Part shown: one piece after another, positions 1 through 48,485 of the stretch
Layout: every line of letters starts with the position of its first letter
How positions within the stretch are numbered: position 1 is the stretch's first letter
IMG/VR virus record: IMGVR_UViG_3300028048_000011
Span: 1 to 48,485 of that record
Strand: one strand, 5' to 3'
Length of the DNA stretch: 48,485 nt
From: a virus
Translations under genes and position numbers: made by a program
The notes under the pieces: model-generated
Databases searched by the model: none
Told to the model about the DNA's origin: nothing
What the model saw: the letters and a program-made list of their open reading frames with translations, nothing else

Positions 1-127
1 CATGGAGAGCGGAGTCAAGGGATACTTCGAGTTTATAAGCGTCCAGAACTACACAAACCTCAAAGGAGTGACAGATCCGAAAGCATACCTGCAGAACATC
101 AAGGCGGACGGATATGCCACTTCTCTC
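1..127. repeat. Terminal direct repeat, identical to 48359-48485 (assembly overlap of a circular or circularly permuted genome)
   Basis: The first 127 nt (catggagagcggagtcaaggg...ccacttctctc) recur exactly as the last 127 nt. The reading frame of ORF 2..1135 continues in phase from the ORF starting at 48081. Confidence 0.95.
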
Positions 128-1135
128 AATTATGTTGATAACCTCATGGCGGTTATCAAAACATGGAATCTCACAGAATACGATAACAAGGAGGTGGACA
201 CGATGAGCAATAGTCCATTAGTCGTTTACACCAAGCTCTCACCCAACAATTCAGGAGCCAGAAAACACGCTATCGATAGGATCAGTCCTCATTGCGTGGT
301 AGGCCAGTGCAGTGTGGAGACCCTCGGAAATATTTTCGCTCCCACATCAAGACAGGCATCCTGCAACTACGGCATCGGACCCGATGGAAGAGTCGGTATG
401 TATGTAGAGGAAAAGAATCGCTCCTGGTGTACTTCATCCAGTGCGAATGATAACAGAGCGGTGACCATTGAATGCGCTTCAGATGCAAAGGCACCATATG
501 CATTCAAGGATACGGTCTACAACAGACTGATAGATCTCTGCGTGGATATCTGCCAGAGAAACGGCAAGAAGAAGCTGCTCTGGATCAGCGACAAGGCCAA
601 GGCGCTTGCGTATGAGCTGAAGAGCGATGAGATGCTCCTGACGGTTCACAGATGGTTCGCAAACAAGTCCTGTCCGGGAGACTGGCTCATGGCAAGGATG
701 GACGATCTGGCAGCAAAGGTGACCGCAAGGCTCGGTGGAACTTCCACGGGTGGCGGTACCGAGACGAAGAAGCCTGTCTACAGAGTACGGAAGACCTGGT
801 CTGACAGCAAGACTCAGGTCGGAGCCTACAAGGTTCTGGCGAATGCCAAGAAGGCGGCGGACGAGCATCCGGGATATGCGGTCTTCGATGAAAGCGGTGT
901 GAAGGTATATCCTATTTCAGAGCAGGCGGTAACACCGGCAAAGAAGTCATATACCGTCATGATCGATGCGAATGTCCTGAATGTAAGAAAAGGACCCGGA
1001 ATGAACTACGGAATCAACACAACGGTTCGCAAGGGCGAGATCTACACCATCATCGAGGAATCTGCAGATAGTAAGTGGGGCAGGCTGAAGAGCGGAGCAG
1101 GGTGGATATCCCTCGCATACACTCGCAAGAAATAG
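2..1135 (+). CDS. Endolysin, C-terminal part (continuation of 48081..48485 across the circular junction): amidase_2/PGRP-type N-acetylmuramoyl-L-alanine amidase plus C-terminal SH3b-like wall-binding repeats
   Basis: Amidase_2-like motifs are present (HCVVGQ, NYGIGPDGRVGMYVEE, AVTIECAS, HRWFANKSCPG). The C-terminus VLNVRKGPGMNYG...WGRLKSGAGWISLAY is SH3_3-like. The frame is in phase with 48081 through the 127-nt overlap. Confidence 0.85.
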   Translation: MESGVKGYFEFISVQNYTNLKGVTDPKAYLQNIKADGYATSLNYVDNLMAVIKTWNLTEYDNKEVDTMSNSPLVVYTKLSPNNSGARKHAIDRISPHCVVGQCSVETLGNIFAPTSRQASCNYGIGPDGRVGMYVEEKNRSWCTSSSANDNRAVTIECASDAKAPYAFKDTVYNRLIDLCVDICQRNGKKKLLWISDKAKALAYELKSDEMLLTVHRWFANKSCPGDWLMARMDDLAAKVTARLGGTSTGGGTETKKPVYRVRKTWSDSKTQVGAYKVLANAKKAADEHPGYAVFDESGVKVYPISEQAVTPAKKSYTVMIDANVLNVRKGPGMNYGINTTVRKGEIYTIIEESADSKWGRLKSGAGWISLAYTRKK

Positions 1136-1186
1136 CGTTCGGATGCCGCACTGTAGCCATGCACGGTGTGGTGTTTGAATATAAAG

Positions 1187-1228
1187 AGGCGGCAAGGAGT
1201 AAAATCCTGCCGCCTTCTTTTTTTATTT
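1187..1228 (+). terminator. Rho-independent terminator after the endolysin
   Basis: Stem AGGCGGCAAGGA / TCCTGCCGCCT (one bulge) is followed by TCTTTTTTTATTTTTTTC. Confidence 0.65.
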
Positions 1229-1282
1229 TTTTCTTTACAGATTTACATAACAGTGGTATCATGGGGCGGAGGGAAGGGGTTT

Positions 1283-1310
1283 AAGGGGAAACAAAACCCC
1301 TTCTTTTTTT
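1283..1310 (+). terminator. Second rho-independent terminator
   Basis: AAGGGG-aaacaaaa-CCCCTT is followed by CTTTTTTT. Confidence 0.6.
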
Positions 1311-1372
1311 ACGCTTTTTTACTCTCTTTTTCATTATGAGGGGCGAACCCCCACATTATAAAAAAGCGAACA

Positions 1373-2938
1373 TCAGAGCCTTAAAAAAAGAGTTTCACCA
1401 TCCCATGTACACTCCTGAACTACTTCTCTCACTATTGCATTCTTCTCATCTGCAGACAGACCGGAAAGAGACTTCATCATCCCGGCGATCTCCTGCGACC
1501 GCTCGGCAGAGGTCTTTTCTGCAGAAGCAGACCTTCTCGATTCAGACTTCGCAATTTCAATCTCCCTGTTCACAGCAGCCAGAGACAGATCCTCGGTCTC
1601 GATCTGGGCGATGATATACTTCGATGCAGCGGATCCTTCTGCGAGGCTCTCAGTGAGTCTGCTGATACGAGATCGGATAGCCGATGCCTTCCGTTCGAGA
1701 TCCCGAAGAGCAGCGCCATCGTCCTTTTTCTCTTCCACACTGGAATACTTCCTGATCACGGACGGATCCGCTTCAATGTCGGAGAAGATCGCAAGGACCC
1801 GATCATCAAGTTTTGAGCATTTTATCATCGACATATCACAGGCTTCGACTCCCTGCCTCATTCTCTTCAGGCAGTAGTAAGAAGAGCAGACCCTTCCATG
1901 AGCCAACTTCTTCCTGGATACCTGCATCAGACCTCCGCACTTGGCGCAGCGCAGTGTACCCTTCAGGAGAGGAATATCATACTTTTGCTTCTTCTCGAAT
2001 GTGTTCTGACGGAAACGAGCCTGAACAGCGAGCCACTTTTCTGCAGGAACGAACGGAGCATGAACGCCTTCGCACACTACCCATTCAGAATGCGGCTGCA
2101 CCTGATGCTTTTTATTCTTCTCGGTAGATCTACCGTAGATCATCACTCCACATTTTCCATCCCATGACTCACGCTCATCCGCCATCTGGCATCCCAAAGC
2201 GCTATAGAAATCCCATACCTTAGGAGTCGCAGGAACGCAGTACGGCATCGTCAGGATCTTGTAGAGCTGCGTAGTAGAGAAGAAGGCTCCATTCACTGTC
2301 CGTCTTCCCTGGCGCTTGAACTCCGTCTCCATTGCCTGCAGAGAGTATCCGCCTTCGAGAAACTCATCATAGATGCCAAGGACATATTCTGCAGCATCCG
2401 GAACCGGAACGATGGTGCAGTGTTTCTTCCCATTGACCTCGATCCGCTCCCTCTTATATCCGTATGGCGGATTGCCACCAGTCCACAGACCCTTCTTCGC
2501 AAGACCGATCATGTTATCGGTGACACGGGCGGCGATCGTTTCCCTCTCCATCTGGGCGAACACCATCGTGACATACATCATGGCTTTTCCGATCGGAGTA
2601 GCGGTATCGATGTTCTCTTTTATGGATATGAACATGACTCCATGCTCTTCCAGGGAAGAGTATATGTTTGCGAAGTCCTTCACATCACGGGAGAGACGAT
2701 CAAGCTGATACACAACCAGAGCATCCACGATCCCGTCAGAGATATCTGCGAGCAGTCGCTTCAGACCTGGGCGGTTCGTATTGGCTCCGGTGAAACCTTC
2801 ATCCTGATAGCATTCGAAGGACTCCACATCATCAGGGAACTTGAAATCTACAAACTCCCTACACATCCTCTGCTGATTGTCTACAGAGTCGGATTTATCT
2901 GAATAGATGGACTTTCGTCCATAGGTCGCAAAACGCAT
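1373..2938 (-). CDS. int: Large serine recombinase (integrase)
   Basis: The N-terminus is a resolvase-type catalytic domain (MRFATYGRKSIYSDKSDSVDNQ, VVYQLDRLSRD). It is followed by a recombinase domain, a zinc ribbon (CAKCGG...YYCLKR) and a C-terminal coiled coil. I chose the start at ATG 2938 (RBS AAAGGTGG) rather than the track start 3043. Confidence 0.9.
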   Translation of the reverse strand: MRFATYGRKSIYSDKSDSVDNQQRMCREFVDFKFPDDVESFECYQDEGFTGANTNRPGLKRLLADISDGIVDALVVYQLDRLSRDVKDFANIYSSLEEHGVMFISIKENIDTATPIGKAMMYVTMVFAQMERETIAARVTDNMIGLAKKGLWTGGNPPYGYKRERIEVNGKKHCTIVPVPDAAEYVLGIYDEFLEGGYSLQAMETEFKRQGRRTVNGAFFSTTQLYKILTMPYCVPATPKVWDFYSALGCQMADERESWDGKCGVMIYGRSTEKNKKHQVQPHSEWVVCEGVHAPFVPAEKWLAVQARFRQNTFEKKQKYDIPLLKGTLRCAKCGGLMQVSRKKLAHGRVCSSYYCLKRMRQGVEACDMSMIKCSKLDDRVLAIFSDIEADPSVIRKYSSVEEKKDDGAALRDLERKASAIRSRISRLTESLAEGSAASKYIIAQIETEDLSLAAVNREIEIAKSESRRSASAEKTSAERSQEIAGMMKSLSGLSADEKNAIVREVVQECTWDGETLFLRL

Positions 2939-3035
2939 ATAAAACCACCTTTCTACTTGTAGAATCGCCGGAAAGATGGTAGAATAATCGCATGGGTTGT
3001 GATTTTCTTTCGGCAATTCCGTAAGGGAATCCAAG

Positions 3036-3070
3036 GCCGTCACCTTCGCAGAGTGGCGGCTTTTTATTTT
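3036..3070 (+). terminator. Hairpin plus T-run, oriented as a plus-strand terminator at the 3' end of the minus-strand lysogeny operon
   Basis: An 8-bp stem (GCCGTCAC / GTGGCGGC, one G-U pair) is followed by TTTTTATTTT. It could block late or antisense read-through into the repressor operon. The hairpin may also act on the minus-strand transcript. Confidence 0.4.
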
Positions 3071-3621
3071 GCTTCAAACAGTACACGGGATCCTTCTTTT
3101 CTTCTCGTGACTTTTCCTTTCTTTTCAAGATCTTTCATAATACTTTCATAGGAGCGAACTTCATCTTCAGAGAGGATCTTCTTCAGATCTACCTGACTAA
3201 TCGCTCCTGCCTTCTTCACTTCGGAGAGTAGCTTCGACTTTATAGATCGGATCCTCTTCTGATCCGCCTGCCTCTCATTCCATGCATCCAGATATTCCTG
3301 ATATTCATTCGCCATGAACGAATCGAAGTCCTTCTGCACCTGATACCGGACAGCATAGCCATCCTTCTTCAGATAGTCCTCTCCGCCATTCTGCAGACAG
3401 AATTCCCGGAACTCATCGAACAGAGCCAGGGAGCGCCGGAAGGCTTCAACGGTCCGCTCCGGATTGTCATAATATTCGACAGACTGGATCCTCTCGATCC
3501 ACTTTTCTACTTCTGTCTCATGCGCTTCGTAGAACTTCCAGTAGTTATCAATGCCGCCATAAACAGGATGAGGATCCTGATCAGGCTTCTTTTTGAACAG
3601 TCCGAACAATCCCATAGTCAT
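3064..3621 (-). CDS. Hypothetical protein co-transcribed with the repressor. The C-terminal ~50 aa look winged-helix-like
   Basis: This 185-aa ORF has its ATG overlapping the repressor stop (ATGA). I recognise no catalytic motif. The C-terminus reads AISQVDLKKILSEDEVRSYESIMKDLEKKGKVTRRKEG. Confidence 0.7.
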   Translation of the reverse strand: MTMGLFGLFKKKPDQDPHPVYGGIDNYWKFYEAHETEVEKWIERIQSVEYYDNPERTVEAFRRSLALFDEFREFCLQNGGEDYLKKDGYAVRYQVQKDFDSFMANEYQEYLDAWNERQADQKRIRSIKSKLLSEVKKAGAISQVDLKKILSEDEVRSYESIMKDLEKKGKVTRRKEGSRVLFEAK

Positions 3622-3953
3622 TCTCCTTTCATTTCATTCTCGGCATTCTGGGTCTCCAGTAATGCCTTCGCATAAGCCTCTAACCTCTTCGTCCGTTCCG
3701 GATCGAGCTTTCTATAGCAATCTATCAAAGAAGACTCTCCGCCTGGCATCGATGCATCCCATCCCATCAGATAAGACTCTGACACATTCAGGAACGAAGC
3801 GATCGCTTCGATCTTATTCGATGGAATATTTGTGACGATACCGTTCTCATATTTATAGATCGTCTGCTTCGTAGTATTCGCAGCTTTGGCAAGCTCATCC
3901 TGAGTGGCACCTTTTGCTTCTCTTGCGTCTTTTATCCTCTTTCCTATCGTCAT
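3618..3953 (-). CDS. XRE-family HTH repressor (cI-like)
   Basis: The sequence is MTIGKRIKDAREAKGATQDELAKAANTTKQTIYKYENG. It is divergent from a Cro-like gene. The RBS is AAGGGGG. Confidence 0.9.
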   Translation of the reverse strand: MTIGKRIKDAREAKGATQDELAKAANTTKQTIYKYENGIVTNIPSNKIEAIASFLNVSESYLMGWDASMPGGESSLIDCYRKLDPERTKRLEAYAKALLETQNAENEMKGE

Positions 3954-3996
3954 GTCGCTCGCCCCCTTTTATTTGTAGGAACCCTGTGTATCTCCA

Positions 3997-4024
3997 ATTA
4001 TATTACAAAAAATAATATTTTCAA
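3997..4024 (-). promoter_or_regulatory. Candidate sigma-A promoter for the repressor operon
   Basis: On the minus strand: TTGAAA (4024-4019), a 16-nt spacer, then TATAAT (4002-3997). Confidence 0.55.
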
Positions 4025-4031
4025 GTAAAAA

Positions 4032-4048
4032 ATGACTTGACAGGTTAC
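4032..4048. promoter_or_regulatory. Operator-like site 1 (ATGACTTGACAGGTTAC)
   Basis: It matches site 2 at 14 of 17 positions and overlaps the -35 of the rightward promoter. Confidence 0.5.
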
Positions 4049-4064
4049 AAAAATGTAATATAAT
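4037..4064 (+). promoter_or_regulatory. Candidate sigma-A promoter for the early (lytic) operon
   Basis: TTGACA (4037-4042), a 16-nt spacer, then TATAAT (4059-4064). The -35 element is embedded in operator copy 1. Confidence 0.6.
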
Positions 4065-4076
4065 GGTCATTGAGCA

Positions 4077-4093
4077 GTAACTTGTCAGGTTAC
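4077..4093. promoter_or_regulatory. Operator-like site 2 (GTAACTTGTCAGGTTAC)
   Basis: The half-sites are a perfect GTAAC-N7-GTTAC inverted repeat. The site lies between the -10 element and the RBS of the Cro-like gene. Confidence 0.55.
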
Positions 4094-4116
4094 CGGAAGC
4101 AGAAAGGAGTACAAAG

Positions 4117-4317
4117 ATGATCAGAACTGATGAATTAAGAGGAATCATCGCAAAGAATGGAAAATCACAGAGAGATGTGGCTACAGCCATCGGAGTGACT
4201 GAAAAGACCTTCTATCTGAAAATGAAGAAGGGTGTTTTCGGCAGCGATGAGATCGAAAAAATGATCGATTTTCTTCAGATCGAGAATCCTGTGGATATTT
4301 TTTTTGCCAAACAGTAA
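4117..4317 (+). CDS. Small HTH protein, Cro/antirepressor-like
   Basis: This 66-aa protein reads GKSQRDVATAIGVTEKTFYLKMKKG. It has the RBS AAAGGAG and is divergent from the repressor. Confidence 0.8.
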   Translation: MIRTDELRGIIAKNGKSQRDVATAIGVTEKTFYLKMKKGVFGSDEIEKMIDFLQIENPVDIFFAKQ

Positions 4318-4330
4318 CTTGTGAAGTTAC
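4314..4330. promoter_or_regulatory. Operator-like site 3 (GTAACTTGTGAAGTTAC)
   Basis: It has the same GTAAC-N7-GTTAC architecture and overlaps the stop codon of the Cro-like gene. Confidence 0.45.
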
Positions 4331-4357
4331 AAAACAGACGAGATCAATCAGCGGAAA

Positions 4358-4375
4358 ATAACCTTCAGAAGTTAC
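4358..4375. promoter_or_regulatory. Degenerate operator-like site 4 (ATAAC-N8-GTTAC)
   Basis: The half-sites are related, but the spacer is one nt longer. Confidence 0.25.
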
Positions 4376-4409
4376 GGCTCGACCGAAGAAGAAAGGAGAA
4401 GCACAACCC

Positions 4410-4598
4410 ATGGAAGAATTAGAAAAAGTCAAATTAAGCGATGCAACAGATTATCTCATTGAAGAGCTTATGAACGATTACAACCTGAACAAGACTACCG
4501 CTCGAAACCTTCTGGCAAACATTCTCCTTCGGAACCTCGTGATCGAGGAAATCAAAAGCATGGCGGACTACATAACCGGACGGGAGGATAAGGAATGA
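4410..4598 (+). CDS. Hypothetical protein (62 aa)
   Basis: The upstream sequence is RBS GAAAGGAG, then CACAACCC, then ATG. Confidence 0.6.
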   Translation: MEELEKVKLSDATDYLIEELMNDYNLNKTTARNLLANILLRNLVIEEIKSMADYITGREDKE

Positions 4599-4747
4599 AG
4601 CAACCAAAGAAACCAACCTATGAGCAGAAGAAATTGATCAGCAAGAACAAACTGGACTGGAAAGAGTGGATGGTAAAGGACGAGGACAACATATCGATCG
4701 CCCTGATCCACAAGCAGACCGGAAAGATCAAAGTGATATGGAAGTAG
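4595..4747 (+). CDS. Small protein (50 aa), DUF6906-like
   Basis: The sequence is MKQPKKPTYEQKKLISKNKLDWKEWMVKDEDNISIALIHKQTGKIKVIWK. It is not in the ORF track because it is under 60 aa. The ATGA overlaps the upstream stop. The family call is from memory of similar small Firmicutes phage/ICE proteins. Confidence 0.45.
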   Translation: MKQPKKPTYEQKKLISKNKLDWKEWMVKDEDNISIALIHKQTGKIKVIWK

Positions 4748-4756
4748 GTGAAGCAG

Positions 4757-4939
4757 ATGAACGAGATCAAAGTGGAGGTGATGTTCACAGATGGATACCA
4801 GAAGCGATACACGGAGGCAGTGGCGAAGGCGTATCAGAAAAAGAAGCATAGAGAAATGGTGGCGGCAGGGAAAGTCAGCAATCGCCGGTACGGTGGTGAT
4901 CGGAATCATCATAACGCTCCTGGTCATCATACCGACTGA
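4757..4939 (+). CDS. N-terminal fragment of the transglycosylase gene, in a different frame (see findings)
   Basis: MNEIKVEVMFTDGYQKRYTEAVAKAYQKKK looks protein-like and has an RBS (AGGTGA). After about 4845 its translation degenerates, while the +1 frame becomes protein-like. Confidence 0.4.
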   Translation: MNEIKVEVMFTDGYQKRYTEAVAKAYQKKKHREMVAAGKVSNRRYGGDRNHHNAPGHHTD

Positions 4940-5714
4940 TGGGAAAGACCAAGATAACACGCTCATTCAGGTTCCGGAAGAGCGGTACTACATGAGTGAT
5001 GACTACTACTACACCAACTATGAGGACTATGAAGAAGCCTGCAGGCAGAGAGATGAATACTGCCGGCAGCAGGCGGAAGAATCAGCCAGAGAGGTAGAAG
5101 CGCTCGAAAGAGCCAGGGTAGAGATGGAAGAGGCGGTACAGAGAGAGGCGGAAATGCAACTGAAGTTCTCACGAGCCTACTACAACTATCCGGAGCCGTT
5201 CAACGCTCCACCGATCACATGGTATGAGGAAGATCTGATCGGCTTCAGATACTATCAGATCCCTGCAGAGTACGAAAGAGAGGGTGGATACTTCCCTGAC
5301 ATCACGCAGGAATATCTCTGGGTGATCTGTAAAGAGAAGAACATCGACTTCGTGACGATGATCGCTCTCTATGAAGGTGAAAGCGGATATCACTTCGATG
5401 TGATCGGCAAAGCCGGTGACAGTGGATACGGACAGATCGTACCCAGTAGCAACAAAGAGCTGCTCGAAAAACTCGAAGTGACGGACATCCTCAATCCCTA
5501 TCAGAACATCCTCGTATCCTGCACCATTATGGAATGGCTCCTGAATGAATATGATGGCAGCTATGAAAAAGCGCTGACTGCATACAATGCAGGAACCGGT
5601 GGAGCATACAAGCGGTACTTCTCTGCAGGAGTAGACGCCAGTCCGTATGCAAAAGGGATCCTGAAGAAGGCGGATCGGATCAGGAAGGAGATAAACGATG
5701 CAGCAGAAGATTGA
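4791..5714 (+). CDS. Membrane-anchored lytic transglycosylase (SLT domain). The true start is uncertain
   Basis: It has a TM segment (AGTVVIGIIITLLVII), a coiled coil, and an SLT-like region (EGESGYHFDVIG...GYGQI...AYNAGTGG). ATG 4791 has no RBS, and the first ~25 aa look like off-frame translation. Confidence 0.75.
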   Translation: MDTRSDTRRQWRRRIRKRSIEKWWRQGKSAIAGTVVIGIIITLLVIIPTDGKDQDNTLIQVPEERYYMSDDYYYTNYEDYEEACRQRDEYCRQQAEESAREVEALERARVEMEEAVQREAEMQLKFSRAYYNYPEPFNAPPITWYEEDLIGFRYYQIPAEYEREGGYFPDITQEYLWVICKEKNIDFVTMIALYEGESGYHFDVIGKAGDSGYGQIVPSSNKELLEKLEVTDILNPYQNILVSCTIMEWLLNEYDGSYEKALTAYNAGTGGAYKRYFSAGVDASPYAKGILKKADRIRKEINDAAED

Positions 5715-6063
5715 TAACGGAATCATCTTCGTCAAGGCCTCGAAGGAAGAAGAGGCGGTCATCAAGACCTGGCGAATGATGAAGAAAGACAAAGACAAAG
5801 GATACTGGTACGGCGAGATCACAAGACCGCTCCTGGAGAACCTGCAGAGGAACGGCGGACTGATACCTCCAGCAAAAGCAATCCTGAAAGAGATGCTGAC
5901 AGTTCAGGCGGCGGTGGACGCAGAGAGGCTGAAGCCGGACAAAGAGATAAAGCCTCGGTACAAGTACCCGGTCAAGGCGAAGTTATTCACACATCAGACC
6001 AGGGCGGCAAACATGGCGCTGATGGTATTCGGGATCCTTCCGCCGGATGGGAGGAAGGAATGA
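5698..6063 (+). CDS. 121-aa protein whose C-terminus resembles the Q-motif N-terminus of an SNF2/SF2 helicase (split-gene N-fragment)
   Basis: The C-terminus is YKYPVKAKLFTHQTRAANMALMVFGI, matching the L-x-x-HQ-x2-A-x4-L pattern that normally precedes Walker A in phage SNF2 helicases. The RBS is AAGGAG. Confidence 0.6.
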   Translation: MQQKIDNGIIFVKASKEEEAVIKTWRMMKKDKDKGYWYGEITRPLLENLQRNGGLIPPAKAILKEMLTVQAAVDAERLKPDKEIKPRYKYPVKAKLFTHQTRAANMALMVFGILPPDGRKE

Positions 6064-6396
6064 ATGGAATACAAAGCAATAATCGAACGGCTTCAGAGCA
6101 TAAAGGACGGCCAGAACCTCGCTGACAAGGACGAAGAGGCGCTCGATGAAGCGATGGACATAGTCCACGATTACGGACTGGCCACGGAACAAGCAAAGAG
6201 AATGACCGAGAAGTACGAGACCACAAAGGCGGTAATCCAGAGAGGCAATGGCGGATTTGATACATGGCAATGCCCAACCTGCCACCAGTTTATAGGATAC
6301 GGCAACGAACACTGCCACTGGTGCGGACAGAAACTCGGATGGGATATAAGACCAAGAAGACAAGGAGGAAAAGGTAAATGCAGGAAGAACCGCTGA
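6064..6396 (+). CDS. Hypothetical zinc-ribbon protein
   Basis: This 110-aa protein contains CPTCHQFIGYGNEHCHWCGQ (CxxC-x10-CxxC). Its start abuts the upstream stop (TGAATG). Confidence 0.65.
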   Translation: MEYKAIIERLQSIKDGQNLADKDEEALDEAMDIVHDYGLATEQAKRMTEKYETTKAVIQRGNGGFDTWQCPTCHQFIGYGNEHCHWCGQKLGWDIRPRRQGGKGKCRKNR

Positions 6397-7706
6397 AGGA
6401 TAGAGACTGCACGATAAACACCCCGGTCACACTGGGAAAGCAGGACGATCCGATCTACGGCAAAGGCATCAGGATCCGGCCAAGGATAGACGGCAGGAAA
6501 GACACGAAGCACTTCGAGAGCATCTACCTGCAGGAACTCCTGCCACTGGAAGAATACGACCTGATCGTGGTTCTCTTTTCAGGAGGAAAAGACTCCACGG
6601 CCTGCTACCTCAAACTGATAGAACTCGGAGTGCCGAAGGAGAAAATCGAACTCTGGCACCACGACATAGACGGCGGACACCCTACCAGAAGAATGGACTG
6701 GCGATGCACCCAGAACTACGTGAAAGCGATAGCGGACGCAGAAGGAGTGACGCTTCGGGTTTCCTACCGGGTGAACGGCTTCTTCGGAGAACTCTACCGC
6801 ATAGGAGCATCGGAGCCGATCGAGTGGATCGACCCGGACACCGGGGAAGTAAAGCAGTGCAAACTTTCACCGAACTACCTCAAATGCAAGGAACTCAAAG
6901 AGCAGGCAACGGAGGAGATGGAAGAACTCCTGAAGGAATACGGCTACCGCCTAAAGTTCCCGGCAAAAACAGGAGACCTCTCCAGAAGATGGTGCAGCGC
7001 ATACCTGAAGATAGATGTGATGGGATCCGTAATCAGTAACCTCGACAGGCTCAAAGAACTGGAAGAACTCGGAGGCAAGCGTCACAAGTTCCCTGCAAAG
7101 GGAGGAACGCACCAAGGGAGATGGTGCAGCGGAAACCTCAAAGCGGCAGTCCAGGACAGCGTGACGGCGAACCTGCAGGAGACAAGGAAGGACAAGAAGA
7201 TCCTGATCGTCTCCGGGGAACGAAGAGGAGAATCCGCAGGCAGAGCAAAGTACAACGAGATCGAGATAGGCAGACAGAATGCCACGGCCAAAGCGCACAG
7301 GATCGTCCACCAGTGGAGATGCTGCATAGACTACACGGAAAAGGATGTCTGGGAACTCTTAAAGAGACACCACATCAATCCACATCCATGCTACCGGCTC
7401 GGATGGAACCGATGCAGCTGCGCAATGTGCATCTTCAGCACACCAAGATTATACGCAGGCTTCAATGAACTCTTCCCGGAAGACTTCAAAGAACTCCACA
7501 ACGATGAGGTAAGGCTCGGATTTACGCTCGACAACAAAAAGAACCTCTACGAGTTCATCGAGGGAGCCGAAAGCTGCGTGAACAGGAACGACCAGAAGGC
7601 ACTCCACAGCATCCAAACCGGGGAATTCACAACGGAGGATGTCTACATAGAGGACTGGAAGTATCCGGCCGGAGCCTTCCACGGAGCAGACGGAGGATCC
7701 TGCTGA
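6378..7706 (+). CDS. PAPS-reductase/PP-loop ATP-pyrophosphatase family protein (phage type, DndC-like fold)
   Basis: It has a PP-loop (VVLFSGGKDSTACY), RWCS..LK motifs (twice), and a C-terminal GWNRCSCAMCIF cysteine cluster. The RBS is AGGAGGA. Confidence 0.8.
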   Translation: MQEEPLKDRDCTINTPVTLGKQDDPIYGKGIRIRPRIDGRKDTKHFESIYLQELLPLEEYDLIVVLFSGGKDSTACYLKLIELGVPKEKIELWHHDIDGGHPTRRMDWRCTQNYVKAIADAEGVTLRVSYRVNGFFGELYRIGASEPIEWIDPDTGEVKQCKLSPNYLKCKELKEQATEEMEELLKEYGYRLKFPAKTGDLSRRWCSAYLKIDVMGSVISNLDRLKELEELGGKRHKFPAKGGTHQGRWCSGNLKAAVQDSVTANLQETRKDKKILIVSGERRGESAGRAKYNEIEIGRQNATAKAHRIVHQWRCCIDYTEKDVWELLKRHHINPHPCYRLGWNRCSCAMCIFSTPRLYAGFNELFPEDFKELHNDEVRLGFTLDNKKNLYEFIEGAESCVNRNDQKALHSIQTGEFTTEDVYIEDWKYPAGAFHGADGGSC

Positions 7707-7729
7707 AAGAATAAGGAGAAACACAACCC

Positions 7730-9232
7730 ATGAGAAAAGAAAACATAATCATCGATTGCTTCGCAGGAGGCGGAGGGGCATCGGTAGGAATTGAGATGGC
7801 TCTCGGCAGACAGGTGGACATAGCAATCAATCATGATCCGCAGGCGATCCTGATGCATAAGACGAACCATCGGAAGACCCTGCATCTGACAGAAGACATC
7901 TTCAAGGTAGACCTGAAGAAATATGTCAAAGGAAACCATGTGGCGCTTATGTGGGCAAGCCCAGACTGCACAAGCCACAGCAAAGCAAAAGGAGGGCAAC
8001 CGAGAAACTCCGGCCTGCGCATCCTTCCCTGGGCGGTTTACAAACACACGAAGACCATCCTCCCGGATGTGGTGATCATGGAGAACGTGGAGGAGATACA
8101 ACAGTGGGGTCCGCTCGATGAATCGGGAAGACCGATCAAGGAGCGGATGGGAGAAGACTACGACAAGTTCATAGCGGCGATGACGAGCCTTGGATACGAC
8201 TTCGATAGCAGGGAACTGGTCGCTGCAGACTACGGCGCACCGACAACCAGAAAAAGATGGTATGCGATCTTCAGGAGAGACGGCCGGAGGATCAGATGGC
8301 CGGAGCCGACACACAGCAAGAACGGTACTGACGGAACGAAGAAGTGGGTAGAATGCGGAGATTATATAGACTGGAGCGACATCGGAAACTCCATCTTCAC
8401 GAGGAAGAGGCCGCTCGCAGAAGCCACCAAGAAAAGGATCGCAAACGGGATCCGAAAGTACATCATCGAGAATCCGGCACCTTACATCGTGAAGGATGGA
8501 GAAAAGATCCTCATGGCATACATGGACAAGGCATACGGAGGCAACTACAAAGGATGCGGAAGTGACCTACGCAACCCATGCAGCACGATCACGACAGTGG
8601 ATCACAACAGACTGGTGACAGCCTTCCTCATTCAGTACCACGGAGAGCAAAAAGAAGGCGATAGCAGAGGCCAGTGCATAACAGAGCCGCTGAAGACCAT
8701 AGACACGAGCAACAGATACGGACTGGTCACAGCATTTATAACAAAGTTCTACAAGACAGGCGTAGGCCAGGGATGCGATGAACCGCTCCACACGATAACT
8801 ACATCGCCCGGACACTTCGGACTGATCAGCGCATTTCTGATCAAATACTACGGAACAGGAGGCGGACAGCAGCTGAACGAACCTCTGGCAACCATAACCA
8901 CGAAGGATCGCTTCGGACTGGTGAATGTCCTGATCAGCATCGAAGGAGAGCAATACATCATAGCCGACATCTTCCTCCGAATGCTGAAACCAGAAGAACT
9001 GAAGGTGATGCAAGGGTTCCCGAAGGACTACATCATCGACAGAGACTACCGATGGAAACGGTACCCGGTCGGAGAGCAGGTCAAGAGAATAGGAAACTCC
9101 GTGGTACCGATCATGGCTCAAAAATTGGTATCCGAGAACTGCGGATATCTGAAAGAGGGAGAGCGATGCCCGAACCCGATCATGTTCACACAGCCAAACG
9201 GACAGATCGCCTTCGAATACGCACAGGCATAG
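7730..9232 (+). CDS. DNA (cytosine-5) methyltransferase with a repeated variable region
   Basis: Motif I is DCFAGGGGASVG. Motif IV, with the catalytic Cys, is ASPDCTSHSKAKGG. Motif VI is IMENVEE. It also has QGFP and RIGNSVVP. Confidence 0.9.
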   Translation: MRKENIIIDCFAGGGGASVGIEMALGRQVDIAINHDPQAILMHKTNHRKTLHLTEDIFKVDLKKYVKGNHVALMWASPDCTSHSKAKGGQPRNSGLRILPWAVYKHTKTILPDVVIMENVEEIQQWGPLDESGRPIKERMGEDYDKFIAAMTSLGYDFDSRELVAADYGAPTTRKRWYAIFRRDGRRIRWPEPTHSKNGTDGTKKWVECGDYIDWSDIGNSIFTRKRPLAEATKKRIANGIRKYIIENPAPYIVKDGEKILMAYMDKAYGGNYKGCGSDLRNPCSTITTVDHNRLVTAFLIQYHGEQKEGDSRGQCITEPLKTIDTSNRYGLVTAFITKFYKTGVGQGCDEPLHTITTSPGHFGLISAFLIKYYGTGGGQQLNEPLATITTKDRFGLVNVLISIEGEQYIIADIFLRMLKPEELKVMQGFPKDYIIDRDYRWKRYPVGEQVKRIGNSVVPIMAQKLVSENCGYLKEGERCPNPIMFTQPNGQIAFEYAQA

Positions 9233-9302
9233 GTGCCAAGCGGTAAAACCGCATGACATAGAAACTATCAATCACAACCCAAAGAACAGGAAGGAGGACT
9301 AA

Positions 9303-10022
9303 ATGTTCGAGAAGTTATTCAAGAAGTACAAACGAATCATCTTCTTCGACACCGAGACCACAGGCTTCGAGCCGGAGAAGGTAGACCAGATCATTGAACT
9401 GGCAGCGGTCAGTATCGATGCAGACGGTACCATGCAGGAGATGGATGAATTCATTCACCTGTTCAGGATGCCGGAACTCCCGAAGAAGATCATTGAACTC
9501 ACCGGAATCCTCGATCTGACACTCGCAAGCAACGGCATCGATGAATACGATGCGCTGAAGAAGTTCGTGGATCTGATGCAGAGCGGCGGAGAGACGCTTC
9601 TGGTGGCGCACAATGCTCAGTTCGATCTTCAGTTCCTGGCATATTCGATCTACCGGAACAGAGAGCAGGGCAAGGGATGGATGCTCGTCCTGAATGACTG
9701 CGACTACCTCGACACGCTGACGGTATATAAGGACCGCAGGAAGTATCCTCACAAACTGGAATCAGCGATAGTCGAGTACCATCTGACTGGAAAGGTCCAG
9801 AACAGCCACAGAGCTATCGATGACTGCAAGGCACTGATGGAAGTAGCAAAGGCAATGGATGAGGAAAGAGATGATCTTGACAGATATGTAAACCTCTTCG
9901 GCTTCAATCCGAAGTACGGACCCGAAAAGAATCAGCTGAAGAAGGTCACATATGTACCTCAGGACTTGTGGAACTGCCCTCCGGCAAAACCCACATATGA
10001 AACGATATCAGGGAGGAATTAA
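9303..10022 (+). CDS. DEDDh 3'-5' exonuclease (DnaQ/epsilon-like)
   Basis: ExoI is IIFFDTETTGF, ExoII is LVAHNAQFDLQFL, and ExoIII is SHRAIDDCKAL. Confidence 0.85.
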   Translation: MFEKLFKKYKRIIFFDTETTGFEPEKVDQIIELAAVSIDADGTMQEMDEFIHLFRMPELPKKIIELTGILDLTLASNGIDEYDALKKFVDLMQSGGETLLVAHNAQFDLQFLAYSIYRNREQGKGWMLVLNDCDYLDTLTVYKDRRKYPHKLESAIVEYHLTGKVQNSHRAIDDCKALMEVAKAMDEERDDLDRYVNLFGFNPKYGPEKNQLKKVTYVPQDLWNCPPAKPTYETISGRN

Positions 10023-10024
10023 AG

Positions 10025-10483
10025 ATGGAAGATACAAAGAGAATCGTAGAGATTGACGGAGTCAAGGTGGAAGTAGATCTTCGCCAGGCGAAAAGGGTAG
10101 ATACATTCAAGGTCGGAGATAACATCAAGATCCTCGACAAGGAATATTCAGACTACAAAGTAAAGCCGGGAATCATCGTGGACTTCGCAGAGTTTCAGGA
10201 GCTGCCGACTATCGTGATCGCAATCTTCGATGAAGGATCCTGGAGCAGTGCGCCGAGTATTAAGTTCGTTTATTACAACGAAAAGACTGCAGACAAGATC
10301 GAGATGGTTCCGGCATCAGAAGATGAATTGAAACTGTCAAAGGACGGAGTGATCGAGAAGTTCGAGAGGGAGATCCAGAAGAGAAAGAATGAATACACCG
10401 ACCTGCAGAATCAGCTCGAATACTTCAAAAAGCATTTTTTGAAGGAGTGCAAGGAGGGAGAAAAGGATGGCAGCGAAGAATAA
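10025..10483 (+). CDS. Hypothetical protein (152 aa)
   Basis: The RBS is GGGAGGA. I recognise no motif. Confidence 0.65.
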   Translation: MEDTKRIVEIDGVKVEVDLRQAKRVDTFKVGDNIKILDKEYSDYKVKPGIIVDFAEFQELPTIVIAIFDEGSWSSAPSIKFVYYNEKTADKIEMVPASEDELKLSKDGVIEKFEREIQKRKNEYTDLQNQLEYFKKHFLKECKEGEKDGSEE

Positions 10484-11837
10484 AGGCTTTGGTCTTCTCT
10501 TCGAGATGGGATGCGGTAAAACGCTCACAGCGATAGCCATCATGGGAGCATTGTACCAGGAGGGAAAGATAGACAGAGTCCTGATCGTAGCACCGACATC
10601 GGTAGTGGCGGTCTGGCCGCACGAACTGGCAGACTTTGCGGAATATCCCTTCACAGTGGAAACGCTCCTGGGAGATAAGAACAAAAGGCTGCGGAGCATC
10701 AACGATCTGACGAAGTATCCGTACCCGAAGCTGAAAGTGGCAGTGATCAACTACGAATCAGTGTGGAGGGAAGATATCAAGAAGGCAATCAAGACCTATG
10801 ATCCGGATCTGATCATCTGCGATGAGAGCCAGAGGATCAAGACTCACAACTCAAAGCAGTCGCAGGCGATGCACGAACTGGGAGATCAGGCAAGATACAA
10901 GATGATCCTCTCAGGAACTCCGGTTCAGAACAATGTGACGGACATCTGGAGTCAGTACCGGTTCCTCGACAAAACAGTCTTCGGAGAACTCTACTACGCT
11001 TTTCAGAATCACTTCTGCGTGATGCATTCAGTGTTCAAGAGCAAGGTCATGAGAACAATCAACGAAGACGAACTGGTTCAGAAGGAGCATTCGATAGCCT
11101 TCAGGGTAACCAAGGAAGAGGCGCTCGATCTTCCGGAGCAGACATTCGAGACCAGATACATCGAAATGACTCCGAAGGAAAGAAGAACCTACGATGCACT
11201 GAAGAGGGAATCGGTAGCAGATATCGAGGGCGGAGGAACGATAACCGCAACAACGGTCCTCACGAAGCTCCTGAGACTGCAGCAGTTCACCGGCGGCTTC
11301 TTGGTAAAGGATGGAGCATCGGAACCGGAACAGGTTTCCACGGCAAAACTGGACGCACTGAAGGACATCATCGAAGACTATGTGATCGATGGCGGAAAGA
11401 AACTGGTAGTGTTCGCAAGGTTCATCCCTGAGGTCAATGCGATCATCGATATGGCTGAGAAGACTCTGAAGCCTGATAAGACCGGGAAGAAGGTAGTCAG
11501 TATTCAGGGATCTGTCAAGAAGGAAGAGCGAGGGAACATCATCGAGCAGTTCCAGAAGGATCCTGACACGGTACTGATAGTCGGTCAGATCGACACCCTC
11601 GGAGTAGGAGTCACACTCACAGCCGCAGATACCTGCGTCTACTACTCGAAGACATACAACTACGCAACCTATGAGCAGAGCCTCTCCCGAATCCACAGAA
11701 TCAGTCAGAGGAATGTCTGCACCTACATCGATCTGGTATGCGCCGACAGTGTAGACGAGAAGATCAGCACGGCTCTGAAGAAGAAGGAAGACCTTGCGAC
11801 AAAGATCGTGGATAACTGGAAGGAGATATTCAAGTAA
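10467..11837 (+). CDS. SNF2-family helicase, lacking the region N-terminal to Walker A (split-gene C-fragment)
   Basis: Walker A (FEMGCGKTLTAI) begins at residue 12. It has DESQRIK (DExx), SGTP and the helicase-C motifs (QGS...LIVGQIDTLGVGVTLT, SLSRIHRISQ). An in-frame TGA lies at 10440, just upstream of the ATG. Confidence 0.85.
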   Translation: MAAKNKGFGLLFEMGCGKTLTAIAIMGALYQEGKIDRVLIVAPTSVVAVWPHELADFAEYPFTVETLLGDKNKRLRSINDLTKYPYPKLKVAVINYESVWREDIKKAIKTYDPDLIICDESQRIKTHNSKQSQAMHELGDQARYKMILSGTPVQNNVTDIWSQYRFLDKTVFGELYYAFQNHFCVMHSVFKSKVMRTINEDELVQKEHSIAFRVTKEEALDLPEQTFETRYIEMTPKERRTYDALKRESVADIEGGGTITATTVLTKLLRLQQFTGGFLVKDGASEPEQVSTAKLDALKDIIEDYVIDGGKKLVVFARFIPEVNAIIDMAEKTLKPDKTGKKVVSIQGSVKKEERGNIIEQFQKDPDTVLIVGQIDTLGVGVTLTAADTCVYYSKTYNYATYEQSLSRIHRISQRNVCTYIDLVCADSVDEKISTALKKKEDLATKIVDNWKEIFK

Positions 11838-12049
11838 TGGACGAGATGAAGAGAATCGTGATCTGCAAATACTGCGGCCGTCCGGAATACTACGGAAATA
11901 TGATGTGGCTTTCAGGGAAGTGTTTATGCCGGAACTGCTACAGAGTGGAATGGGAACATGAAAACAAGAAACCGTACACATGGGATGATCTCAAAGGAAA
12001 GAGACCGACCATGGAGGAATACAAGAAGCAGGAGGGCATCAATGAATAA
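11837..12049 (+). CDS. Small zinc-finger protein
   Basis: This 70-aa protein contains CKYCGRPEYYGNMMWLSGKCLCRNC. Its start overlaps the upstream stop (TAATG). Confidence 0.65.
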   Translation: MDEMKRIVICKYCGRPEYYGNMMWLSGKCLCRNCYRVEWEHENKKPYTWDDLKGKRPTMEEYKKQEGINE

Positions 12050-12218
12050 AACTTGTAAAGGCTGCTATGCGGCAGACACAGGCGGTCACCCGATGAGCGG
12101 AGAGCCTCACGGATGCACGCTCGGATACAAGACGGACGGCGAAGGACATCCGCAGGAAGAATGTCCGAAGCCAAAGTCATGGAAACAGTACAAAAAAGAA
12201 CAGCCAAAGGAGGATTAA
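12042..12218 (+). CDS. Small Cys/His-rich protein (58 aa)
   Basis: The sequence begins MNKTCKGCYAADTGGHPMSGEPHGC... The ATG overlaps the upstream stop (ATGAATAA). I chose an internal start within track ORF 11958..12218. Confidence 0.45.
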   Translation: MNKTCKGCYAADTGGHPMSGEPHGCTLGYKTDGEGHPQEECPKPKSWKQYKKEQPKED

Positions 12219-12221
12219 GAC

Positions 12222-12398
12222 ATGGCATCAGCACAGAAACACAAGGAGAGAAGCAGAAGGAGCCACTCACAGAACAGCGGATACTCTTCATTTTTGAGAG
12301 GATCCATGCAGAAGCAGAGAACGAAGGCAGTCCAGAGGAACAACCGTAGATTATTCGGCGGTAAGTTATTCGGAAGAGCCAAGAGCAAAGCAGATTAA
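12222..12398 (+). CDS. Small basic protein (58 aa)
   Basis: It has a strong RBS (AAAGGAGG) 8 nt upstream. The sequence begins MASAQKHKERSRRSHSQ... It is below the ORF-track length cut-off. Confidence 0.4.
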   Translation: MASAQKHKERSRRSHSQNSGYSSFLRGSMQKQRTKAVQRNNRRLFGGKLFGRAKSKAD

Positions 12399-12413
12399 GG
12401 AGGTAAGAAGAGC

Positions 12414-12893
12414 ATGGCAGAAGGAAGAATCAAGGAACTCATCGACAAGTACGAGGCACTCCGAACGGAGAAGGACGAACTCGCAGAAAAGACAAAACTG
12501 AACGGAGAGGCATTCAAGCAGGTCCAGATTGACCTCGCTGAAGCGATCAGCGATGCGGATATGTCAGATGCTCAGGACGGAGAGTATGTCTACACACCGG
12601 GAGTGACAACGAAGTACAGTTTCAAGAGCATGGCGGATCTCGAAGAAGCCGGACTGGATAAGTTCGAGCCGTTCGAGAATGATGCAGCTCTCTGCGGACT
12701 GGTCAAGAAGGACATCAACTGGAGAAGCCTCAACTCGGCTCTTTCGGAACTCGCAGACACCGAAGAGGGAGTGCCGGAGGAAGTCATGGCGGTACTGAAC
12801 ACCTATGACGAGATCGGCATCACCAGGAGAAAAAAGGATACAAAGACAAAGTCCAAGGTTAAGGACGCAATCAAGGCAAGGAGGGAAAACTAA
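12414..12893 (+). CDS. Hypothetical protein of the recombination module (N-terminal coiled coil)
   Basis: The RBS is AAGGAGG. It sits immediately upstream of the AAA_24 ATPase and SSB genes. Confidence 0.7.
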   Translation: MAEGRIKELIDKYEALRTEKDELAEKTKLNGEAFKQVQIDLAEAISDADMSDAQDGEYVYTPGVTTKYSFKSMADLEEAGLDKFEPFENDAALCGLVKKDINWRSLNSALSELADTEEGVPEEVMAVLNTYDEIGITRRKKDTKTKSKVKDAIKARREN

Positions 12894-13366
12894 TGTGGAA
12901 TGAGATGGATGAAAACGGACAGTACAGAATCGACTGCAGACTTTCAGGGGAAAGAACCATGGAAGAGAATGTCAATGTCATGATCGAGTTCGCAACCGAT
13001 ATCCGCAAGGAGCAGGTCGGAGATGCGAAGGTCAGAAACAAGCATGAGGGATATGGTTTCCTCGCAGATGCTCACCAGAATGTGATCAAGGCTATGAAGA
13101 GCCTGAAGGATGGCATGGGAGATCTTCTCGACTGCCTTCCTATGACAGACTCGGTGGCTATCGACAAGACGGAATCAGTCGCAAATGCTCTGGCAGATGT
13201 GATCCTTCACGCTACCAAGATGGCGGCAGAGGCAAAGAGAGTATCAAATGACCTTTACAAGGAGAACTGGAACCCGACTCCGATCGAGCAGGCGCTCGCA
13301 GGTGATGAAGGCTTCGAGGATCCGGAAGAGACGGAAAAGGAGGAAGAGGAAGATGGCGAAGATTAA
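12893..13366 (+). CDS. Hypothetical acidic protein
   Basis: Its start overlaps the upstream stop (TAATG). The C-terminus is EETEKEEEEDGED. Confidence 0.65.
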   Translation: MWNEMDENGQYRIDCRLSGERTMEENVNVMIEFATDIRKEQVGDAKVRNKHEGYGFLADAHQNVIKAMKSLKDGMGDLLDCLPMTDSVAIDKTESVANALADVILHATKMAAEAKRVSNDLYKENWNPTPIEQALAGDEGFEDPEETEKEEEEDGED

Positions 13367-14300
13367 CCTGACTATTCAGCACGCAAAGAGAGAGCAGATC
13401 TATGTGAAAGCTCTCATCGGCGGACCCTCTGGGAGCGGAAAATCATACTCCGCTCTCCGGATGGCTACCGGAATCGCAGGCCGTGAAGGCGAAGGAACGA
13501 AGATCGGATACATCGGAACCGAGGGAATGCGTGACAAGCTCTATGCGAATGAGTTCGAGTATGATCTGATCAGCCTGGAGGAATACAGTCCTGACTACTA
13601 TGAGGCGGCAATCGATGCCTTCCTCGAAGCAGGATACAAGGTGATCATCATCGACTCCATGACGCATCTCTGGAACTGGGTTCAGGATCAGGTGCAGGCG
13701 ATCACGGCAACAGCAAAGGGCGACAACAGTTTTCAGGCGTGGGGCAAGTTCAAGAAGTCGAACAAAAAGATCATCGAGAAGATCCTTCTCGCTCCTGCTC
13801 ACATCATCGTGACCGGCCGTGGCAAGGATGAGTATGTGATGGAGACCAACTCAAAAGGCAAGCTCGCTCCGAAGAAGGTCGGTGTCGGTGTGCAGCAGGA
13901 CAAGGACATCGAGTATGAATACATGGTGACCTGGATGATTGATCAGGAGACGCATCTGGCAGAGGCGGCAAAGGATAACACCCACATTTTCGAGGGCAAG
14001 ATGAAGGTTCTCGATGAGAAGGATGGCGAAGCTCTCTATGACTGGGCGAACGATGGCGATCCGGTCAAGTCTCCTGCAGAGAGAGCGGAAGAGATCAAGA
14101 AGGTTCAGGATCAGATCACGGCCAAGGCGAACGAACTCGGCGGATCCAAGAACAAGGAAATGATGGAGTGGTACAAGAAGACATTCAGGGGCAATCATAC
14201 GAACCTGAAGGATCTCGACAGGCTGACTCAGGCACTCGCAGAGATGGCGCAGTTCACTCCGGTAGCGGCAGAAAAGAAGGAGGAAAAGAAGGATGAATAA
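13353..14300 (+). CDS. AAA_24/RecA-like ATPase (Sak4-like recombination protein)
   Basis: Walker A is GGPSGSGKS and Walker B is VIIIDSMTHLW. I moved the start to ATG 13353, because the upstream 35 aa of the track ORF are an R/K-rich off-frame read of the previous gene. Confidence 0.8.
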   Translation: MAKINLTIQHAKREQIYVKALIGGPSGSGKSYSALRMATGIAGREGEGTKIGYIGTEGMRDKLYANEFEYDLISLEEYSPDYYEAAIDAFLEAGYKVIIIDSMTHLWNWVQDQVQAITATAKGDNSFQAWGKFKKSNKKIIEKILLAPAHIIVTGRGKDEYVMETNSKGKLAPKKVGVGVQQDKDIEYEYMVTWMIDQETHLAEAAKDNTHIFEGKMKVLDEKDGEALYDWANDGDPVKSPAERAEEIKKVQDQITAKANELGGSKNKEMMEWYKKTFRGNHTNLKDLDRLTQALAEMAQFTPVAAEKKEEKKDE

Positions 14301-14727
14301 GGTCATTCTCGTAGGGAGACTCACAAGGGATCCCGAAATCAGAAGCACAACAAACAGCACCATGGCATCATTTTCCGTGGCGGTAGACAGAAGGTTCAAG
14401 CAGGACGGACAGCCGGATGCGGACTTCCCTCGTGTAATCGCCTGGGGCAAGACGGCGGAATTCATCGAGAAATACTTCCATAAGGGAATGAAGATCGCCA
14501 TCGAGGGCAGGATCCAGACCGGATCCTATCAGAATCAGAGCGGACAGACCATCTACACCACCGATGTGATCGCAGAGGCAGTGGAGTTCGTAGAGAGCAA
14601 GAACGCATCTCAGAACAATGGCGGCGGCGGATCCACACAGAACGCTCCGCAGACAGCTCCGCAGACTGCAGATGACGGATGGATGAACATCCCGGACGGA
14701 GTAGACGAAGAACTTCCCTTCAATTAA
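14293..14727 (+). CDS. ssb: Single-stranded DNA-binding protein
   Basis: It has an OB fold (MNKVILVGRLTRDPEIR...), a Gly/Gln-rich linker, and the acidic tip DEELPF. Confidence 0.95.
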   Translation: MNKVILVGRLTRDPEIRSTTNSTMASFSVAVDRRFKQDGQPDADFPRVIAWGKTAEFIEKYFHKGMKIAIEGRIQTGSYQNQSGQTIYTTDVIAEAVEFVESKNASQNNGGGGSTQNAPQTAPQTADDGWMNIPDGVDEELPFN

Positions 14728-14735
14728 CAGTATCG

Positions 14736-14761
14736 CCCTCTCCGGGCAATACCGGGGAGGG
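14736..14761 (+). terminator. 10-bp GC-rich hairpin after ssb, with no U-tract
   Basis: The stem is CCCTCTCCGG-gcaata-CCGGGGAGGG. It is a possible attenuator or RNA-processing site rather than a classical terminator. Confidence 0.3.
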
Positions 14762-14793
14762 TAACTCCATAAAGAAAAGGAGGCGCAACCCAG

Positions 14794-15480
14794 ATGGATA
14801 GAAGACTGACACGAGATATGTTCCCAGGCGGAACCGATGATAAGATCCTGCATCGTGGAGATCGGTGCGACAGACAGATCATTCAGGATGTCCTGGGCAT
14901 TTATGAAGATATAGAAGAAGAAAAAAATATCCTGCAGAACAAAGATGCATATTCGGCGCATTATATCGGATCAACCAGATTGTATCAGACCTTCAGCAGA
15001 TTTGACGGAGCAGAGGCGTACCACTACGCAGGCCTGTGTGAATGGGAAAGTGACAGAAACCTGCATCCTGATGCATCGAAGAAGGTGTTCATCATCAGCC
15101 AGTACCACGATGAGGATCCTGCAAGGGTGGAGATCCACAGACGGTTTGCAGGGGCGATCGCCTACAACTGCGTGACCAAGTATGGAGACATTCCGGTAGC
15201 GCCGCATCTCTACTTCACTCAGTTCATGAACGATGAAGGATGGGAGCGAGACTTCGGGATCGAAGCCGGACACCTGCTCATGAGAATGTGCGATAGCGTG
15301 ATCCTCGCTACCATTGACGGCAAGATATCAGAGGGAATGGCGGCAGATATCGAATATGCAACAGTTCAGCTCGCATTATCGCCAAGGCGGAAGAACTTCA
15401 CAGAAGCCGAGGCTATTGAATATATAACAGAAACGGAGAATGAAAGGTATGAGGAATGGATCAGAGCCAAACATAGATGA
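14794..15480 (+). CDS. DUF4406 / nucleoside 2-deoxyribosyltransferase-like protein with a ~95-aa N-terminal extension
   Basis: The sequence KKVFIISQY...IPVAPHLYFTQF...LMRMCDSVILATIDGKISEGMAADIEYA matches the pattern of that superfamily as I remember it. Confidence 0.55.
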   Translation: MDRRLTRDMFPGGTDDKILHRGDRCDRQIIQDVLGIYEDIEEEKNILQNKDAYSAHYIGSTRLYQTFSRFDGAEAYHYAGLCEWESDRNLHPDASKKVFIISQYHDEDPARVEIHRRFAGAIAYNCVTKYGDIPVAPHLYFTQFMNDEGWERDFGIEAGHLLMRMCDSVILATIDGKISEGMAADIEYATVQLALSPRRKNFTEAEAIEYITETENERYEEWIRAKHR

Positions 15481-18175
15481 CTTCGTAAACTACGAAGCAG
15501 AGTACCGACCTCACATCAAGAAAGCGGTGGTAGCAGGCGGACACATGACTGGTCTCTGTCCTTTTCACAATGACAGGAATAACAGCTTCTCGGTGGATCT
15601 AAAAACCGGACAATGGCATTGCTTCTCCGAAGAGATCGGCGGAAACTTCCTCGACTTCTACGGAAAGATCCATGGATGCGATACCAAAGAAGCGTATCAG
15701 GAGATCCTGAAGCAATACGGCAAGGATGAAGAAGAGAAACCGGAAGACAAAAGCTACACCTTGGAGCAGTACGCAAAGGATAAGCACCTGCCGAAGAAAT
15801 GGCTCGAAGAGTTCTGCTCACTTACTACAGAAACAGAGCGGAAGACGGGGGTCTCATACATGAAGATCCCGTACTTCGGGGAGGATAGCAAGCCGACAAC
15901 CTTCAGAAAAAGGTATGCGCATAAGGACTTCAGATGGAAATACGGCAGCAAAGGAAAGATAGGGCTGTACGGAGAGTGGCGAATGCCGATGATGCGAAGC
16001 GGAGATAGCCTGATCCTCGTAGAAGGCGAATCAGATACGCAGAGCCTCTGGTATATGGGCCTCGCTGCTCTCGGAGTTCCTGGGGCATCAATGTTCAAAG
16101 TGGATCATGTTCCGATGCTCAAAGACATGAAGAAGTTATACCTTCATCACGAGAAGGACGGCGGCGGCGATACCTTCATCAGGAAGACGCTCGATGGACT
16201 GCGAAGGGGAGGTTTTGAAGGCAAGGTCTTCACCTTCACTTGCGGAGCAAAGGAAGGCTGCAAGGATCCATCGGACTTCCTGATCAAACTGGGAAAAGAC
16301 GAAGCCAGAGAAGAGATCCTGAAGCTCCTGAAATCTGCCAAAGAGGTAGACCTCGATGAACCGGAAGAGATACCCGTAGCGATTAATGGCGCACCGGTGA
16401 ATCTCAGAACGCCTGCATGGTGGAAATACGATGAAACCGGAATCTACAAGATAGATCCGAAGACTTACGAAGAAACAATGGTATGCGGCACGCCTATCCT
16501 TCTCACCAGAAGGATAAAGAGCCTCGATACCGATGAAGAGAAGATGGAAATCGCCTTCATGAGAACAGAGAGAAAAGGCAAGGTATGGAGAACGGCTATC
16601 CTTCCGAGAAGCGTGATCTTCACAACCAAAGGCACGAGCATTCTTTCAGATCTCGGATGCATGGTCACATCAGAGAATGCAAAACCGGTGATCCGGTTCC
16701 TGTCAGCTCTGGAAATCGAAAACGATGACATCATCGACTGGGCGGAAAGTACATCGACATTCGGATGGCAACCGGGAAAGAGATTTATTCCGGGAGTCGG
16801 AGAGGATATCGTCCTCGACATTGACTCGACTCAGGCAAGCGTGGCCGCTGCGTATCACACGAACGGCACCTTCGAAGGATGGAAAGCCACGATGCAGGCT
16901 CACAGAGATAAGAACAAGTTCAGGTTTATACTTGCGGCGGCATTCGCAGCACCGATGCTGAAGATCCTGCACCAGAGAACCTTCTTCGTGTACAACTGGG
17001 GCGATGCCAGAGGCGGAAAGACAGCGGCACTCAAGGCGGCACTTTCAGTCTGGGGAGAGCCGGACGGACTCATGATGAACTTCAATACTACGCAGGTCGG
17101 ACTTGAAAGAACAGCTGCATTCTTCTCAGACCTGCCACTCGGCATAGATGAGAGACAGGCAGCAGGATCCGGACAGTACGCTCAGAGCAAACTGGAAAGC
17201 CTCGTGTACATGATCGGTGAGGGAAAAGGAAAGACCAGAGGTGCGAAGGACGGCGGAGTTCAGAGAGTCAACAGATGGAGAACTATCGCCCTGGCAACAG
17301 GCGAAGAGCCGATCACAACCGGATCATCGCAGACCGGTGTCGGCACCCGTGTTCTTGAAATCTACAGAGGACCATTCGAGACAGAAGCAGAGGCCGGGCA
17401 GATGCATCAGGACTCATCTATAAACTGCGGATGGGCAGGACCTGAGTTCATACGGCACCTGACAGAGGTTCCGGAAGAGACCCTGATCGAGAAGTACAAG
17501 GAGATGGCAGACTATGTGAAGAGCATTGGCAAGGGTAAAGCAGGCAGTCATGTAGCAAGCGTGGCAGTCATCGCATTCGCTGATGCACTGGCAGATGAAT
17601 GGATTTTTGAACAGAAAACCTCGATTTTTGACAAAAATCCGCAAAAAACGGAACAAAAAGTGCAAAAAACGGAACAAATGACGCTGAATACTTCCGCTTT
17701 TACCATTTCACCCGGTTCATGGGTGAAGGCGCAGGAGATGGCTGCAGAAATCATGAAGGAGCAGATGAGCGCAGCTTCGGGAGATGTCAACCAGAACGCA
17801 ACCGACTACCTCGTGGACTGGGTCAACTCGAATCAGCAATACTTCGGAGAAGAAGCCATCGGAGCCTGCCTCGGAATGATGAGCGAAGACGGCAAGGTGG
17901 CATACATCTACGCATCGGCTCTGAACAATGCTCTGAAGAGGGAAGGCTTCAACGAGAGAAAGACGAAGAAGTACCTGGCAGAAAAAGGACTAATCACGGC
18001 CATACCAAGAAAGGACAACAGTGGAGAGACCTACTCAGTAGTGAAATTCTTCAACGGAAAGCATCAGCGATTTGTTGAATTCTTCCTCGACAAGGCAAGC
18101 GATATGGATGAGGAAGACGAAAATGGTTTCATGCCACTACCTGCAGGAGCGGAGGATGAGCTGCCATTCAAGTAA
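15440..18175 (+). CDS. Bifunctional primase-helicase (CHC2 zinc finger, Toprim, DUF927-like P-loop NTPase)
   Basis: The zinc finger is CPFHNDRNNSFSV...WHCF, Toprim is LILVEGESDTQSLW, and the P-loop is WGDARGGKTAALKA. Confidence 0.9.
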   Translation: MKGMRNGSEPNIDDFVNYEAEYRPHIKKAVVAGGHMTGLCPFHNDRNNSFSVDLKTGQWHCFSEEIGGNFLDFYGKIHGCDTKEAYQEILKQYGKDEEEKPEDKSYTLEQYAKDKHLPKKWLEEFCSLTTETERKTGVSYMKIPYFGEDSKPTTFRKRYAHKDFRWKYGSKGKIGLYGEWRMPMMRSGDSLILVEGESDTQSLWYMGLAALGVPGASMFKVDHVPMLKDMKKLYLHHEKDGGGDTFIRKTLDGLRRGGFEGKVFTFTCGAKEGCKDPSDFLIKLGKDEAREEILKLLKSAKEVDLDEPEEIPVAINGAPVNLRTPAWWKYDETGIYKIDPKTYEETMVCGTPILLTRRIKSLDTDEEKMEIAFMRTERKGKVWRTAILPRSVIFTTKGTSILSDLGCMVTSENAKPVIRFLSALEIENDDIIDWAESTSTFGWQPGKRFIPGVGEDIVLDIDSTQASVAAAYHTNGTFEGWKATMQAHRDKNKFRFILAAAFAAPMLKILHQRTFFVYNWGDARGGKTAALKAALSVWGEPDGLMMNFNTTQVGLERTAAFFSDLPLGIDERQAAGSGQYAQSKLESLVYMIGEGKGKTRGAKDGGVQRVNRWRTIALATGEEPITTGSSQTGVGTRVLEIYRGPFETEAEAGQMHQDSSINCGWAGPEFIRHLTEVPEETLIEKYKEMADYVKSIGKGKAGSHVASVAVIAFADALADEWIFEQKTSIFDKNPQKTEQKVQKTEQMTLNTSAFTISPGSWVKAQEMAAEIMKEQMSAASGDVNQNATDYLVDWVNSNQQYFGEEAIGACLGMMSEDGKVAYIYASALNNALKREGFNERKTKKYLAEKGLITAIPRKDNSGETYSVVKFFNGKHQRFVEFFLDKASDMDEEDENGFMPLPAGAEDELPFK
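17601..17680. repeat. AT-rich repeat patch inside the primase-helicase gene
   Basis: It holds an inverted repeat (GGATTTTTG 17601-09 / CAAAAATCC 17632-40), a direct repeat (GATTTTTGA at 17602 and 17623), and a 17-nt tandem repeat (GCAAAAAACGGAACAAA at 17641 and 17662, period 21). Confidence 0.8.
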
Positions 18176-18195
18176 GAGAAGGAGGTCACAACCCT

Positions 18196-18834
18196 ATGAA
18201 AAGACCAAAGCTGATACACTGCTCCTTCGATGAGGTCTACGACTTCGAACCACGAGTGCCAAAGAGCCGGAGTGAGTACGAGGATGACCAGATCAAAAGG
18301 ATCTGCGTATCACCAACCATCAGACAATGCATAGATGCAATACCGAGAGCCGGAAACATAATGCGGTTCATGAGAGAAGTCGGGATGCCAGTCGTGATCC
18401 ACGCATACTACCTCGAAGCGAATCGGGTCGAATACGACACCACGGAATATGTTCCAGACGCAGATGCGACCGGGGAAATGTGGGTACTGGAGAAACCAAC
18501 AGACTGGAAAAGGATAGACTACGAACTGACCTGCTTCTCGCTAAAGGACGGAAAAGACAGAAACGGAGCAGACATCACATGGGTGTACGGAGTGTGGCCA
18601 GTACGGCACAAGTACACAGACAACCTCCGGGAACTGATAGAAGGGATGGGCGAGGATTATGACGATTTCAGGAGACAATGCCCGGATCTGACATTCAGAC
18701 TGATAGCCGGAAACCTCGGAGATGACCTGATAAAGGAATTCAGAGAGCGGAGGGAAAAAGTCACGAAAAAGCGACTCTATGAGAACCTCGAAAGAAGAGT
18801 GGCGGCGTACCGGGAGAAGGAGGCGGTGAAATGA
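18196..18834 (+). CDS. Hypothetical protein (212 aa)
   Basis: The upstream sequence is RBS AAGGAGG, then CACAACCC, then ATG. Confidence 0.7.
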   Translation: MKRPKLIHCSFDEVYDFEPRVPKSRSEYEDDQIKRICVSPTIRQCIDAIPRAGNIMRFMREVGMPVVIHAYYLEANRVEYDTTEYVPDADATGEMWVLEKPTDWKRIDYELTCFSLKDGKDRNGADITWVYGVWPVRHKYTDNLRELIEGMGEDYDDFRRQCPDLTFRLIAGNLGDDLIKEFRERREKVTKKRLYENLERRVAAYREKEAVK

Positions 18835-19109
18835 GCATGATGAGCATAGACGAATGCATCAAATTTGTAGAGGATATGTGGAGGTTCGGAGAGGCTCCGG
18901 GACCAGAAGAGCCATATCTCACAACAAATTTATACCTGAAAGAGCTGCAAAATATCAAGAAGACCCGTGATAAGGACACAGTCGGGGAGATAGCGGAGAA
19001 GATCTGCTCCTCATACTGCAAGTACCCGGATATCTGGGATGAGGAAAAGGAAGGAAAGCCACTCATGGACTCCGACATCTGCATGAACTGTCCACTGAAT
19101 GATTTATAG
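18831..19109 (+). CDS. Hypothetical protein (92 aa)
   Basis: It has an ATGA start/stop overlap with the upstream gene. Confidence 0.65.
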   Translation: MSMMSIDECIKFVEDMWRFGEAPGPEEPYLTTNLYLKELQNIKKTRDKDTVGEIAEKICSSYCKYPDIWDEEKEGKPLMDSDICMNCPLNDL

Positions 19110-19121
19110 GAGGGTTCAAAG

Positions 19122-19511
19122 ATGAAGGTAGTCATGATATCAGAAGACCAGAGAAGGATCCTTCTGGAAAATGGATGCCTGCTCATTTCAGGCAATGGAG
19201 CGTTTGATATTGGAAAGCTGAATATAGAGAGGGAAAAGAAGATGACTCATAACATCAAAATCAAGAAGACATTCGTGGAGCCAATCCTGAAGGGAGAGAA
19301 GACCTTCGAAATCAGGAAGAATGACCGAGGCTACCAAAAGGGAGACCGTATCCGCTTCACAGTGGTGGACGCTTCACTATTTGAGAGCCAGAAGGAGCAG
19401 GCCTATAGGCAGGCGATAGAGCAGAGGGTCTACGAGATAACCTATGTCCTCAATGGGTGGGGATTAGAGCCGGACTTCGTAGCCTTCGGAATCAGGGAGG
19501 TGGGATATTGA
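19122..19511 (+). CDS. DUF3850 (ASCH/PUA-like) domain protein
   Basis: The sequence contains HNIKIKKTFVEPILKGEKTFEIRKNDRGYQKGDRIRF. ATG 19242 is an alternative start. Confidence 0.75.
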   Translation: MKVVMISEDQRRILLENGCLLISGNGAFDIGKLNIEREKKMTHNIKIKKTFVEPILKGEKTFEIRKNDRGYQKGDRIRFTVVDASLFESQKEQAYRQAIEQRVYEITYVLNGWGLEPDFVAFGIREVGY

Positions 19512-19930
19512 AATACCCGGAATCAATGTACATCGGCAGCGGCATCTTCGGGGATGACATGGACACCCACATGGAGCATCACCACGAGAAGGTGGTCAAG
19601 GTCAGGAAAAGCCACACCTGCTCCTACTGCCAGAAGGAGATCCCGAAGGGAGAATATGCCGTAAATGAGTCGGCGGTCTTTCCATACGAGGGAGGATGGA
19701 AGTCCTGCTATATCTGCGAGGACTGCATCAACAAATGGCTCGAAGAGACCATAGCAAAACTGGATGAGTGCCCATTCTGCGGAGGAGAAGCAACCATTCA
19801 GGATAACAATTTCGGATTTCCTCACTGGGTCTACTGCACGAAATGTGGAGCGAGGATCCACGGCGGCCTGAAGGAATCTGAAGAAGCAAGCGTGATGGCT
19901 TCAATCGAAGCCTGGAACAGGAGGGTATGA
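19508..19930 (+). CDS. Zinc-ribbon protein with a C-terminal Lar-family restriction-alleviation-like domain
   Basis: The C-terminus is CPFCGGEATIQ...WVYCTKCGARI...ASIEAWNRR. The N-terminal half has CSYC...CEDC. The TTG start at 19508 follows GGAGGTG. ATG 19526 is an alternative start. Confidence 0.6.
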   Translation: MKYPESMYIGSGIFGDDMDTHMEHHHEKVVKVRKSHTCSYCQKEIPKGEYAVNESAVFPYEGGWKSCYICEDCINKWLEETIAKLDECPFCGGEATIQDNNFGFPHWVYCTKCGARIHGGLKESEEASVMASIEAWNRRV

Positions 19931-20271
19931 TGGAAAAACTGGGAAGAGATCTCGCAAGGGCATACATGGCGGCCTATAACGAAGCCATGAACCAGACTTT
20001 CAGACCGGACTTTGCAGGACAGGTGGCAATGATGGTCACGATAGCGATAGCGAACCGGCCGCAGCAGCAACAGCCGGAGAATACGATGGCAGGTCAGATC
20101 TTCAGGATGGTTCTGCAGAACCACGCAAAGGAGAAGCAGGATCCTCCGAAGCAGACAGATCCGGCTCCGAAGCCTGCGAAGAAACCTCAGAAGCGGACTC
20201 CGAAGAAGGATCCGAAAAAGGATCCGAAAAAGGATCAGGATCCGAAGAAGGATGGTGATCAGGATGAATAG
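19927..20271 (+). CDS. Hypothetical protein with a Lys/Pro/Asp-rich tail
   Basis: The RBS is AGGAGGG. The C-terminus is KKDPKKDPKKDQDPKKDGDQDE. Confidence 0.6.
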   Translation: MMEKLGRDLARAYMAAYNEAMNQTFRPDFAGQVAMMVTIAIANRPQQQQPENTMAGQIFRMVLQNHAKEKQDPPKQTDPAPKPAKKPQKRTPKKDPKKDPKKDQDPKKDGDQDE

Positions 20272-20467
20272 GGAATCATCTTTCGGGATGCCATCCAAGA
20301 GGTACGGCCGGGATACCAAGTGCGGCAACTGTGCGAACCACAGGCGAGGGGATAGCCGGGACGGAGGGTGGATCTGCACCTGCGACACGAGCGACTACTT
20401 CCTCGAAGAGACAGATTATAACTTCGGATGCATTCATCACGAACCAAGAGCTGAAAAGCGATTTTAA
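20252..20467 (+). CDS. Small Cys-rich protein, last gene of the early block
   Basis: It contains CGNC...CTC...C. ATG 20264 is an alternative start. Confidence 0.5.
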   Translation: MVIRMNRESSFGMPSKRYGRDTKCGNCANHRRGDSRDGGWICTCDTSDYFLEETDYNFGCIHHEPRAEKRF

Positions 20468-20772
20468 CTTAACACCTTTTTTCAAAATTTAACACCTATT
20501 TTCAAAAGGTGTTAAGTAAGGTGTTAAGTAAAAAATCCAATAAAATCAAGGCTTTAGCCTACTACTTAACACTTATTACACCTTTTTTATGAATATACCC
20601 TCGCATGAGGAAATGAAACATTTTACAAATTGCATCGTAACGATAAAAAAGACGGTGTGTATCTGAAAAAAGGTGTTAAGGTGTAACATTTGCCATCAAA
20701 GCCAGTAAAATCAAGGCTTTCACACTTAACACCTTTCACGAATCAAAGGTGTAACGCAAAGGGAGGTGTAAC
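20468..20772. promoter_or_regulatory. AT-rich intergenic region packed with 9-mer iterons
   Basis: TTAACACCT occurs at 20469, 20489 and 20727. Its reverse complement AGGTGTTAA occurs at 20507, 20519 and 20671. AGGTGTAAC occurs at 20679, 20747 and 20764. Variants lie at 20566 and 20576. In addition, a 15-nt direct repeat (TAAAATCAAGGCTTT) occurs at 20541 and 20706. Confidence 0.8.
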
Positions 20773-21375
20773 ATGGAGGACTACTACAACAGACTGGTGG
20801 AAAACCTCGGAAAACTGCAGAGAAATGAGTCTCAAATGACCGAAGAGCAGAAGGTGAAGTACAAAAAGCCGCTCATGAAACTGAAGAACGAGATCGCAGA
20901 CGATGCAACCAGAGTAGCGAGGGAGTTCGTACTCATGGGAATGAAACACGCAGATGATACCGACTCACCGGAATGGGAAAAGGTGATCAGCGAGACCAAG
21001 AGGCTGATAGATGAGTGGAAATCCCAGGGCGGAATCAAGAAGGCGAGTAAGATCCTGTTCGATACATATGATCTGGATGCTTTTTTCACTGCTCTCTGCC
21101 CGATTCACACAACGATCTGGTTCAAGGCCTACGGCGGATACTGGCTGAAGCATATCTCCGAGACCGGCGAGAAGGAATATCCGTACTACAACGATCTTCT
21201 CGATATGCACTGGTGGGAGGAATGCAACGAATGGGCGAAGACGAAGATCGATGGCGGAAAAAGAGTCACGGACTACTTCGGCGGAGTGACGATCATGCTG
21301 CCACCTACCCAGGAACGCATCGACCGGGAATACAAAAGGGAGATGGAGAGCTATGAGGGGCGGAAGAAACGCTGA
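20773..21375 (+). CDS. Hypothetical protein (200 aa)
   Basis: The RBS is GGGAGGTG. It is the first gene after the iteron region. Confidence 0.7.
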   Translation: MEDYYNRLVENLGKLQRNESQMTEEQKVKYKKPLMKLKNEIADDATRVAREFVLMGMKHADDTDSPEWEKVISETKRLIDEWKSQGGIKKASKILFDTYDLDAFFTALCPIHTTIWFKAYGGYWLKHISETGEKEYPYYNDLLDMHWWEECNEWAKTKIDGGKRVTDYFGGVTIMLPPTQERIDREYKREMESYEGRKKR

Positions 21376-21592
21376 AGGGTTCCCGGATCCGACAGCAACG
21401 ATAGCAATCGGAAATGTAACAAGGGAGGAAAGAAGAAATGCTCGAAAATTACGACAAGAACATGAACCCGAAAGAGGTCATAGAATCAATTCAAAGAAAA
21501 TACGGATGCCAGAAGAAAGAGGCTCTCTCAATCCTGCGAAAAGAGATCCCGAAAGAGAAATACTTCCAGGAGAAGATCCTGAAGGCGATTAA
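21353..21592 (+). CDS. Possible small protein (true length uncertain) overlapping the VRR-NUC gene start
   Basis: The N-terminus MRGGRNAEGFPDPTATIAIGNVTREERR resembles a DPTA..AI.NV.REE motif I recall from small Firmicutes-phage proteins. The remainder looks like off-frame sequence. Confidence 0.3.
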   Translation: MRGGRNAEGFPDPTATIAIGNVTREERRNARKLRQEHEPERGHRINSKKIRMPEERGSLNPAKRDPEREILPGEDPEGD

Positions 21593-21848
21593 AAGAGCAT
21601 ACCCGGAGGCTTATGTGCAGAAAATCACCCTCGGATATTACTCGCAAAGAGGTCTGCCGGACATTTTGGCAATCATTGACGGTCACTACTTCGGATTTGA
21701 AGTGAAAAGACCAATCGTGGGCAGCTTATCAGCTATTCAGGGAAGAACCAGAGACGATATCAGGAAGGCCGGAGGAACGGCGGAGGTTATATCGTACCCG
21801 GAAGAGGCTCTGGCCGCAATCAAAGAATACTTTGCATGGGAGGAATGA
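21438..21848 (+). CDS. VRR-NUC domain nuclease
   Basis: The sequence contains RGLPDILAIIDGHYFGFEVKRP. The RBS is GGGAGGAA. Confidence 0.8.
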   Translation: MLENYDKNMNPKEVIESIQRKYGCQKKEALSILRKEIPKEKYFQEKILKAIKRAYPEAYVQKITLGYYSQRGLPDILAIIDGHYFGFEVKRPIVGSLSAIQGRTRDDIRKAGGTAEVISYPEEALAAIKEYFAWEE

Positions 21849-21852
21849 AAAG

Positions 21853-22428
21853 ATGGAAAGAGAAGACGCAAAGGACATTTTGATCTGGATGCTCAACCAG
21901 GTAAAGAGAGCAGAGATCCACAAGAAGGAACTCACGGAGCGCCTGATGAGGATCAATGCCGAAAGAGAAAACCCGATCGGCTCTCCCGGATACGATCCGA
22001 TGCCTCGATCTTCAGGAAAAGGAGACGGAGCAGCCTCGATCCTTTTCAAACTGGCAGATATCGAAGACCGAATCTACGAGCAGAGAACGGAGATCGAAAA
22101 TTCATATGTCAGGGTCATGGATATCATCGACTTTATACCGCAGGCGGAAACGGCAAGGCGGATCTTCGAACTTCGGCATCTGGACTGCCTCGGTTTTCAG
22201 GATGTCGCAGACGCAATCCCGATGAGTAGATCAAGGGTATACGACATCTACAATGAGACACTGGACAAGCTGCTCGATTTTCCGAAGATCTCCAAGATGG
22301 TAGATGAGAATGAAAAGGACTACCTGCAGTGGTACATGGACAGGGAAGAGCGCAGGCGCAAGGCTGAAAAATCAAGTGGGGGTCATAAATCCCAAAACCG
22401 AAATCGAAAAAAGAAATGGAAAAAATAA
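21853..22428 (+). CDS. Late transcription regulator, sigma-70 region-4-like (DUF1492/ArpU-RinA class)
   Basis: The sequence ARRIFELRHLDCLGFQDVADAIPMSRSRVYDIYNETLDKL is an r4-type HTH. I chose the start at 21853, 7 nt after GGGAGGAA (track start 21832). Confidence 0.7.
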   Translation: MEREDAKDILIWMLNQVKRAEIHKKELTERLMRINAERENPIGSPGYDPMPRSSGKGDGAASILFKLADIEDRIYEQRTEIENSYVRVMDIIDFIPQAETARRIFELRHLDCLGFQDVADAIPMSRSRVYDIYNETLDKLLDFPKISKMVDENEKDYLQWYMDREERRRKAEKSSGGHKSQNRNRKKKWKK

Positions 22429-22959
22429 AAGCCGATTTTGAAAAGGAACATCGGGAAATCAAGTCGGGATTTGCAATTAGGATTTTGAAAAAGCGCATCC
22501 CAAAATCAAGGGGATCATAAAAACCGGGATGCCGGGTGGAAAATACCCTGATTATTTCAGGGTCAAAAACCAAGGTCAGGGGTATGGCACAGGAATACAA
22601 CCCCCAAATAAGGGGGCAATACAGACCTTAAAAATCAGGTGGGATATAAGGACCCATATACAGAAGCAGAAAACAGGGCAAGGAAATAGACCCCACCACA
22701 GGGGCATAATACAGAGGGGGTATAGCCAGAGCATACACGCAGGGGAATACACCACGCACTCCACGCAGGAGAGAGAAGAGAGAAGAACAAAGAAGAGAAC
22801 AAAGCGAACAAACAAGAGAGAAGAGACAAGGCTCGAAGCCTCTCATAGCAAGGCTTCAGAGGACATGATGAAACATCGGACACAATCGGACAAAAGGATG
22901 TGTTAAGATGATAGCGTGGAGAATTAAAGAAGAGAACAATCGCCCATGGTAGGGCGTAC

Positions 22960-22988
22960 AGAGCGGCGGAAATGTCGCTCTTTCTTTA
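22960..22988 (+). terminator. Candidate rho-independent terminator within the late leader
   Basis: AGAGCG-gcggaaatgt-CGCTCT is followed by TTCTTTAT. Confidence 0.45.
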
Positions 22989-23166
22989 TGCACATAGATC
23001 CGGGGGAAGATGTGGATAACTCGGTGGGGCGGTCGGTCGATCCGTAGGTACTACCTGACGGGGGACGGCCTGCGGGTCCGAGGAAAGTCCGACTTTTAAC
23101 CGGATATGAGATAATTTTTTTCGCCGGTTTCGTTACGAAGGCGGCCATAGATAGGAGGTGTAGACG

Positions 23167-23790
23167 GTGGCGGACAACTTCATAATCAGCCTGGACGAGC
23201 TGACAACTGATGCGGATCCTGAGAATCCGTCTAACCCTGTCCGAGTAGAAGTGATCGCTAAACTATTCGGACTCACCGTGCGCCGGATCCAACAGCTCAC
23301 CCAGGAAGGGATCCTTCCTACGGTGGATGCAGTCGATGAGAACAACCGCAAGACCAGACGATATGATCTGGTTCCTACGATCAAGAAATACACAAGGTAC
23401 CTCTCCGACAAGGCATACGGAAAAGCGCACAGGACAAACAAAGAGATCGAGCTACGAGAGCAGAAGATGGAGGCTGACATAGCACTCCGTGAAAGCCAGG
23501 GCGAACTCCACCGGCTGAAAGCTGCGATAGTGGCCGGAGAGTATATATCCGTAGAGGAAGTCCGGCTCGACTATGCGAAGTTCTTCGTAGTGTTCAAAAA
23601 ATTCGCTATGTCAATGCCTGCAAGAGTGAGCGGAATGCTTTCGGGGTCAATCGAACCGCTCGAAGCACGAAGGATCGAGAAGGAGATCAGCGGAGAGATA
23701 GCCGAACTCCTGAACTCCTTCGCAGTAGCAGGCATCGTGAATCCTAAGGAAGTTAAGGAGATATTGAGTGGCGAAGCGCAGGAGTCGTAA
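23167..23790 (+). CDS. terS: Terminase small subunit (Nu1-like N-terminal HTH)
   Basis: It has a GTG start after GGAGGTG. The HTH reads IAKLFGLTVRRIQQLTQEGIL. It is followed by a coiled coil and lies directly upstream of TerL. Confidence 0.8.
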   Translation: MADNFIISLDELTTDADPENPSNPVRVEVIAKLFGLTVRRIQQLTQEGILPTVDAVDENNRKTRRYDLVPTIKKYTRYLSDKAYGKAHRTNKEIELREQKMEADIALRESQGELHRLKAAIVAGEYISVEEVRLDYAKFFVVFKKFAMSMPARVSGMLSGSIEPLEARRIEKEISGEIAELLNSFAVAGIVNPKEVKEILSGEAQES

Positions 23791-25618
23791 GTGGCGCAAG
23801 AAATATGAGGTACCCTCATACATCCACGAAGCACTCAGGCAACTAAAACCGCCAGAGGACATCTCGGTATCAGAATGGGCGCAGAAGTACAGAATGCTCG
23901 ATGCGAAGACTGCGGCCATGCCGGGACCGTGGAGAAATGACAAGACCCCGTACCTCACCGAGATCATGGATGAGCTGAACAACTACGAGACCGAAGAGAT
24001 CGTGTTTTGTAAGTGTACGCAGGTCGGCGGAACCGAAGCGGAGCTGAATATGCTCGGATACATCATAGGACAGGATCCTGCTCCGAGCATGGTGGTCTAT
24101 CCTTCAGACAAACTGGGCGAATCCATCAGCGACAACCGTATCAAACCGATGCTTCAGGCATCGCCTTCGCTTCGTGAACGGTACCATGAACTCCGTAGCC
24201 AGAAGTTAGAGATGCAATTTGACGGAATGTATCTCACTATTTCAGGCGCAAACTCACCATCAAGCCTCGCATCGAGAGCGATCAAGTATCTTTTTCTCGA
24301 TGAGGTTGACAAATATCCGGGAGCATCAAAGAAAGAGGCGGATCCGATCTCCCTGGCAAAGGAACGAACCAAGACCTTCGCCAACCGGAAGATCTACATG
24401 ACCTCTACTCCGACCATCAAGAGCGGTCACATCTGGAAGAACCTGCTTGACTGCGATGTGGAGAAGCACTACTTCGTACCATGTCCGCATTGTGGCGAGA
24501 TGATCGAACTCAAATTTGCAAATTTGCGGTTCCCGAAGGAAGATGGCTCGCTCACTGCTTCAGATCGAGCAGATCAGGCGGTCTATGTATGCCAGGAATG
24601 CGGATGCGTGATCACGGATCAGCACAAGGCACAGATGCTCCGCTTCGGAGAGTGGCGGATAGCGAAGGAAAATAACTCCGCCAGAAGAAAAATAGGCTAT
24701 TGGATATCGGTCTTATATTCTCCTTTCGTTCGCTTCTCGGAAATCGCTCTGGAATGGATAAACTCCCAGGGCGATAACGAGAGGCTGCAGAACTTTATCA
24801 ACTCATGGCTCGCAGAACCATGGGAAGATACAAGGCTGACCACTTCTGCAGATGTAGTTATGGAGCGCCAGACGGAATACGAAGAGTTCACGGTTCCGGA
24901 CTGGGCGAAGTTCCTCTCTGCAGGAGTCGATGTTCAGGAGACCTGCATCTACTACACGATCAGGGCGTGGGGAAACTTCATCACTTCTCAGAACATCTGT
25001 CACGGACAGGCGATGTCCTGGGCGGATATCGAGCGAGTGATGAACTACGGATACCTAAAAGAGAACGGAGATCAACTTGTGGTTTCGCTCTGCCTGATCG
25101 ACTCCGGTTTCGATACGGATGCAGTGTATGACTTCTGCGCGAACAATTCAGACTGGGCGCTACCGGTCAAAGGTTCGAGCAGAGCAATGACCGAACACTT
25201 TCATCTTTCAAAAATTAACAAGACAGACTCCCGTGCTTATGGCATGAACCTCTGCGTGGTAGATGGCGGAAAATACAAAGACATGATAGCCGCAAGAATG
25301 AAAAAGGAAAACGGAAGAGGGGCATGGATGGTCTACAACGGGTGCGATATGGAATATGCGAAGCAGGTGACTGCAGAGCATAAAGTCCAGATCAAAAAAG
25401 GAGACCAACTGGTTCAAGTGTGGGAGCTTAAAGCCTCCCACACGGACAACCACCTTCTCGACTGTGAAGTCTATGCATTCGCAGCGGCCGACATCCTTGG
25501 AGTCCGTTCGATGCATCTGATGGAAGAGCAGAAGCAGGAAGAGATCAAGGAAAGACCTCCGGAGAAGAAAGAGTCTCCGGAAGAGTCATGGATCAAAACA
25601 AATGAAAACTGGATATAA
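23768..25618 (+). CDS. terL: Terminase large subunit, lambda GpA family
   Basis: The Walker A region is VFCKCTQVGGTEAELN. The zinc-ribbon-like CPHCG...CQECG and the overall layout are typical of GpA. It has a GTG start after AAGGAG. Confidence 0.9.
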   Translation: MAKRRSRKWRKKYEVPSYIHEALRQLKPPEDISVSEWAQKYRMLDAKTAAMPGPWRNDKTPYLTEIMDELNNYETEEIVFCKCTQVGGTEAELNMLGYIIGQDPAPSMVVYPSDKLGESISDNRIKPMLQASPSLRERYHELRSQKLEMQFDGMYLTISGANSPSSLASRAIKYLFLDEVDKYPGASKKEADPISLAKERTKTFANRKIYMTSTPTIKSGHIWKNLLDCDVEKHYFVPCPHCGEMIELKFANLRFPKEDGSLTASDRADQAVYVCQECGCVITDQHKAQMLRFGEWRIAKENNSARRKIGYWISVLYSPFVRFSEIALEWINSQGDNERLQNFINSWLAEPWEDTRLTTSADVVMERQTEYEEFTVPDWAKFLSAGVDVQETCIYYTIRAWGNFITSQNICHGQAMSWADIERVMNYGYLKENGDQLVVSLCLIDSGFDTDAVYDFCANNSDWALPVKGSSRAMTEHFHLSKINKTDSRAYGMNLCVVDGGKYKDMIAARMKKENGRGAWMVYNGCDMEYAKQVTAEHKVQIKKGDQLVQVWELKASHTDNHLLDCEVYAFAAADILGVRSMHLMEEQKQEEIKERPPEKKESPEESWIKTNENWI

Positions 25619-25630
25619 GGAGGAATGAGC

Positions 25631-25855
25631 ATGGCAGAACCTAAAACCGCACAAGAAGAACTCATAGAAGTCGAGCAGGCTCTATCGAGTATCGCTCTGG
25701 GCGGTCAGTCCTACACGATAGGATCAAGAAAACTGACCAGAGCAGACTACTCCGCACTACTGGCACGAAAGAAGGAGCTGCAGGCGGCTATCGCTTCAGA
25801 AGGCAATAGTTCCCTGTTCGATAATACCTTCGTTTCGTACTTCGACAGGAGGTAG
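25631..25855 (+). CDS. gpW-like head-tail joining protein
   Basis: It is about 74 aa and lies between TerL and the portal, as in lambda. I chose the start at 25631, because the RBS AAGGAGGA ends immediately before the track start 25625. Confidence 0.65.
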   Translation: MAEPKTAQEELIEVEQALSSIALGGQSYTIGSRKLTRADYSALLARKKELQAAIASEGNSSLFDNTFVSYFDRR

Positions 25856-25860
25856 AAGAG

Positions 25861-27429
25861 ATGGCATGGTTAGACAATGTGATCGCATTCTTCAATCCTG
25901 AGGCGGCGGCCAAGAGAGCGGCGTGGAGAAACGCATACGATGAGCTTCGGAACTACGATGCCGGAGACTTCGGAAGACTAAACTCCGGATGGAGGGTGTC
26001 GAACGAGTCTGCGGAAGTCACGGACCGAAACAGTCGAGACTGGGTAAGGGCGAGAGCAAGAGATCTCGAACGCAATTCCGACATTATGGACTCCGTACTC
26101 GGAGCCTACAAGAGGAATGTAATCGGATCCGGCTTTCAGATCCAGGCGAAAAGCAAGAATGCAAAACTGAATAAGGAATTGGAGAAGCTCTGGAAGAAGT
26201 GGTGCAAAGCAAGAAACTGCGATGTGACCGGAAACCAGACACTCAATGAGATGCTCCGCATGGCGGTAGTGAGAAAAAGAGTGGATGGCGGCGTGTTATT
26301 CGTGAAGCGATACACCAAGGACGGAATGATCCCGTTCTCCATTCAGATGGTCGAGGTCGATGAACTCGATGTCGGTTTCCAGTCTCCGCACAATCCGAAG
26401 AACAAGGTTGTGGGCGGTATCGAATACAACGAATACAATCGCCCGGTCGGATATTGGATCCGGCAGTACGAAGTAGACGGCTTCGCCCTGGCGATGCCGG
26501 TATTCGTAGAAGCTGATGATGTGATCTTCTACTTCACAAAGAAGAGACCATCGCAGATCAGGGAGATGTCAGACATGAGTCCGACAGTCACAAGGATCCG
26601 TGATGTGAATGAGTTCATCACTGCAGTGGCCGTGAAGCAGAGAATCGAAGCGTGCTTGGCAGTCTTCATCAAAAAGCAGCTCCCGGTATCCGGAATCGGG
26701 CGAAGCGGAGCATCGATGACAGACGGCAAGACTTCATATGATGGAAAGACACTCACTCCCGGTATGATCAAAGAACTGAATGCCGGTGATGAGGTTCAGG
26801 CAGTCAACCCGACAGGCCAGTCTGCAGATGCGACATCGTTCGTGAAGCTGCAGCAGAGACTGGTCGGAGCAGGACAGGGTCTCTCCTATGAAGTGACAAG
26901 CCGTGATATGAGCGAGACGAACTATTCATCTGCAAGACAGGGAGCGATCGAGGACGAGATGACCTTTCAGGAGGAAAAGGAGAAAATCCTTTCCATTCTG
27001 GATGAGATCTATGAGACTTTCGTCATTTCCTGCGTGATGAGCGGCATCGTTCAGATCAAGGACTTCTGGGAAAAGAAGGATGACTACCTCACCCACGAGT
27101 GGATCCAACCTCCGAAGAAGTGGATAGATCCGCAGAAGGAGTCAGGCGCTACGAAGACCGCTCTCAATATCGGCGTGAAGACCTATAAACAGGTCGCTGC
27201 AGAGAATGGAACAGACTGGCGAACCCAGATCGATGATATCGCAGAGGTCAGAGACTACGCTATGAGCAAAGGTCTCGAAGACTTTACAAGCATACTCTTT
27301 GACGGAAAGATGTCCGGCAAGGAAGAACAGGAGGAAGAAGATGAACAAACGAATCCGGAAGAAGAGGTCGCTGACTCTTCAGAGGGCGATGACAAGCGAC
27401 CACGAAAACCAGACGAAGACGAAGAATAA
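25861..27429 (+). CDS. Portal protein, lambda (gpB) family
   Basis: The product is 522 aa. It contains RARARDLERNSDIMDSVLGAYKRNVIGSGF and has an acidic C-terminus. Confidence 0.9.
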   Translation: MAWLDNVIAFFNPEAAAKRAAWRNAYDELRNYDAGDFGRLNSGWRVSNESAEVTDRNSRDWVRARARDLERNSDIMDSVLGAYKRNVIGSGFQIQAKSKNAKLNKELEKLWKKWCKARNCDVTGNQTLNEMLRMAVVRKRVDGGVLFVKRYTKDGMIPFSIQMVEVDELDVGFQSPHNPKNKVVGGIEYNEYNRPVGYWIRQYEVDGFALAMPVFVEADDVIFYFTKKRPSQIREMSDMSPTVTRIRDVNEFITAVAVKQRIEACLAVFIKKQLPVSGIGRSGASMTDGKTSYDGKTLTPGMIKELNAGDEVQAVNPTGQSADATSFVKLQQRLVGAGQGLSYEVTSRDMSETNYSSARQGAIEDEMTFQEEKEKILSILDEIYETFVISCVMSGIVQIKDFWEKKDDYLTHEWIQPPKKWIDPQKESGATKTALNIGVKTYKQVAAENGTDWRTQIDDIAEVRDYAMSKGLEDFTSILFDGKMSGKEEQEEEDEQTNPEEEVADSSEGDDKRPRKPDEDEE

Positions 27430-28009
27430 AGGAACCAGGGAACTCATCGACTGCCGGATCAGAGCGGTCGAGGGCAAAGAAAGAACCTTCAGACTTTCCT
27501 TTTCTTCGGAGGAACCATACGAAAGATGGTTCGGACCTGAAATACTCGACCATTCAGAGGGAGCGGTAGACCTTACCCGTCTGAATGAGATAGGAGTCCT
27601 TCTCTACAATCACAATCGTGATGCAGTGATCGGTAAGATCGAGAGAGCATGGCTCGAAAATGGCAGAGGCGAAGCCGAGGTCACCTTCGACACAGACGAA
27701 GACTCAGAGAAGATCTTCAAGAAGGTAGAGGGCGGAACCCTGAAGGGGGTATCAGTAGGATACCTCGTGGAATCATGGGAGGAAGTAATGCCGAATAAAC
27801 AGTCGGCTGATGGCAAGTACACCGGACCCTGCTCAATCGCAAGGAAGTGGGCACCCTACGAGATAAGCATCGTTTCGGTTCCGGCTGACCCGACAGTGGG
27901 TGTAGGACGCTCCGCAGAGGGCGGCGTGGATACTGCCATGTATGAGACTAAAAAGCGGCAACTTCAATACAACAAAAACATCTCACAAGGAGGAACAAAA
28001 AATGAGTAG
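27341..28009 (+). CDS. Prohead maturation protease (HK97 gp4 / S78-like)
   Basis: The sequence contains FSSEEPYERWFG...LLYNHNRDAVIGKI...LKGVSVGY. I chose the start at 27341 after AGGAGGA. It overlaps the portal 3' end. Confidence 0.75.
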   Translation: MNKRIRKKRSLTLQRAMTSDHENQTKTKNKGTRELIDCRIRAVEGKERTFRLSFSSEEPYERWFGPEILDHSEGAVDLTRLNEIGVLLYNHNRDAVIGKIERAWLENGRGEAEVTFDTDEDSEKIFKKVEGGTLKGVSVGYLVESWEEVMPNKQSADGKYTGPCSIARKWAPYEISIVSVPADPTVGVGRSAEGGVDTAMYETKKRQLQYNKNISQGGTKNE

Positions 28010-29543
28010 AGAACAGATGATTGCTCGTCAGCAGGAACTTCTCGCACTTGCGAAAAGCCAGAACCGAGCAATGACAGAGGACGAACTCAAAGAGTTCGAT
28101 AGTCTGCAGCGCTCTATTGACGCATTAGATGCGGCAGCAGGAGCAACTGGCCACGCTAATCAGAGAGCCAAAGATGATGACGATGATGAGGGTGGCAACG
28201 ATGACGATGATGAGGACGGCCAGAAATCCGCAAAGGATATCCAGGCAAGAGCCATCAAGGAAGAGCGTGAGCGTATTCGCTCCATCGAAGAGATGTGCCG
28301 CCACTTCAAGATGGATGCAGCTGAGTACATCAGCAAGGGTACATCCGTAGAGGGTACCAGAGCAGCCATCATGGAGAAGCTGATGACAGACGGCGCTCCG
28401 ATCGGATCCGGTATTCAGTCAGTAGTTGACGAAGGCGATAAGTTCCGCAGAGCAGTATCCGATGGTCTCATGATGCGCTCCGGTCTTCAGGTTCAGAATC
28501 CTGCAGAAGGCGCAGATCAGTTCAGAGGCATGAGCCTCCGTGACATCGCTATCGAGTGCTTAACCAGAGAGGGAGAGAGCCAGAGCGCACTTCTTCGCAT
28601 GGACAGAAGCGAACTGTATGACAAGTTATGCCGTCAGTTCTACAATCCTTCTGCAGCATTCCCTGCAATCATGGATCAGACAATCAAGAAGAGCATCGTA
28701 GACCTTTACAACAAAGTGCCTACCACATTCCAGGAGTTCACCACAAAGGGAACACTTCCTGACTTCAAGGAGACTTCTGATCACGAGTATGTGATCGGTG
28801 GCGTTGGTGACTTCCTCGAAGTTCCTGAGAACGGAGAGATCAAGGCTGATAAGCCTTCAACAGAACTCCTTCCTACAAGAAAGCTGAAGACCTACGGCAA
28901 GCAGTTCAGCATGACCCGTCAGGCGTTCATCAATGATGACATCGGCTTCTTGACAAAGGTTCCTGGTCTCTATGCAACAGCAGCAAAGAAGACCATCGAC
29001 AAGCAGGTATATGGAATCCTCTTCAACAACCCGGCGATCTTCGATGGTGTGGCACTTTTCCACGCAAACCACAAGAACCTCATGGGTTCCGGCAGCAAAC
29101 CTTCACAGGCATCCATCCAGGCGATGATCCTTCAGATGCAGAAGCAGACCGATCAGTTCGGAGATGCCATCTACATCAATCCTGCGAAGATCGTAGTTCC
29201 GGTAGGATACGAGTTCGATCTCGCCGTGATCTTCCACAGTGCGCAGGTGACCGGATCCTCAAACAACGATGTGAATCCTCTGTACAACTATCCGCTCCAG
29301 ATCGTTCAGTCTCCGATTTTGAACGCACTCGCAGGCGCAAACGCTTGCCCTTGGTTCATGGTAGCGGATCAGAGCAGCGCAAGAGGAATTCAGGTAGACT
29401 ACCTGAACGGACAGGAGACACCTACCGTTCGCAGAATGGAGGCTCCTGGCGTTCTTGGCTTCACATGGGATATCTATCTCGACTGGGGCATCTCTGTGCG
29501 TGACTTCAGAGGACTCGCAAAGAACCCTGGTGTGGCACTGTAA
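28002..29543 (+). CDS. Major capsid protein with an N-terminal scaffold/delta-like domain
   Basis: The N-terminus has a coiled coil and an acidic run (KDDDDDEGGNDDDDEDG). It is followed by an HK97-fold-like body. It sits after the protease. The RBS is AAGGAGGA. Confidence 0.85.
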   Translation: MSREQMIARQQELLALAKSQNRAMTEDELKEFDSLQRSIDALDAAAGATGHANQRAKDDDDDEGGNDDDDEDGQKSAKDIQARAIKEERERIRSIEEMCRHFKMDAAEYISKGTSVEGTRAAIMEKLMTDGAPIGSGIQSVVDEGDKFRRAVSDGLMMRSGLQVQNPAEGADQFRGMSLRDIAIECLTREGESQSALLRMDRSELYDKLCRQFYNPSAAFPAIMDQTIKKSIVDLYNKVPTTFQEFTTKGTLPDFKETSDHEYVIGGVGDFLEVPENGEIKADKPSTELLPTRKLKTYGKQFSMTRQAFINDDIGFLTKVPGLYATAAKKTIDKQVYGILFNNPAIFDGVALFHANHKNLMGSGSKPSQASIQAMILQMQKQTDQFGDAIYINPAKIVVPVGYEFDLAVIFHSAQVTGSSNNDVNPLYNYPLQIVQSPILNALAGANACPWFMVADQSSARGIQVDYLNGQETPTVRRMEAPGVLGFTWDIYLDWGISVRDFRGLAKNPGVAL

Positions 29544-29564
29544 GAGAGGAAGGAGGAATAAATC

Positions 29565-29942
29565 ATGGCAACAGCAAAATTCTGGCAGAAGGGCGAGCGC
29601 ATTGACTATGTCAATGGTACCGGCTCGAAAATTGCCGCAAACACAGTAATCCTCTACGGCTCTCGCCTTGCGGTAGCCGGAGCGGACATCGAAGCAGGAG
29701 AGAAGGGCGCTCTCGTAGTAGAGGGCGTGTTCGAACTTCCGAAGGACTACGGTGACTCTGGAAAAGCGATCACTGCAGGTCAGGAAGTTTACTGGGATGA
29801 TGATAACTCCTGCATCAAAGCAGCAGTGGCGCAGGTCGTAACAGAGGGAGCGGTAACTACAGAGGCATCTGCGGTTCACGGCTTCGCAGTAGCAGCGGCA
29901 CTCACCACAGACAAGACCGTTCTCGTCAAGATCAACGGCTGA
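29565..29942 (+). CDS. DUF2190-family capsid decoration/cement protein
   Basis: The sequence contains KGERIDYVNGTGSKIAANTVI...GEKGALVVEGVFELPK. It lies directly after the capsid gene. Confidence 0.7.
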   Translation: MATAKFWQKGERIDYVNGTGSKIAANTVILYGSRLAVAGADIEAGEKGALVVEGVFELPKDYGDSGKAITAGQEVYWDDDNSCIKAAVAQVVTEGAVTTEASAVHGFAVAAALTTDKTVLVKING

Positions 29943-30247
29943 TGTTAGTAGCAAAGAGACCTATCTTGTACCGCTCAAAGATGTACAAGATAGGCGATCA
30001 GCTACCTGCTGACAACAAGGAAATGGTAAAAGCATGGCTCGAAGCTGAAAGCGCTGAATGGAAAGACGAGACCACAGATGCGTCCGAGACGGCGGAGCCT
30101 GAGGCTGATGCTCCTGAGGGAGAGAATCCTGAGGAAGAGGAAACCGAAGAGGAATCTGCGGAGGAAAGCTCCGGAGAGAATCCCGAGGAAGAGCCGAAAG
30201 CAAAAACCATAACCAAGAAGACAGCAACCAAGAAGGGAGCGAAGTAG
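29942..30247 (+). CDS. Hypothetical head-associated protein with a Glu-rich tail
   Basis: It has a TGATG start/stop overlap with the upstream gene. The C-terminal half is EPEADAPEGENPEEEETEEE... Confidence 0.6.
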   Translation: MLVAKRPILYRSKMYKIGDQLPADNKEMVKAWLEAESAEWKDETTDASETAEPEADAPEGENPEEEETEEESAEESSGENPEEEPKAKTITKKTATKKGAK

Positions 30248-30574
30248 ATGAGCGCATTCAAGGACATTATAGCCAACGATGTGCATCAGACCTTCCTAAA
30301 CCCTGATGAATTTTCAGACATCCATAAGGTCAACGGTAAGGATATGCCAGTTCAGATAGACACGAACGAGCAGATCGAGCGTGAGAAAAGGATGAATCAG
30401 AATGTGGATGGTGTTTATACGAACCAGAAGCTGATCTATGTAGCAGCTTCTGACTTCGGACCGATGCCGAAGCAGGGAGCAATCCTCAATCTGGATGGTA
30501 AGATCTACCGGGTAGCCGATGCGGTGGATGAATACGGAATCTATTCCATCACAATCGAGGCGAACAAAGCATGA
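30248..30574 (+). CDS. Head-tail adaptor/closure-like protein
   Basis: The call rests on position and size (108 aa) in the connector block. Confidence 0.5.
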   Translation: MSAFKDIIANDVHQTFLNPDEFSDIHKVNGKDMPVQIDTNEQIEREKRMNQNVDGVYTNQKLIYVAASDFGPMPKQGAILNLDGKIYRVADAVDEYGIYSITIEANKA

Positions 30575-31140
30575 GTCAGATATACATCGAAGTAGATCAA
30601 AAAGACCTTCATAGAGTTATGTCGAAGCTGAAGGACATGGAGAAGGCTCCGAGACATCTGAAGAACGCTATCAACCGAACCGCAACCGTGGCGATGAGGA
30701 TGATCAAGCAAGGCCGGAGCAAAGGTTATACCGTAAAGACCGGCCGTTTCAATCAGGATCTCGGAAAGATCCAGAGAGCCACACCGGATCACTTGGATGC
30801 AACGATCCGTGCCAAAGGCAAGCCGCCAACACTTCAGAGCTTCAAGACCACATTCCCGAAAGCCGGAGGTAAGGCAGACATCACCAAGAGCGGACTGAAG
30901 AGATTAGTCACGGCGACCGGTGGAGCTGCATTCGTTCCTTCAGGCGGAAAGGCAGCAGGCCTGATGGCTCAGAGACGAGGCAAAGAAAGACACCCGATCA
31001 AGGTTCTTTACGGAAACTCGGTTCCGAAGATGGTAGAGCAGATCTACAAGGGCGAGCGTGGAGGACAGGGCGACATGGAGAAGGTCATCAAGAAAAGGCT
31101 ACACGATGAAATTCAGGCGGAGATCGCCAAGATTATGTAA
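30571..31140 (+). CDS. Connector/neck protein (possibly HK97 gp10-like)
   Basis: It has an ATGA start/stop overlap with the upstream gene. The call rests on position. The family assignment is tentative. Confidence 0.5.
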   Translation: MSQIYIEVDQKDLHRVMSKLKDMEKAPRHLKNAINRTATVAMRMIKQGRSKGYTVKTGRFNQDLGKIQRATPDHLDATIRAKGKPPTLQSFKTTFPKAGGKADITKSGLKRLVTATGGAAFVPSGGKAAGLMAQRRGKERHPIKVLYGNSVPKMVEQIYKGERGGQGDMEKVIKKRLHDEIQAEIAKIM

Positions 31141-31153
31141 AGAGGTGCGATAA

Positions 31154-31684
31154 ATGACTTTTAAGAATCTGCAGGACGATTTGATAACAGAGATCGAGAC
31201 CATCCTCAAAGATGTGGTCACCAAGAACACGGACGGAGAAAAGGTGGTAGGAGTGAAAGGATATGCCCACAGATTGCCGATCACCCAGTCGGACGAAGAT
31301 GATCCGGCGCAATACTTCCCATACTTCATCGTTCGCTTCGACACTGGCAGAACTCGTGATGACGATGACTGCTGGCATATAGCGGTGGACATCGTACTCG
31401 GAGTATATGACGCAGGAACTGATATCTCCCAGGTGGAGACGGATGATGAGGGCGAAGAGGAAACGAGGGCGGCATACCTGATCAGCGGACACGAGAACAT
31501 CTTAATCATGATCCAGAGGATCGTGGACAGGTTCGCATGGGATCCTCTGTTTAAGAAGATGTACCGTGCAGACCAAGACATCCAATGGGCAGTAGGAGAG
31601 GATGACACCTATCCGTTCTACTTCGGAGCAGTCGCTATCACATTCTCGGTGCCGAAAATTGGAAGAAAGGAGCCGGAGTTCTAA
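31154..31684 (+). CDS. Tail completion/neck protein (hypothetical)
   Basis: The call rests on position upstream of the sheath gene. Confidence 0.5.
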   Translation: MTFKNLQDDLITEIETILKDVVTKNTDGEKVVGVKGYAHRLPITQSDEDDPAQYFPYFIVRFDTGRTRDDDDCWHIAVDIVLGVYDAGTDISQVETDDEGEEETRAAYLISGHENILIMIQRIVDRFAWDPLFKKMYRADQDIQWAVGEDDTYPFYFGAVAITFSVPKIGRKEPEF

Positions 31685-32055
31685 TGGCAAAAAAGAACAG
31701 GCCGACCGAAGCGGTAGAAGCGGAAGTGAAGGAAGAAGCGGTAGAGACCGAAGCAGCAGAAGCTGAAGCAGTCGAGACCAAGGAAACCGAAACGACCGAG
31801 AAAGCCGTGGAGGAGGCAAAAGAAGCGAAGCCAAAGATGTATGTCGGACCCACCATCGTGGGTGTAGGCATTCAGAACAGGGTATACACGGAGATACCTG
31901 AAGGGGCGGCGGCGCTGATCAAGGAAGACCCCGAATTCGGAAATCTGTTTATTGACATCGAGGACTACTCGAAAGCGAACAGAATGCTCCGTGAAGGAAC
32001 TGGTTACATTTACAGTGCTTTTAATAAGGCGCTGAAAATCAAAAACAACAAATAG
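31684..32055 (+). CDS. Hypothetical structural protein with a Glu/Ala-rich N-terminus
   Basis: Its start overlaps the upstream stop (TAATG). Confidence 0.55.
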   Translation: MAKKNRPTEAVEAEVKEEAVETEAAEAEAVETKETETTEKAVEEAKEAKPKMYVGPTIVGVGIQNRVYTEIPEGAAALIKEDPEFGNLFIDIEDYSKANRMLREGTGYIYSAFNKALKIKNNK

Positions 32056-32068
32056 GAGGTAAAGCATC

Positions 32069-33550
32069 ATGGCTAACAAACATGGAGTGTTTATCACCGA
32101 AGAAGCCACAGCCGTAACCGTACCCAAGGAAACCTCGGCAGGAGTCCAGGTGGTAATCGGAACGGCACCCATCAATCAGGTGGATGACCCTTCGAAGGTG
32201 GTCAACGTACCAATTCTCGCAAACAGCGCAGCAGAGGCTATGAAGGCGCTCGGTTTTTCCGATGACTTCGACAGCTACACCCTCTGCCAGACTATGTATG
32301 CGACAGGAAATCTCTACCAGGTATCCCCGGTCGTTTATATCAACGTACTGGATCCCGATACCCACAAGGCGGCTCTCACAGAGGCAACCATCACGGTGGA
32401 AGATCTCCAGGCAGTAGTAAAGACAGAAGGCGTTCTGAAGAAGAACTTCGTGGTAAAGGTACCCGGAGCAAGCGTGGGAGACGATCCTACAACCTTAACT
32501 CCTGGCACAGACTACAGCCTCTCCTTCGATGACAACGGATACATGGTGATCACTCTCACTGCAACAGGCGCAGGAGCAGCAGCGACAAGCCTGATCGTTT
32601 CAGGTTACAAACTGGATCCTTCCGCAGTAACCGCATCCGACATCATCGGATCCGTGAACCCTTCCACAGGCGTGGAGAAGGGCATGGAGGTAATCCGTCA
32701 GATCTATCCGAAACTCGGCGTAGTTCCCGGAATCCTCATCGCTCCCGGATGGAGCCAGATCGCAACTGTAGGCCTCGCACTTGCAGCCAAGGCAGTGAAC
32801 ATCAACGGAGTATTCAAGGCAATCGCAATCCTCGATATTCCTTCAGACAGCACGAACGGAGCAGTGGTCTACACAGATGTGAAGAACAAGAAGGAGAGCC
32901 TCGGCTACACTTCCGAATTCTGCTACAACGTATGGCCGAAGGTGAAAGTCGGAGATTACATCTTCGCATTCTCCGCAATCGCTGCAGCAAGAATGGCATA
33001 CACCGACACCGAGCATGAGGATGTGCCTTCGAATTCTCCTTCGAACAAGCCTCTCGCTATCACAGGCCTCGTGCTTGCAGACGGCACCACAGAGGTAGTC
33101 CTCGATCAGGACCAGGGAACCACAGTCAACAGCTACGGCGTAGCAACAGCCATCAACATCAACGGCTTCAGACTCTGGGGCAACTACACAGGAGCATATC
33201 CTGCAAGCGGAGACGCAAAGGACATCTGGATCAACGTGCGCCGGATGTTCAACTGGCAGGGTAACACCTTCATCCTGACCTACTTCGACAAGGTGGACGA
33301 TCCGATGAACTCGGTACTCATCGAGAACATCGTAGACAGCGAGAACATCCGCTGCGCAGCATACGCACCTACTCACTGGGCAGGAGCAAGCATCGAATAC
33401 CTCGAAGCAGACAATCCGATCACGGATATTCTCGCAGGAAAGATGACCTTCAGACAGCACATCGCACCTTACACACCTGCAGAGACCATCAACAATATCC
33501 TGAACTACGATACTTCGATGCTTCAGGCAGCACTTACAGGAGGTGAATAA
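32069..33550 (+). CDS. Contractile tail sheath protein
   Basis: The product is 493 aa. It is immediately followed by the tube, chaperone and tape-measure genes, the P2 FI/PBSX XkdK order. Confidence 0.85.
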   Translation: MANKHGVFITEEATAVTVPKETSAGVQVVIGTAPINQVDDPSKVVNVPILANSAAEAMKALGFSDDFDSYTLCQTMYATGNLYQVSPVVYINVLDPDTHKAALTEATITVEDLQAVVKTEGVLKKNFVVKVPGASVGDDPTTLTPGTDYSLSFDDNGYMVITLTATGAGAAATSLIVSGYKLDPSAVTASDIIGSVNPSTGVEKGMEVIRQIYPKLGVVPGILIAPGWSQIATVGLALAAKAVNINGVFKAIAILDIPSDSTNGAVVYTDVKNKKESLGYTSEFCYNVWPKVKVGDYIFAFSAIAAARMAYTDTEHEDVPSNSPSNKPLAITGLVLADGTTEVVLDQDQGTTVNSYGVATAININGFRLWGNYTGAYPASGDAKDIWINVRRMFNWQGNTFILTYFDKVDDPMNSVLIENIVDSENIRCAAYAPTHWAGASIEYLEADNPITDILAGKMTFRQHIAPYTPAETINNILNYDTSMLQAALTGGE

Positions 33551-33552
33551 AG

Positions 33553-34080
33553 ATGAGCAACATCGGAAACATGGTACCCGAAGTCATCAACGCATATAAC
33601 GTGTACCTTGAAGGCAAGGTTCTCGGCGTTTCGGGCGAAGTAGAACTCCCTGAACTGGAGGCGATGACAGAGACCGTGGAGGCAGCAGGTGTTCTCGGTG
33701 AGATCGAGACTCCGGCAACTGGCCACTACGGCAGCACCACGATGAAGATCCCGTTCGCAATTTTGCACGAGGATGTATTCTCCCTGGTCGATACCACCAA
33801 GGCTCTCGAACTCACACTTCGTGGATCCGAGCAGTTCATGGACAGGAAGACTGGAAACACCGAGGACATCCCTGTCAAGATCGTGATCAGAGGCAAGGCA
33901 AAGACCAATACCCTCGGCACTTTCGCAAAGGGCAAAAAGGGCGAGCCGGAGATCGAGATCGAGTGCTTCTACATCAAGATCGTGATCAACGGAGACGATA
34001 AGTTCGAGCTTGACAAGCTGAACTTCAAGTGCGTTGTGAACGGCAAGGATCTCATGGCGAAGATCCGCAAGAACATCTGA
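33553..34080 (+). CDS. Tail tube protein
   Basis: The product is 175 aa and follows the sheath gene. Confidence 0.8.
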   Translation: MSNIGNMVPEVINAYNVYLEGKVLGVSGEVELPELEAMTETVEAAGVLGEIETPATGHYGSTTMKIPFAILHEDVFSLVDTTKALELTLRGSEQFMDRKTGNTEDIPVKIVIRGKAKTNTLGTFAKGKKGEPEIEIECFYIKIVINGDDKFELDKLNFKCVVNGKDLMAKIRKNI

Positions 34081-34095
34081 TAGGAGGAATCACGC

Positions 34096-34455
34096 ATGGC
34101 TGAAAAGATTACAAATATCGAAGAAGCGCAGGTAACTGCAAAGAAGGAAGAGACGGTGGGGGAGGAATCCCTCATCGTCAAACTTTCCAGAATATATGAC
34201 TTTGAAGGAGAGAAGATCTCCGAGATCGATTTTTCAGGGTTAGAGGATGTGACCGCAAAGACAATGATCAAGGCGAACAAGGTACTCACCGCATCTGGCG
34301 ATGTCCAGATCATGCCGGAGAGCAGCCTCCACTACGCATTGATCATCGCAGCGGAATGCACCAAGTACCCGATCGAATTCTATGAGCGCCTTCGTCCGAA
34401 GGACGCAACCAAGATCAAGAACACAGTCACGGGTTTTTTCTACGCAGAAGAATAA
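34096..34455 (+). CDS. Tail assembly chaperone (G-like, zero-frame product)
   Basis: The product is 119 aa and lies directly upstream of the tape measure gene. Confidence 0.8.
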   Translation: MAEKITNIEEAQVTAKKEETVGEESLIVKLSRIYDFEGEKISEIDFSGLEDVTAKTMIKANKVLTASGDVQIMPESSLHYALIIAAECTKYPIEFYERLRPKDATKIKNTVTGFFYAEE

Positions 34456-34610
34456 GACTCGAAGACGCAAGAGACCTACGAAAACTATGTCTCACACTTT
34501 CCATGAATCTCAATTCAGACTGGGATAAATTCGAGAGAATGTCCATTTTTGAACTTCTGGATCTGTGTGATGACCTGAAAGAACTACAGAAGGAGATGAA
34601 GCAGAAATGA
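34096..34610 (+). CDS. Tail assembly chaperone, -1 frameshift product (GT-like)
   Basis: The zero frame reads GGT TTT TTC at 34432-34440. A -1 slip opens a 56-codon extension (LRRRIRLEDARDL...KELQKEMKQK) that ends at TGA 34608-34610, overlapping the tape-measure ATG. Confidence 0.7.
34434..34440 (+). promoter_or_regulatory. Slippery heptamer T TTT TTC for -1 programmed frameshifting
   Basis: It has X XXY YYZ phasing relative to the 34096 frame and lies 15 nt before the zero-frame stop. Confidence 0.65.
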
Positions 34611-37600
34611 GCGAATACGATATAGCGATTAAAATAGCCGGACAGCTTGAAGGCTCTTTTAAGAATGCCATCAAGGGCGCTCAATCTGGCCTCTCTGGTC
34701 TCGGTGTTTCAGGAAAAGTCGGAACATTGGCATTAAAAGGCATCGGAGTAGCCGCCAAAGCAACTGCGGCCGCACTTGCGGCAACAGGAACTGCGGCGGT
34801 CGCTCTCGGTGGCTATGCCGTAAGCGTGGGAAAAGACTTCGAAGCGCAGATGTCCACAGTTCAATCCATTTCAGGAGCAACAGGCGATGAGTTCGAAGCG
34901 CTGAAGGCAAAGGCCAAGGAGATGGGATCCACAACCTCATTCTCTGCAACCGAAGCCGGAGCAGCCATGGAATACATGGCAATGGCAGGATGGAAGTCCG
35001 AAGACATGATAGAAGGTATCGGAGGCATCATGAACCTGGCGGCAGCGTCAGGAGAAGACCTCGCCCTCACATCAGATATCGTGACAGATGCCCTGACCGC
35101 TTTCGGATTGTCAGCCAAAGACTCCGGGCATTTTGCGGATGTACTGGCTGCGGCAAGTTCAAACGCTAATACCAATGTCGCAATGCTCGGTGAATCATTC
35201 CAGTACGCAGCACCAGTAGCCGGAGCGCTCGGTATATCTGCAGAAGATACATCAGTCGCTCTCGGTCTTATGGCGAACGCAGGTATCAAGGCGTCATCCG
35301 CAGGTACTGCGCTACGAACAGGACTGACAAACCTCGCAAAGCCTACCAAGCAGATGCAACAGTACATGGATAGGTACAACATCGCTATGGTAAAGAACGA
35401 AGACGGATCCATAAACCTGCGAGACACGATGATAGACCTCCGCCAGAAGATGAACGGACTATCAGAATCAGAGCAGGCAGCGGCGGCAGCGGCAATCTTC
35501 GGAAAGAACTCCATGGCAGGATGGCTCGCCATAGTGAACTCCTCTGATGAGGACTTCAATAAACTGGCAGGAGCAATCGACAACTGCAATGGAAAAGCCG
35601 AAGAGATGGCGGCAATTAAACTGGATAATCTGGAGGGTGACATAACCCTCTTAAAGAGTGCAGCGGAAGGCTTCGGCATTTCACTGTACGAAAATATGCA
35701 AGGACCCATGAGAGAATGGGTTCAGTTCGGTAAAGACCAGATCGGCATCCTTCAGGAGGCTCTCGACAGCGGAGGCTTTGAAGGACTGGCATCAGCCATA
35801 GGCGATGTCCTGGCAAACGGAGTGGTCAAGATTGGAGACGCAGCGCCTGATTTCATAAACGGAGCGGCAGACATAGTCGAGGCACTCATTGACGGTATAG
35901 ACGGCAAGTCCCCGGAACTGGGAGCAGCCATGGCAAGGCTCGGAACAGCCCTCCTGAATGCAGCAATCAGGCTCATACCTCGCATGATCGTAACAGGCGG
36001 AAAGCTGATGGTCGAATTTGCAAAGGGCATGGTGGACAACCTCCCGGCGCTGAAAGAAGCCGGAACAGAGGCGGTCGCATATTTCTGGCAGGCTATCAAG
36101 TCAGCATTCGGCAGCTACAAAGACTTCCTGGGCGATGAAGAGGTCGAGCCTTTCAAGAAGGTACTCGCTCTCCTTCCTGCACTCGTGGCAGGCTTCGCAG
36201 TCTTCGATGGAATCGGCGGATCCATAAAAGGATTTGTAACCGCATTCAAGGGAGCAGGAAAAGCCGTACCGGGAGCGGCAAAAGGAATCGGCGGAGCAGG
36301 CAAGACCATGTCCGCAGTAGCAAAGAACATCCTCGGTGTAGGCGCAGGCTTCGCACTTGCGGCCGCAGGCATCTGGTTATTAGTGGATGCGGCAGAGAGG
36401 ATATCCCAGGCAGGACCCGGAGCGGCAATAGCGCTCGTGGCGATGGTCGGCGGAATCGTAGCCTTAATGGCAATCGCATCGAAACTCGGACCCGAACTGC
36501 AGGCAAGTCAGCAAGGCCTGATCGCTTTCGGAGCAGCAATGCTCATGACGGCAGCGGCGATGGCGATAATGTCCTATGCGGCCATTCAACTGGCAAACGC
36601 AGGACCGCTCGCATTCGCATCACTCGCCCTGATGATCGGAGGCATGGCAGGAATGATGGCTATAGCCGGAGCGTTCGGAACACAACTGGCAACAGCGGCA
36701 CCCGGACTGATCGCATTCGGAGCGGCGATACTTCTCGCAGCGGCAGGCATGGCGATCATGACATACTGCGCAATCACACTCACCAATGCAGGAACAGGAG
36801 CGATCGCAATGTTCGCAGGACTGGCAATCGGTCTGATCGCATTCATGGCGGTAGCGGCTCTACTGGGTCCGATGCTCGTGACAGGTGGAGCAGGAATGCT
36901 TCTTCTTGGAGCAGGACTTCTCGTAGCGGCAGCAGCCATGGCACTGATGGCGAACACAGCAATCATGCTCTCGAACGCAGGAACAGGAGCGATAGTAATG
37001 CTCGTAGCACTTGTGGCAATCATCCTGGCATTCGGAGCGGCGGCCGGAGCGTTAGCACCACTTCTCATGGCAGGCGGAGCAGCACTCGCAGTATTCGGAG
37101 CAGGACTCCTCGTGGTGAGCGCAGCGGCAGCAGTAGCGGCGGCGGCTCTCCTCATTATCTCCCTGGCTCTTCCTTCGCTCTCACAGTATGGAGCGTCAGG
37201 AGCCGTAGCAATACTCGAACTCGGAGCAGCAATGGGAGTATTCGCAGCCGGAGCAGTAGCGGCAGGAGCAGGAGCCGGAGCAGCGGCTCTCGGTTTCGGA
37301 GGTTTAGCGCTTGCGGCGGCAGCAGCAGATCTGGCATTCGCACCGCTCGCATTGGAAATGACTGCAGTAGCGGCAGCGGTAGCAATCATCGGAGCATCGT
37401 CCTCTGCGGCGGCTTCAGGTCTTACAACCATGAAGGGTAGCACGGATGGCATGGTAATAGCCATGGGAAAACTCGCCCTGGCATTCGCACCAGTAACCGT
37501 GGCGATAGTTCCATATGCAGCGGCAGTAGTCGCAGGAACGGCGGCAACAGTAGCACTGGCAGCTTCGATAGGAGCGACCACGCTCACCCTCGTAGCCATG

Positions 37601-38602
37601 GCTGCGGCATTGGCAGCGGTACTGCTCGCACTTGCAGGAATCAATCTGGCGATAACAACCTTCAGAACACAGGCGGTAGTTCTCGGAACATCCACTCTGA
37701 TAGCTACGATGGCATTCACAAGGTTCGGAGCGGCGGTAGCGCCTATGAGCGCATCGCTCACCCAGATCGTAGCGCCTATGACCAGAGCAGGAGCGGCATC
37801 GATAGTCCTGGCAACAGGCATGACCAAGAGCGTGGGATCCGCAAGACAGATGGCGGTAGCGCTCGCAGCACTTGCGGTGGCATCGGCAGCAGGATCCGCA
37901 GCATTCAGAAGCCTGCTGACCAATATCAGCCAGAATATGACCCAGGCGCAGGCAGAGACCCAGACGAAGACTACGGCGATGGTCGCAGTCATAAGGATGG
38001 GTGGAACGCAGATCCTGATGATCGCCACGATGACGGCGAATGGAGTGCGTCAGGCATTCAGTATCGACCTCACATCGAGCGGACAGAACATGATGCAGGG
38101 TCTCATCAACGGCATGAACTCAATGGCGGCACAGGTGCAGGCAACCGCAGCCAGAATAGCGAACCAGGCGGCGCAGGCCGTGAACAACGCACTGCAGATA
38201 CACTCTCCGTCACAACTGATGGTGGAATCAGGACAGTACACTGGCGAAGGACTGGCAATCGGTATGCAGAACCGCACATCCGATGTTCAGGTGGCGGCGC
38301 AGGCAATGACACAGCCGATCCAAGACCAGAGTCAGCAGATGAGAGACATGAGCGCTCCGCAGACGGAAAGCAGAAGCGGAGTAATCGGAGAGACCATCGA
38401 CAATCTGGCAGGAGGAACAACAAACAACAATACAACCACGAATCAGACATCAAGTCCGACCTTCAACTTCAACCCGACCTATGTGATCGAAGGCAACGCA
38501 GATCAGGAGACAATCCAAGAGGCGAACAAGATGAGTCAGGCGGACTTCGAGAAGATGATGAACGAGTGGATGCGCACGAACAAGCGTGTCCAGTTCGCAT
38601 AG
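34607..38602 (+). CDS. Tail tape measure protein (TP901-type core plus a very long hydrophobic Ala/Gly/Leu/Met region)
   Basis: The product is 1331 aa. The N-terminal core contains SFSATEAGAAMEYMAMAGW...NANTNVAMLGESFQYAAPVAG. Confidence 0.9.
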   Translation: MSEYDIAIKIAGQLEGSFKNAIKGAQSGLSGLGVSGKVGTLALKGIGVAAKATAAALAATGTAAVALGGYAVSVGKDFEAQMSTVQSISGATGDEFEALKAKAKEMGSTTSFSATEAGAAMEYMAMAGWKSEDMIEGIGGIMNLAAASGEDLALTSDIVTDALTAFGLSAKDSGHFADVLAAASSNANTNVAMLGESFQYAAPVAGALGISAEDTSVALGLMANAGIKASSAGTALRTGLTNLAKPTKQMQQYMDRYNIAMVKNEDGSINLRDTMIDLRQKMNGLSESEQAAAAAAIFGKNSMAGWLAIVNSSDEDFNKLAGAIDNCNGKAEEMAAIKLDNLEGDITLLKSAAEGFGISLYENMQGPMREWVQFGKDQIGILQEALDSGGFEGLASAIGDVLANGVVKIGDAAPDFINGAADIVEALIDGIDGKSPELGAAMARLGTALLNAAIRLIPRMIVTGGKLMVEFAKGMVDNLPALKEAGTEAVAYFWQAIKSAFGSYKDFLGDEEVEPFKKVLALLPALVAGFAVFDGIGGSIKGFVTAFKGAGKAVPGAAKGIGGAGKTMSAVAKNILGVGAGFALAAAGIWLLVDAAERISQAGPGAAIALVAMVGGIVALMAIASKLGPELQASQQGLIAFGAAMLMTAAAMAIMSYAAIQLANAGPLAFASLALMIGGMAGMMAIAGAFGTQLATAAPGLIAFGAAILLAAAGMAIMTYCAITLTNAGTGAIAMFAGLAIGLIAFMAVAALLGPMLVTGGAGMLLLGAGLLVAAAAMALMANTAIMLSNAGTGAIVMLVALVAIILAFGAAAGALAPLLMAGGAALAVFGAGLLVVSAAAAVAAAALLIISLALPSLSQYGASGAVAILELGAAMGVFAAGAVAAGAGAGAAALGFGGLALAAAAADLAFAPLALEMTAVAAAVAIIGASSSAAASGLTTMKGSTDGMVIAMGKLALAFAPVTVAIVPYAAAVVAGTAATVALAASIGATTLTLVAMAAALAAVLLALAGINLAITTFRTQAVVLGTSTLIATMAFTRFGAAVAPMSASLTQIVAPMTRAGAASIVLATGMTKSVGSARQMAVALAALAVASAAGSAAFRSLLTNISQNMTQAQAETQTKTTAMVAVIRMGGTQILMIATMTANGVRQAFSIDLTSSGQNMMQGLINGMNSMAAQVQATAARIANQAAQAVNNALQIHSPSQLMVESGQYTGEGLAIGMQNRTSDVQVAAQAMTQPIQDQSQQMRDMSAPQTESRSGVIGETIDNLAGGTTNNNTTTNQTSSPTFNFNPTYVIEGNADQETIQEANKMSQADFEKMMNEWMRTNKRVQFA

Positions 38603-38614
38603 AGGAGGTAGAGC

Positions 38615-38878
38615 ATGGCAAAGACATACACCACGATCCAGGGCGATACCTGGGATTTAATCGCATACAAGGTGTACGGCGAAGAAAAGTATATGCGCTA
38701 CCTTCTCGAAGCAAACTGGCCGCTCATAGACACCCTGGTATTCTCGGCAGGAACGGTAGTAACCATACCAGACCTGCCGGAAGAGCCGGATGAAGACGCT
38801 CCGTTCTGGAGACAAGATACAGACGGAGAGGACAGCGCAACAACCTACTCGCAGACCACGGAGGTAGACGATGAGTGA
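38615..38878 (+). CDS. LysM-like tail protein X (P2 gpX / XkdP-like)
   Basis: The sequence is YTTIQGDTWDLIAYKVYGEEKYMRYLLEANWPLIDTLVFSAGTVVTIP. Confidence 0.75.
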   Translation: MAKTYTTIQGDTWDLIAYKVYGEEKYMRYLLEANWPLIDTLVFSAGTVVTIPDLPEEPDEDAPFWRQDTDGEDSATTYSQTTEVDDE

Positions 38879-40166
38879 CAATCCAAGAAGGGCGAAAGTC
38901 TCGCTCAAATTCAACGGAAAAAATGTGACCACTCGCCTGAAGAACTACCTCGAATCAGTGAAGTACACCGATGTGGCATCAGGGAGTAGCGATCAATTAG
39001 ACCTGAAGCTGCAGAACATCAATGCGAACTGGCTCGGAAAATGGTATCCGACCAAGGGAGACAAGGTAGTCGGGTCCTTTACATTCGTGAACTGGAAGAA
39101 GGACGGCAAGGACATCAACCTCGCACTCGGAAAGTTCACGATGGACGATATCCGATTTTCAGGCGGACCCATGATCGCACAGTTCGGATGCGTGGCCGTA
39201 CCGAATGACGAATCATTCAGAGTCCGGGAGAGAACCAAAACATGGAAGGGAGTCACCATCCAAGGTATCGCCCAGGAGATCGCATCAAGGTACAACCTGA
39301 AGCTGAACTACTCGGCACCTACGATCAAGATCAATGAGATGGAGCAGAGCGACAAGACTGACTGCTCCTTCCTTTACGACATCTGCGACAAGTACGGAAT
39401 CTCGATGAAGGTCTACGCAGGATCCATAGCAATCTACGATCAGACCCAGATGGAAAAGAAGAAGAGCGTAGCCACCCTGAAGAGAACATCCTTCGTGGAT
39501 GATCACTGGGATTACACGGACACGCTCGCAGGAATCTACACCGGGGCAAGGATATCCTACAAGTCGAGCAGCGACAGCGAAGAGATAAGTATATACCTCG
39601 GCTTTCAGGCAGAGGACGCACCGGGCAGCCGTGTCCTTCGGATCAGCGAGACGGCGGACAGCGTAGAGGATGCCTACTACAAGGCAGCGGCGAAGGTCAA
39701 TAAATCGAACCAAGAAGCCACAACAATATCAGCCGACATATTCCCGAACCCGAAGATCTGCGCAGGAGTCTGCGTCAAGGTGACCGGGATGGGTAAGGCG
39801 AACGGAAAATACTTCGTGGATAAGTCCACCATCACGGTGGGAGAATCCGCAACAAAGCAATCAATCGAGATGCACAAGTGCCAGAGAAGACTCGTGAACG
39901 GAGCAGCACCTGCACCGAAGAAGGCAGCGGCAACCGCATCTGCAGGCAAGTCCTACAAGAAGGGCGATATCGTCCAGTTTAAGGGCGGCACTCATTATGT
40001 GAGTAGCTACGCAGGAGCAAAAGGATCCGCAGCAAGAGCCGGGCAAGCGAAGATCACGCAGGATCCTACCTGCAAAGGAAATGGCGGAGCGCATCCATGG
40101 CATCTGGTGCATACAGATAAGACATCCAATGTCTACGGATGGGTAGACGAAGGAACATTCGAGTAA
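38871..40166 (+). CDS. Late-control gpD-like tail/baseplate hub protein with an extra C-terminal ~85-aa domain
   Basis: The gpD-like core contains YNLKLNY...SDKTDCSFLYDICDKYGISMKV. The C-terminus reads KKGDIVQFKGGTHYVSSY...HPWHLVH...YGWVDEGTFE. Confidence 0.75.
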   Translation: MSDNPRRAKVSLKFNGKNVTTRLKNYLESVKYTDVASGSSDQLDLKLQNINANWLGKWYPTKGDKVVGSFTFVNWKKDGKDINLALGKFTMDDIRFSGGPMIAQFGCVAVPNDESFRVRERTKTWKGVTIQGIAQEIASRYNLKLNYSAPTIKINEMEQSDKTDCSFLYDICDKYGISMKVYAGSIAIYDQTQMEKKKSVATLKRTSFVDDHWDYTDTLAGIYTGARISYKSSSDSEEISIYLGFQAEDAPGSRVLRISETADSVEDAYYKAAAKVNKSNQEATTISADIFPNPKICAGVCVKVTGMGKANGKYFVDKSTITVGESATKQSIEMHKCQRRLVNGAAPAPKKAAATASAGKSYKKGDIVQFKGGTHYVSSYAGAKGSAARAGQAKITQDPTCKGNGGAHPWHLVHTDKTSNVYGWVDEGTFE

Positions 40167-40179
40167 CAGGAGGAAGAGC

Positions 40180-40635
40180 ATGGCAGAGAGACTGATAAGG
40201 ATCGGAAGAGTATCCTCCGTAAATGCGGCCAAGGGAATGGTCAGCGTGACATACCCTGACCTCGACAACTCCGTAACCGGGGAATTCCCGGTCTTCTCCT
40301 TCACGGACGAATACAAGATGCCGAGCGTAGGAGCAGAAGTCCTCGTCCTGCATCTATCGAACGGACAGTCTGCAGGAATAGTCCTGGGCAGATACTGGAA
40401 CGGCTCGAACACTCCGCCTGTGAGTTCAGGCTTCAGGAAGGAAATGGGTGACGCATTCGGAGAAGCATACCTGCAGTACGCAGATGGAGTCCTCACGATC
40501 CACGCAGACAAGATCGTCCTCGATGGCGCTACAGAGGTGCCGGACGATTACGATCTGCAGAACGGCACTATCAAGCTAAAGGCTCATAAGCATACCGACA
40601 GCGTGGGCGGAAAGACCACCAAGGCGGAACCGTAA
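40180..40635 (+). CDS. Baseplate spike/assembly protein V-like
   Basis: The sequence is RIGRVSSVNAAKGMVSVTYPDLDNSVTGEFPV...GAEVLVLHLSNGQSAGIVLG. Confidence 0.7.
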   Translation: MAERLIRIGRVSSVNAAKGMVSVTYPDLDNSVTGEFPVFSFTDEYKMPSVGAEVLVLHLSNGQSAGIVLGRYWNGSNTPPVSSGFRKEMGDAFGEAYLQYADGVLTIHADKIVLDGATEVPDDYDLQNGTIKLKAHKHTDSVGGKTTKAEP

Positions 40636-40648
40636 GGAGGTATAGCAT

Positions 40649-41044
40649 ATGGCGCAACTTGCAAAATGGGGAGATATTACCTTCCGGGTAAATTCGGAGC
40701 AGGTCTTCTCATTCAGGAAAATGAAGCGGTCATACTCCGCAAGGTGGGCAAGCCACAACATACCGGGGAAGAGACCAAAAATGGAATTTCAGGGTCCGAA
40801 CATGGACGAGATGAGCATCGAAGTGATACTCGATGCAGAACTCGGAGTAGCACCCAGATCAGCCATGAAGAAGTTCAGAACGGCGGCCAAGAAGGGCAAA
40901 GTCCACTACTTCTACATCGGCGGAAAGAAGGTAGTCGCAAGGAAGATGTACATATCTGCCGGATCCGAAAACTGGAACGAGATATGGAACGGCGGCGAAC
41001 TGGTGCGAGCCACGGCAACCCTGACATTCAACGAATACAGATAA
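40649..41044 (+). CDS. P2 gpU-like tail protein
   Basis: The pattern F..R...ARW..H...GKRPKMEFQGP..DEMSIEV.L parallels gpU family sequences as I recall them. Confidence 0.55.
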   Translation: MAQLAKWGDITFRVNSEQVFSFRKMKRSYSARWASHNIPGKRPKMEFQGPNMDEMSIEVILDAELGVAPRSAMKKFRTAAKKGKVHYFYIGGKKVVARKMYISAGSENWNEIWNGGELVRATATLTFNEYR

Positions 41045-41057
41045 GGAGGAAAGAGCG

Positions 41058-41390
41058 ATGGGTTTCACGAACCACATACAGACCATCAATATGGATGATA
41101 TGACAGACTTCGAGCGTATCGACTCCAACCTCCGAACCCTGATCGTCACACTGGAAGAAACACTCCCAGGTAGCCGAGGCTTCGGTCTTTCGGTGGAACT
41201 GGCAGACCTTATGCCAGAGCAGGCCAGAAACGACTTCGCAGCAGCTCTGGACGAAAAGGTGGAGAAGTACATACCAGAGATCAGGATCGCAGACATAGAA
41301 ATGGACATCGACATGAACGGCGTGACCCCCATGCAGATCTATGTAGAGGCGAATGACGAATACGAGGAAGGAGATGAAGACGATGATTAA
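41058..41390 (+). CDS. Baseplate wedge protein, gpW/gp25-like
   Basis: The product is 110 aa and lies directly upstream of baseplate J. Confidence 0.6.
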   Translation: MGFTNHIQTINMDDMTDFERIDSNLRTLIVTLEETLPGSRGFGLSVELADLMPEQARNDFAAALDEKVEKYIPEIRIADIEMDIDMNGVTPMQIYVEANDEYEEGDEDDD

Positions 41391-42528
41391 CGCAATCAAG
41401 AATCTGCCGGAGGTCAGCTTCGTAGACGGAAAGACCCTCGATGATGTGCAGAAGGAAATGGTCTCGGACTACGAGGCGAAATACAAAGAGGTCACAGGAA
41501 AGAGCCTCACTCTTCGGAGGGCGGATCCTGAAACTTTGAAAATCTATGCAGCATCCGTCCAGATATTCCAACTGCTCATGCACATAGACATGGCAGGAAA
41601 GATGGATCTGCTCAAATACGCATACGGAGACTTCCTGGACAACCTCGGAGCGCTCCGAGGGGTAACCAGGCTCCCGGCATATCCGGCAAAGGCAACGGTG
41701 CGCTTCACGCTTTCCGCAGCGCAGAACTCCGCAGTCACAATCCCGGAAGGAACAAGGGTATCGAACGGAGATATCCTCTACTTCGCTACAGACGAAGTGG
41801 CAGAGATAGCCATCGGACAGACCTATATCGATATCCCATGCACCTGCCTCGATGACGGAGAAGTAGGCAACGGACAACTCGCAGGAGTCCTGAACACGCT
41901 CGTGGACAGTATACCGTATGTGGCAAGCGTAGCGAATACAGAGGAGACATCAGGAGGAGCGGATATCGAATCAGACGAAGACTTCGCAGACCGCATCTAC
42001 CTCGCTCCCGGTTCTTATTCGGTGGCAGGACCCACGGATGCATATGTCTATCACACGAAATCCTACAGTTCCTCCATCGGAGATGTGGAGGTATCCTCGC
42101 CGGATGCCTGCGAAGTGGAAGTGCGCTTCTTAATGTCGGACAACTCCCTCCCGACCGCAGGAATGCTTGCAGAGGTCGAAGATTATCTATCTGCAGATGA
42201 CATCAGACCGCTCACGGATCAGCTGACAGTCCTCGCACCGACAGGCCAGAACTTCAACATCAATGTGACCTACTACATCAACAAGTCGGACACGGACAAA
42301 GCGGTATCCATCCAGGCGGCCGTAGGAACAGCCATAGCAGAATACATCAACTGGCAGACAGGAACTATAGGAAGGGATATCAACCCTTCAGTTCTCACCG
42401 AGATGATGGTGGCAGCAGGAGCAAAGAGAGTGGAGGTAACCTCCCCGGCATTCACTACGGTGCCGACAGGGAGCGTGGCAAGGGTAAACACCCAGACGGT
42501 GGCATACGGAGGATTAGAAGATGATTAA
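41383..42528 (+). CDS. Baseplate J-like protein
   Basis: The sequence begins MINAIKNLPEVSFVDGKTLDD... I chose the start at 41383, giving an ATGATTAA overlap with the upstream stop. The track start is 41353. Confidence 0.8.
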   Translation: MINAIKNLPEVSFVDGKTLDDVQKEMVSDYEAKYKEVTGKSLTLRRADPETLKIYAASVQIFQLLMHIDMAGKMDLLKYAYGDFLDNLGALRGVTRLPAYPAKATVRFTLSAAQNSAVTIPEGTRVSNGDILYFATDEVAEIAIGQTYIDIPCTCLDDGEVGNGQLAGVLNTLVDSIPYVASVANTEETSGGADIESDEDFADRIYLAPGSYSVAGPTDAYVYHTKSYSSSIGDVEVSSPDACEVEVRFLMSDNSLPTAGMLAEVEDYLSADDIRPLTDQLTVLAPTGQNFNINVTYYINKSDTDKAVSIQAAVGTAIAEYINWQTGTIGRDINPSVLTEMMVAAGAKRVEVTSPAFTTVPTGSVARVNTQTVAYGGLEDD

Positions 42529-43423
42529 AATTTCAGAAGGCGAACTTCTCGATCTCCTACCTTCGCAGCTGAAGAACGACACCGACATGATATGCCTCTC
42601 CTACGCATTGAAATGCGCCACAGATAGACTCCTGACATACGAGAGGCAGACGATGACGGACAACTTCATCGAAAGCCTGCCGGAAAAGATCCTCGATGTT
42701 CTGGCGGTCGAACTTCGAAGTCCATATTATATGCAGAACATGGATGTGGAGACAAAGAGAAGAATCATAAAGAACACCCTGATCTGGCATACCAAGGCAG
42801 GAACACCCTCTGCAGTTTCAGAGATGATCACGGCGATATTCGGAGAAGGATATCTGGTGGAGTGGTTCGACTTCACCGAGGGAGAAAAGACTCCCGGATA
42901 CTTCGACATCGTCACCAATGCAAGAATGACCGAGGACATCGTGGAATCATTCATGCAGATCATCAAGAGGGTGAAGAACGAGCGAAGCCATATCAGGAGA
43001 ATCCTGATAAACAGAAAAGTAGAACACCCTGAATGGGTAGCGTGGGGAGCGACATCCTCACCGAAGAGACCGATCACGAACGCTCCTGCGATCGGCAGGA
43101 ACGTGGACAGCGAAGAGCGGATAGGATCAACGGTCTCATCAAGTCCGAAACTCGGCATCCCGAACGGATATCCTGAAAGAGAAGCCGAAGCAAGCGGACA
43201 GGAACACGCAGGTGCGACAGCCATGTCGGCACCCAGAGAGATCATAGGGAACAGTGCGACCCCGACAACACGGTCGGTACTCAAAGAAGATAAAGTTCTG
43301 GCGGCAGCGGTATCCTCGCCTTACGTTCGGATCCTGAACGGAGCAGAGCCGAAGGAAAGCGCACCTACAGAGAATCAGAGAGTAGCGGTCGGAGTCGCAT
43401 CAAGTCCAAAAATAACAATCTAA
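42521..43423 (+). CDS. Tail protein I-like baseplate protein with a repeat-containing C-terminal extension
   Basis: The sequence contains LLDLLPSQLKNDTDMICLSYAL...LIWHTKAGTPSAV. The C-terminus carries five SSPK-type repeats. Confidence 0.7.
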   Translation: MIKISEGELLDLLPSQLKNDTDMICLSYALKCATDRLLTYERQTMTDNFIESLPEKILDVLAVELRSPYYMQNMDVETKRRIIKNTLIWHTKAGTPSAVSEMITAIFGEGYLVEWFDFTEGEKTPGYFDIVTNARMTEDIVESFMQIIKRVKNERSHIRRILINRKVEHPEWVAWGATSSPKRPITNAPAIGRNVDSEERIGSTVSSSPKLGIPNGYPEREAEASGQEHAGATAMSAPREIIGNSATPTTRSVLKEDKVLAAAVSSPYVRILNGAEPKESAPTENQRVAVGVASSPKITI

Positions 43424-43444
43424 AAAGGCAAGGAGGAAAAAGCC

Positions 43445-43999
43445 ATGGCTGGAGTATTCAACCAAGCCGTCCTGACTACCAAGGGCATAGCGCTCCTGGC
43501 GAAAGCACAGGCCGGGAGATGCACTATCAATCTCACCAAGGCGGTATCGGGCAACGGCACCTACACGGCAGGCGAAGATCTGGCGAGTAGGACTGCACTC
43601 AAAAACAAGATGCAGGAATTCTCAATCAACACAGTGATCGTGCAGAACAAGACGAACGTCTATGTGAAATTCATCATCACGAACTACCCGGACGCACAAC
43701 ACGCTCTCGCAACAGGATACTACGTGAGGGAGATCGGCTTGTACGCTACGGACCCTGACGAAGGAGAAATTCTGTACGCTATCGCTACAGCGGTTCAGGA
43801 TCAGTGGGATTATATGCCTTCATACAATAATCTCCTTCCGTCAACCATTACGATCGAGATGCTGACAGAGGTCGCAAACGCATCCACGGTCACAATCGAA
43901 GCACCCAACAAAATGTACCTCTACGATGACAACACCGGGGATAAATACGTTCTCGGAGTAGAGGACGGAATCTTATACTTTGAGGAGGTAGCAGAATGA
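43445..43999 (+). CDS. Tail fibre protein, tail-collar (DUF3751-like) N-terminal type
   Basis: The sequence contains FNQAVLTTKGIALLAKAQAG...REIGLYATDPDEGEILYAIATA. Confidence 0.7.
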   Translation: MAGVFNQAVLTTKGIALLAKAQAGRCTINLTKAVSGNGTYTAGEDLASRTALKNKMQEFSINTVIVQNKTNVYVKFIITNYPDAQHALATGYYVREIGLYATDPDEGEILYAIATAVQDQWDYMPSYNNLLPSTITIEMLTEVANASTVTIEAPNKMYLYDDNTGDKYVLGVEDGILYFEEVAE

Positions 44000-45240
44000 G
44001 CAGAGTATATGTAGCAGACAAGGAGACGCTCGATAAAATCTACGACATCGTCTCCGCAGACGGCGTGTACGGCTTTATCGAGCATTGCGCCACACTCGCT
44101 CCCGACAAGAGGATCGAGTACATCGGCAAGAACGTAGACTACACACCCATCAGCGTAACCATGGGCGGAGGCTTCTCCCTCGGTTCCTGGGGCAACTTCT
44201 CCGTCATTGCCAACAATAAGCCTTGGATGGTAAAGAATGACGGAACACCCGACTACGAACTTCTGGAGTCAGACTACACGAAGAAGGCGGTAGACGGAAC
44301 AACAGCATCCGATGTGGCGAACGCATCCTACGCAGGCGGAGCGTTCTCGTGGATCCAGAAGATCTACAAGAAGGAGTACATGGTAGGCGATGACCGCTAC
44401 GTTCTCTTTTCGGAGACAAAGAAGGAAGGCTTCGAGGCGGTAGGCTTCATCGATAGCAGCGACAAGGAACTCGAAGGCGTATGGCTGCCTATGTTCTACA
44501 ACACGGACGGAACAACGAAGGCAACCTGCATCGCTTCAGGACATCCTGAATACAGTAACACCACAGCGAACCAGAAGACAGCGATCGATGCATTCGGATC
44601 CAGAGCGAAGTTCCTCGGCGGTCCCATCATCAATACCCTCGTAGATCTTCTGATCATGTGGGCAAAGACAACAGACCTGCAGACAGCATACGGCAAAGGA
44701 AACTGCAATGGCTATGTGAACGAATCTCCTTATTACGGAGTATTGGAAAACGCAGTCGTGAACGGCGGACAGTTCTACGGTACTTCAGATGGAACGAGCC
44801 TGAACAAGATCCTGCACTCCATCGTTCTCGGTAGCTATCAGCAGTGGATGAGAGACCCTTATACCATCTGCGTAAGCGGCAAGCTGAAGGTTTCCACCAA
44901 CTACGCATATGCGCTTGACGCTTCAGGATACCTCGACACAGGCATCAACTATGACGAAGTAGGAGATACCTCGTGGCATTACCCGGAGAAGTACAAGCCT
45001 GTTCCCGGTTTCGGAGCGGCTCCTTCTCTTCCGCCTTACAAAGGCTCTACTGCAACAGGCGGATGCGATGGCTTTATCGTCAACGCAGGCATCACGGCGT
45101 TCGCTCTACGGTTCGGTGATTGCTTCACTGGCCTCATTGTTGGGGTTCGTGCTTTGAATTTGCACCGCACTGCTACGTATGCGGCCTGGTACATCGGCTC
45201 GGCCGTTCTTCTCCTTCCACCTGTCGGCGTAGCCGCATAG
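43996..45240 (+). CDS. Distal tail fibre / receptor-binding protein, the DGR target (variable region in the last ~45 codons)
   Basis: It is the last tail gene. Its 3' end carries the VR, which is homologous to the downstream TR. Confidence 0.85.
   Translation: MSRVYVADKETLDKIYDIVSADGVYGFIEHCATLAPDKRIEYIGKNVDYTPISVTMGGGFSLGSWGNFSVIANNKPWMVKNDGTPDYELLESDYTKKAVDGTTASDVANASYAGGAFSWIQKIYKKEYMVGDDRYVLFSETKKEGFEAVGFIDSSDKELEGVWLPMFYNTDGTTKATCIASGHPEYSNTTANQKTAIDAFGSRAKFLGGPIINTLVDLLIMWAKTTDLQTAYGKGNCNGYVNESPYYGVLENAVVNGGQFYGTSDGTSLNKILHSIVLGSYQQWMRDPYTICVSGKLKVSTNYAYALDASGYLDTGINYDEVGDTSWHYPEKYKPVPGFGAAPSLPPYKGSTATGGCDGFIVNAGITAFALRFGDCFTGLIVGVRALNLHRTATYAAWYIGSAVLLLPPVGVAA
45101..45204 (+). repeat. 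DGR variable region (VR)
   Basis: This 104-bp segment aligns to TR at an offset of 248 nt. It has 13 mismatches, all opposite TR adenines. It encodes DCFTGLIVGVRALNLHRTATYAAWYIGSA. Confidence 0.95.
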
Positions 45241-45243
45241 GGG

Positions 45244-45265
45244 GTCTGGGGGTCTTCCCCCAGAC
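45244..45265 (+). promoter_or_regulatory. Perfect 9-bp GC-rich hairpin with a 4-nt loop, just downstream of VR and the stop codon
   Basis: The stem is GTCTGGGGG-tctt-CCCCCAGAC. No U-tract follows. Confidence 0.6.
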
Positions 45266-45348
45266 TAAACGAGAAGCAGCAATAGGCTATCTTTTGTAAC
45301 GGATTTATAAAATTTAACAGGGGGAAGGACTGCCGACACCAGGGGCGG

Positions 45349-45452
45349 TCGCTCTACGGTTCGGTAATTGCAACAATGGCCTCAATGATGGGGTTCGTGC
45401 TTTGAATTTGAACAACACTGCTACGAATGCGAACTGGAACATCGGCTCGGCC
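45349..45452 (+). repeat. DGR template region (TR)
   Basis: It is non-coding and contains 25 adenines, 13 of which differ in VR. Read in the VR frame, it gives AAT/AAC codons (N C N N G L N D ... N N T A T N A N W N). Confidence 0.95.
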
Positions 45453-45647
45453 TGTTATTCTATCAATTTTGGAACATTAACCAAATGGCAGTCCTTAACC
45501 TACACCTCTGACGGATGAAAAGCCGTTTACTCGCCATTATTGGAAAGATGAGTGGAAATGAATCCGATACAGGGCAGGCAGTAAAGCGGTCGCACCTGCT
45601 GTCTGTAGGAGATAGAAGAAAAAATATCACCATAGGAGTAATGCAGA

Positions 45648-46850
45648 ATGCGCAGGAAAGAAGCAGAAGAGGCTATCGACAGCGTCTCGCATTCAGAGGG
45701 CGCAAAGCAGTACAAGTATCTGTATCGCAAAATGCTCGATGAGCAGACCGTGAGGAAAGCCTATAAGAAACTTCGAAAAGGAAAGACGAAGAGGAAAGAA
45801 ATAATCTACATAGACGCTCACCTCGATGAAGAGGTGGCGAAGATGATCGAAATGATCAAGAATACGAGGCCGGGCGAAGTCGAACACCCGGAACTCGCAT
45901 TCGTGCCATGCAAGAGGACTCCACGGTACATCTATGAACATGGAAAGACCAGGCGCATCTTTATGCCGGAGATCCACGAGCAATGGCTACACCACATCAT
46001 CGTCCTCATACTGGAGCCGATCATAACGGCAACCGCATACCCGTACTCGTGCGGATCATTCCCAAAGCGAGGCGCTCACTACGGCAAGCGGCAGATGGAG
46101 CGATGGATAAGAAGCGGAGTAGGAATCAGGAACTTCGCAAAAATCGACATCCGTCATTTTTATGACTCAATTCGGATCCGCATCCTGATGAGAGAACTGC
46201 GGATCAGGATAAAGGATGACTGGTTTCTCTACATCGTGGAGTTATGCTTCAGAGGGATAAGCAAGGGAATACCGCTCGGCTTTTACATCAGCCAGTGGCT
46301 CGCAAACTACCTGCTCGAACCTCTCGACAGGCTCATGACAGAGAAACTGGGAATCAAGAAGTACATCAGATACATGGATGATATGACATTTTTCGCAGAG
46401 AGCAAGAAGAAACTGCACCAGGCAATAGTCGCAATCCGGCAGTTCCTGGGGCGGCGTTTCCGCTTGAAGCTGAAGAGAAACTACCAGGTCTGCAAGTTCG
46501 ACTTCGTAAAGAAGACCGGGCAGAGGATAGGAAGAGTCATAGATTTCATGGGGTTCGTCTTTTTCAGAGAAAAGACCCTGATCCGAAAGAGCATCATGCT
46601 ATCGGCAACCAGACTGGCGAAGAAGATGAGCCGGAACAAAGAAAAACTGCGTGGATATTTCCATAAGCACATCTCGGCAATGATATCGTACATGGGATGG
46701 TTCACCTGCACGGACACCTACCACTGCTACGAAGAGAATATCAAGCCGTTCGTGAAAATCGGAAACCTGAAGCGCATCACATCAAAACTGCAAAGGAGGC
46801 AGAACCATCATGAAAGCATGGAAAGAAGAAAGATGCTCCGAGCGGCCTGA
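45648..46850 (+). CDS. DGR reverse transcriptase
   Basis: It has RYMDDMTFF (YMDD), GIPLGFYISQWLANYLL (the SQxxAN signature of DGR RTs) and IDIRHFYDSI. It lies about 195 nt downstream of TR. Confidence 0.9.
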   Translation: MRRKEAEEAIDSVSHSEGAKQYKYLYRKMLDEQTVRKAYKKLRKGKTKRKEIIYIDAHLDEEVAKMIEMIKNTRPGEVEHPELAFVPCKRTPRYIYEHGKTRRIFMPEIHEQWLHHIIVLILEPIITATAYPYSCGSFPKRGAHYGKRQMERWIRSGVGIRNFAKIDIRHFYDSIRIRILMRELRIRIKDDWFLYIVELCFRGISKGIPLGFYISQWLANYLLEPLDRLMTEKLGIKKYIRYMDDMTFFAESKKKLHQAIVAIRQFLGRRFRLKLKRNYQVCKFDFVKKTGQRIGRVIDFMGFVFFREKTLIRKSIMLSATRLAKKMSRNKEKLRGYFHKHISAMISYMGWFTCTDTYHCYEENIKPFVKIGNLKRITSKLQRRQNHHESMERRKMLRAA

Positions 46851-47079
46851 AGAACTTCAGGACATCGGCGGCGGACTCTACATGGAGAGACGCAACATTC
46901 GTGAAGTTCATCACGAGGCAGACGAAACGGCAGGGGTGGAGGAGTATACCGAATTCGTCTGCGAGAGCCGTGAGATCGAGCATAGCGAGTACCAGATGTT
47001 CAAGAGCATCGAAGCAATCGACACGCAGGATGCCATAGACGCATACACCGAGCAGCTGTTAGAGGAAGGAGCGATCTAA
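46810..47079 (+). CDS. Hypothetical acidic protein (89 aa), in the XkdW-like position
   Basis: The RBS is AAGGAGG. It overlaps the RT 3' end by 41 nt and precedes the XkdX-like gene. Confidence 0.55.
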   Translation: MKAWKEERCSERPEELQDIGGGLYMERRNIREVHHEADETAGVEEYTEFVCESREIEHSEYQMFKSIEAIDTQDAIDAYTEQLLEEGAI

Positions 47080-47082
47080 ACT

Positions 47083-47220
47083 ATGAGAACATTAGTACAG
47101 AGCCTGAAGAGGCTATACCAGAAGGGCAAGGTCACCATCGAAAAACTCCAGAGCATGGTGGAGGCAGGCACTATCACCCAGGAAGAATTCGACTATATCA
47201 CGGAGGGTTCCGTGGGATGA
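47083..47220 (+). CDS. XkdX-family small protein (45 aa)
   Basis: The sequence is MRTLVQSLKRLYQKGKVTIEKLQSMVEAGTITQEEFDYITEGSVG. It is below the ORF-track cut-off. Confidence 0.65.
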   Translation: MRTLVQSLKRLYQKGKVTIEKLQSMVEAGTITQEEFDYITEGSVG

Positions 47221-47414
47221 TGGGAGATGCAATCCGGGAGATTAAACTCGAACTTTTTGAGAGCCAGAGCGAGATCATCCGAATCCAGTCCGAAGTGATC
47301 GATGACTTATTCCGCCTCCTGTCTATGCACATGGAGGCGGAAGAACTCGACAACCTCCCGGTCGTAGAAAAGATAAACAGGGCGGCTTCACTTCGAGCAG
47401 AACATCAACTCTGA
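47217..47414 (+). CDS. Hypothetical protein (65 aa)
   Basis: It has an ATGA start/stop overlap with the upstream gene. Confidence 0.5.
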   Translation: MMGDAIREIKLELFESQSEIIRIQSEVIDDLFRLLSMHMEAEELDNLPVVEKINRAASLRAEHQL

Positions 47415-47430
47415 AGAAAGGAGGCTGACC

Positions 47431-47739
47431 ATGGAAGATGCAATCACACGAAAAGAACACGAAGAGTTCGCAAAGCGTATCGATGAAGAAAATCACAGAC
47501 AGAACCGCAGAATCGAGACCCTGGAAGAAACTGTCCGGCAGATTTCAGATCTGACTGCAACGGTAAAAGAGTTAGCAGTCAATATGAAGAATATGCTCAC
47601 CGAGCAGGAGAAGCAGGGAGCGAGACTCGCCAAGATCGAAAGCAAGGATGGGGAGATGTGGCGAACGGTAGTGACCCACATATTGACTGCGGTCATCGGC
47701 GGAATTATCGCCTTCGTGTTCGCAAAAATCGGAATGTAG
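47431..47739 (+). CDS. XhlA-like membrane protein (lysis-associated)
   Basis: It has an N-terminal coiled coil ([15 protein letters not shown]...) and a single C-terminal TM segment ([21 protein letters not shown]). Confidence 0.7.
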
Positions 47740-47750
47740 GAGGGCTTACA

Positions 47751-47960
47751 ATGAAAAACATAGCAAACAAAGAGTGGTGGAAGGCAGCAGGTGTCAGGGC
47801 ATTAAAGACCGTATGCCAGACAGCCATCGCTACGATCGGAACCGCAGCGCTCGTGACAGAGGTCAACTGGGTAGCCGTAGCAAGTGCATCCGCACTCGCA
47901 GGTATCCTCTCGCTCCTTACGAGCCTCGCAGGAATCCCGGAGATCGAGAAGGAGGGATAA
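47751..47960 (+). CDS. Holin
   Basis: This 69-aa protein reads [30 protein letters not shown]... and has two hydrophobic segments. The RBS is GGAGGG. The start lies internal to track ORF 47658..47960. Confidence 0.75.
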
Positions 47961-47963
47961 GCC

Positions 47964-48077
47964 ATGGATGAAGACAAGATCATCACTTCAGAAGAAGATC
48001 TGAATGAAGAGGCGATCGATGAACTGACTAACGGCAAAGGGGAAGACGAAGAAGATGATGACTCCCCGAAGGGGTGA
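47964..48077 (+). CDS. Small acidic ORF (37 aa) between holin and endolysin
   Basis: It has a strong RBS (GGAGGGA). The sequence is MDEDKIITSEEDLNEEAIDELTNGKGEDEEDDDSPKG. Confidence 0.4.
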   Translation: MDEDKIITSEEDLNEEAIDELTNGKGEDEEDDDSPKG

Positions 48078-48080
48078 CCT

Positions 48081-48485
48081 ATGACGAAGGCAGAGTTCAT
48101 AGAGAAGATCGCAGCGCTTATCATCAAACACGCACCGACCTATGGAATAGCCGTACACTCTCCAATCATCGCCCAAGCGGTACTGGAGAGTGCATACGGC
48201 ACCTCGGAACTTGCGAAGAATGCCAATAACTACTTCGGACTCAAATACCGCAAAGGAAGATGTCCGAGCGCTTCAGGTATTTACAAGAAGGTCGGCAGCG
48301 AACAGAACCCGGACGGCTCATACATCAGCGAGATGATGGAATGGTGCCGGTTCCCGGACATGGAGAGCGGAGTCAAGGGATACTTCGAGTTTATAAGCGT
48401 CCAGAACTACACAAACCTCAAAGGAGTGACAGATCCGAAAGCATACCTGCAGAACATCAAGGCGGACGGATATGCCACTTCTCTC
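48081..48485 (+). CDS. Endolysin, N-terminal part: GH73 glucosaminidase domain (continues at nt 128 of the window)
   Basis: The sequence contains AQAVLESAYGTSELAKNANNYFGLKY. The RBS is AAGGGGTGA. The ORF runs off the window end, in phase with ORF 2..1135. Confidence 0.85.
   Translation, partial: MTKAEFIEKIAALIIKHAPTYGIAVHSPIIAQAVLESAYGTSELAKNANNYFGLKYRKGRCPSASGIYKKVGSEQNPDGSYISEMMEWCRFPDMESGVKGYFEFISVQNYTNLKGVTDPKAYLQNIKADGYATSL
48359..48485. repeat. Terminal direct repeat (copy of 1-127)
   Basis: It is identical to the first 127 nt of the window. Confidence 0.95.

Follow-up and report, generated by a model that had tools for sequence, protein, structure and literature searches.

The split helicase locus

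The stretch analysed here, termed the window, is the whole 48,485 nucleotides of IMG/VR virus record IMGVR_UViG_3300028048_000011, and its phage is a temperate phage from gut Clostridia. It carries an SNF2-type helicase sequence in two ORFs, an N-fragment and a C-fragment, separated by five closely packed ORFs of the same strand (Table 1). The first-pass annotation had described two ORFs on one strand, each with its own ribosome-binding site, an in-frame TGA closing the downstream frame, and a packed five-gene cassette in 6064-10466. All of this was borne out by the ORF check and domain matches: the TGA lies at 10440-10442, and Shine-Dalgarno sequences precede the N-fragment (AAGGAG) and the C-fragment (GGAGG). 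The candidate promoter in Table 1 is the likely start of an early operon that would take in both helicase fragments and the cargo; on the + strand between 4.1 and 13 kb there is no further promoter-like site and no predicted terminator-like site.

Table 1. Features of the helicase locus in the window
Feature	Position	Strand	Evidence or remark
Candidate sigma-70-type promoter, TTGACA-16-TATAAT	4037..4064	+	12/12 consensus match only
Helicase N-fragment, 121 aa	5698-6063	+	ORF list; ends in KLFTHQTRAANMALMVFGILPPDGRKE and stop
Q-motif segment L96-L108, LFTHQTRAANMAL	5983..6021	+	Alignment; ResIII profile
Cargo gene 1, 110-aa helical protein, C-terminal Cys4 zinc ribbon (CPxC...HCHWCG)	6064..6396	+	
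Cargo gene 2, 442-aa PAPS-reductase-like PP-loop protein, SGGKDS motif	6378..7706	+	PF01507 35 bits; phrog_424
Cargo gene 3, 500-aa C5 cytosine DNA methyltransferase	7730..9232	+	Domain matches
Cargo gene 4, 239-aa DEDDh (DnaQ/RNase T-type) 3'-5' exonuclease	9303..10022	+	Domain matches
Cargo gene 5, 152-aa protein, phrog_15098	10025..10483	+	ORF list, profile match
Helicase C-fragment, 456 aa	10467-11837	+	ORF list; begins MAAKNKGFGLLFEMGCGKT
Walker-A codons GAG ATG GGA TGC GGT AAA ACG	10503..10523	+	Uninterrupted in the window

Two fragments of one helicase

The C-fragment spans Walker A through both RecA-like lobes (SNF2-rel_dom and Helicase_C), scoring 126.5 bits with PF00176 (cut-off 24.9) and 55.6 bits with PF00271 (cut-off 23.5). 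Its Walker A (motif I, GxGKT) is MGCGKT, at residues 14-19 (window 10506-10523). The best sequence match among solved structures is the Sulfolobus Rad54-like SNF2 ATPase core (PDB 1Z63, E 1.8e-39), with residues 7-449 aligned to chain residues 56-475. In 1Z63, as in other SNF2 translocases, the segment preceding Walker A belongs to the one chain of the enzyme; in the window, by contrast, the polypeptide bearing motif I lacks the Q motif, whose HQ (N-fragment residues 99-100) is encoded 4.4 kb upstream. Judged by these motifs, the window enzyme would be an SNF2-family SF2 helicase/translocase only as a two-chain assembly. Among the 120 closest homologues of the C-fragment, 118 are not full-length fused proteins (366-471 aa).

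The 121-aa ORF had been proposed to be the missing helicase N-terminus, and adjacent, non-overlapping BLASTP matches on one full-length subject confirm it. Against the 547-aa helicase of Thermoanaerobacterium phage THSA-485A, N-fragment residues 31-109 match subject 31-108 (E 6e-5) and C-fragment residues 5-456 match subject 109-547 (E 7e-153). The ResIII profile match begins at profile position 23 with the C-fragment alone, at position 4 (N-fragment residue 96) with the joined sequence, and at positions 3-4 in the natural fused helicases THSA-485A and P0218. The start of the Pfam SNF2-rel_dom match was rejected as a sign of truncation, since naturally fused relatives too start at profile position 20-22.

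The N-fragment consists of a small alpha/beta domain (bbabba), a long helix, the Q-motif helix and a short variable tail (AF2 pLDDT 85). Residues H99, Q100, R102, N105, M106 and A107 are invariant in an alignment of 30 free-standing homologues. A word search found 42/42 N-fragment relatives free-standing, and a profile search of 1.84 billion representatives returned 134 matches, nearly all free-standing and only 3 full-length fused. With the phage N-terminal alpha/beta domain Foldseek gave no significant structural match, the best being the XPB N-terminal domain 2FZ4 (E = 0.92). Assignment to the HARP-domain annealing helicases (SMARCAL1-like) was tried and dropped: Pfam HARP was matched only in THSA-485A (E = 0.067, 13 bits, cut-off 25), and the Foldseek matches included no HARP structure.

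AF2 modelling of P0183, a fused relative whose model structurally matches SNF2 remodeller ATPases, gives pLDDT 82-91 for the N-domain block, about 70-78 for the Q helix (98-112) and less than 50 for the linker (115-140), exactly at the split position. According to this model the break falls in a predicted disordered linker, after the Q-motif helix and ahead of the first strand/Walker A of RecA lobe 1. The dN/dS values show purifying selection on each of the helicase halves: 0.22 for the N-fragment and 0.10 for the C-fragment, and between the window and its close relative, locus L005, 0.078 (N) and 0.061 (C).

Cargo between the fragments

Cargo gene 1 abuts the N-fragment stop (TGAATG). Its zinc-ribbon gene comes first after the N-fragment in 35/55 split viral loci, is the sole cargo of the smallest gaps (L035, L040, L052 and L070), and is absent from all 14 of 14 fused or adjacent loci. 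Cargo gene 2 is common, among the viral loci compared, to the window and L005 only. The methyltransferase gene is a single-gene module, and window 7716-9222 has no counterpart in L005; cargo gene 5, a further such module not in L005, overlaps the C-fragment start by 17 nt. Of the split loci, 6/55 viral and 7/49 prophage ones have a DEDDh exonuclease in the gap. Cargo is modular at gene boundaries and its content varies between loci, and the five cargo genes of the window are single-gene modules independent of one another. At the same breakpoint, gaps in relatives range from 182 to 4,890 bp and contain entirely different genes. The suggestion that the helicase was split by acquiring this particular 4.4-kb DNA-modification island is therefore not supported in that form: the split predates the cargo.

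Distribution and phylogeny

The same breakpoint is found in about 180 related phage and prophage loci of gut Lachnospiraceae/Oscillospiraceae, many of which are of metagenomic origin and not independent of one another. By set, these are 57 viral loci, 49/50 prophage loci and 67/71 core-baited loci. The N and C genes co-occur whichever serves as bait; in three loci (L018, L060 and L062) the N-fragment is present with no core within 7-10 kb.

Uninterrupted helicases do occur in related phages, namely in fused basal lineages and THSA-485A. The tree, a neighbour-joining tree without support values, has a fused basal grade and one large split clade, with fused L008 and L004 nested inside it. Three nested fused lineages look secondarily re-fused; in L004 a relic SD+ATG is read through within the linker, and a TAG->TGG change sets that linker apart from L006/7. 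The L004 N part is 88% identical to that of the window and the C part only 59%, and cores within the split clade have diverged to < 60% identity. The earliest-branching split lineage (L042/L015) has neither an HNH gene nor the zinc-ribbon gene. Within the fused basal grade, L053/54 have been split independently at this linker too, and have inserts in Walker A and no cargo. By this distribution the split of the window is old and has been passed down through a large clade; it is not a recent disruption.

Endonuclease genes and Walker-A inserts in relatives

The first-pass annotation saw no homing-endonuclease signature. This holds for the window, whose five cargo proteins have no HNH, GIY-YIG, LAGLIDADG or NUMOD family match, and fails for its relatives, where HNH_3 endonuclease genes occupy the same gap in 16 loci and in L152, and NUMOD4 genes in L026, L031, L033, L110, L121 and L141. 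It thereby missed the likely cause of the split. Where present, the HNH_3 gene is always last before the C-fragment; L152 shows the simplest arrangement, N-HNH-C plus a gap.

About a quarter of the relatives have an insert of 4-44 nt within the 21-nt stretch of Walker-A codons, the presumed endonuclease target. The inserts are mostly 4-13 nt, of many unrelated sequences and at several positions within the 21 nt. They occur in 16/16 HNH loci compared with 17/106 HNH-less loci (p = 2.8e-11, or 6e-6 non-redundant). L010, of the same subclade as the window, has both HNH gene and insert. The window's Walker-A codons have the canonical 15-nt spacing and no insert, and no RNA structure was seen there (z = 0.07).

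The usual order in an insert is take-off codon, stop and matching landing codon. At 20/24 distinct junctions a stop comes after the take-off codon, against a null mean of 1.7 (max 7); landing triplets are synonymous at 16/24 junctions (null 4.1, max 12) and exact at 8/24. The take-off/landing pair GGT..GGT of L079 covaries to GGC..GGC in L152. At the L079 take-off site a stem-loop of 16 bp is predicted (-23.3 kcal/mol, z = -6.1), and at that of L152 one of -17.8 kcal/mol; inserts of 4-13 nt are too short for one. The insert-bearing genes keep an intact SD+ATG+M..KGFGLLFE frame upstream and 431-447 intact codons downstream, with dN/dS 0.15. We regard it as a serious possibility, somewhat short of an even chance, that the window is an endonuclease-free remnant of a second, independent MobA-like family, and that the more than 20 different stop-containing inserts of its relatives, 4-45 nt long, are read by ribosomal hopping/bypassing.

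Origin and function of the split

We think it probable that the locus encodes a fractured SNF2 helicase whose pieces re-associate, and that the split arose from a MobA-type HNH element since lost in the window. The fragments would be translated separately from one early operon, with one ribosome-binding site each, and would most likely re-associate non-covalently, by analogy with known split enzymes; the N-fragment would provide the ATPase core with an accessory N-terminal domain and with the Q motif, which contacts adenine. That the helicase functions as two polypeptides, as had been suggested, is well supported by comparison (clade-wide split, invariant Q motif, low dN/dS, break in a linker). 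The fracture most probably goes back to an element like T4 MobA, with a free-standing HNH homing endonuclease, and the relatives' Walker-A insert would destroy the target of the endonuclease encoded just upstream of the C-fragment. Since the window has neither endonuclease nor insert, we read it as a later state, in which both would have gone, the split would have been kept, and the gap would have become a hot spot of single-gene gain and loss; for the same reason it is phylogeny that ties the window to the element. Each of these steps has precedents in the literature, among them loss of the endonuclease, loss of the insert while the gene stays split, and secondary fusion (PMC2988022; bioRxiv 10.1101/2022.08.31.505936). 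The data themselves show the homology, the breakpoint and its distribution, selection on both halves and the association of inserts with endonuclease genes; how the fragments assemble, what the endonuclease recognises and in which order things happened are inferred.

The gap may instead have come first, through some other event (for instance, a mutation creating a stop and restart within the linker, or the zinc-ribbon gene inserting illegitimately), with cargo and then Walker-A-targeting endonucleases following; we consider this unlikely, yet worth keeping in view. It differs from the MobA-type explanation in origin only, two-polypeptide function being the same. No cargo gene is commoner than the zinc-ribbon gene, which mostly comes first and can be the only one; a single TAG/TGG change toggles split and fused forms (L006/7 versus L004), and free-standing endonucleases prefer intergenic sites (PMC2988022). 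The earliest-branching split loci lack both HNH and zinc-ribbon genes, so that the endonuclease may have colonised a pre-existing gap. However, the HNH gene always abuts the C-fragment and always accompanies a target-site insert, the independent L053/54 split has Walker-A inserts without cargo, as expected of an endonuclease hit-and-run, and the whole series of states parallels the MobA element. It is improbable that the parts do not reassemble at all, the C-fragment being a self-sufficient ATPase without a Q motif and the 121-aa protein having a separate role, e.g. as regulator or DNA-binding factor. Some SF2 enzymes do tolerate Q-motif changes, the halves recombine independently (as the L004 identities indicate), and the N-fragment evolves faster; but the residues invariant in free-standing N-fragments (H99, Q100, R102, N105-A107) are hard to explain without an ATPase partner, both genes co-occur with either as bait, and in-frame re-fusion in some lineages indicates that the two parts still fit together.

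Two further explanations we consider very improbable. Foreign genes totalling 4.4 kb interrupt the helicase and some relatives have further frame-breaking inserts, as a pseudogene inactivated by insertion and now decaying might; this is already contradicted by the evidence, as both ORFs are intact with ribosome-binding sites and under purifying selection, the split persists across a clade with cores < 60% identical, and even insert-bearing genes retain their long downstream frame at low dN/dS. We found nothing in favour of the two ORFs being rejoined in RNA or protein, whether through an intron, a split intein or long-range ribosomal bypassing of the 4.4 kb. The lack of an intein or intron signature reported earlier stands: beyond the helicase homology the fragments have variable tails of only about 7-15 aa, in which there are no intein blocks, Cys1, terminal HN or Pfam match, and a search of 5000-12500 for introns or other RNA families gave nothing at E <= 1 except a chance lncRNA match (E = 0.82). 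The gap moreover encodes five ordinary translated genes.

Comparison with known systems

In the T4 MobA element (topoisomerase genes 39/60, with a translational bypass of 50 nt) an HNH-family endonuclease gene splits an essential DNA-metabolism gene into two polypeptides, the layout also of the relatives described here. As in T4 gene 60, the relatives have a short, non-coding insert near the 5' end of the downstream fragment, with a stop after a Gly take-off codon and a matching landing codon; L079 adds a take-off hairpin. Lineages without endonuclease, without insert but split, or re-fused are a further likeness (bioRxiv 10.1101/2022.08.31.505936). Here, however, the gene is an SNF2 helicase with its Q motif parted from Walker A, and instead of T4-like myoviruses the phages are temperate ones infecting Lachnospiraceae/Oscillospiraceae. 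In place of one homologous 50-nt cassette there are many unrelated inserts, mostly of 4-13 nt, the gap gathers up to 5 kb of unrelated cargo, the window lacks both endonuclease and insert, and cleavage and bypassing are putative.

In Aeromonas phage Aeh1 an HNH gene (mobE) splits nrdA at a critical region of a conserved enzyme, and the polypeptides reassemble and are active (PMC2988022). Its gap holds the endonuclease alone and it is found in few phages, whereas the helicase split is fixed in a large clade and mostly endonuclease-free. Aeromonas phages 25 and 44RR likewise have a split gene 43, for DNA polymerase, whose A and B parts co-purify and are active, with a seg endonuclease in the gap of one phage and an untranslated spacer in the other (PMC2988022). 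That is a different enzyme for which no target-site inserts are reported, and gap content is far more variable here. Dassa et al. 2009 (PMC2677866) describe genes of environmental phage-like DNA broken by a free-standing endonuclease gene; their fragments end and begin in ligating split-intein halves, whereas no segment here is of intein size or intein-like.

Implications

The most consequential lead is the relatives' many independent take-off/stop/landing inserts, perfectly associated with endonuclease genes, in genes under strong purifying selection. If they are bypassed, natural bypass sites would be known for the first time from somewhere other than yeast mitochondria and T4-like topoisomerase genes, and the inserts would form a graded natural series of gap lengths, some in cultured gut isolates. 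Natural short-distance bypassing has long been sought (PMC5009743); the insert set would make it directly testable, including in the cultured hosts Flintibacter muris DSM 110149 and Acutalibacter sp. 1XD8-36.

For annotation, and possibly engineering, it is useful that accessory genes (methyltransferases, nucleases, regulators) land predictably in the gap; gene callers now label the N-fragment 'hypothetical' and the core as a complete helicase. Because the cut runs through the ATP-binding site, with the Q motif on one chain and the P-loop on the other, the locus is a natural test of how much fragmentation an SF2 motor tolerates. In T4-like phages, NrdA, topoisomerase and DNA polymerase can each function as re-associated fragments, and working enzymes from genes split by selfish endonucleases are so far known from a handful of such T4-like cases. 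Here the same logic appears fixed, with a different enzyme, across a large and abundant group of human and animal gut phages.

Gene organization

Two ORFs of the window, separated by five tightly packed plus-strand genes, encode parts of a helicase. The upstream ORF, here termed N-fragment, carries the Q motif, and the downstream ORF (C-fragment, or core) runs from Walker A to the C-terminus. A TGA closes the C-fragment frame upstream, and each ORF has its own Shine-Dalgarno sequence (Table), all as described in the first-pass annotation. The C-fragment matches Pfam SNF2-rel_dom and Helicase_C, both far over the cut-offs. Its alignment to the closest solved structure, the Sulfolobus Rad54-like core 1Z63, begins at chain residue 56, so canonical cores have sequence upstream of the C-fragment ORF start. 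A single consensus promoter was found, and no plus-strand terminators are predicted as far as window position 13 kb, which suggests that helicase halves and intervening genes (cargo) share one early transcript.

The gene for an SLT-domain transglycosylase runs 17 nt into the N-fragment ORF and is itself an indel: window 4850–5672 is missing in two related loci (L004 and L008; L numbers denote related loci), with flanks 82–93% identical. At the other end, a 70-aa ORF begins at the helicase stop (ATGA overlap); gp16 of Faecalibacterium phage FP_Epona is a small ORF at the equivalent place. An NCBIfam scan of the cargo proteins gave family-level matches only, all sub-threshold. At 500 aa the C5-methyltransferase exceeds its 324-position Pfam profile. 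About four tandem repeats of ∼50 aa (..TITT.D..GLV.AF(L/I)..Y.G; DNA repeat 8585/8891) lie in its variable region, which recalls the multispecific methyltransferases of phages, enzymes that have several target-recognition modules.

Table. Helicase locus of the window and insert sites of related loci
Feature	Position	Strand	Remarks
Sigma-70 promoter	4037–4064		perfect consensus TTGACA-16-TATAAT; divergent junction of minus-strand genes and plus-strand early operon
SLT-domain transglycosylase	4791–5714		directly upstream of N-fragment
Helicase N-fragment	5698–6063	+	121 aa; C-terminus ...PVKAKLFTHQTRAANMALMVFGILPPDGRKE, then stop; Shine-Dalgarno present
Zn-ribbon protein	6064–6396	+	CPxC...HCHWCG
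PAPS-reductase-like PP-loop protein	6378–7706	+	
C5-methyltransferase	7730–9232	+	500 aa
DEDDh exonuclease	9303–10022	+	
152-aa protein	10025–10483	+	phrog_15098
TGA closing C-fragment frame	10440–10442		
Helicase C-fragment	10467–11837	+	456 aa; N-terminus MAAKNKGFGLLFEMGCGKT; Shine-Dalgarno present
70-aa ORF	11837–12049		two CxxC pairs
Walker A insert loci	equivalent to window 10503–10523		L006/7, L010, L014, L017, L022–25, L031, L037, L049, L053/54, L056, L079, L089, L091, L093, L105, L110, L115, L117–119, L121, L125, L126, L128, L131, L133, L141, L145
Second, independent split (apparent)	L053 about 5385–5460; L054 about 5074–5150		
44–45 nt gap after Gly15 codon	L079:15047–15082		contig common with L150/L188
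44–45 nt gap after Gly15 codon	L152 about 819–886	−	
44–45 nt gap after Gly15 codon	L159:2335–2401		

Two halves of one helicase

The two fragments align side by side, without overlap, to the helicase of Thermoanaerobacterium phage THSA-485A (547 aa): the N-fragment covers residues 31–108 (E 6e-5), the C-fragment 109–547 (E 7e-153). The Pfam ResIII match begins at profile position 23 for the C-fragment alone, and at position 4 (N-fragment residue 96) for the joined halves, a reach like that of the natural fused helicases THSA-485A and P0218. The 121-aa ORF is thus homologous to a helicase N-terminus, as had been proposed. The start of SNF2-rel_dom at profile position 21 falls away as evidence of truncation, since fused relatives begin at 20–22 too.

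In the AlphaFold model of P0183, a fused relative of 585 aa with a core 91% identical to that of the window, residues 1–78 form an N-domain (bbabba and one long helix; pLDDT 82–91 by block), followed by a Q-motif helix of moderate confidence (98–112; pLDDT about 70–78) and a linker (115–140; pLDDT < 50) that is the place where the window gene is cut. The window N-fragment modelled alone reached pLDDT 85. Comparison of the N-domain with the PDB by structure and sequence gave no significant match; a by-eye lead to a HARP-like domain (THSA-485A 'IKNIPGRQWDPKRKVWVLP') was dropped at Pfam E = 0.067, with no Foldseek or PDB sequence match. On these alignments and models, we conclude that the two ORFs are halves of one helicase and that the gene is genuinely split.

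Age, spread and selection

FP_Epona has the same layout, with four small genes between gp10 (40% identity to the N-fragment) and gp15 (64% to the core). N-fragment homologues were free-standing, at 111–152 aa, in 42/42 cases of a word search; of 134 proteins retrieved by profile from 1.84 billion cluster representatives, nearly all measure 90–150 aa and only three are full-length fused. Thirty free-standing N-fragments, diverged down to 47% identity, all keep H99, Q100, R102, N105, M106 and A107. Only two of the 120 closest core homologues are full-length fused (P0183 and P0218); the other 118, of 366–471 aa, are not.

With the N-fragment as bait, 80 viral loci were collected (metagenomic loci being redundant in part), among them 8 fused, 4 adjacent without cargo and 57 with a gap of 306–4,885 bp; the breakpoint always falls in the variable linker that joins HQxRAANMAL..FG to KGFGLLFEMGCGKT. 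Both halves were present in 50 of 66 prophage loci from bacterial genomes, nearly all Lachnospiraceae and Oscillospiraceae (e.g. Acetatifactor, Faecalibacterium, Flintibacter, Hominiventricola); 49 of these 50 were split, one was adjacent and none fused. Baiting with the core, which removes the ascertainment bias of the N-fragment bait, gave the same answer: 67 of 71 assessable loci are split with an upstream N-fragment, two adjacent, one fused and one, a 46%-identity outlier, without N-fragment. Seven loci (L018, L060, L062, L098, L111, L135, L138) have an N-fragment and no helicase core within 7–10 kb downstream, which may reflect much larger cargo, rearrangement or core loss.

In pairwise comparisons the N-fragment has a median dN/dS of 0.22 and the core one of 0.10 (0.078 and 0.061 between the window and L005), low values in both halves that exclude a pseudogene. 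By these comparisons the split is old, widespread and under selection, and of the two readings first offered, a helicase working as two polypeptides appears to be the right one.

In a neighbour-joining core tree, built without support values, THSA-485A, L046, L048, L055, L057, L081 and L082, fused without exception, form a basal grade, and the cargo-bearing split loci all fall in one clade. Nested within that clade are two fused exceptions, L004 and L008, the latter beside the window and L005. The L004 linker reads through a relic Shine-Dalgarno sequence and ATG (AGAGGAGGTGGTTTAATG), and its sole difference from L006/L007 is TGG for the TAG that ends their N-fragment. Re-fusion evidently occurs, a sign that the two halves remain compatible. 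Relative to the window, L004 is 88% identical in the N part and 59% in the core, and L008 80% and 91%; this discordance indicates that the halves recombine independently, with breakpoints in or near the gap.

The gap as a cargo hot spot

Between the window and re-fused L008, homology ends at 6031 and resumes at 10475. Compared with L005, the window has extra modules bounded at gene ends, the methyltransferase (7716–9222) and the 152-aa ORF (10018–10456). Cargo is on the plus strand throughout. C5-methyltransferases occupy the gap in 19/55 split viral loci, plus two other types; across loci the gap also holds DEDDh exonucleases, GcrA/Myb-like proteins, homing endonucleases, HD, radical-SAM-like and PcfJ-like proteins and, by eye from sequence, a tyrosine recombinase-like protein. 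Flanking the cargo, the search for integron-, transposon- or att-type repeats returned short chance-level repeats only.

In 35/55 split viral loci the Zn-ribbon gene directly follows the N-fragment; it is the only cargo of the smallest gaps and is never found near fused helicases. An obligatory bridging role for its product was rejected, the gene being absent from 20/55 split loci. The protein has six database homologues only; the abutment of its start on the N-fragment stop (TGAATG) suggests translational coupling. Some loci have in its place a family of related small proteins that lack the Zn ribbon, L021 being a hybrid.

Walker A inserts in relatives

Inspection of cargo-less loci revealed short insertions in the Walker A codons, then surveyed over 122 assessable loci: 33 carry an insert of 4–44 nt within GAR ATG GGN TGY GGN AAR. 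The usual form is a take-off codon, a stop and a matching landing triplet. At 20 of 24 distinct junctions the stop directly follows the pre-insert codon (mean 1.7, maximum 7 in 2,000 simulations of random inserts), and at 16 the last triplet of the insert is synonymous with that codon (null 4.1, maximum 12), identically so at 8; some inserts, e.g. TAGC (L022) and TAAGGT (L117/L131), fit poorly. A strong Shine-Dalgarno sequence and start codon (mostly ATG) open the frame M..KGFGLLFE up to the insert, beyond which 431–447 codons are uninterrupted, except in L133 (contig end) and L119 (654-codon frame). The downstream part is under purifying selection, with a median dN/dS of 0.147, and L037 and L049 share one insert at dS 0.83 and omega 0.05.

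The longest inserts place the take-off codon and UGA in a strong hairpin, followed by an AU-rich tail containing GAG. In L079 (44 nt; GGT TGA ... GGT TGC) the hairpin has 16 bp (−23.3 kcal/mol, z = −6.1), its 5′ arm including take-off codon and stop and its 3′ arm lying within the gap. The metagenomic relative L152 is a minimal element, made up of N-fragment, HNH_3 homing endonuclease gene and a C-fragment whose gap measures 45 nt; its take-off and landing codons have changed in step (GGC..GGC versus GGT..GGT in L079), and the hairpin is kept through G-U/G-C changes, the flanking coding DNA being only 69% identical. No more long gaps appeared in the viral collection beyond L079's own contig; a metagenome scan added L159 (identical) and L152 (diverged), the remaining 11 hits being unrelated P-loop genes.

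The inserts are candidate sites of ribosomal hopping or bypass, or candidate endonuclease-immunity inserts. For those that lie just before the ATG of EMGCGKT, termination-reinitiation, which would split the gene further, is equally simple.

Origin of the split

The first-pass annotation saw no intein, intron or homing-endonuclease signature. For the window this stands: no intron-like RNA was found in the split region, no endonuclease gene among the cargo proteins scanned, and the Walker A region is canonical, unstructured and free of inserts. It does not hold for the relatives. There the HNH_3 gene, where present, is always last before the C-fragment, and NUMOD4 endonuclease genes adjoin the N-fragment in other loci. 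With a trimmed HNH query, inserts were found in 16/16 HNH-bearing loci, among them L010 of the window's own subclade, versus 17/106 HNH-less loci (Fisher p = 2.8e-11; 6e-6 for non-redundant junctions).

The T4 topoisomerase gene exists as two genes, 39 and 60, split by an HNH endonuclease (PMC2988022; bioRxiv 10.1101/2022.08.31.505936). The T4 MobA insert starts with a stop, pairs a Gly take-off codon with a matching landing codon and has a take-off hairpin; it guards the DNA against self-cleavage, and ribosomes bypass it (bioRxiv 10.1101/2022.08.31.505936); known lineages have lost the endonuclease, lost the insert and kept the split, or re-fused (PMC2988022; bioRxiv 10.1101/2022.08.31.505936). 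HNH gene, split, stop-led insert, matched codons and loss states are all paralleled in the helicase relatives, and the hairpin in those with 44–45 nt gaps. A MobA-like homing-endonuclease element is thus the likely cause of the helicase split, and the window would represent a post-endonuclease state in which the fracture was retained as a two-subunit helicase and the gap since filled with accessory genes. We consider this whole account probable, its two-polypeptide part being more secure than the endonuclease origin.

The other reading first offered, that the gene was split by acquisition of a DNA-modification island, was not borne out. The main rival reverses the order: endonucleases would have entered a gap that already existed. 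We judge this unlikely. L053/L054, whose lineage otherwise groups with the fused basal helicases, show an apparent second, independent split in the same linker, with the N stop overlapping the C start and no cargo; two inserts, of 10 nt and 5 nt, interrupt their Walker A codons. This looks like an endonuclease hit-and-run and favours the endonuclease-first order.

The window helicase gene is best read as a phage gene fractured by an endonuclease, as in the MobA/MobE cases. In the literature the MobA element is confined to myovirus topoisomerase genes; distinctive here are the enzyme, the cut site, the way the split has become fixed in a large gut-phage group and the gap's role as a cargo hot spot. 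Natural short-distance ribosome hops have long been sought (PMC5009743), and the relatives offer a diverse set of candidate translational-bypass sites.

Follow-up and report, generated by a model that had tools for sequence, protein, structure and literature searches.

We identify, with high confidence, an active diversity-generating retroelement (DGR) of the accessory-gene-less "target-TR-RT" architecture in an Eponavirus-like myophage of gut Clostridia whose genome is complete at 48.4 kb. Sequence, structural, comparative and population evidence supports the conclusion that this DGR rewrites the C-terminus of the distal tail fibre, and we demonstrate the anatomy of its two repeats (TR and VR), the type of its reverse transcriptase (RT), the fold of its target, RNA structures backed by covariation, and adenine-restricted turnover of VR in natural populations of the phage's own lineage. 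The central proposal of a preliminary description, a DGR diversifying the distal tail-fibre C-terminus, was borne out: the last gene for a tail fibre carries VR at its 3′ end, TR is non-coding and lies 248 nt downstream, and the locus encodes a DGR-type RT. DGRs are abundant in intestinal phages, and one acting on a gut-phage tail fibre is ordinary in itself (the nearest named relative was described in 2018); the present system is of a known kind and is notable mainly for its missing Avd and for a conserved RNA scaffold around TR. Coordinates refer to the window, the whole stretch of 48,485 nucleotides that was analysed, and all features described lie on its forward strand.

Repeat pair and target gene

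VR occupies positions 45096–45204 (core 45101–45204), corresponding to codons 368–403 of the 414-aa target, and TR occupies 45344–45452, with 25 adenines in its 104-nt core (45349–45452). A gapless comparison at an offset of 248 reproduced exactly the previously proposed core repeat and its 13 mismatches (TR numbering: 45366, 45372, 45373, 45376, 45385, 45388, 45411, 45414, 45415, 45426, 45432, 45433 and 45438), every one of which falls on a TR adenine, with no non-A mismatch inside the 104 nt (P = 4.3e-10 for 13/13 by chance, hypergeometric). The suggested AAT/AAC codon design also held, as 12 of the 13 mismatches lie in such codons in the VR frame, with GAT holding the last. Codon positions 1, 2 and 3 hold 13, 11 and 1 of the TR adenines, respectively, and none of 199 A-substituted codon variants is a stop codon. 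A repeat search placed the true start 5 nt earlier, at 45096 (VR) and 45344 (TR); this extension holds one non-A mismatch (VR T45100 vs TR G45348) found in the window alone: the 14 other cluster members have V at residue 369, where the window has F. A change specific to the window's TR, CTA vs ATT at TR positions 10–12, is mirrored in its own VR. As anticipated, both repeats end in a common GC-rich sequence, CATCGGCTCGGCC, and then diverge, VR continuing GTTCTTCTCC and TR continuing TGTTATTCTA; from its sequence, this common end is a putative IMH-like element. No further TR-like copy was found on either strand of the window.

At its start, the target gene (43996–45240) overlaps the stop of a 184-aa tail-collar fibre ORF (43445–43999) by 4 nt, and its PHROG and fold matches identify the product as a distal tail-fibre/receptor-binding protein. 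It matches phrog_5302 ("tail protein", E 5e-75), and its AF2 model (pLDDT 85.6) retrieved as best PDB folds by Foldseek TaqVP (5vf4, E 1.8e-8, probability 1.0) followed by Mtd (1yu0–1yu4), both DGR variable proteins. The C-type-lectin-type fold that had been suggested for the protein's end is in this way matched by the predicted structure. Sequence similarity between the target and Mtd was undetectable.

A covarying helix brackets TR, and RT-4 RNA follows it

MFE folding revealed a 15-bp helix that brackets TR, its 5′ strand (GGGGGAAGGACUGCC, 45320–45334) ending 9 nt before the TR homology and its 3′ strand (GGCAGUCCUUAACCU, 45487–45501) being preceded by invariant adenosines (45484–45485). 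Across 78 family members, duplexfold gave a mean z of -2.8. In the covariation counts over its 15 pairs, 85% of 765 cells were paired, compared to 67% in shuffles and 46–55% in slid registers. Compensatory changes were present in 11/15 pairs, and the covariation score of the helix (0.534 vs 0.214) was reached by 0/500 shuffles. The helix 3′ strand abuts the 5′ end of a structured TR-to-RT spacer (45501–45617) identified by cmscan as RT-4 RNA (Rfam RF03025), with 120.2 bits against a gathering score of 73.5, E 1e-21 and all 118/118 model positions matched. RT-4 was present in 15/15 RT-bearing relatives tested and absent from an RT-less one (L265), and RNAalifold detected compensatory changes in 18/28 of its pairs. 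The study that discovered this RNA left it unassigned, noting that it "might function as part of" one of three element types (group II introns, retrons or DGRs); the sole motif tied to a DGR there was RT-10 (Weinberg et al. 2017, PMC5737381). RT-4 is the TR-to-RT spacer RNA of this DGR clade, lying here in every case between a DGR TR and its RT, and it makes up just the 3′ portion of a more extensive fold in which the TR-bracketing helix is included. A 75-aa ORF overlapping RT-4 (45515–45742) had no family match and was taken as spurious.

Downstream of VR, a GC-rich hairpin/cruciform candidate (45244–45265; 9-bp stem GTCTGGGGG/CCCCCAGAC, 4-nt loop TCTT) starts 4 nt past the target stop codon and 40 nt past the end of the VR/TR homology. 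Among 78 distinct VR-TR gaps of the family, a G5-YYYT-C5 hairpin with compensatory outer-stem changes appears in ~25, and in about half the hairpin is undetectable. The DGR hairpin/cruciform consensus comprises a 7–10 bp stem and a GRNA loop 4–34 bp from VR, and in BPP-1 function was lost with a CTTT loop (PMC3240598); the window's loop consists of pyrimidines, in contrast to GRNA. Because it has no T-run, the hairpin is not a typical intrinsic terminator; over 44900–47300, a scan returned no sigma-70 promoter, and terminator-like matches were not above shuffle expectation.

Pairing between TR and the spacer did not locate a cDNA priming site. The only recurrent pairing predicted, AUCGG (45441–45445):CCGAU plus CUG:CAG, was rejected as a primer:template duplex because A45441 is mutagenised in sister genomes and because the TR side is changed without compensation in two relatives (L036 and L052). 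Likewise, no consistent pairing rule emerged by eye between the post-TR UUCUAUC motif and the conserved AAA before the helix 3′ strand.

An RT-overlapping ORF in a locus without Avd

Avd is, to our knowledge, essential in the sole DGR that has been dissected biochemically. Here, no Avd-like protein (PF05635-type) was found among 43 small ORFs, and no ORF lies between VR and TR. The RT gene (45648–46850) is overlapped at its 3′ end, by 41 nt, by an 89-aa acidic ORF (46810–47079; pI 4.3), hereafter orf89, a candidate accessory or fibre-associated protein. Homologues occur in 186/188 RT loci, with overlaps of 41–65 nt in all but a few. The protein matches phrog_20201 (E 2e-22), its AF2 model (pLDDT 87.8) combines a beta-sheet with a long C-terminal helix, and its BFVD matches are uncharacterised phage proteins, including one of the crAss-like phage cr55_1. 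The following gene (47083–47220, 45 aa), previously described as XkdX-like, does belong to that family (Pfam PF09693, 34.3 bits vs a gathering score of 23.5, E 2.3e-8) and starts the lysis-proximal module outside the DGR. The companion label "XkdW-like" for orf89 fared less well: it found no Pfam/NCBIfam match (E <= 0.01) and no PDB sequence match (E <= 10), and the best PDB fold for its model reached E 0.33, a weaker test than Pfam since an XkdW entry in the library is unconfirmed. With neither a Pfam/NCBIfam nor a PDB match, the label describes position before XkdX only. Nor is orf89 an Avd, as its profile did not match BPP-1 Avd and its model is not a four-helix bundle. An identity with CH1, a small acidic accessory protein in Bacteroides (PMC5758913), was also rejected, because the two differ in length (160–169 vs 89 aa) and host range.

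We consider it rather unlikely, though worth weighing, that orf89 is a functional replacement for Avd, and thus a new DGR accessory protein and not a gene of the fibre/lysis module. The near-universal RT overlap in a locus devoid of Avd speaks for such a role, and the overlap recurs in a lineage (L279) whose RT is 32% identical (E 3e-14). Furthermore, small ORFs of the crAss-like phages cr55_1 and cr7_1 overlap the RT 3′ end and share the N-terminal motif ERPExxxxLxxxxYxxxxNI; in cr55_1, the only one of the two checked for repeats, a TR/VR pair with 0 non-A mismatches was present, and its small ORF has a similar predicted fold. However, hhalign supports the crAss sequence link only marginally (probability 29%, E 6e-4), no such ORF follows the RT of cr60_1, and the ORF next to RT in Arawn and LMMB neither overlaps it nor matches the orf89 profile. 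The acidity of the protein is also unlike the nucleic-acid-binding Avd, and all 7 RT-less deletion derivatives keep the ORF intact beside a frozen fibre gene, which fits a fibre-associated role, for example that of an assembly factor in the XkdW position. These RT-less relatives (9 records, 7 contigs) also bear on the earlier suggestion that TR and RT behave as an inserted module. That the TR-RT unit is separable was upheld; insertion was not, since most of the RT-less relatives still have, just before the 89-aa ORF, a leftover piece of the RT 3′ end, which shows that a DGR already in place was deleted repeatedly.

VR turnover in natural populations

Close relatives were gathered by way of the protein cluster, an exact IMG/VR search with an A-masked (N) TR having returned no match. 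Relatives of the window occur in Lachnospiraceae/Clostridia genomes. The VR heterogeneity at A sites that the DGR proposal predicted was seen among near-identical genomes, a set of five that were independently assembled from other samples (L267–L271). Compared to the window, these genomes show no differences in TR (0/104), the VR-TR gap (0/144) or RT-4 (0/117) and 10–14/1105 in the rest of the target, vs 16–19/104 in VR, where 15/16, 19/19 and 16/17 of the differences fall at TR-A positions. A 130-nt "insertion" splitting RT in one of them (L269) includes a stretch of Ns and is an artefact of scaffolding. In the window's own cluster, protein entropy was 2.52 bits at AAY codons vs 0.076 elsewhere, and all 13 columns with >=4 residue types were VR codons holding a TR adenine (15 proteins, 90%-identity cluster). 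Sister lineages repeat this pattern, with loci of identical flanks (0/400, 0/1170) differing in VR at 9–14 A sites. Among relatives with enough upstream sequence, 137/153 have the same TR/VR layout, and across 130 distinct pairs 1705/1896 mismatches fall at TR adenines, compared to 132 at T, 32 at C and 27 at G.

These data bear on whether the DGR might be a decayed relic in this genome, with a TR/VR pattern left by past activity and no current turnover. Loss does occur in the family, as the RT-less derivatives demonstrate, and the window's VR carries a non-A mismatch at its edge (45100). We nevertheless regard decay as very improbable: the RT ORF is intact and retains every catalytic motif, and across five sister genomes TR, RT-4 and the bracketing helix are 100% conserved, with every VR differing at A sites and the window's own VR differing from each of theirs at 16–19 sites.

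The reverse transcriptase is of DGR type

The RT gene encodes a protein of 400 aa (pI 10.1) that matches Pfam RVT_1 (E 8e-16) and contains, as the preliminary description had read from the sequence, YMDD (RYMDDM) and an SQxxAN motif (SQWLAN). Its best PDB sequence match was 8ub7 (E 6e-16), a 328-aa RT which we take, from its length, to be BPP-1 bRT; a direct comparison with BPP-1 Brt, independent of that identification, gave 26% identity (E 3e-21). The RT carries LGFYISQ, where 8ub7 has IGSLTSQ and group II RTs in the same alignment have PQGxxxSP, and its R102 aligns with bRT R74 and a leucine with I181. DGR RTs are distinguished by [I/V/L]GxxxSQ in place of QGxxxSP, and bRT R74 and I181 were shown to promote A-mutagenesis (PMC7826257). 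The motif thus places the RT apart from the group II intron/retron type, as originally proposed. General sequence scores are closer: 62 bits for the putative bRT entry vs 56 bits for a group II RT in the PDB search, and the best NCBIfam match was group II RT/maturase TIGR04416 (99 bits vs a cut-off of 300), followed by Drt3a (54 vs 200) and retron St85 (52 vs 235), all far under their cut-offs. The alternative of a group II intron or retron RT, with the 104-nt repeat an unrelated duplication, is refuted for practical purposes despite this ranking, given the DGR motif, an Rfam search of the window that matched RT-4 alone and no RNA of group II introns or retrons, and the inability of a plain duplication to explain 13/13 mismatches at adenines or A-restricted population variation.

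Comparison to described DGRs

Among described systems, the nearest is the FP_Epona DGR, from a Faecalibacterium phage of the genus Eponavirus (NC_047910; Cornuault et al. 2018, PMC5883640). At the protein level synteny with the window is complete, running from a P2-I-like baseplate protein through a 184-aa tail-collar fibre, a ~415-aa target, a non-coding gap with TR, RT, a ~87-aa RT-overlapping ORF and XkdX to the lysis genes. FP_Epona likewise has 13/13 TR/VR mismatches at A and an RT-4 RNA; its DGR lacks an Avd homologue, and its target was classed with the FGE/Mtd superfamily (PMC5883640). The two phages differ in that their RTs are just 65% identical, megablast detects no nucleotide similarity between them (nor any match for the cassette among GenBank phage records), FP_Epona infects Faecalibacterium whereas the window's relatives occur in Lachnospiraceae/Clostridia genomes, and FP_Epona has an extra ~30-nt hairpin between the helix 3′ strand and RT-4 that the window does not. 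A full-text search of the literature on FP_Epona found no mention of RT-4 or the bracketing helix.

The prototype DGR of BPP-1 (mtd-avd-TR-brt) shares with the window adenine-specific transfer from TR to VR in a C-terminal CLec-fold tail-fibre tip, an RT with [I/V/L]GxxxSQ and the R74-equivalent arginine, and a structured RNA that separates TR from RT (in BPP-1 Rfam Phage_DGR, RF03022; here RT-4). Both also have a duplex between pre-TR sequence and spacer, which in BPP-1 constitutes the "cPRT Stop" (bioRxiv 10.1101/2023.10.23.563531); the bracketing helix resembles it and, by this analogy, may be its functional equivalent. A GC-rich 8–9-bp hairpin with a 4-nt loop follows VR in BPP-1 and, as a candidate element, in the window; its loop is TCTT at 40 nt from VR in the window and GAAA directly after VR in BPP-1. 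Unlike BPP-1, which has avd, the window lacks it and has a VR-to-TR gap of 139 non-coding nt, and its RT is longer (400 vs 328 aa).

With target, TR and RT on one strand and no avd, HRDC, MSL or CH1, the locus resembles architecture A, the TR-RT core without accessory gene that accounts for 29% of DGRs and for which Avd-independent mutagenic retrohoming was already inferred (Wu et al. 2018, PMC5758913). That architecture is defined by gene content alone (PMC5758913), and the window's conserved RNA elements and RT-overlapping 89-aa ORF are outside the description.

Proposed mechanism

We propose that a transcript of ~45320–45647 would fold such that the 15-bp helix (45320–45334 with 45487–45501) closes TR into a loop with RT-4 directly next to it. 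The RT would bind this folded TR/RT-4 RNA and copy TR into cDNA; synthesis would probably begin within the GC-rich CGGCTCGGCC end, 3′ of A45441, and proceed towards the bracketing helix, with misincorporation at template adenines. The cDNA would then replace VR (45096–45204) in the fibre gene, randomising ~13 codons (ten AAY plus GAT, ATC and ACT) on the predicted ligand-binding face of the C-type-lectin-like domain, without ever creating a stop. By analogy to BPP-1, priming may occur in cis from the spacer RNA, the bracketing helix may act as a stop or positioning element, directionality may arise from the sequences that diverge after the common GC-rich end, and the hairpin after the target stop codon may have a role; set against that system, the process here is probably independent of any Avd-like protein. 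A possible, still tentative extension is that Epona-type DGRs constitute a mechanistically distinct, Avd-independent variant in which the helix and RT-4 form a scaffold doing Avd's template positioning, perhaps together with the longer RT and/or with the orf89 protein as a new DGR accessory family of Clostridial myophages and crAss-like phages.

Implications

For DGRs without Avd, which are poorly understood, the family is a clean natural dataset with many members: it comprises >250 locus records of relatives, 130 distinct TR/VR pairs, and sister genomes in which VR turnover is live. An orphan Rfam RNA, RT-4, gains a function, and a covarying TR-bracketing duplex that was earlier surveyed only in Avd-containing DGRs is extended to ones without Avd; the small RT-overlapping ORF provides a testable accessory candidate. 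For engineered targeted mutagenesis, a compact ~2.9-kb target-TR-RT unit would be attractive if it needs no Avd.

Adenine-directed variation at the tail-fibre tip

A repeat finder recovered a 109-nt direct repeat in the window (87% identity, spacing 248), whose upstream copy, the variable repeat (VR, 45096-45204), lies in the 414-aa distal tail-fibre ORF hereafter termed the target (43996-45240, + strand), and whose downstream copy is the template repeat (TR, 45344-45452) of a diversity-generating retroelement (DGR). Base-by-base comparison of 45101-45204 with 45349-45452 reproduced exactly the 13 mismatches listed in the preliminary description, with adenine as the TR base at 13/13 (chance probability 4.3e-10, given 25 A in 104 nt). 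The core limits of the repeat described there hold, but its 5′ start does not: the repeat begins 5 nt earlier, at 45096/45344, and this extension carries one non-A mismatch at the 5′ edge (VR T45100, TR G45348) that is private to the window genome and encodes V369F (F369 here, V in 14 sister proteins). Low-level non-A differences, e.g., T to G, are also seen in the VRs of the sister genomes L267-L269 and L271. In the VR reading frame, 12 of the 13 mismatches fall in AAT/AAC codons and one in GAT; TR adenines occupy codon positions 1, 2 and 3 in 13, 11 and 1 cases, respectively, and none of 199 codon variants produced by A substitutions in the TR is a stop. An exact 127-nt terminal direct repeat (1-127/48359-48485) identifies the window as a complete, circularly closed assembly of ~48,358 bp, and since no further TR-like copy was found in it, the system has a single target. 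A 470-aa endolysin ORF starting at 48081 crosses the circular junction.

The preliminary description had proposed looking for A-site-restricted VR polymorphism in populations, a check that we performed on assemblies and that found VR differences nearly all at TR-adenine sites. Relative to the window, the DNA of five near-identical sister genomes from other samples (L267-L271) differed at 16-19 of 104 VR positions (at TR adenines in 15/16, 19/19 and 16/17 cases), at 0/104 positions of the TR, 0/143-144 of the VR-TR gap (with a 1-nt gap in one sister), 0/117 of the RT-4 RNA between TR and reverse transcriptase (RT) gene, 0-1/78 of the remaining spacer, 10-14/1105 of the target outside the VR and 9-19/1203 of the RT gene. 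At the protein level, the target is one of 31 sequences in a 90%-identity cluster of a public protein collection; across 15 aligned members, all 13 columns with at least four residue types lie in VR codons bearing TR adenines, and entropy averages 2.52 bits over the ten AAY codons vs 0.076 bits over the other 399 columns.

The same pattern extends to a family set of 197 loci (195 related loci from three collections, Faecalibacterium phage FP_Epona and the window), in which 137 of the 153 loci that extend 650 nt or more beyond the RT start on the upstream side contain a gapless TR/VR pair. Among 130 distinct pairs, mismatches by TR base numbered 1705 at A, 132 at T, 32 at C and 27 at G, and 53% of TR adenines differed in the VR (changed to G 774, T 472 and C 459 times). 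VR differences at 9-14 A sites separate loci whose flanks are identical (0/400 upstream, 0/1170 downstream). Furthermore, a lineage-specific change in the window TR (CTA vs ATT at TR positions 10-12) is mirrored in its own VR, which indicates a flow of information from TR to VR after divergence. Many metagenomic (IMG/VR) contigs of relatives (L281, L282, L284, L288, L290 and L296) stop within or a few nt past the fibre C-terminus/VR, as expected if VR heterogeneity breaks assemblies. An apparent 130-nt insertion splitting the RT gene of L269 (4925-5062) contains a run of N and was rejected as a scaffolding artefact.

Reverse transcriptase and target protein

The RT ORF (45648-46850, +; 400 aa) matches Pfam RVT_1 (E 8e-16), with group II, Drt3a and retron NCBIfam models matching below threshold only. 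Its best PDB sequence match is 8ub7, a 328-aa ‘Reverse transcriptase’ (E 6e-16; nine related entries), which we take to be BPP-1 bRT from its length; this putative identity is not essential because BPP-1 Brt itself, as given in the phage record, aligned to the window RT with 26% identity over 307 residues (E 3e-21). As a group II RT scored nearly as well in the PDB search (E 3e-14), the motif rather than the score is diagnostic: the window has GIPLGFYISQWLAN, 8ub7 has GIPIGSLTSQLFAN and the group II RTs aligned in that search show G(T)PQGGxLSPLLAN, the published DGR-RT signature being [I/V/L]GxxxSQ vs QGxxxSP (PMC7826257). The DGR signature is thus present in the alignment and the group II motif absent from the window RT, in agreement with the DGR-type RT proposed from the sequence. 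The bRT residues R74 and I181, which promote adenine mutagenesis (PMC7826257), align to R102 and a leucine, respectively.

The target falls in a phage ‘tail protein’ PHROG and has no Pfam or PDB sequence match. For an AlphaFold model built from 47 homologues (pLDDT 85.6), the three best PDB fold matches are all to chains of TaqVP, the DGR variable protein of Thermus aquaticus (5vf4; E 1.8e-8 to 9e-8, probability 1.0), followed by five weakly matching BPP-1 Mtd entries. The predicted structure therefore supports a C-type-lectin-type variable-protein fold, as anticipated in the preliminary description. Directly upstream, a 184-aa tail-collar N-terminal fibre ORF (43445-43999) overlaps the target ORF by ATGA; a single PHROG profile, phrog_5302 (548 positions), spans both ORFs (positions 4-124 and 129-546), which suggests that the two may be fused in some other phages.

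Absence of Avd and the RT-overlapping ORF

The 139-nt VR-TR gap is non-coding, no Avd-like family match was obtained among the 43 small ORFs of the genome, and the profile of orf89, an 89-aa ORF downstream of the RT gene, has nothing in common with BPP-1 Avd; together, these results confirm at the sequence level that Avd is absent from the window. In the scheme of Wu et al. 2018 the locus has Architecture A, a TR-RT core lacking an accessory gene, which accounts for 29% of DGRs and for which an Avd-independent mechanism was already proposed (PMC5758913).

We considered whether orf89 (46810-47079, +), which overlaps the RT 3′-end by 41 nt, might itself be a DGR accessory protein. Of 188 RT loci with sufficient sequence downstream, 186 have a homologue, which with few exceptions overlaps the end of the RT gene by 41-65 nt; the family comprises 79 clusters of acidic proteins (pI 4.3 ± 0.1). 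A link with the RT is argued by a clear homologue (E 3e-14) on a phage contig with an RT of only 32% identity, and by RT-overlapping ORFs of crAss-like phages, some of which contribute to the uncharacterised phage proteins that were the only matches of the orf89 model among predicted viral structures. In cr55_1 (NC_055869), a matching 111-aa ORF overlaps the RT gene 3′-end, and the TR lies 141 nt downstream of the VR with 15-19 A and 0 non-A mismatches per 50-nt window, which identifies the RT as part of a very heavily adenine-mutagenised DGR arranged like that of the window (2938-4851; VR-TR-RT-small ORF order); no Rfam RNA family was detected in its spacer. The cr55_1 ORF N-terminus, SERPEMIQKLDNNSYAFNYNIEEV, resembles that of orf89, SERPEELQDIGGGLYMERRNIREV (hhalign E 6e-4, probability only 29%), and cr7_1 has a similar small ORF overlapping the RT. 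Against such a link, cr60_1 lacks a small ORF after the RT, and the ORF that follows the RT in Butyrivibrio phage Arawn and in crAssphage LMMB neither overlaps it nor matches the orf89 profile.

The weightier point comes from relatives that have lost the RT. Among 253 locus records holding both fibre C-terminus and orf89, the RT is absent from 9, representing 7 contigs (L263, L264/L297, L266, L299, L231, L260 and L265/L280), in all of which the fibre gene is followed by 70-234 nt and then the 89-aa ORF. Remnants of the RT 3′-end (aa 378-400, 374-400, or 295-352 plus 368-396) persist as 19-27 codons in 5/7 contigs and as two larger fragments in 1/7, with none in 1/7. These contigs represent TR-RT deletions that arose in at least three or four independent ways and left a frozen VR. 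The relatives document a resident TR-RT unit being lost repeatedly, not the inserted module that had been proposed from gene order. Retention of orf89 beside a frozen fibre gene suggests that its role may be independent of the DGR, and we regard an accessory function as unlikely. An Avd-type four-helix bundle was rejected, as the orf89 model (pLDDT 87.8) is a beta-sheet followed by a 29-residue helix and matches no solved structure (best E 0.33). For the same reason orf89 does not bear out the XkdW half of the XkdW/XkdX pair named in the preliminary description; XkdX was recovered by Pfam as the next ORF downstream (45 aa).

Structured elements around the template repeat

The only Rfam family found in the whole window is RT-4 (RF03025), at 45501-45617 (120 bits vs a gathering score of 73.5). 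RT-4 was one of 19 motifs near RT genes described by Weinberg et al. 2017 and left unassigned, RT-10 alone being tied to the BPP-1 DGR (PMC5737381); full-text literature searching found no later functional assignment. We found RT-4 in the same place in 15/15 RT-bearing relatives tested, FP_Epona included, and not in an RT-less relative. Compensatory changes affect 18 of 28 predicted pairs (42-sequence alignment). The corresponding interval of BPP-1 gives a match to another family, Phage_DGR (RF03022).

Folding of 45300-45650 revealed a perfect 10-bp pairing of AAGGACUGCC 5′ of the TR with GGCAGUCCUU 3′ of it. Over 78 distinct family members, the best upstream:downstream duplex averaged -28.7 kcal/mol vs -19.1 for shuffled sequences, with 82% at z < -2. 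When 51 distinct sequences were blindly anchored and aligned without gaps, a 15-bp helix (45320-45334 with 45487-45501 in the window, from fold and covariation) was paired in 85% of cells vs 67% in shuffles and 46-55% when the register was shifted by 1-3 columns, with compensatory changes in 11/15 pairs, 153 doubly changed cells vs 50 in shuffles, and a covariation score of 0.534 vs 0.214 (0/500 shuffles as high); these counts are conservative, since ~8 sequences 3 nt out of register were retained. The 5′ strand lies ~8-9 nt ahead of the start of TR homology in most family members, including the window, and the 3′ strand adjoins RT-4. This arrangement matches the BPP-1 ‘cPRT Stop’ duplex, in which pre-TR sequence pairs with the spacer just 3′ of the priming adenosine, and which is needed for cDNA synthesis, synthesis ending in front of it; the survey of such duplexes by Handa et al. 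covered Avd-bearing DGRs only (bioRxiv 10.1101/2023.10.23.563531). The covarying helix shows that an element, apparently of the cPRT Stop kind, is also present in an Avd-less clade.

Judged from their location, the invariant adenosines 45484-45485, 1-2 nt ahead of the 3′ helix strand, would be candidates for the priming nucleotide; no supported primer:template duplex was found. Mutagenesis of A45441 in sister genomes requires that cDNA synthesis start 3′ of this base, within or beyond CGGCTCGGCC. The linker between TR and 3′ strand (45453-45486) contains short motifs conserved across the family (TTCTATC, GGAA, AACC and AAA), for which no covarying partner was found. FP_Epona has an extra ~30-nt GC-rich hairpin (GCACTGCGCC...GGGCGCAG, ~5800-5855) between 3′ strand and RT-4 that is absent from other family members.

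Four nt past the target stop codon, a GC-rich hairpin (45244-45265; GTCTGGGGG-TCTT-CCCCCAGAC) has a 9-bp stem and 4-nt loop. A G5-YYYT-C5 hairpin with compensatory outer-stem changes occurs in ~25 of 78 distinct family gaps; others form a GC-rich stem capped by a GTA/GTAA loop, and in about half no hairpin is detectable. The conserved target-recognition element of Guo et al. 2011 has 7-10-bp GC stems and 4-nt GRNA loops and is located 4-34 bp from the VR; with a CTTT loop, function was lost in BPP-1 (PMC3240598). The window hairpin resembles this element in stem and loop size but differs in loop sequence and distance, and is a candidate DGR part only.

Relationship to Epona-type phage DGRs

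The best GenBank phage match is FP_Epona (RT 65% identical by protein search), whose locus is syntenic with the window gene for gene. Cornuault et al. 2018 identified TR and VR of DGRs in the Epona genus, placed the target in the FGE/Mtd superfamily and found no Avd homologue (PMC5883640); the window is not among their phages. Its nearest RTs are on metagenomic contigs (89-91% identical), and its genomic relatives are mainly from Lachnospiraceae and other Clostridia of mouse, rabbit, goat and human gut. The window also encodes P2/PBSX-like tail genes (tube FII, GpU, protein X, baseplate V/W/J/I), an SSB, a Lar-type restriction-alleviation protein, a DUF3850/ASCH-like protein and HTH repressors, and its gene set fits a temperate contractile-tailed phage.

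The DGR originally read from the sequence is thus real and was rightly interpreted, and the locus belongs to an already described group: phage DGRs of the Epona type, which lack an accessory gene and have an Mtd/TaqVP-like fibre tip as target. To this group the analysis makes incremental, testable additions: the assignment of RT-4, a covarying TR-bracketing helix in an Avd-less DGR, a small ORF that overlaps the RT and has look-alikes in crAss-like phages, and repeated deletion of the TR-RT cassette.
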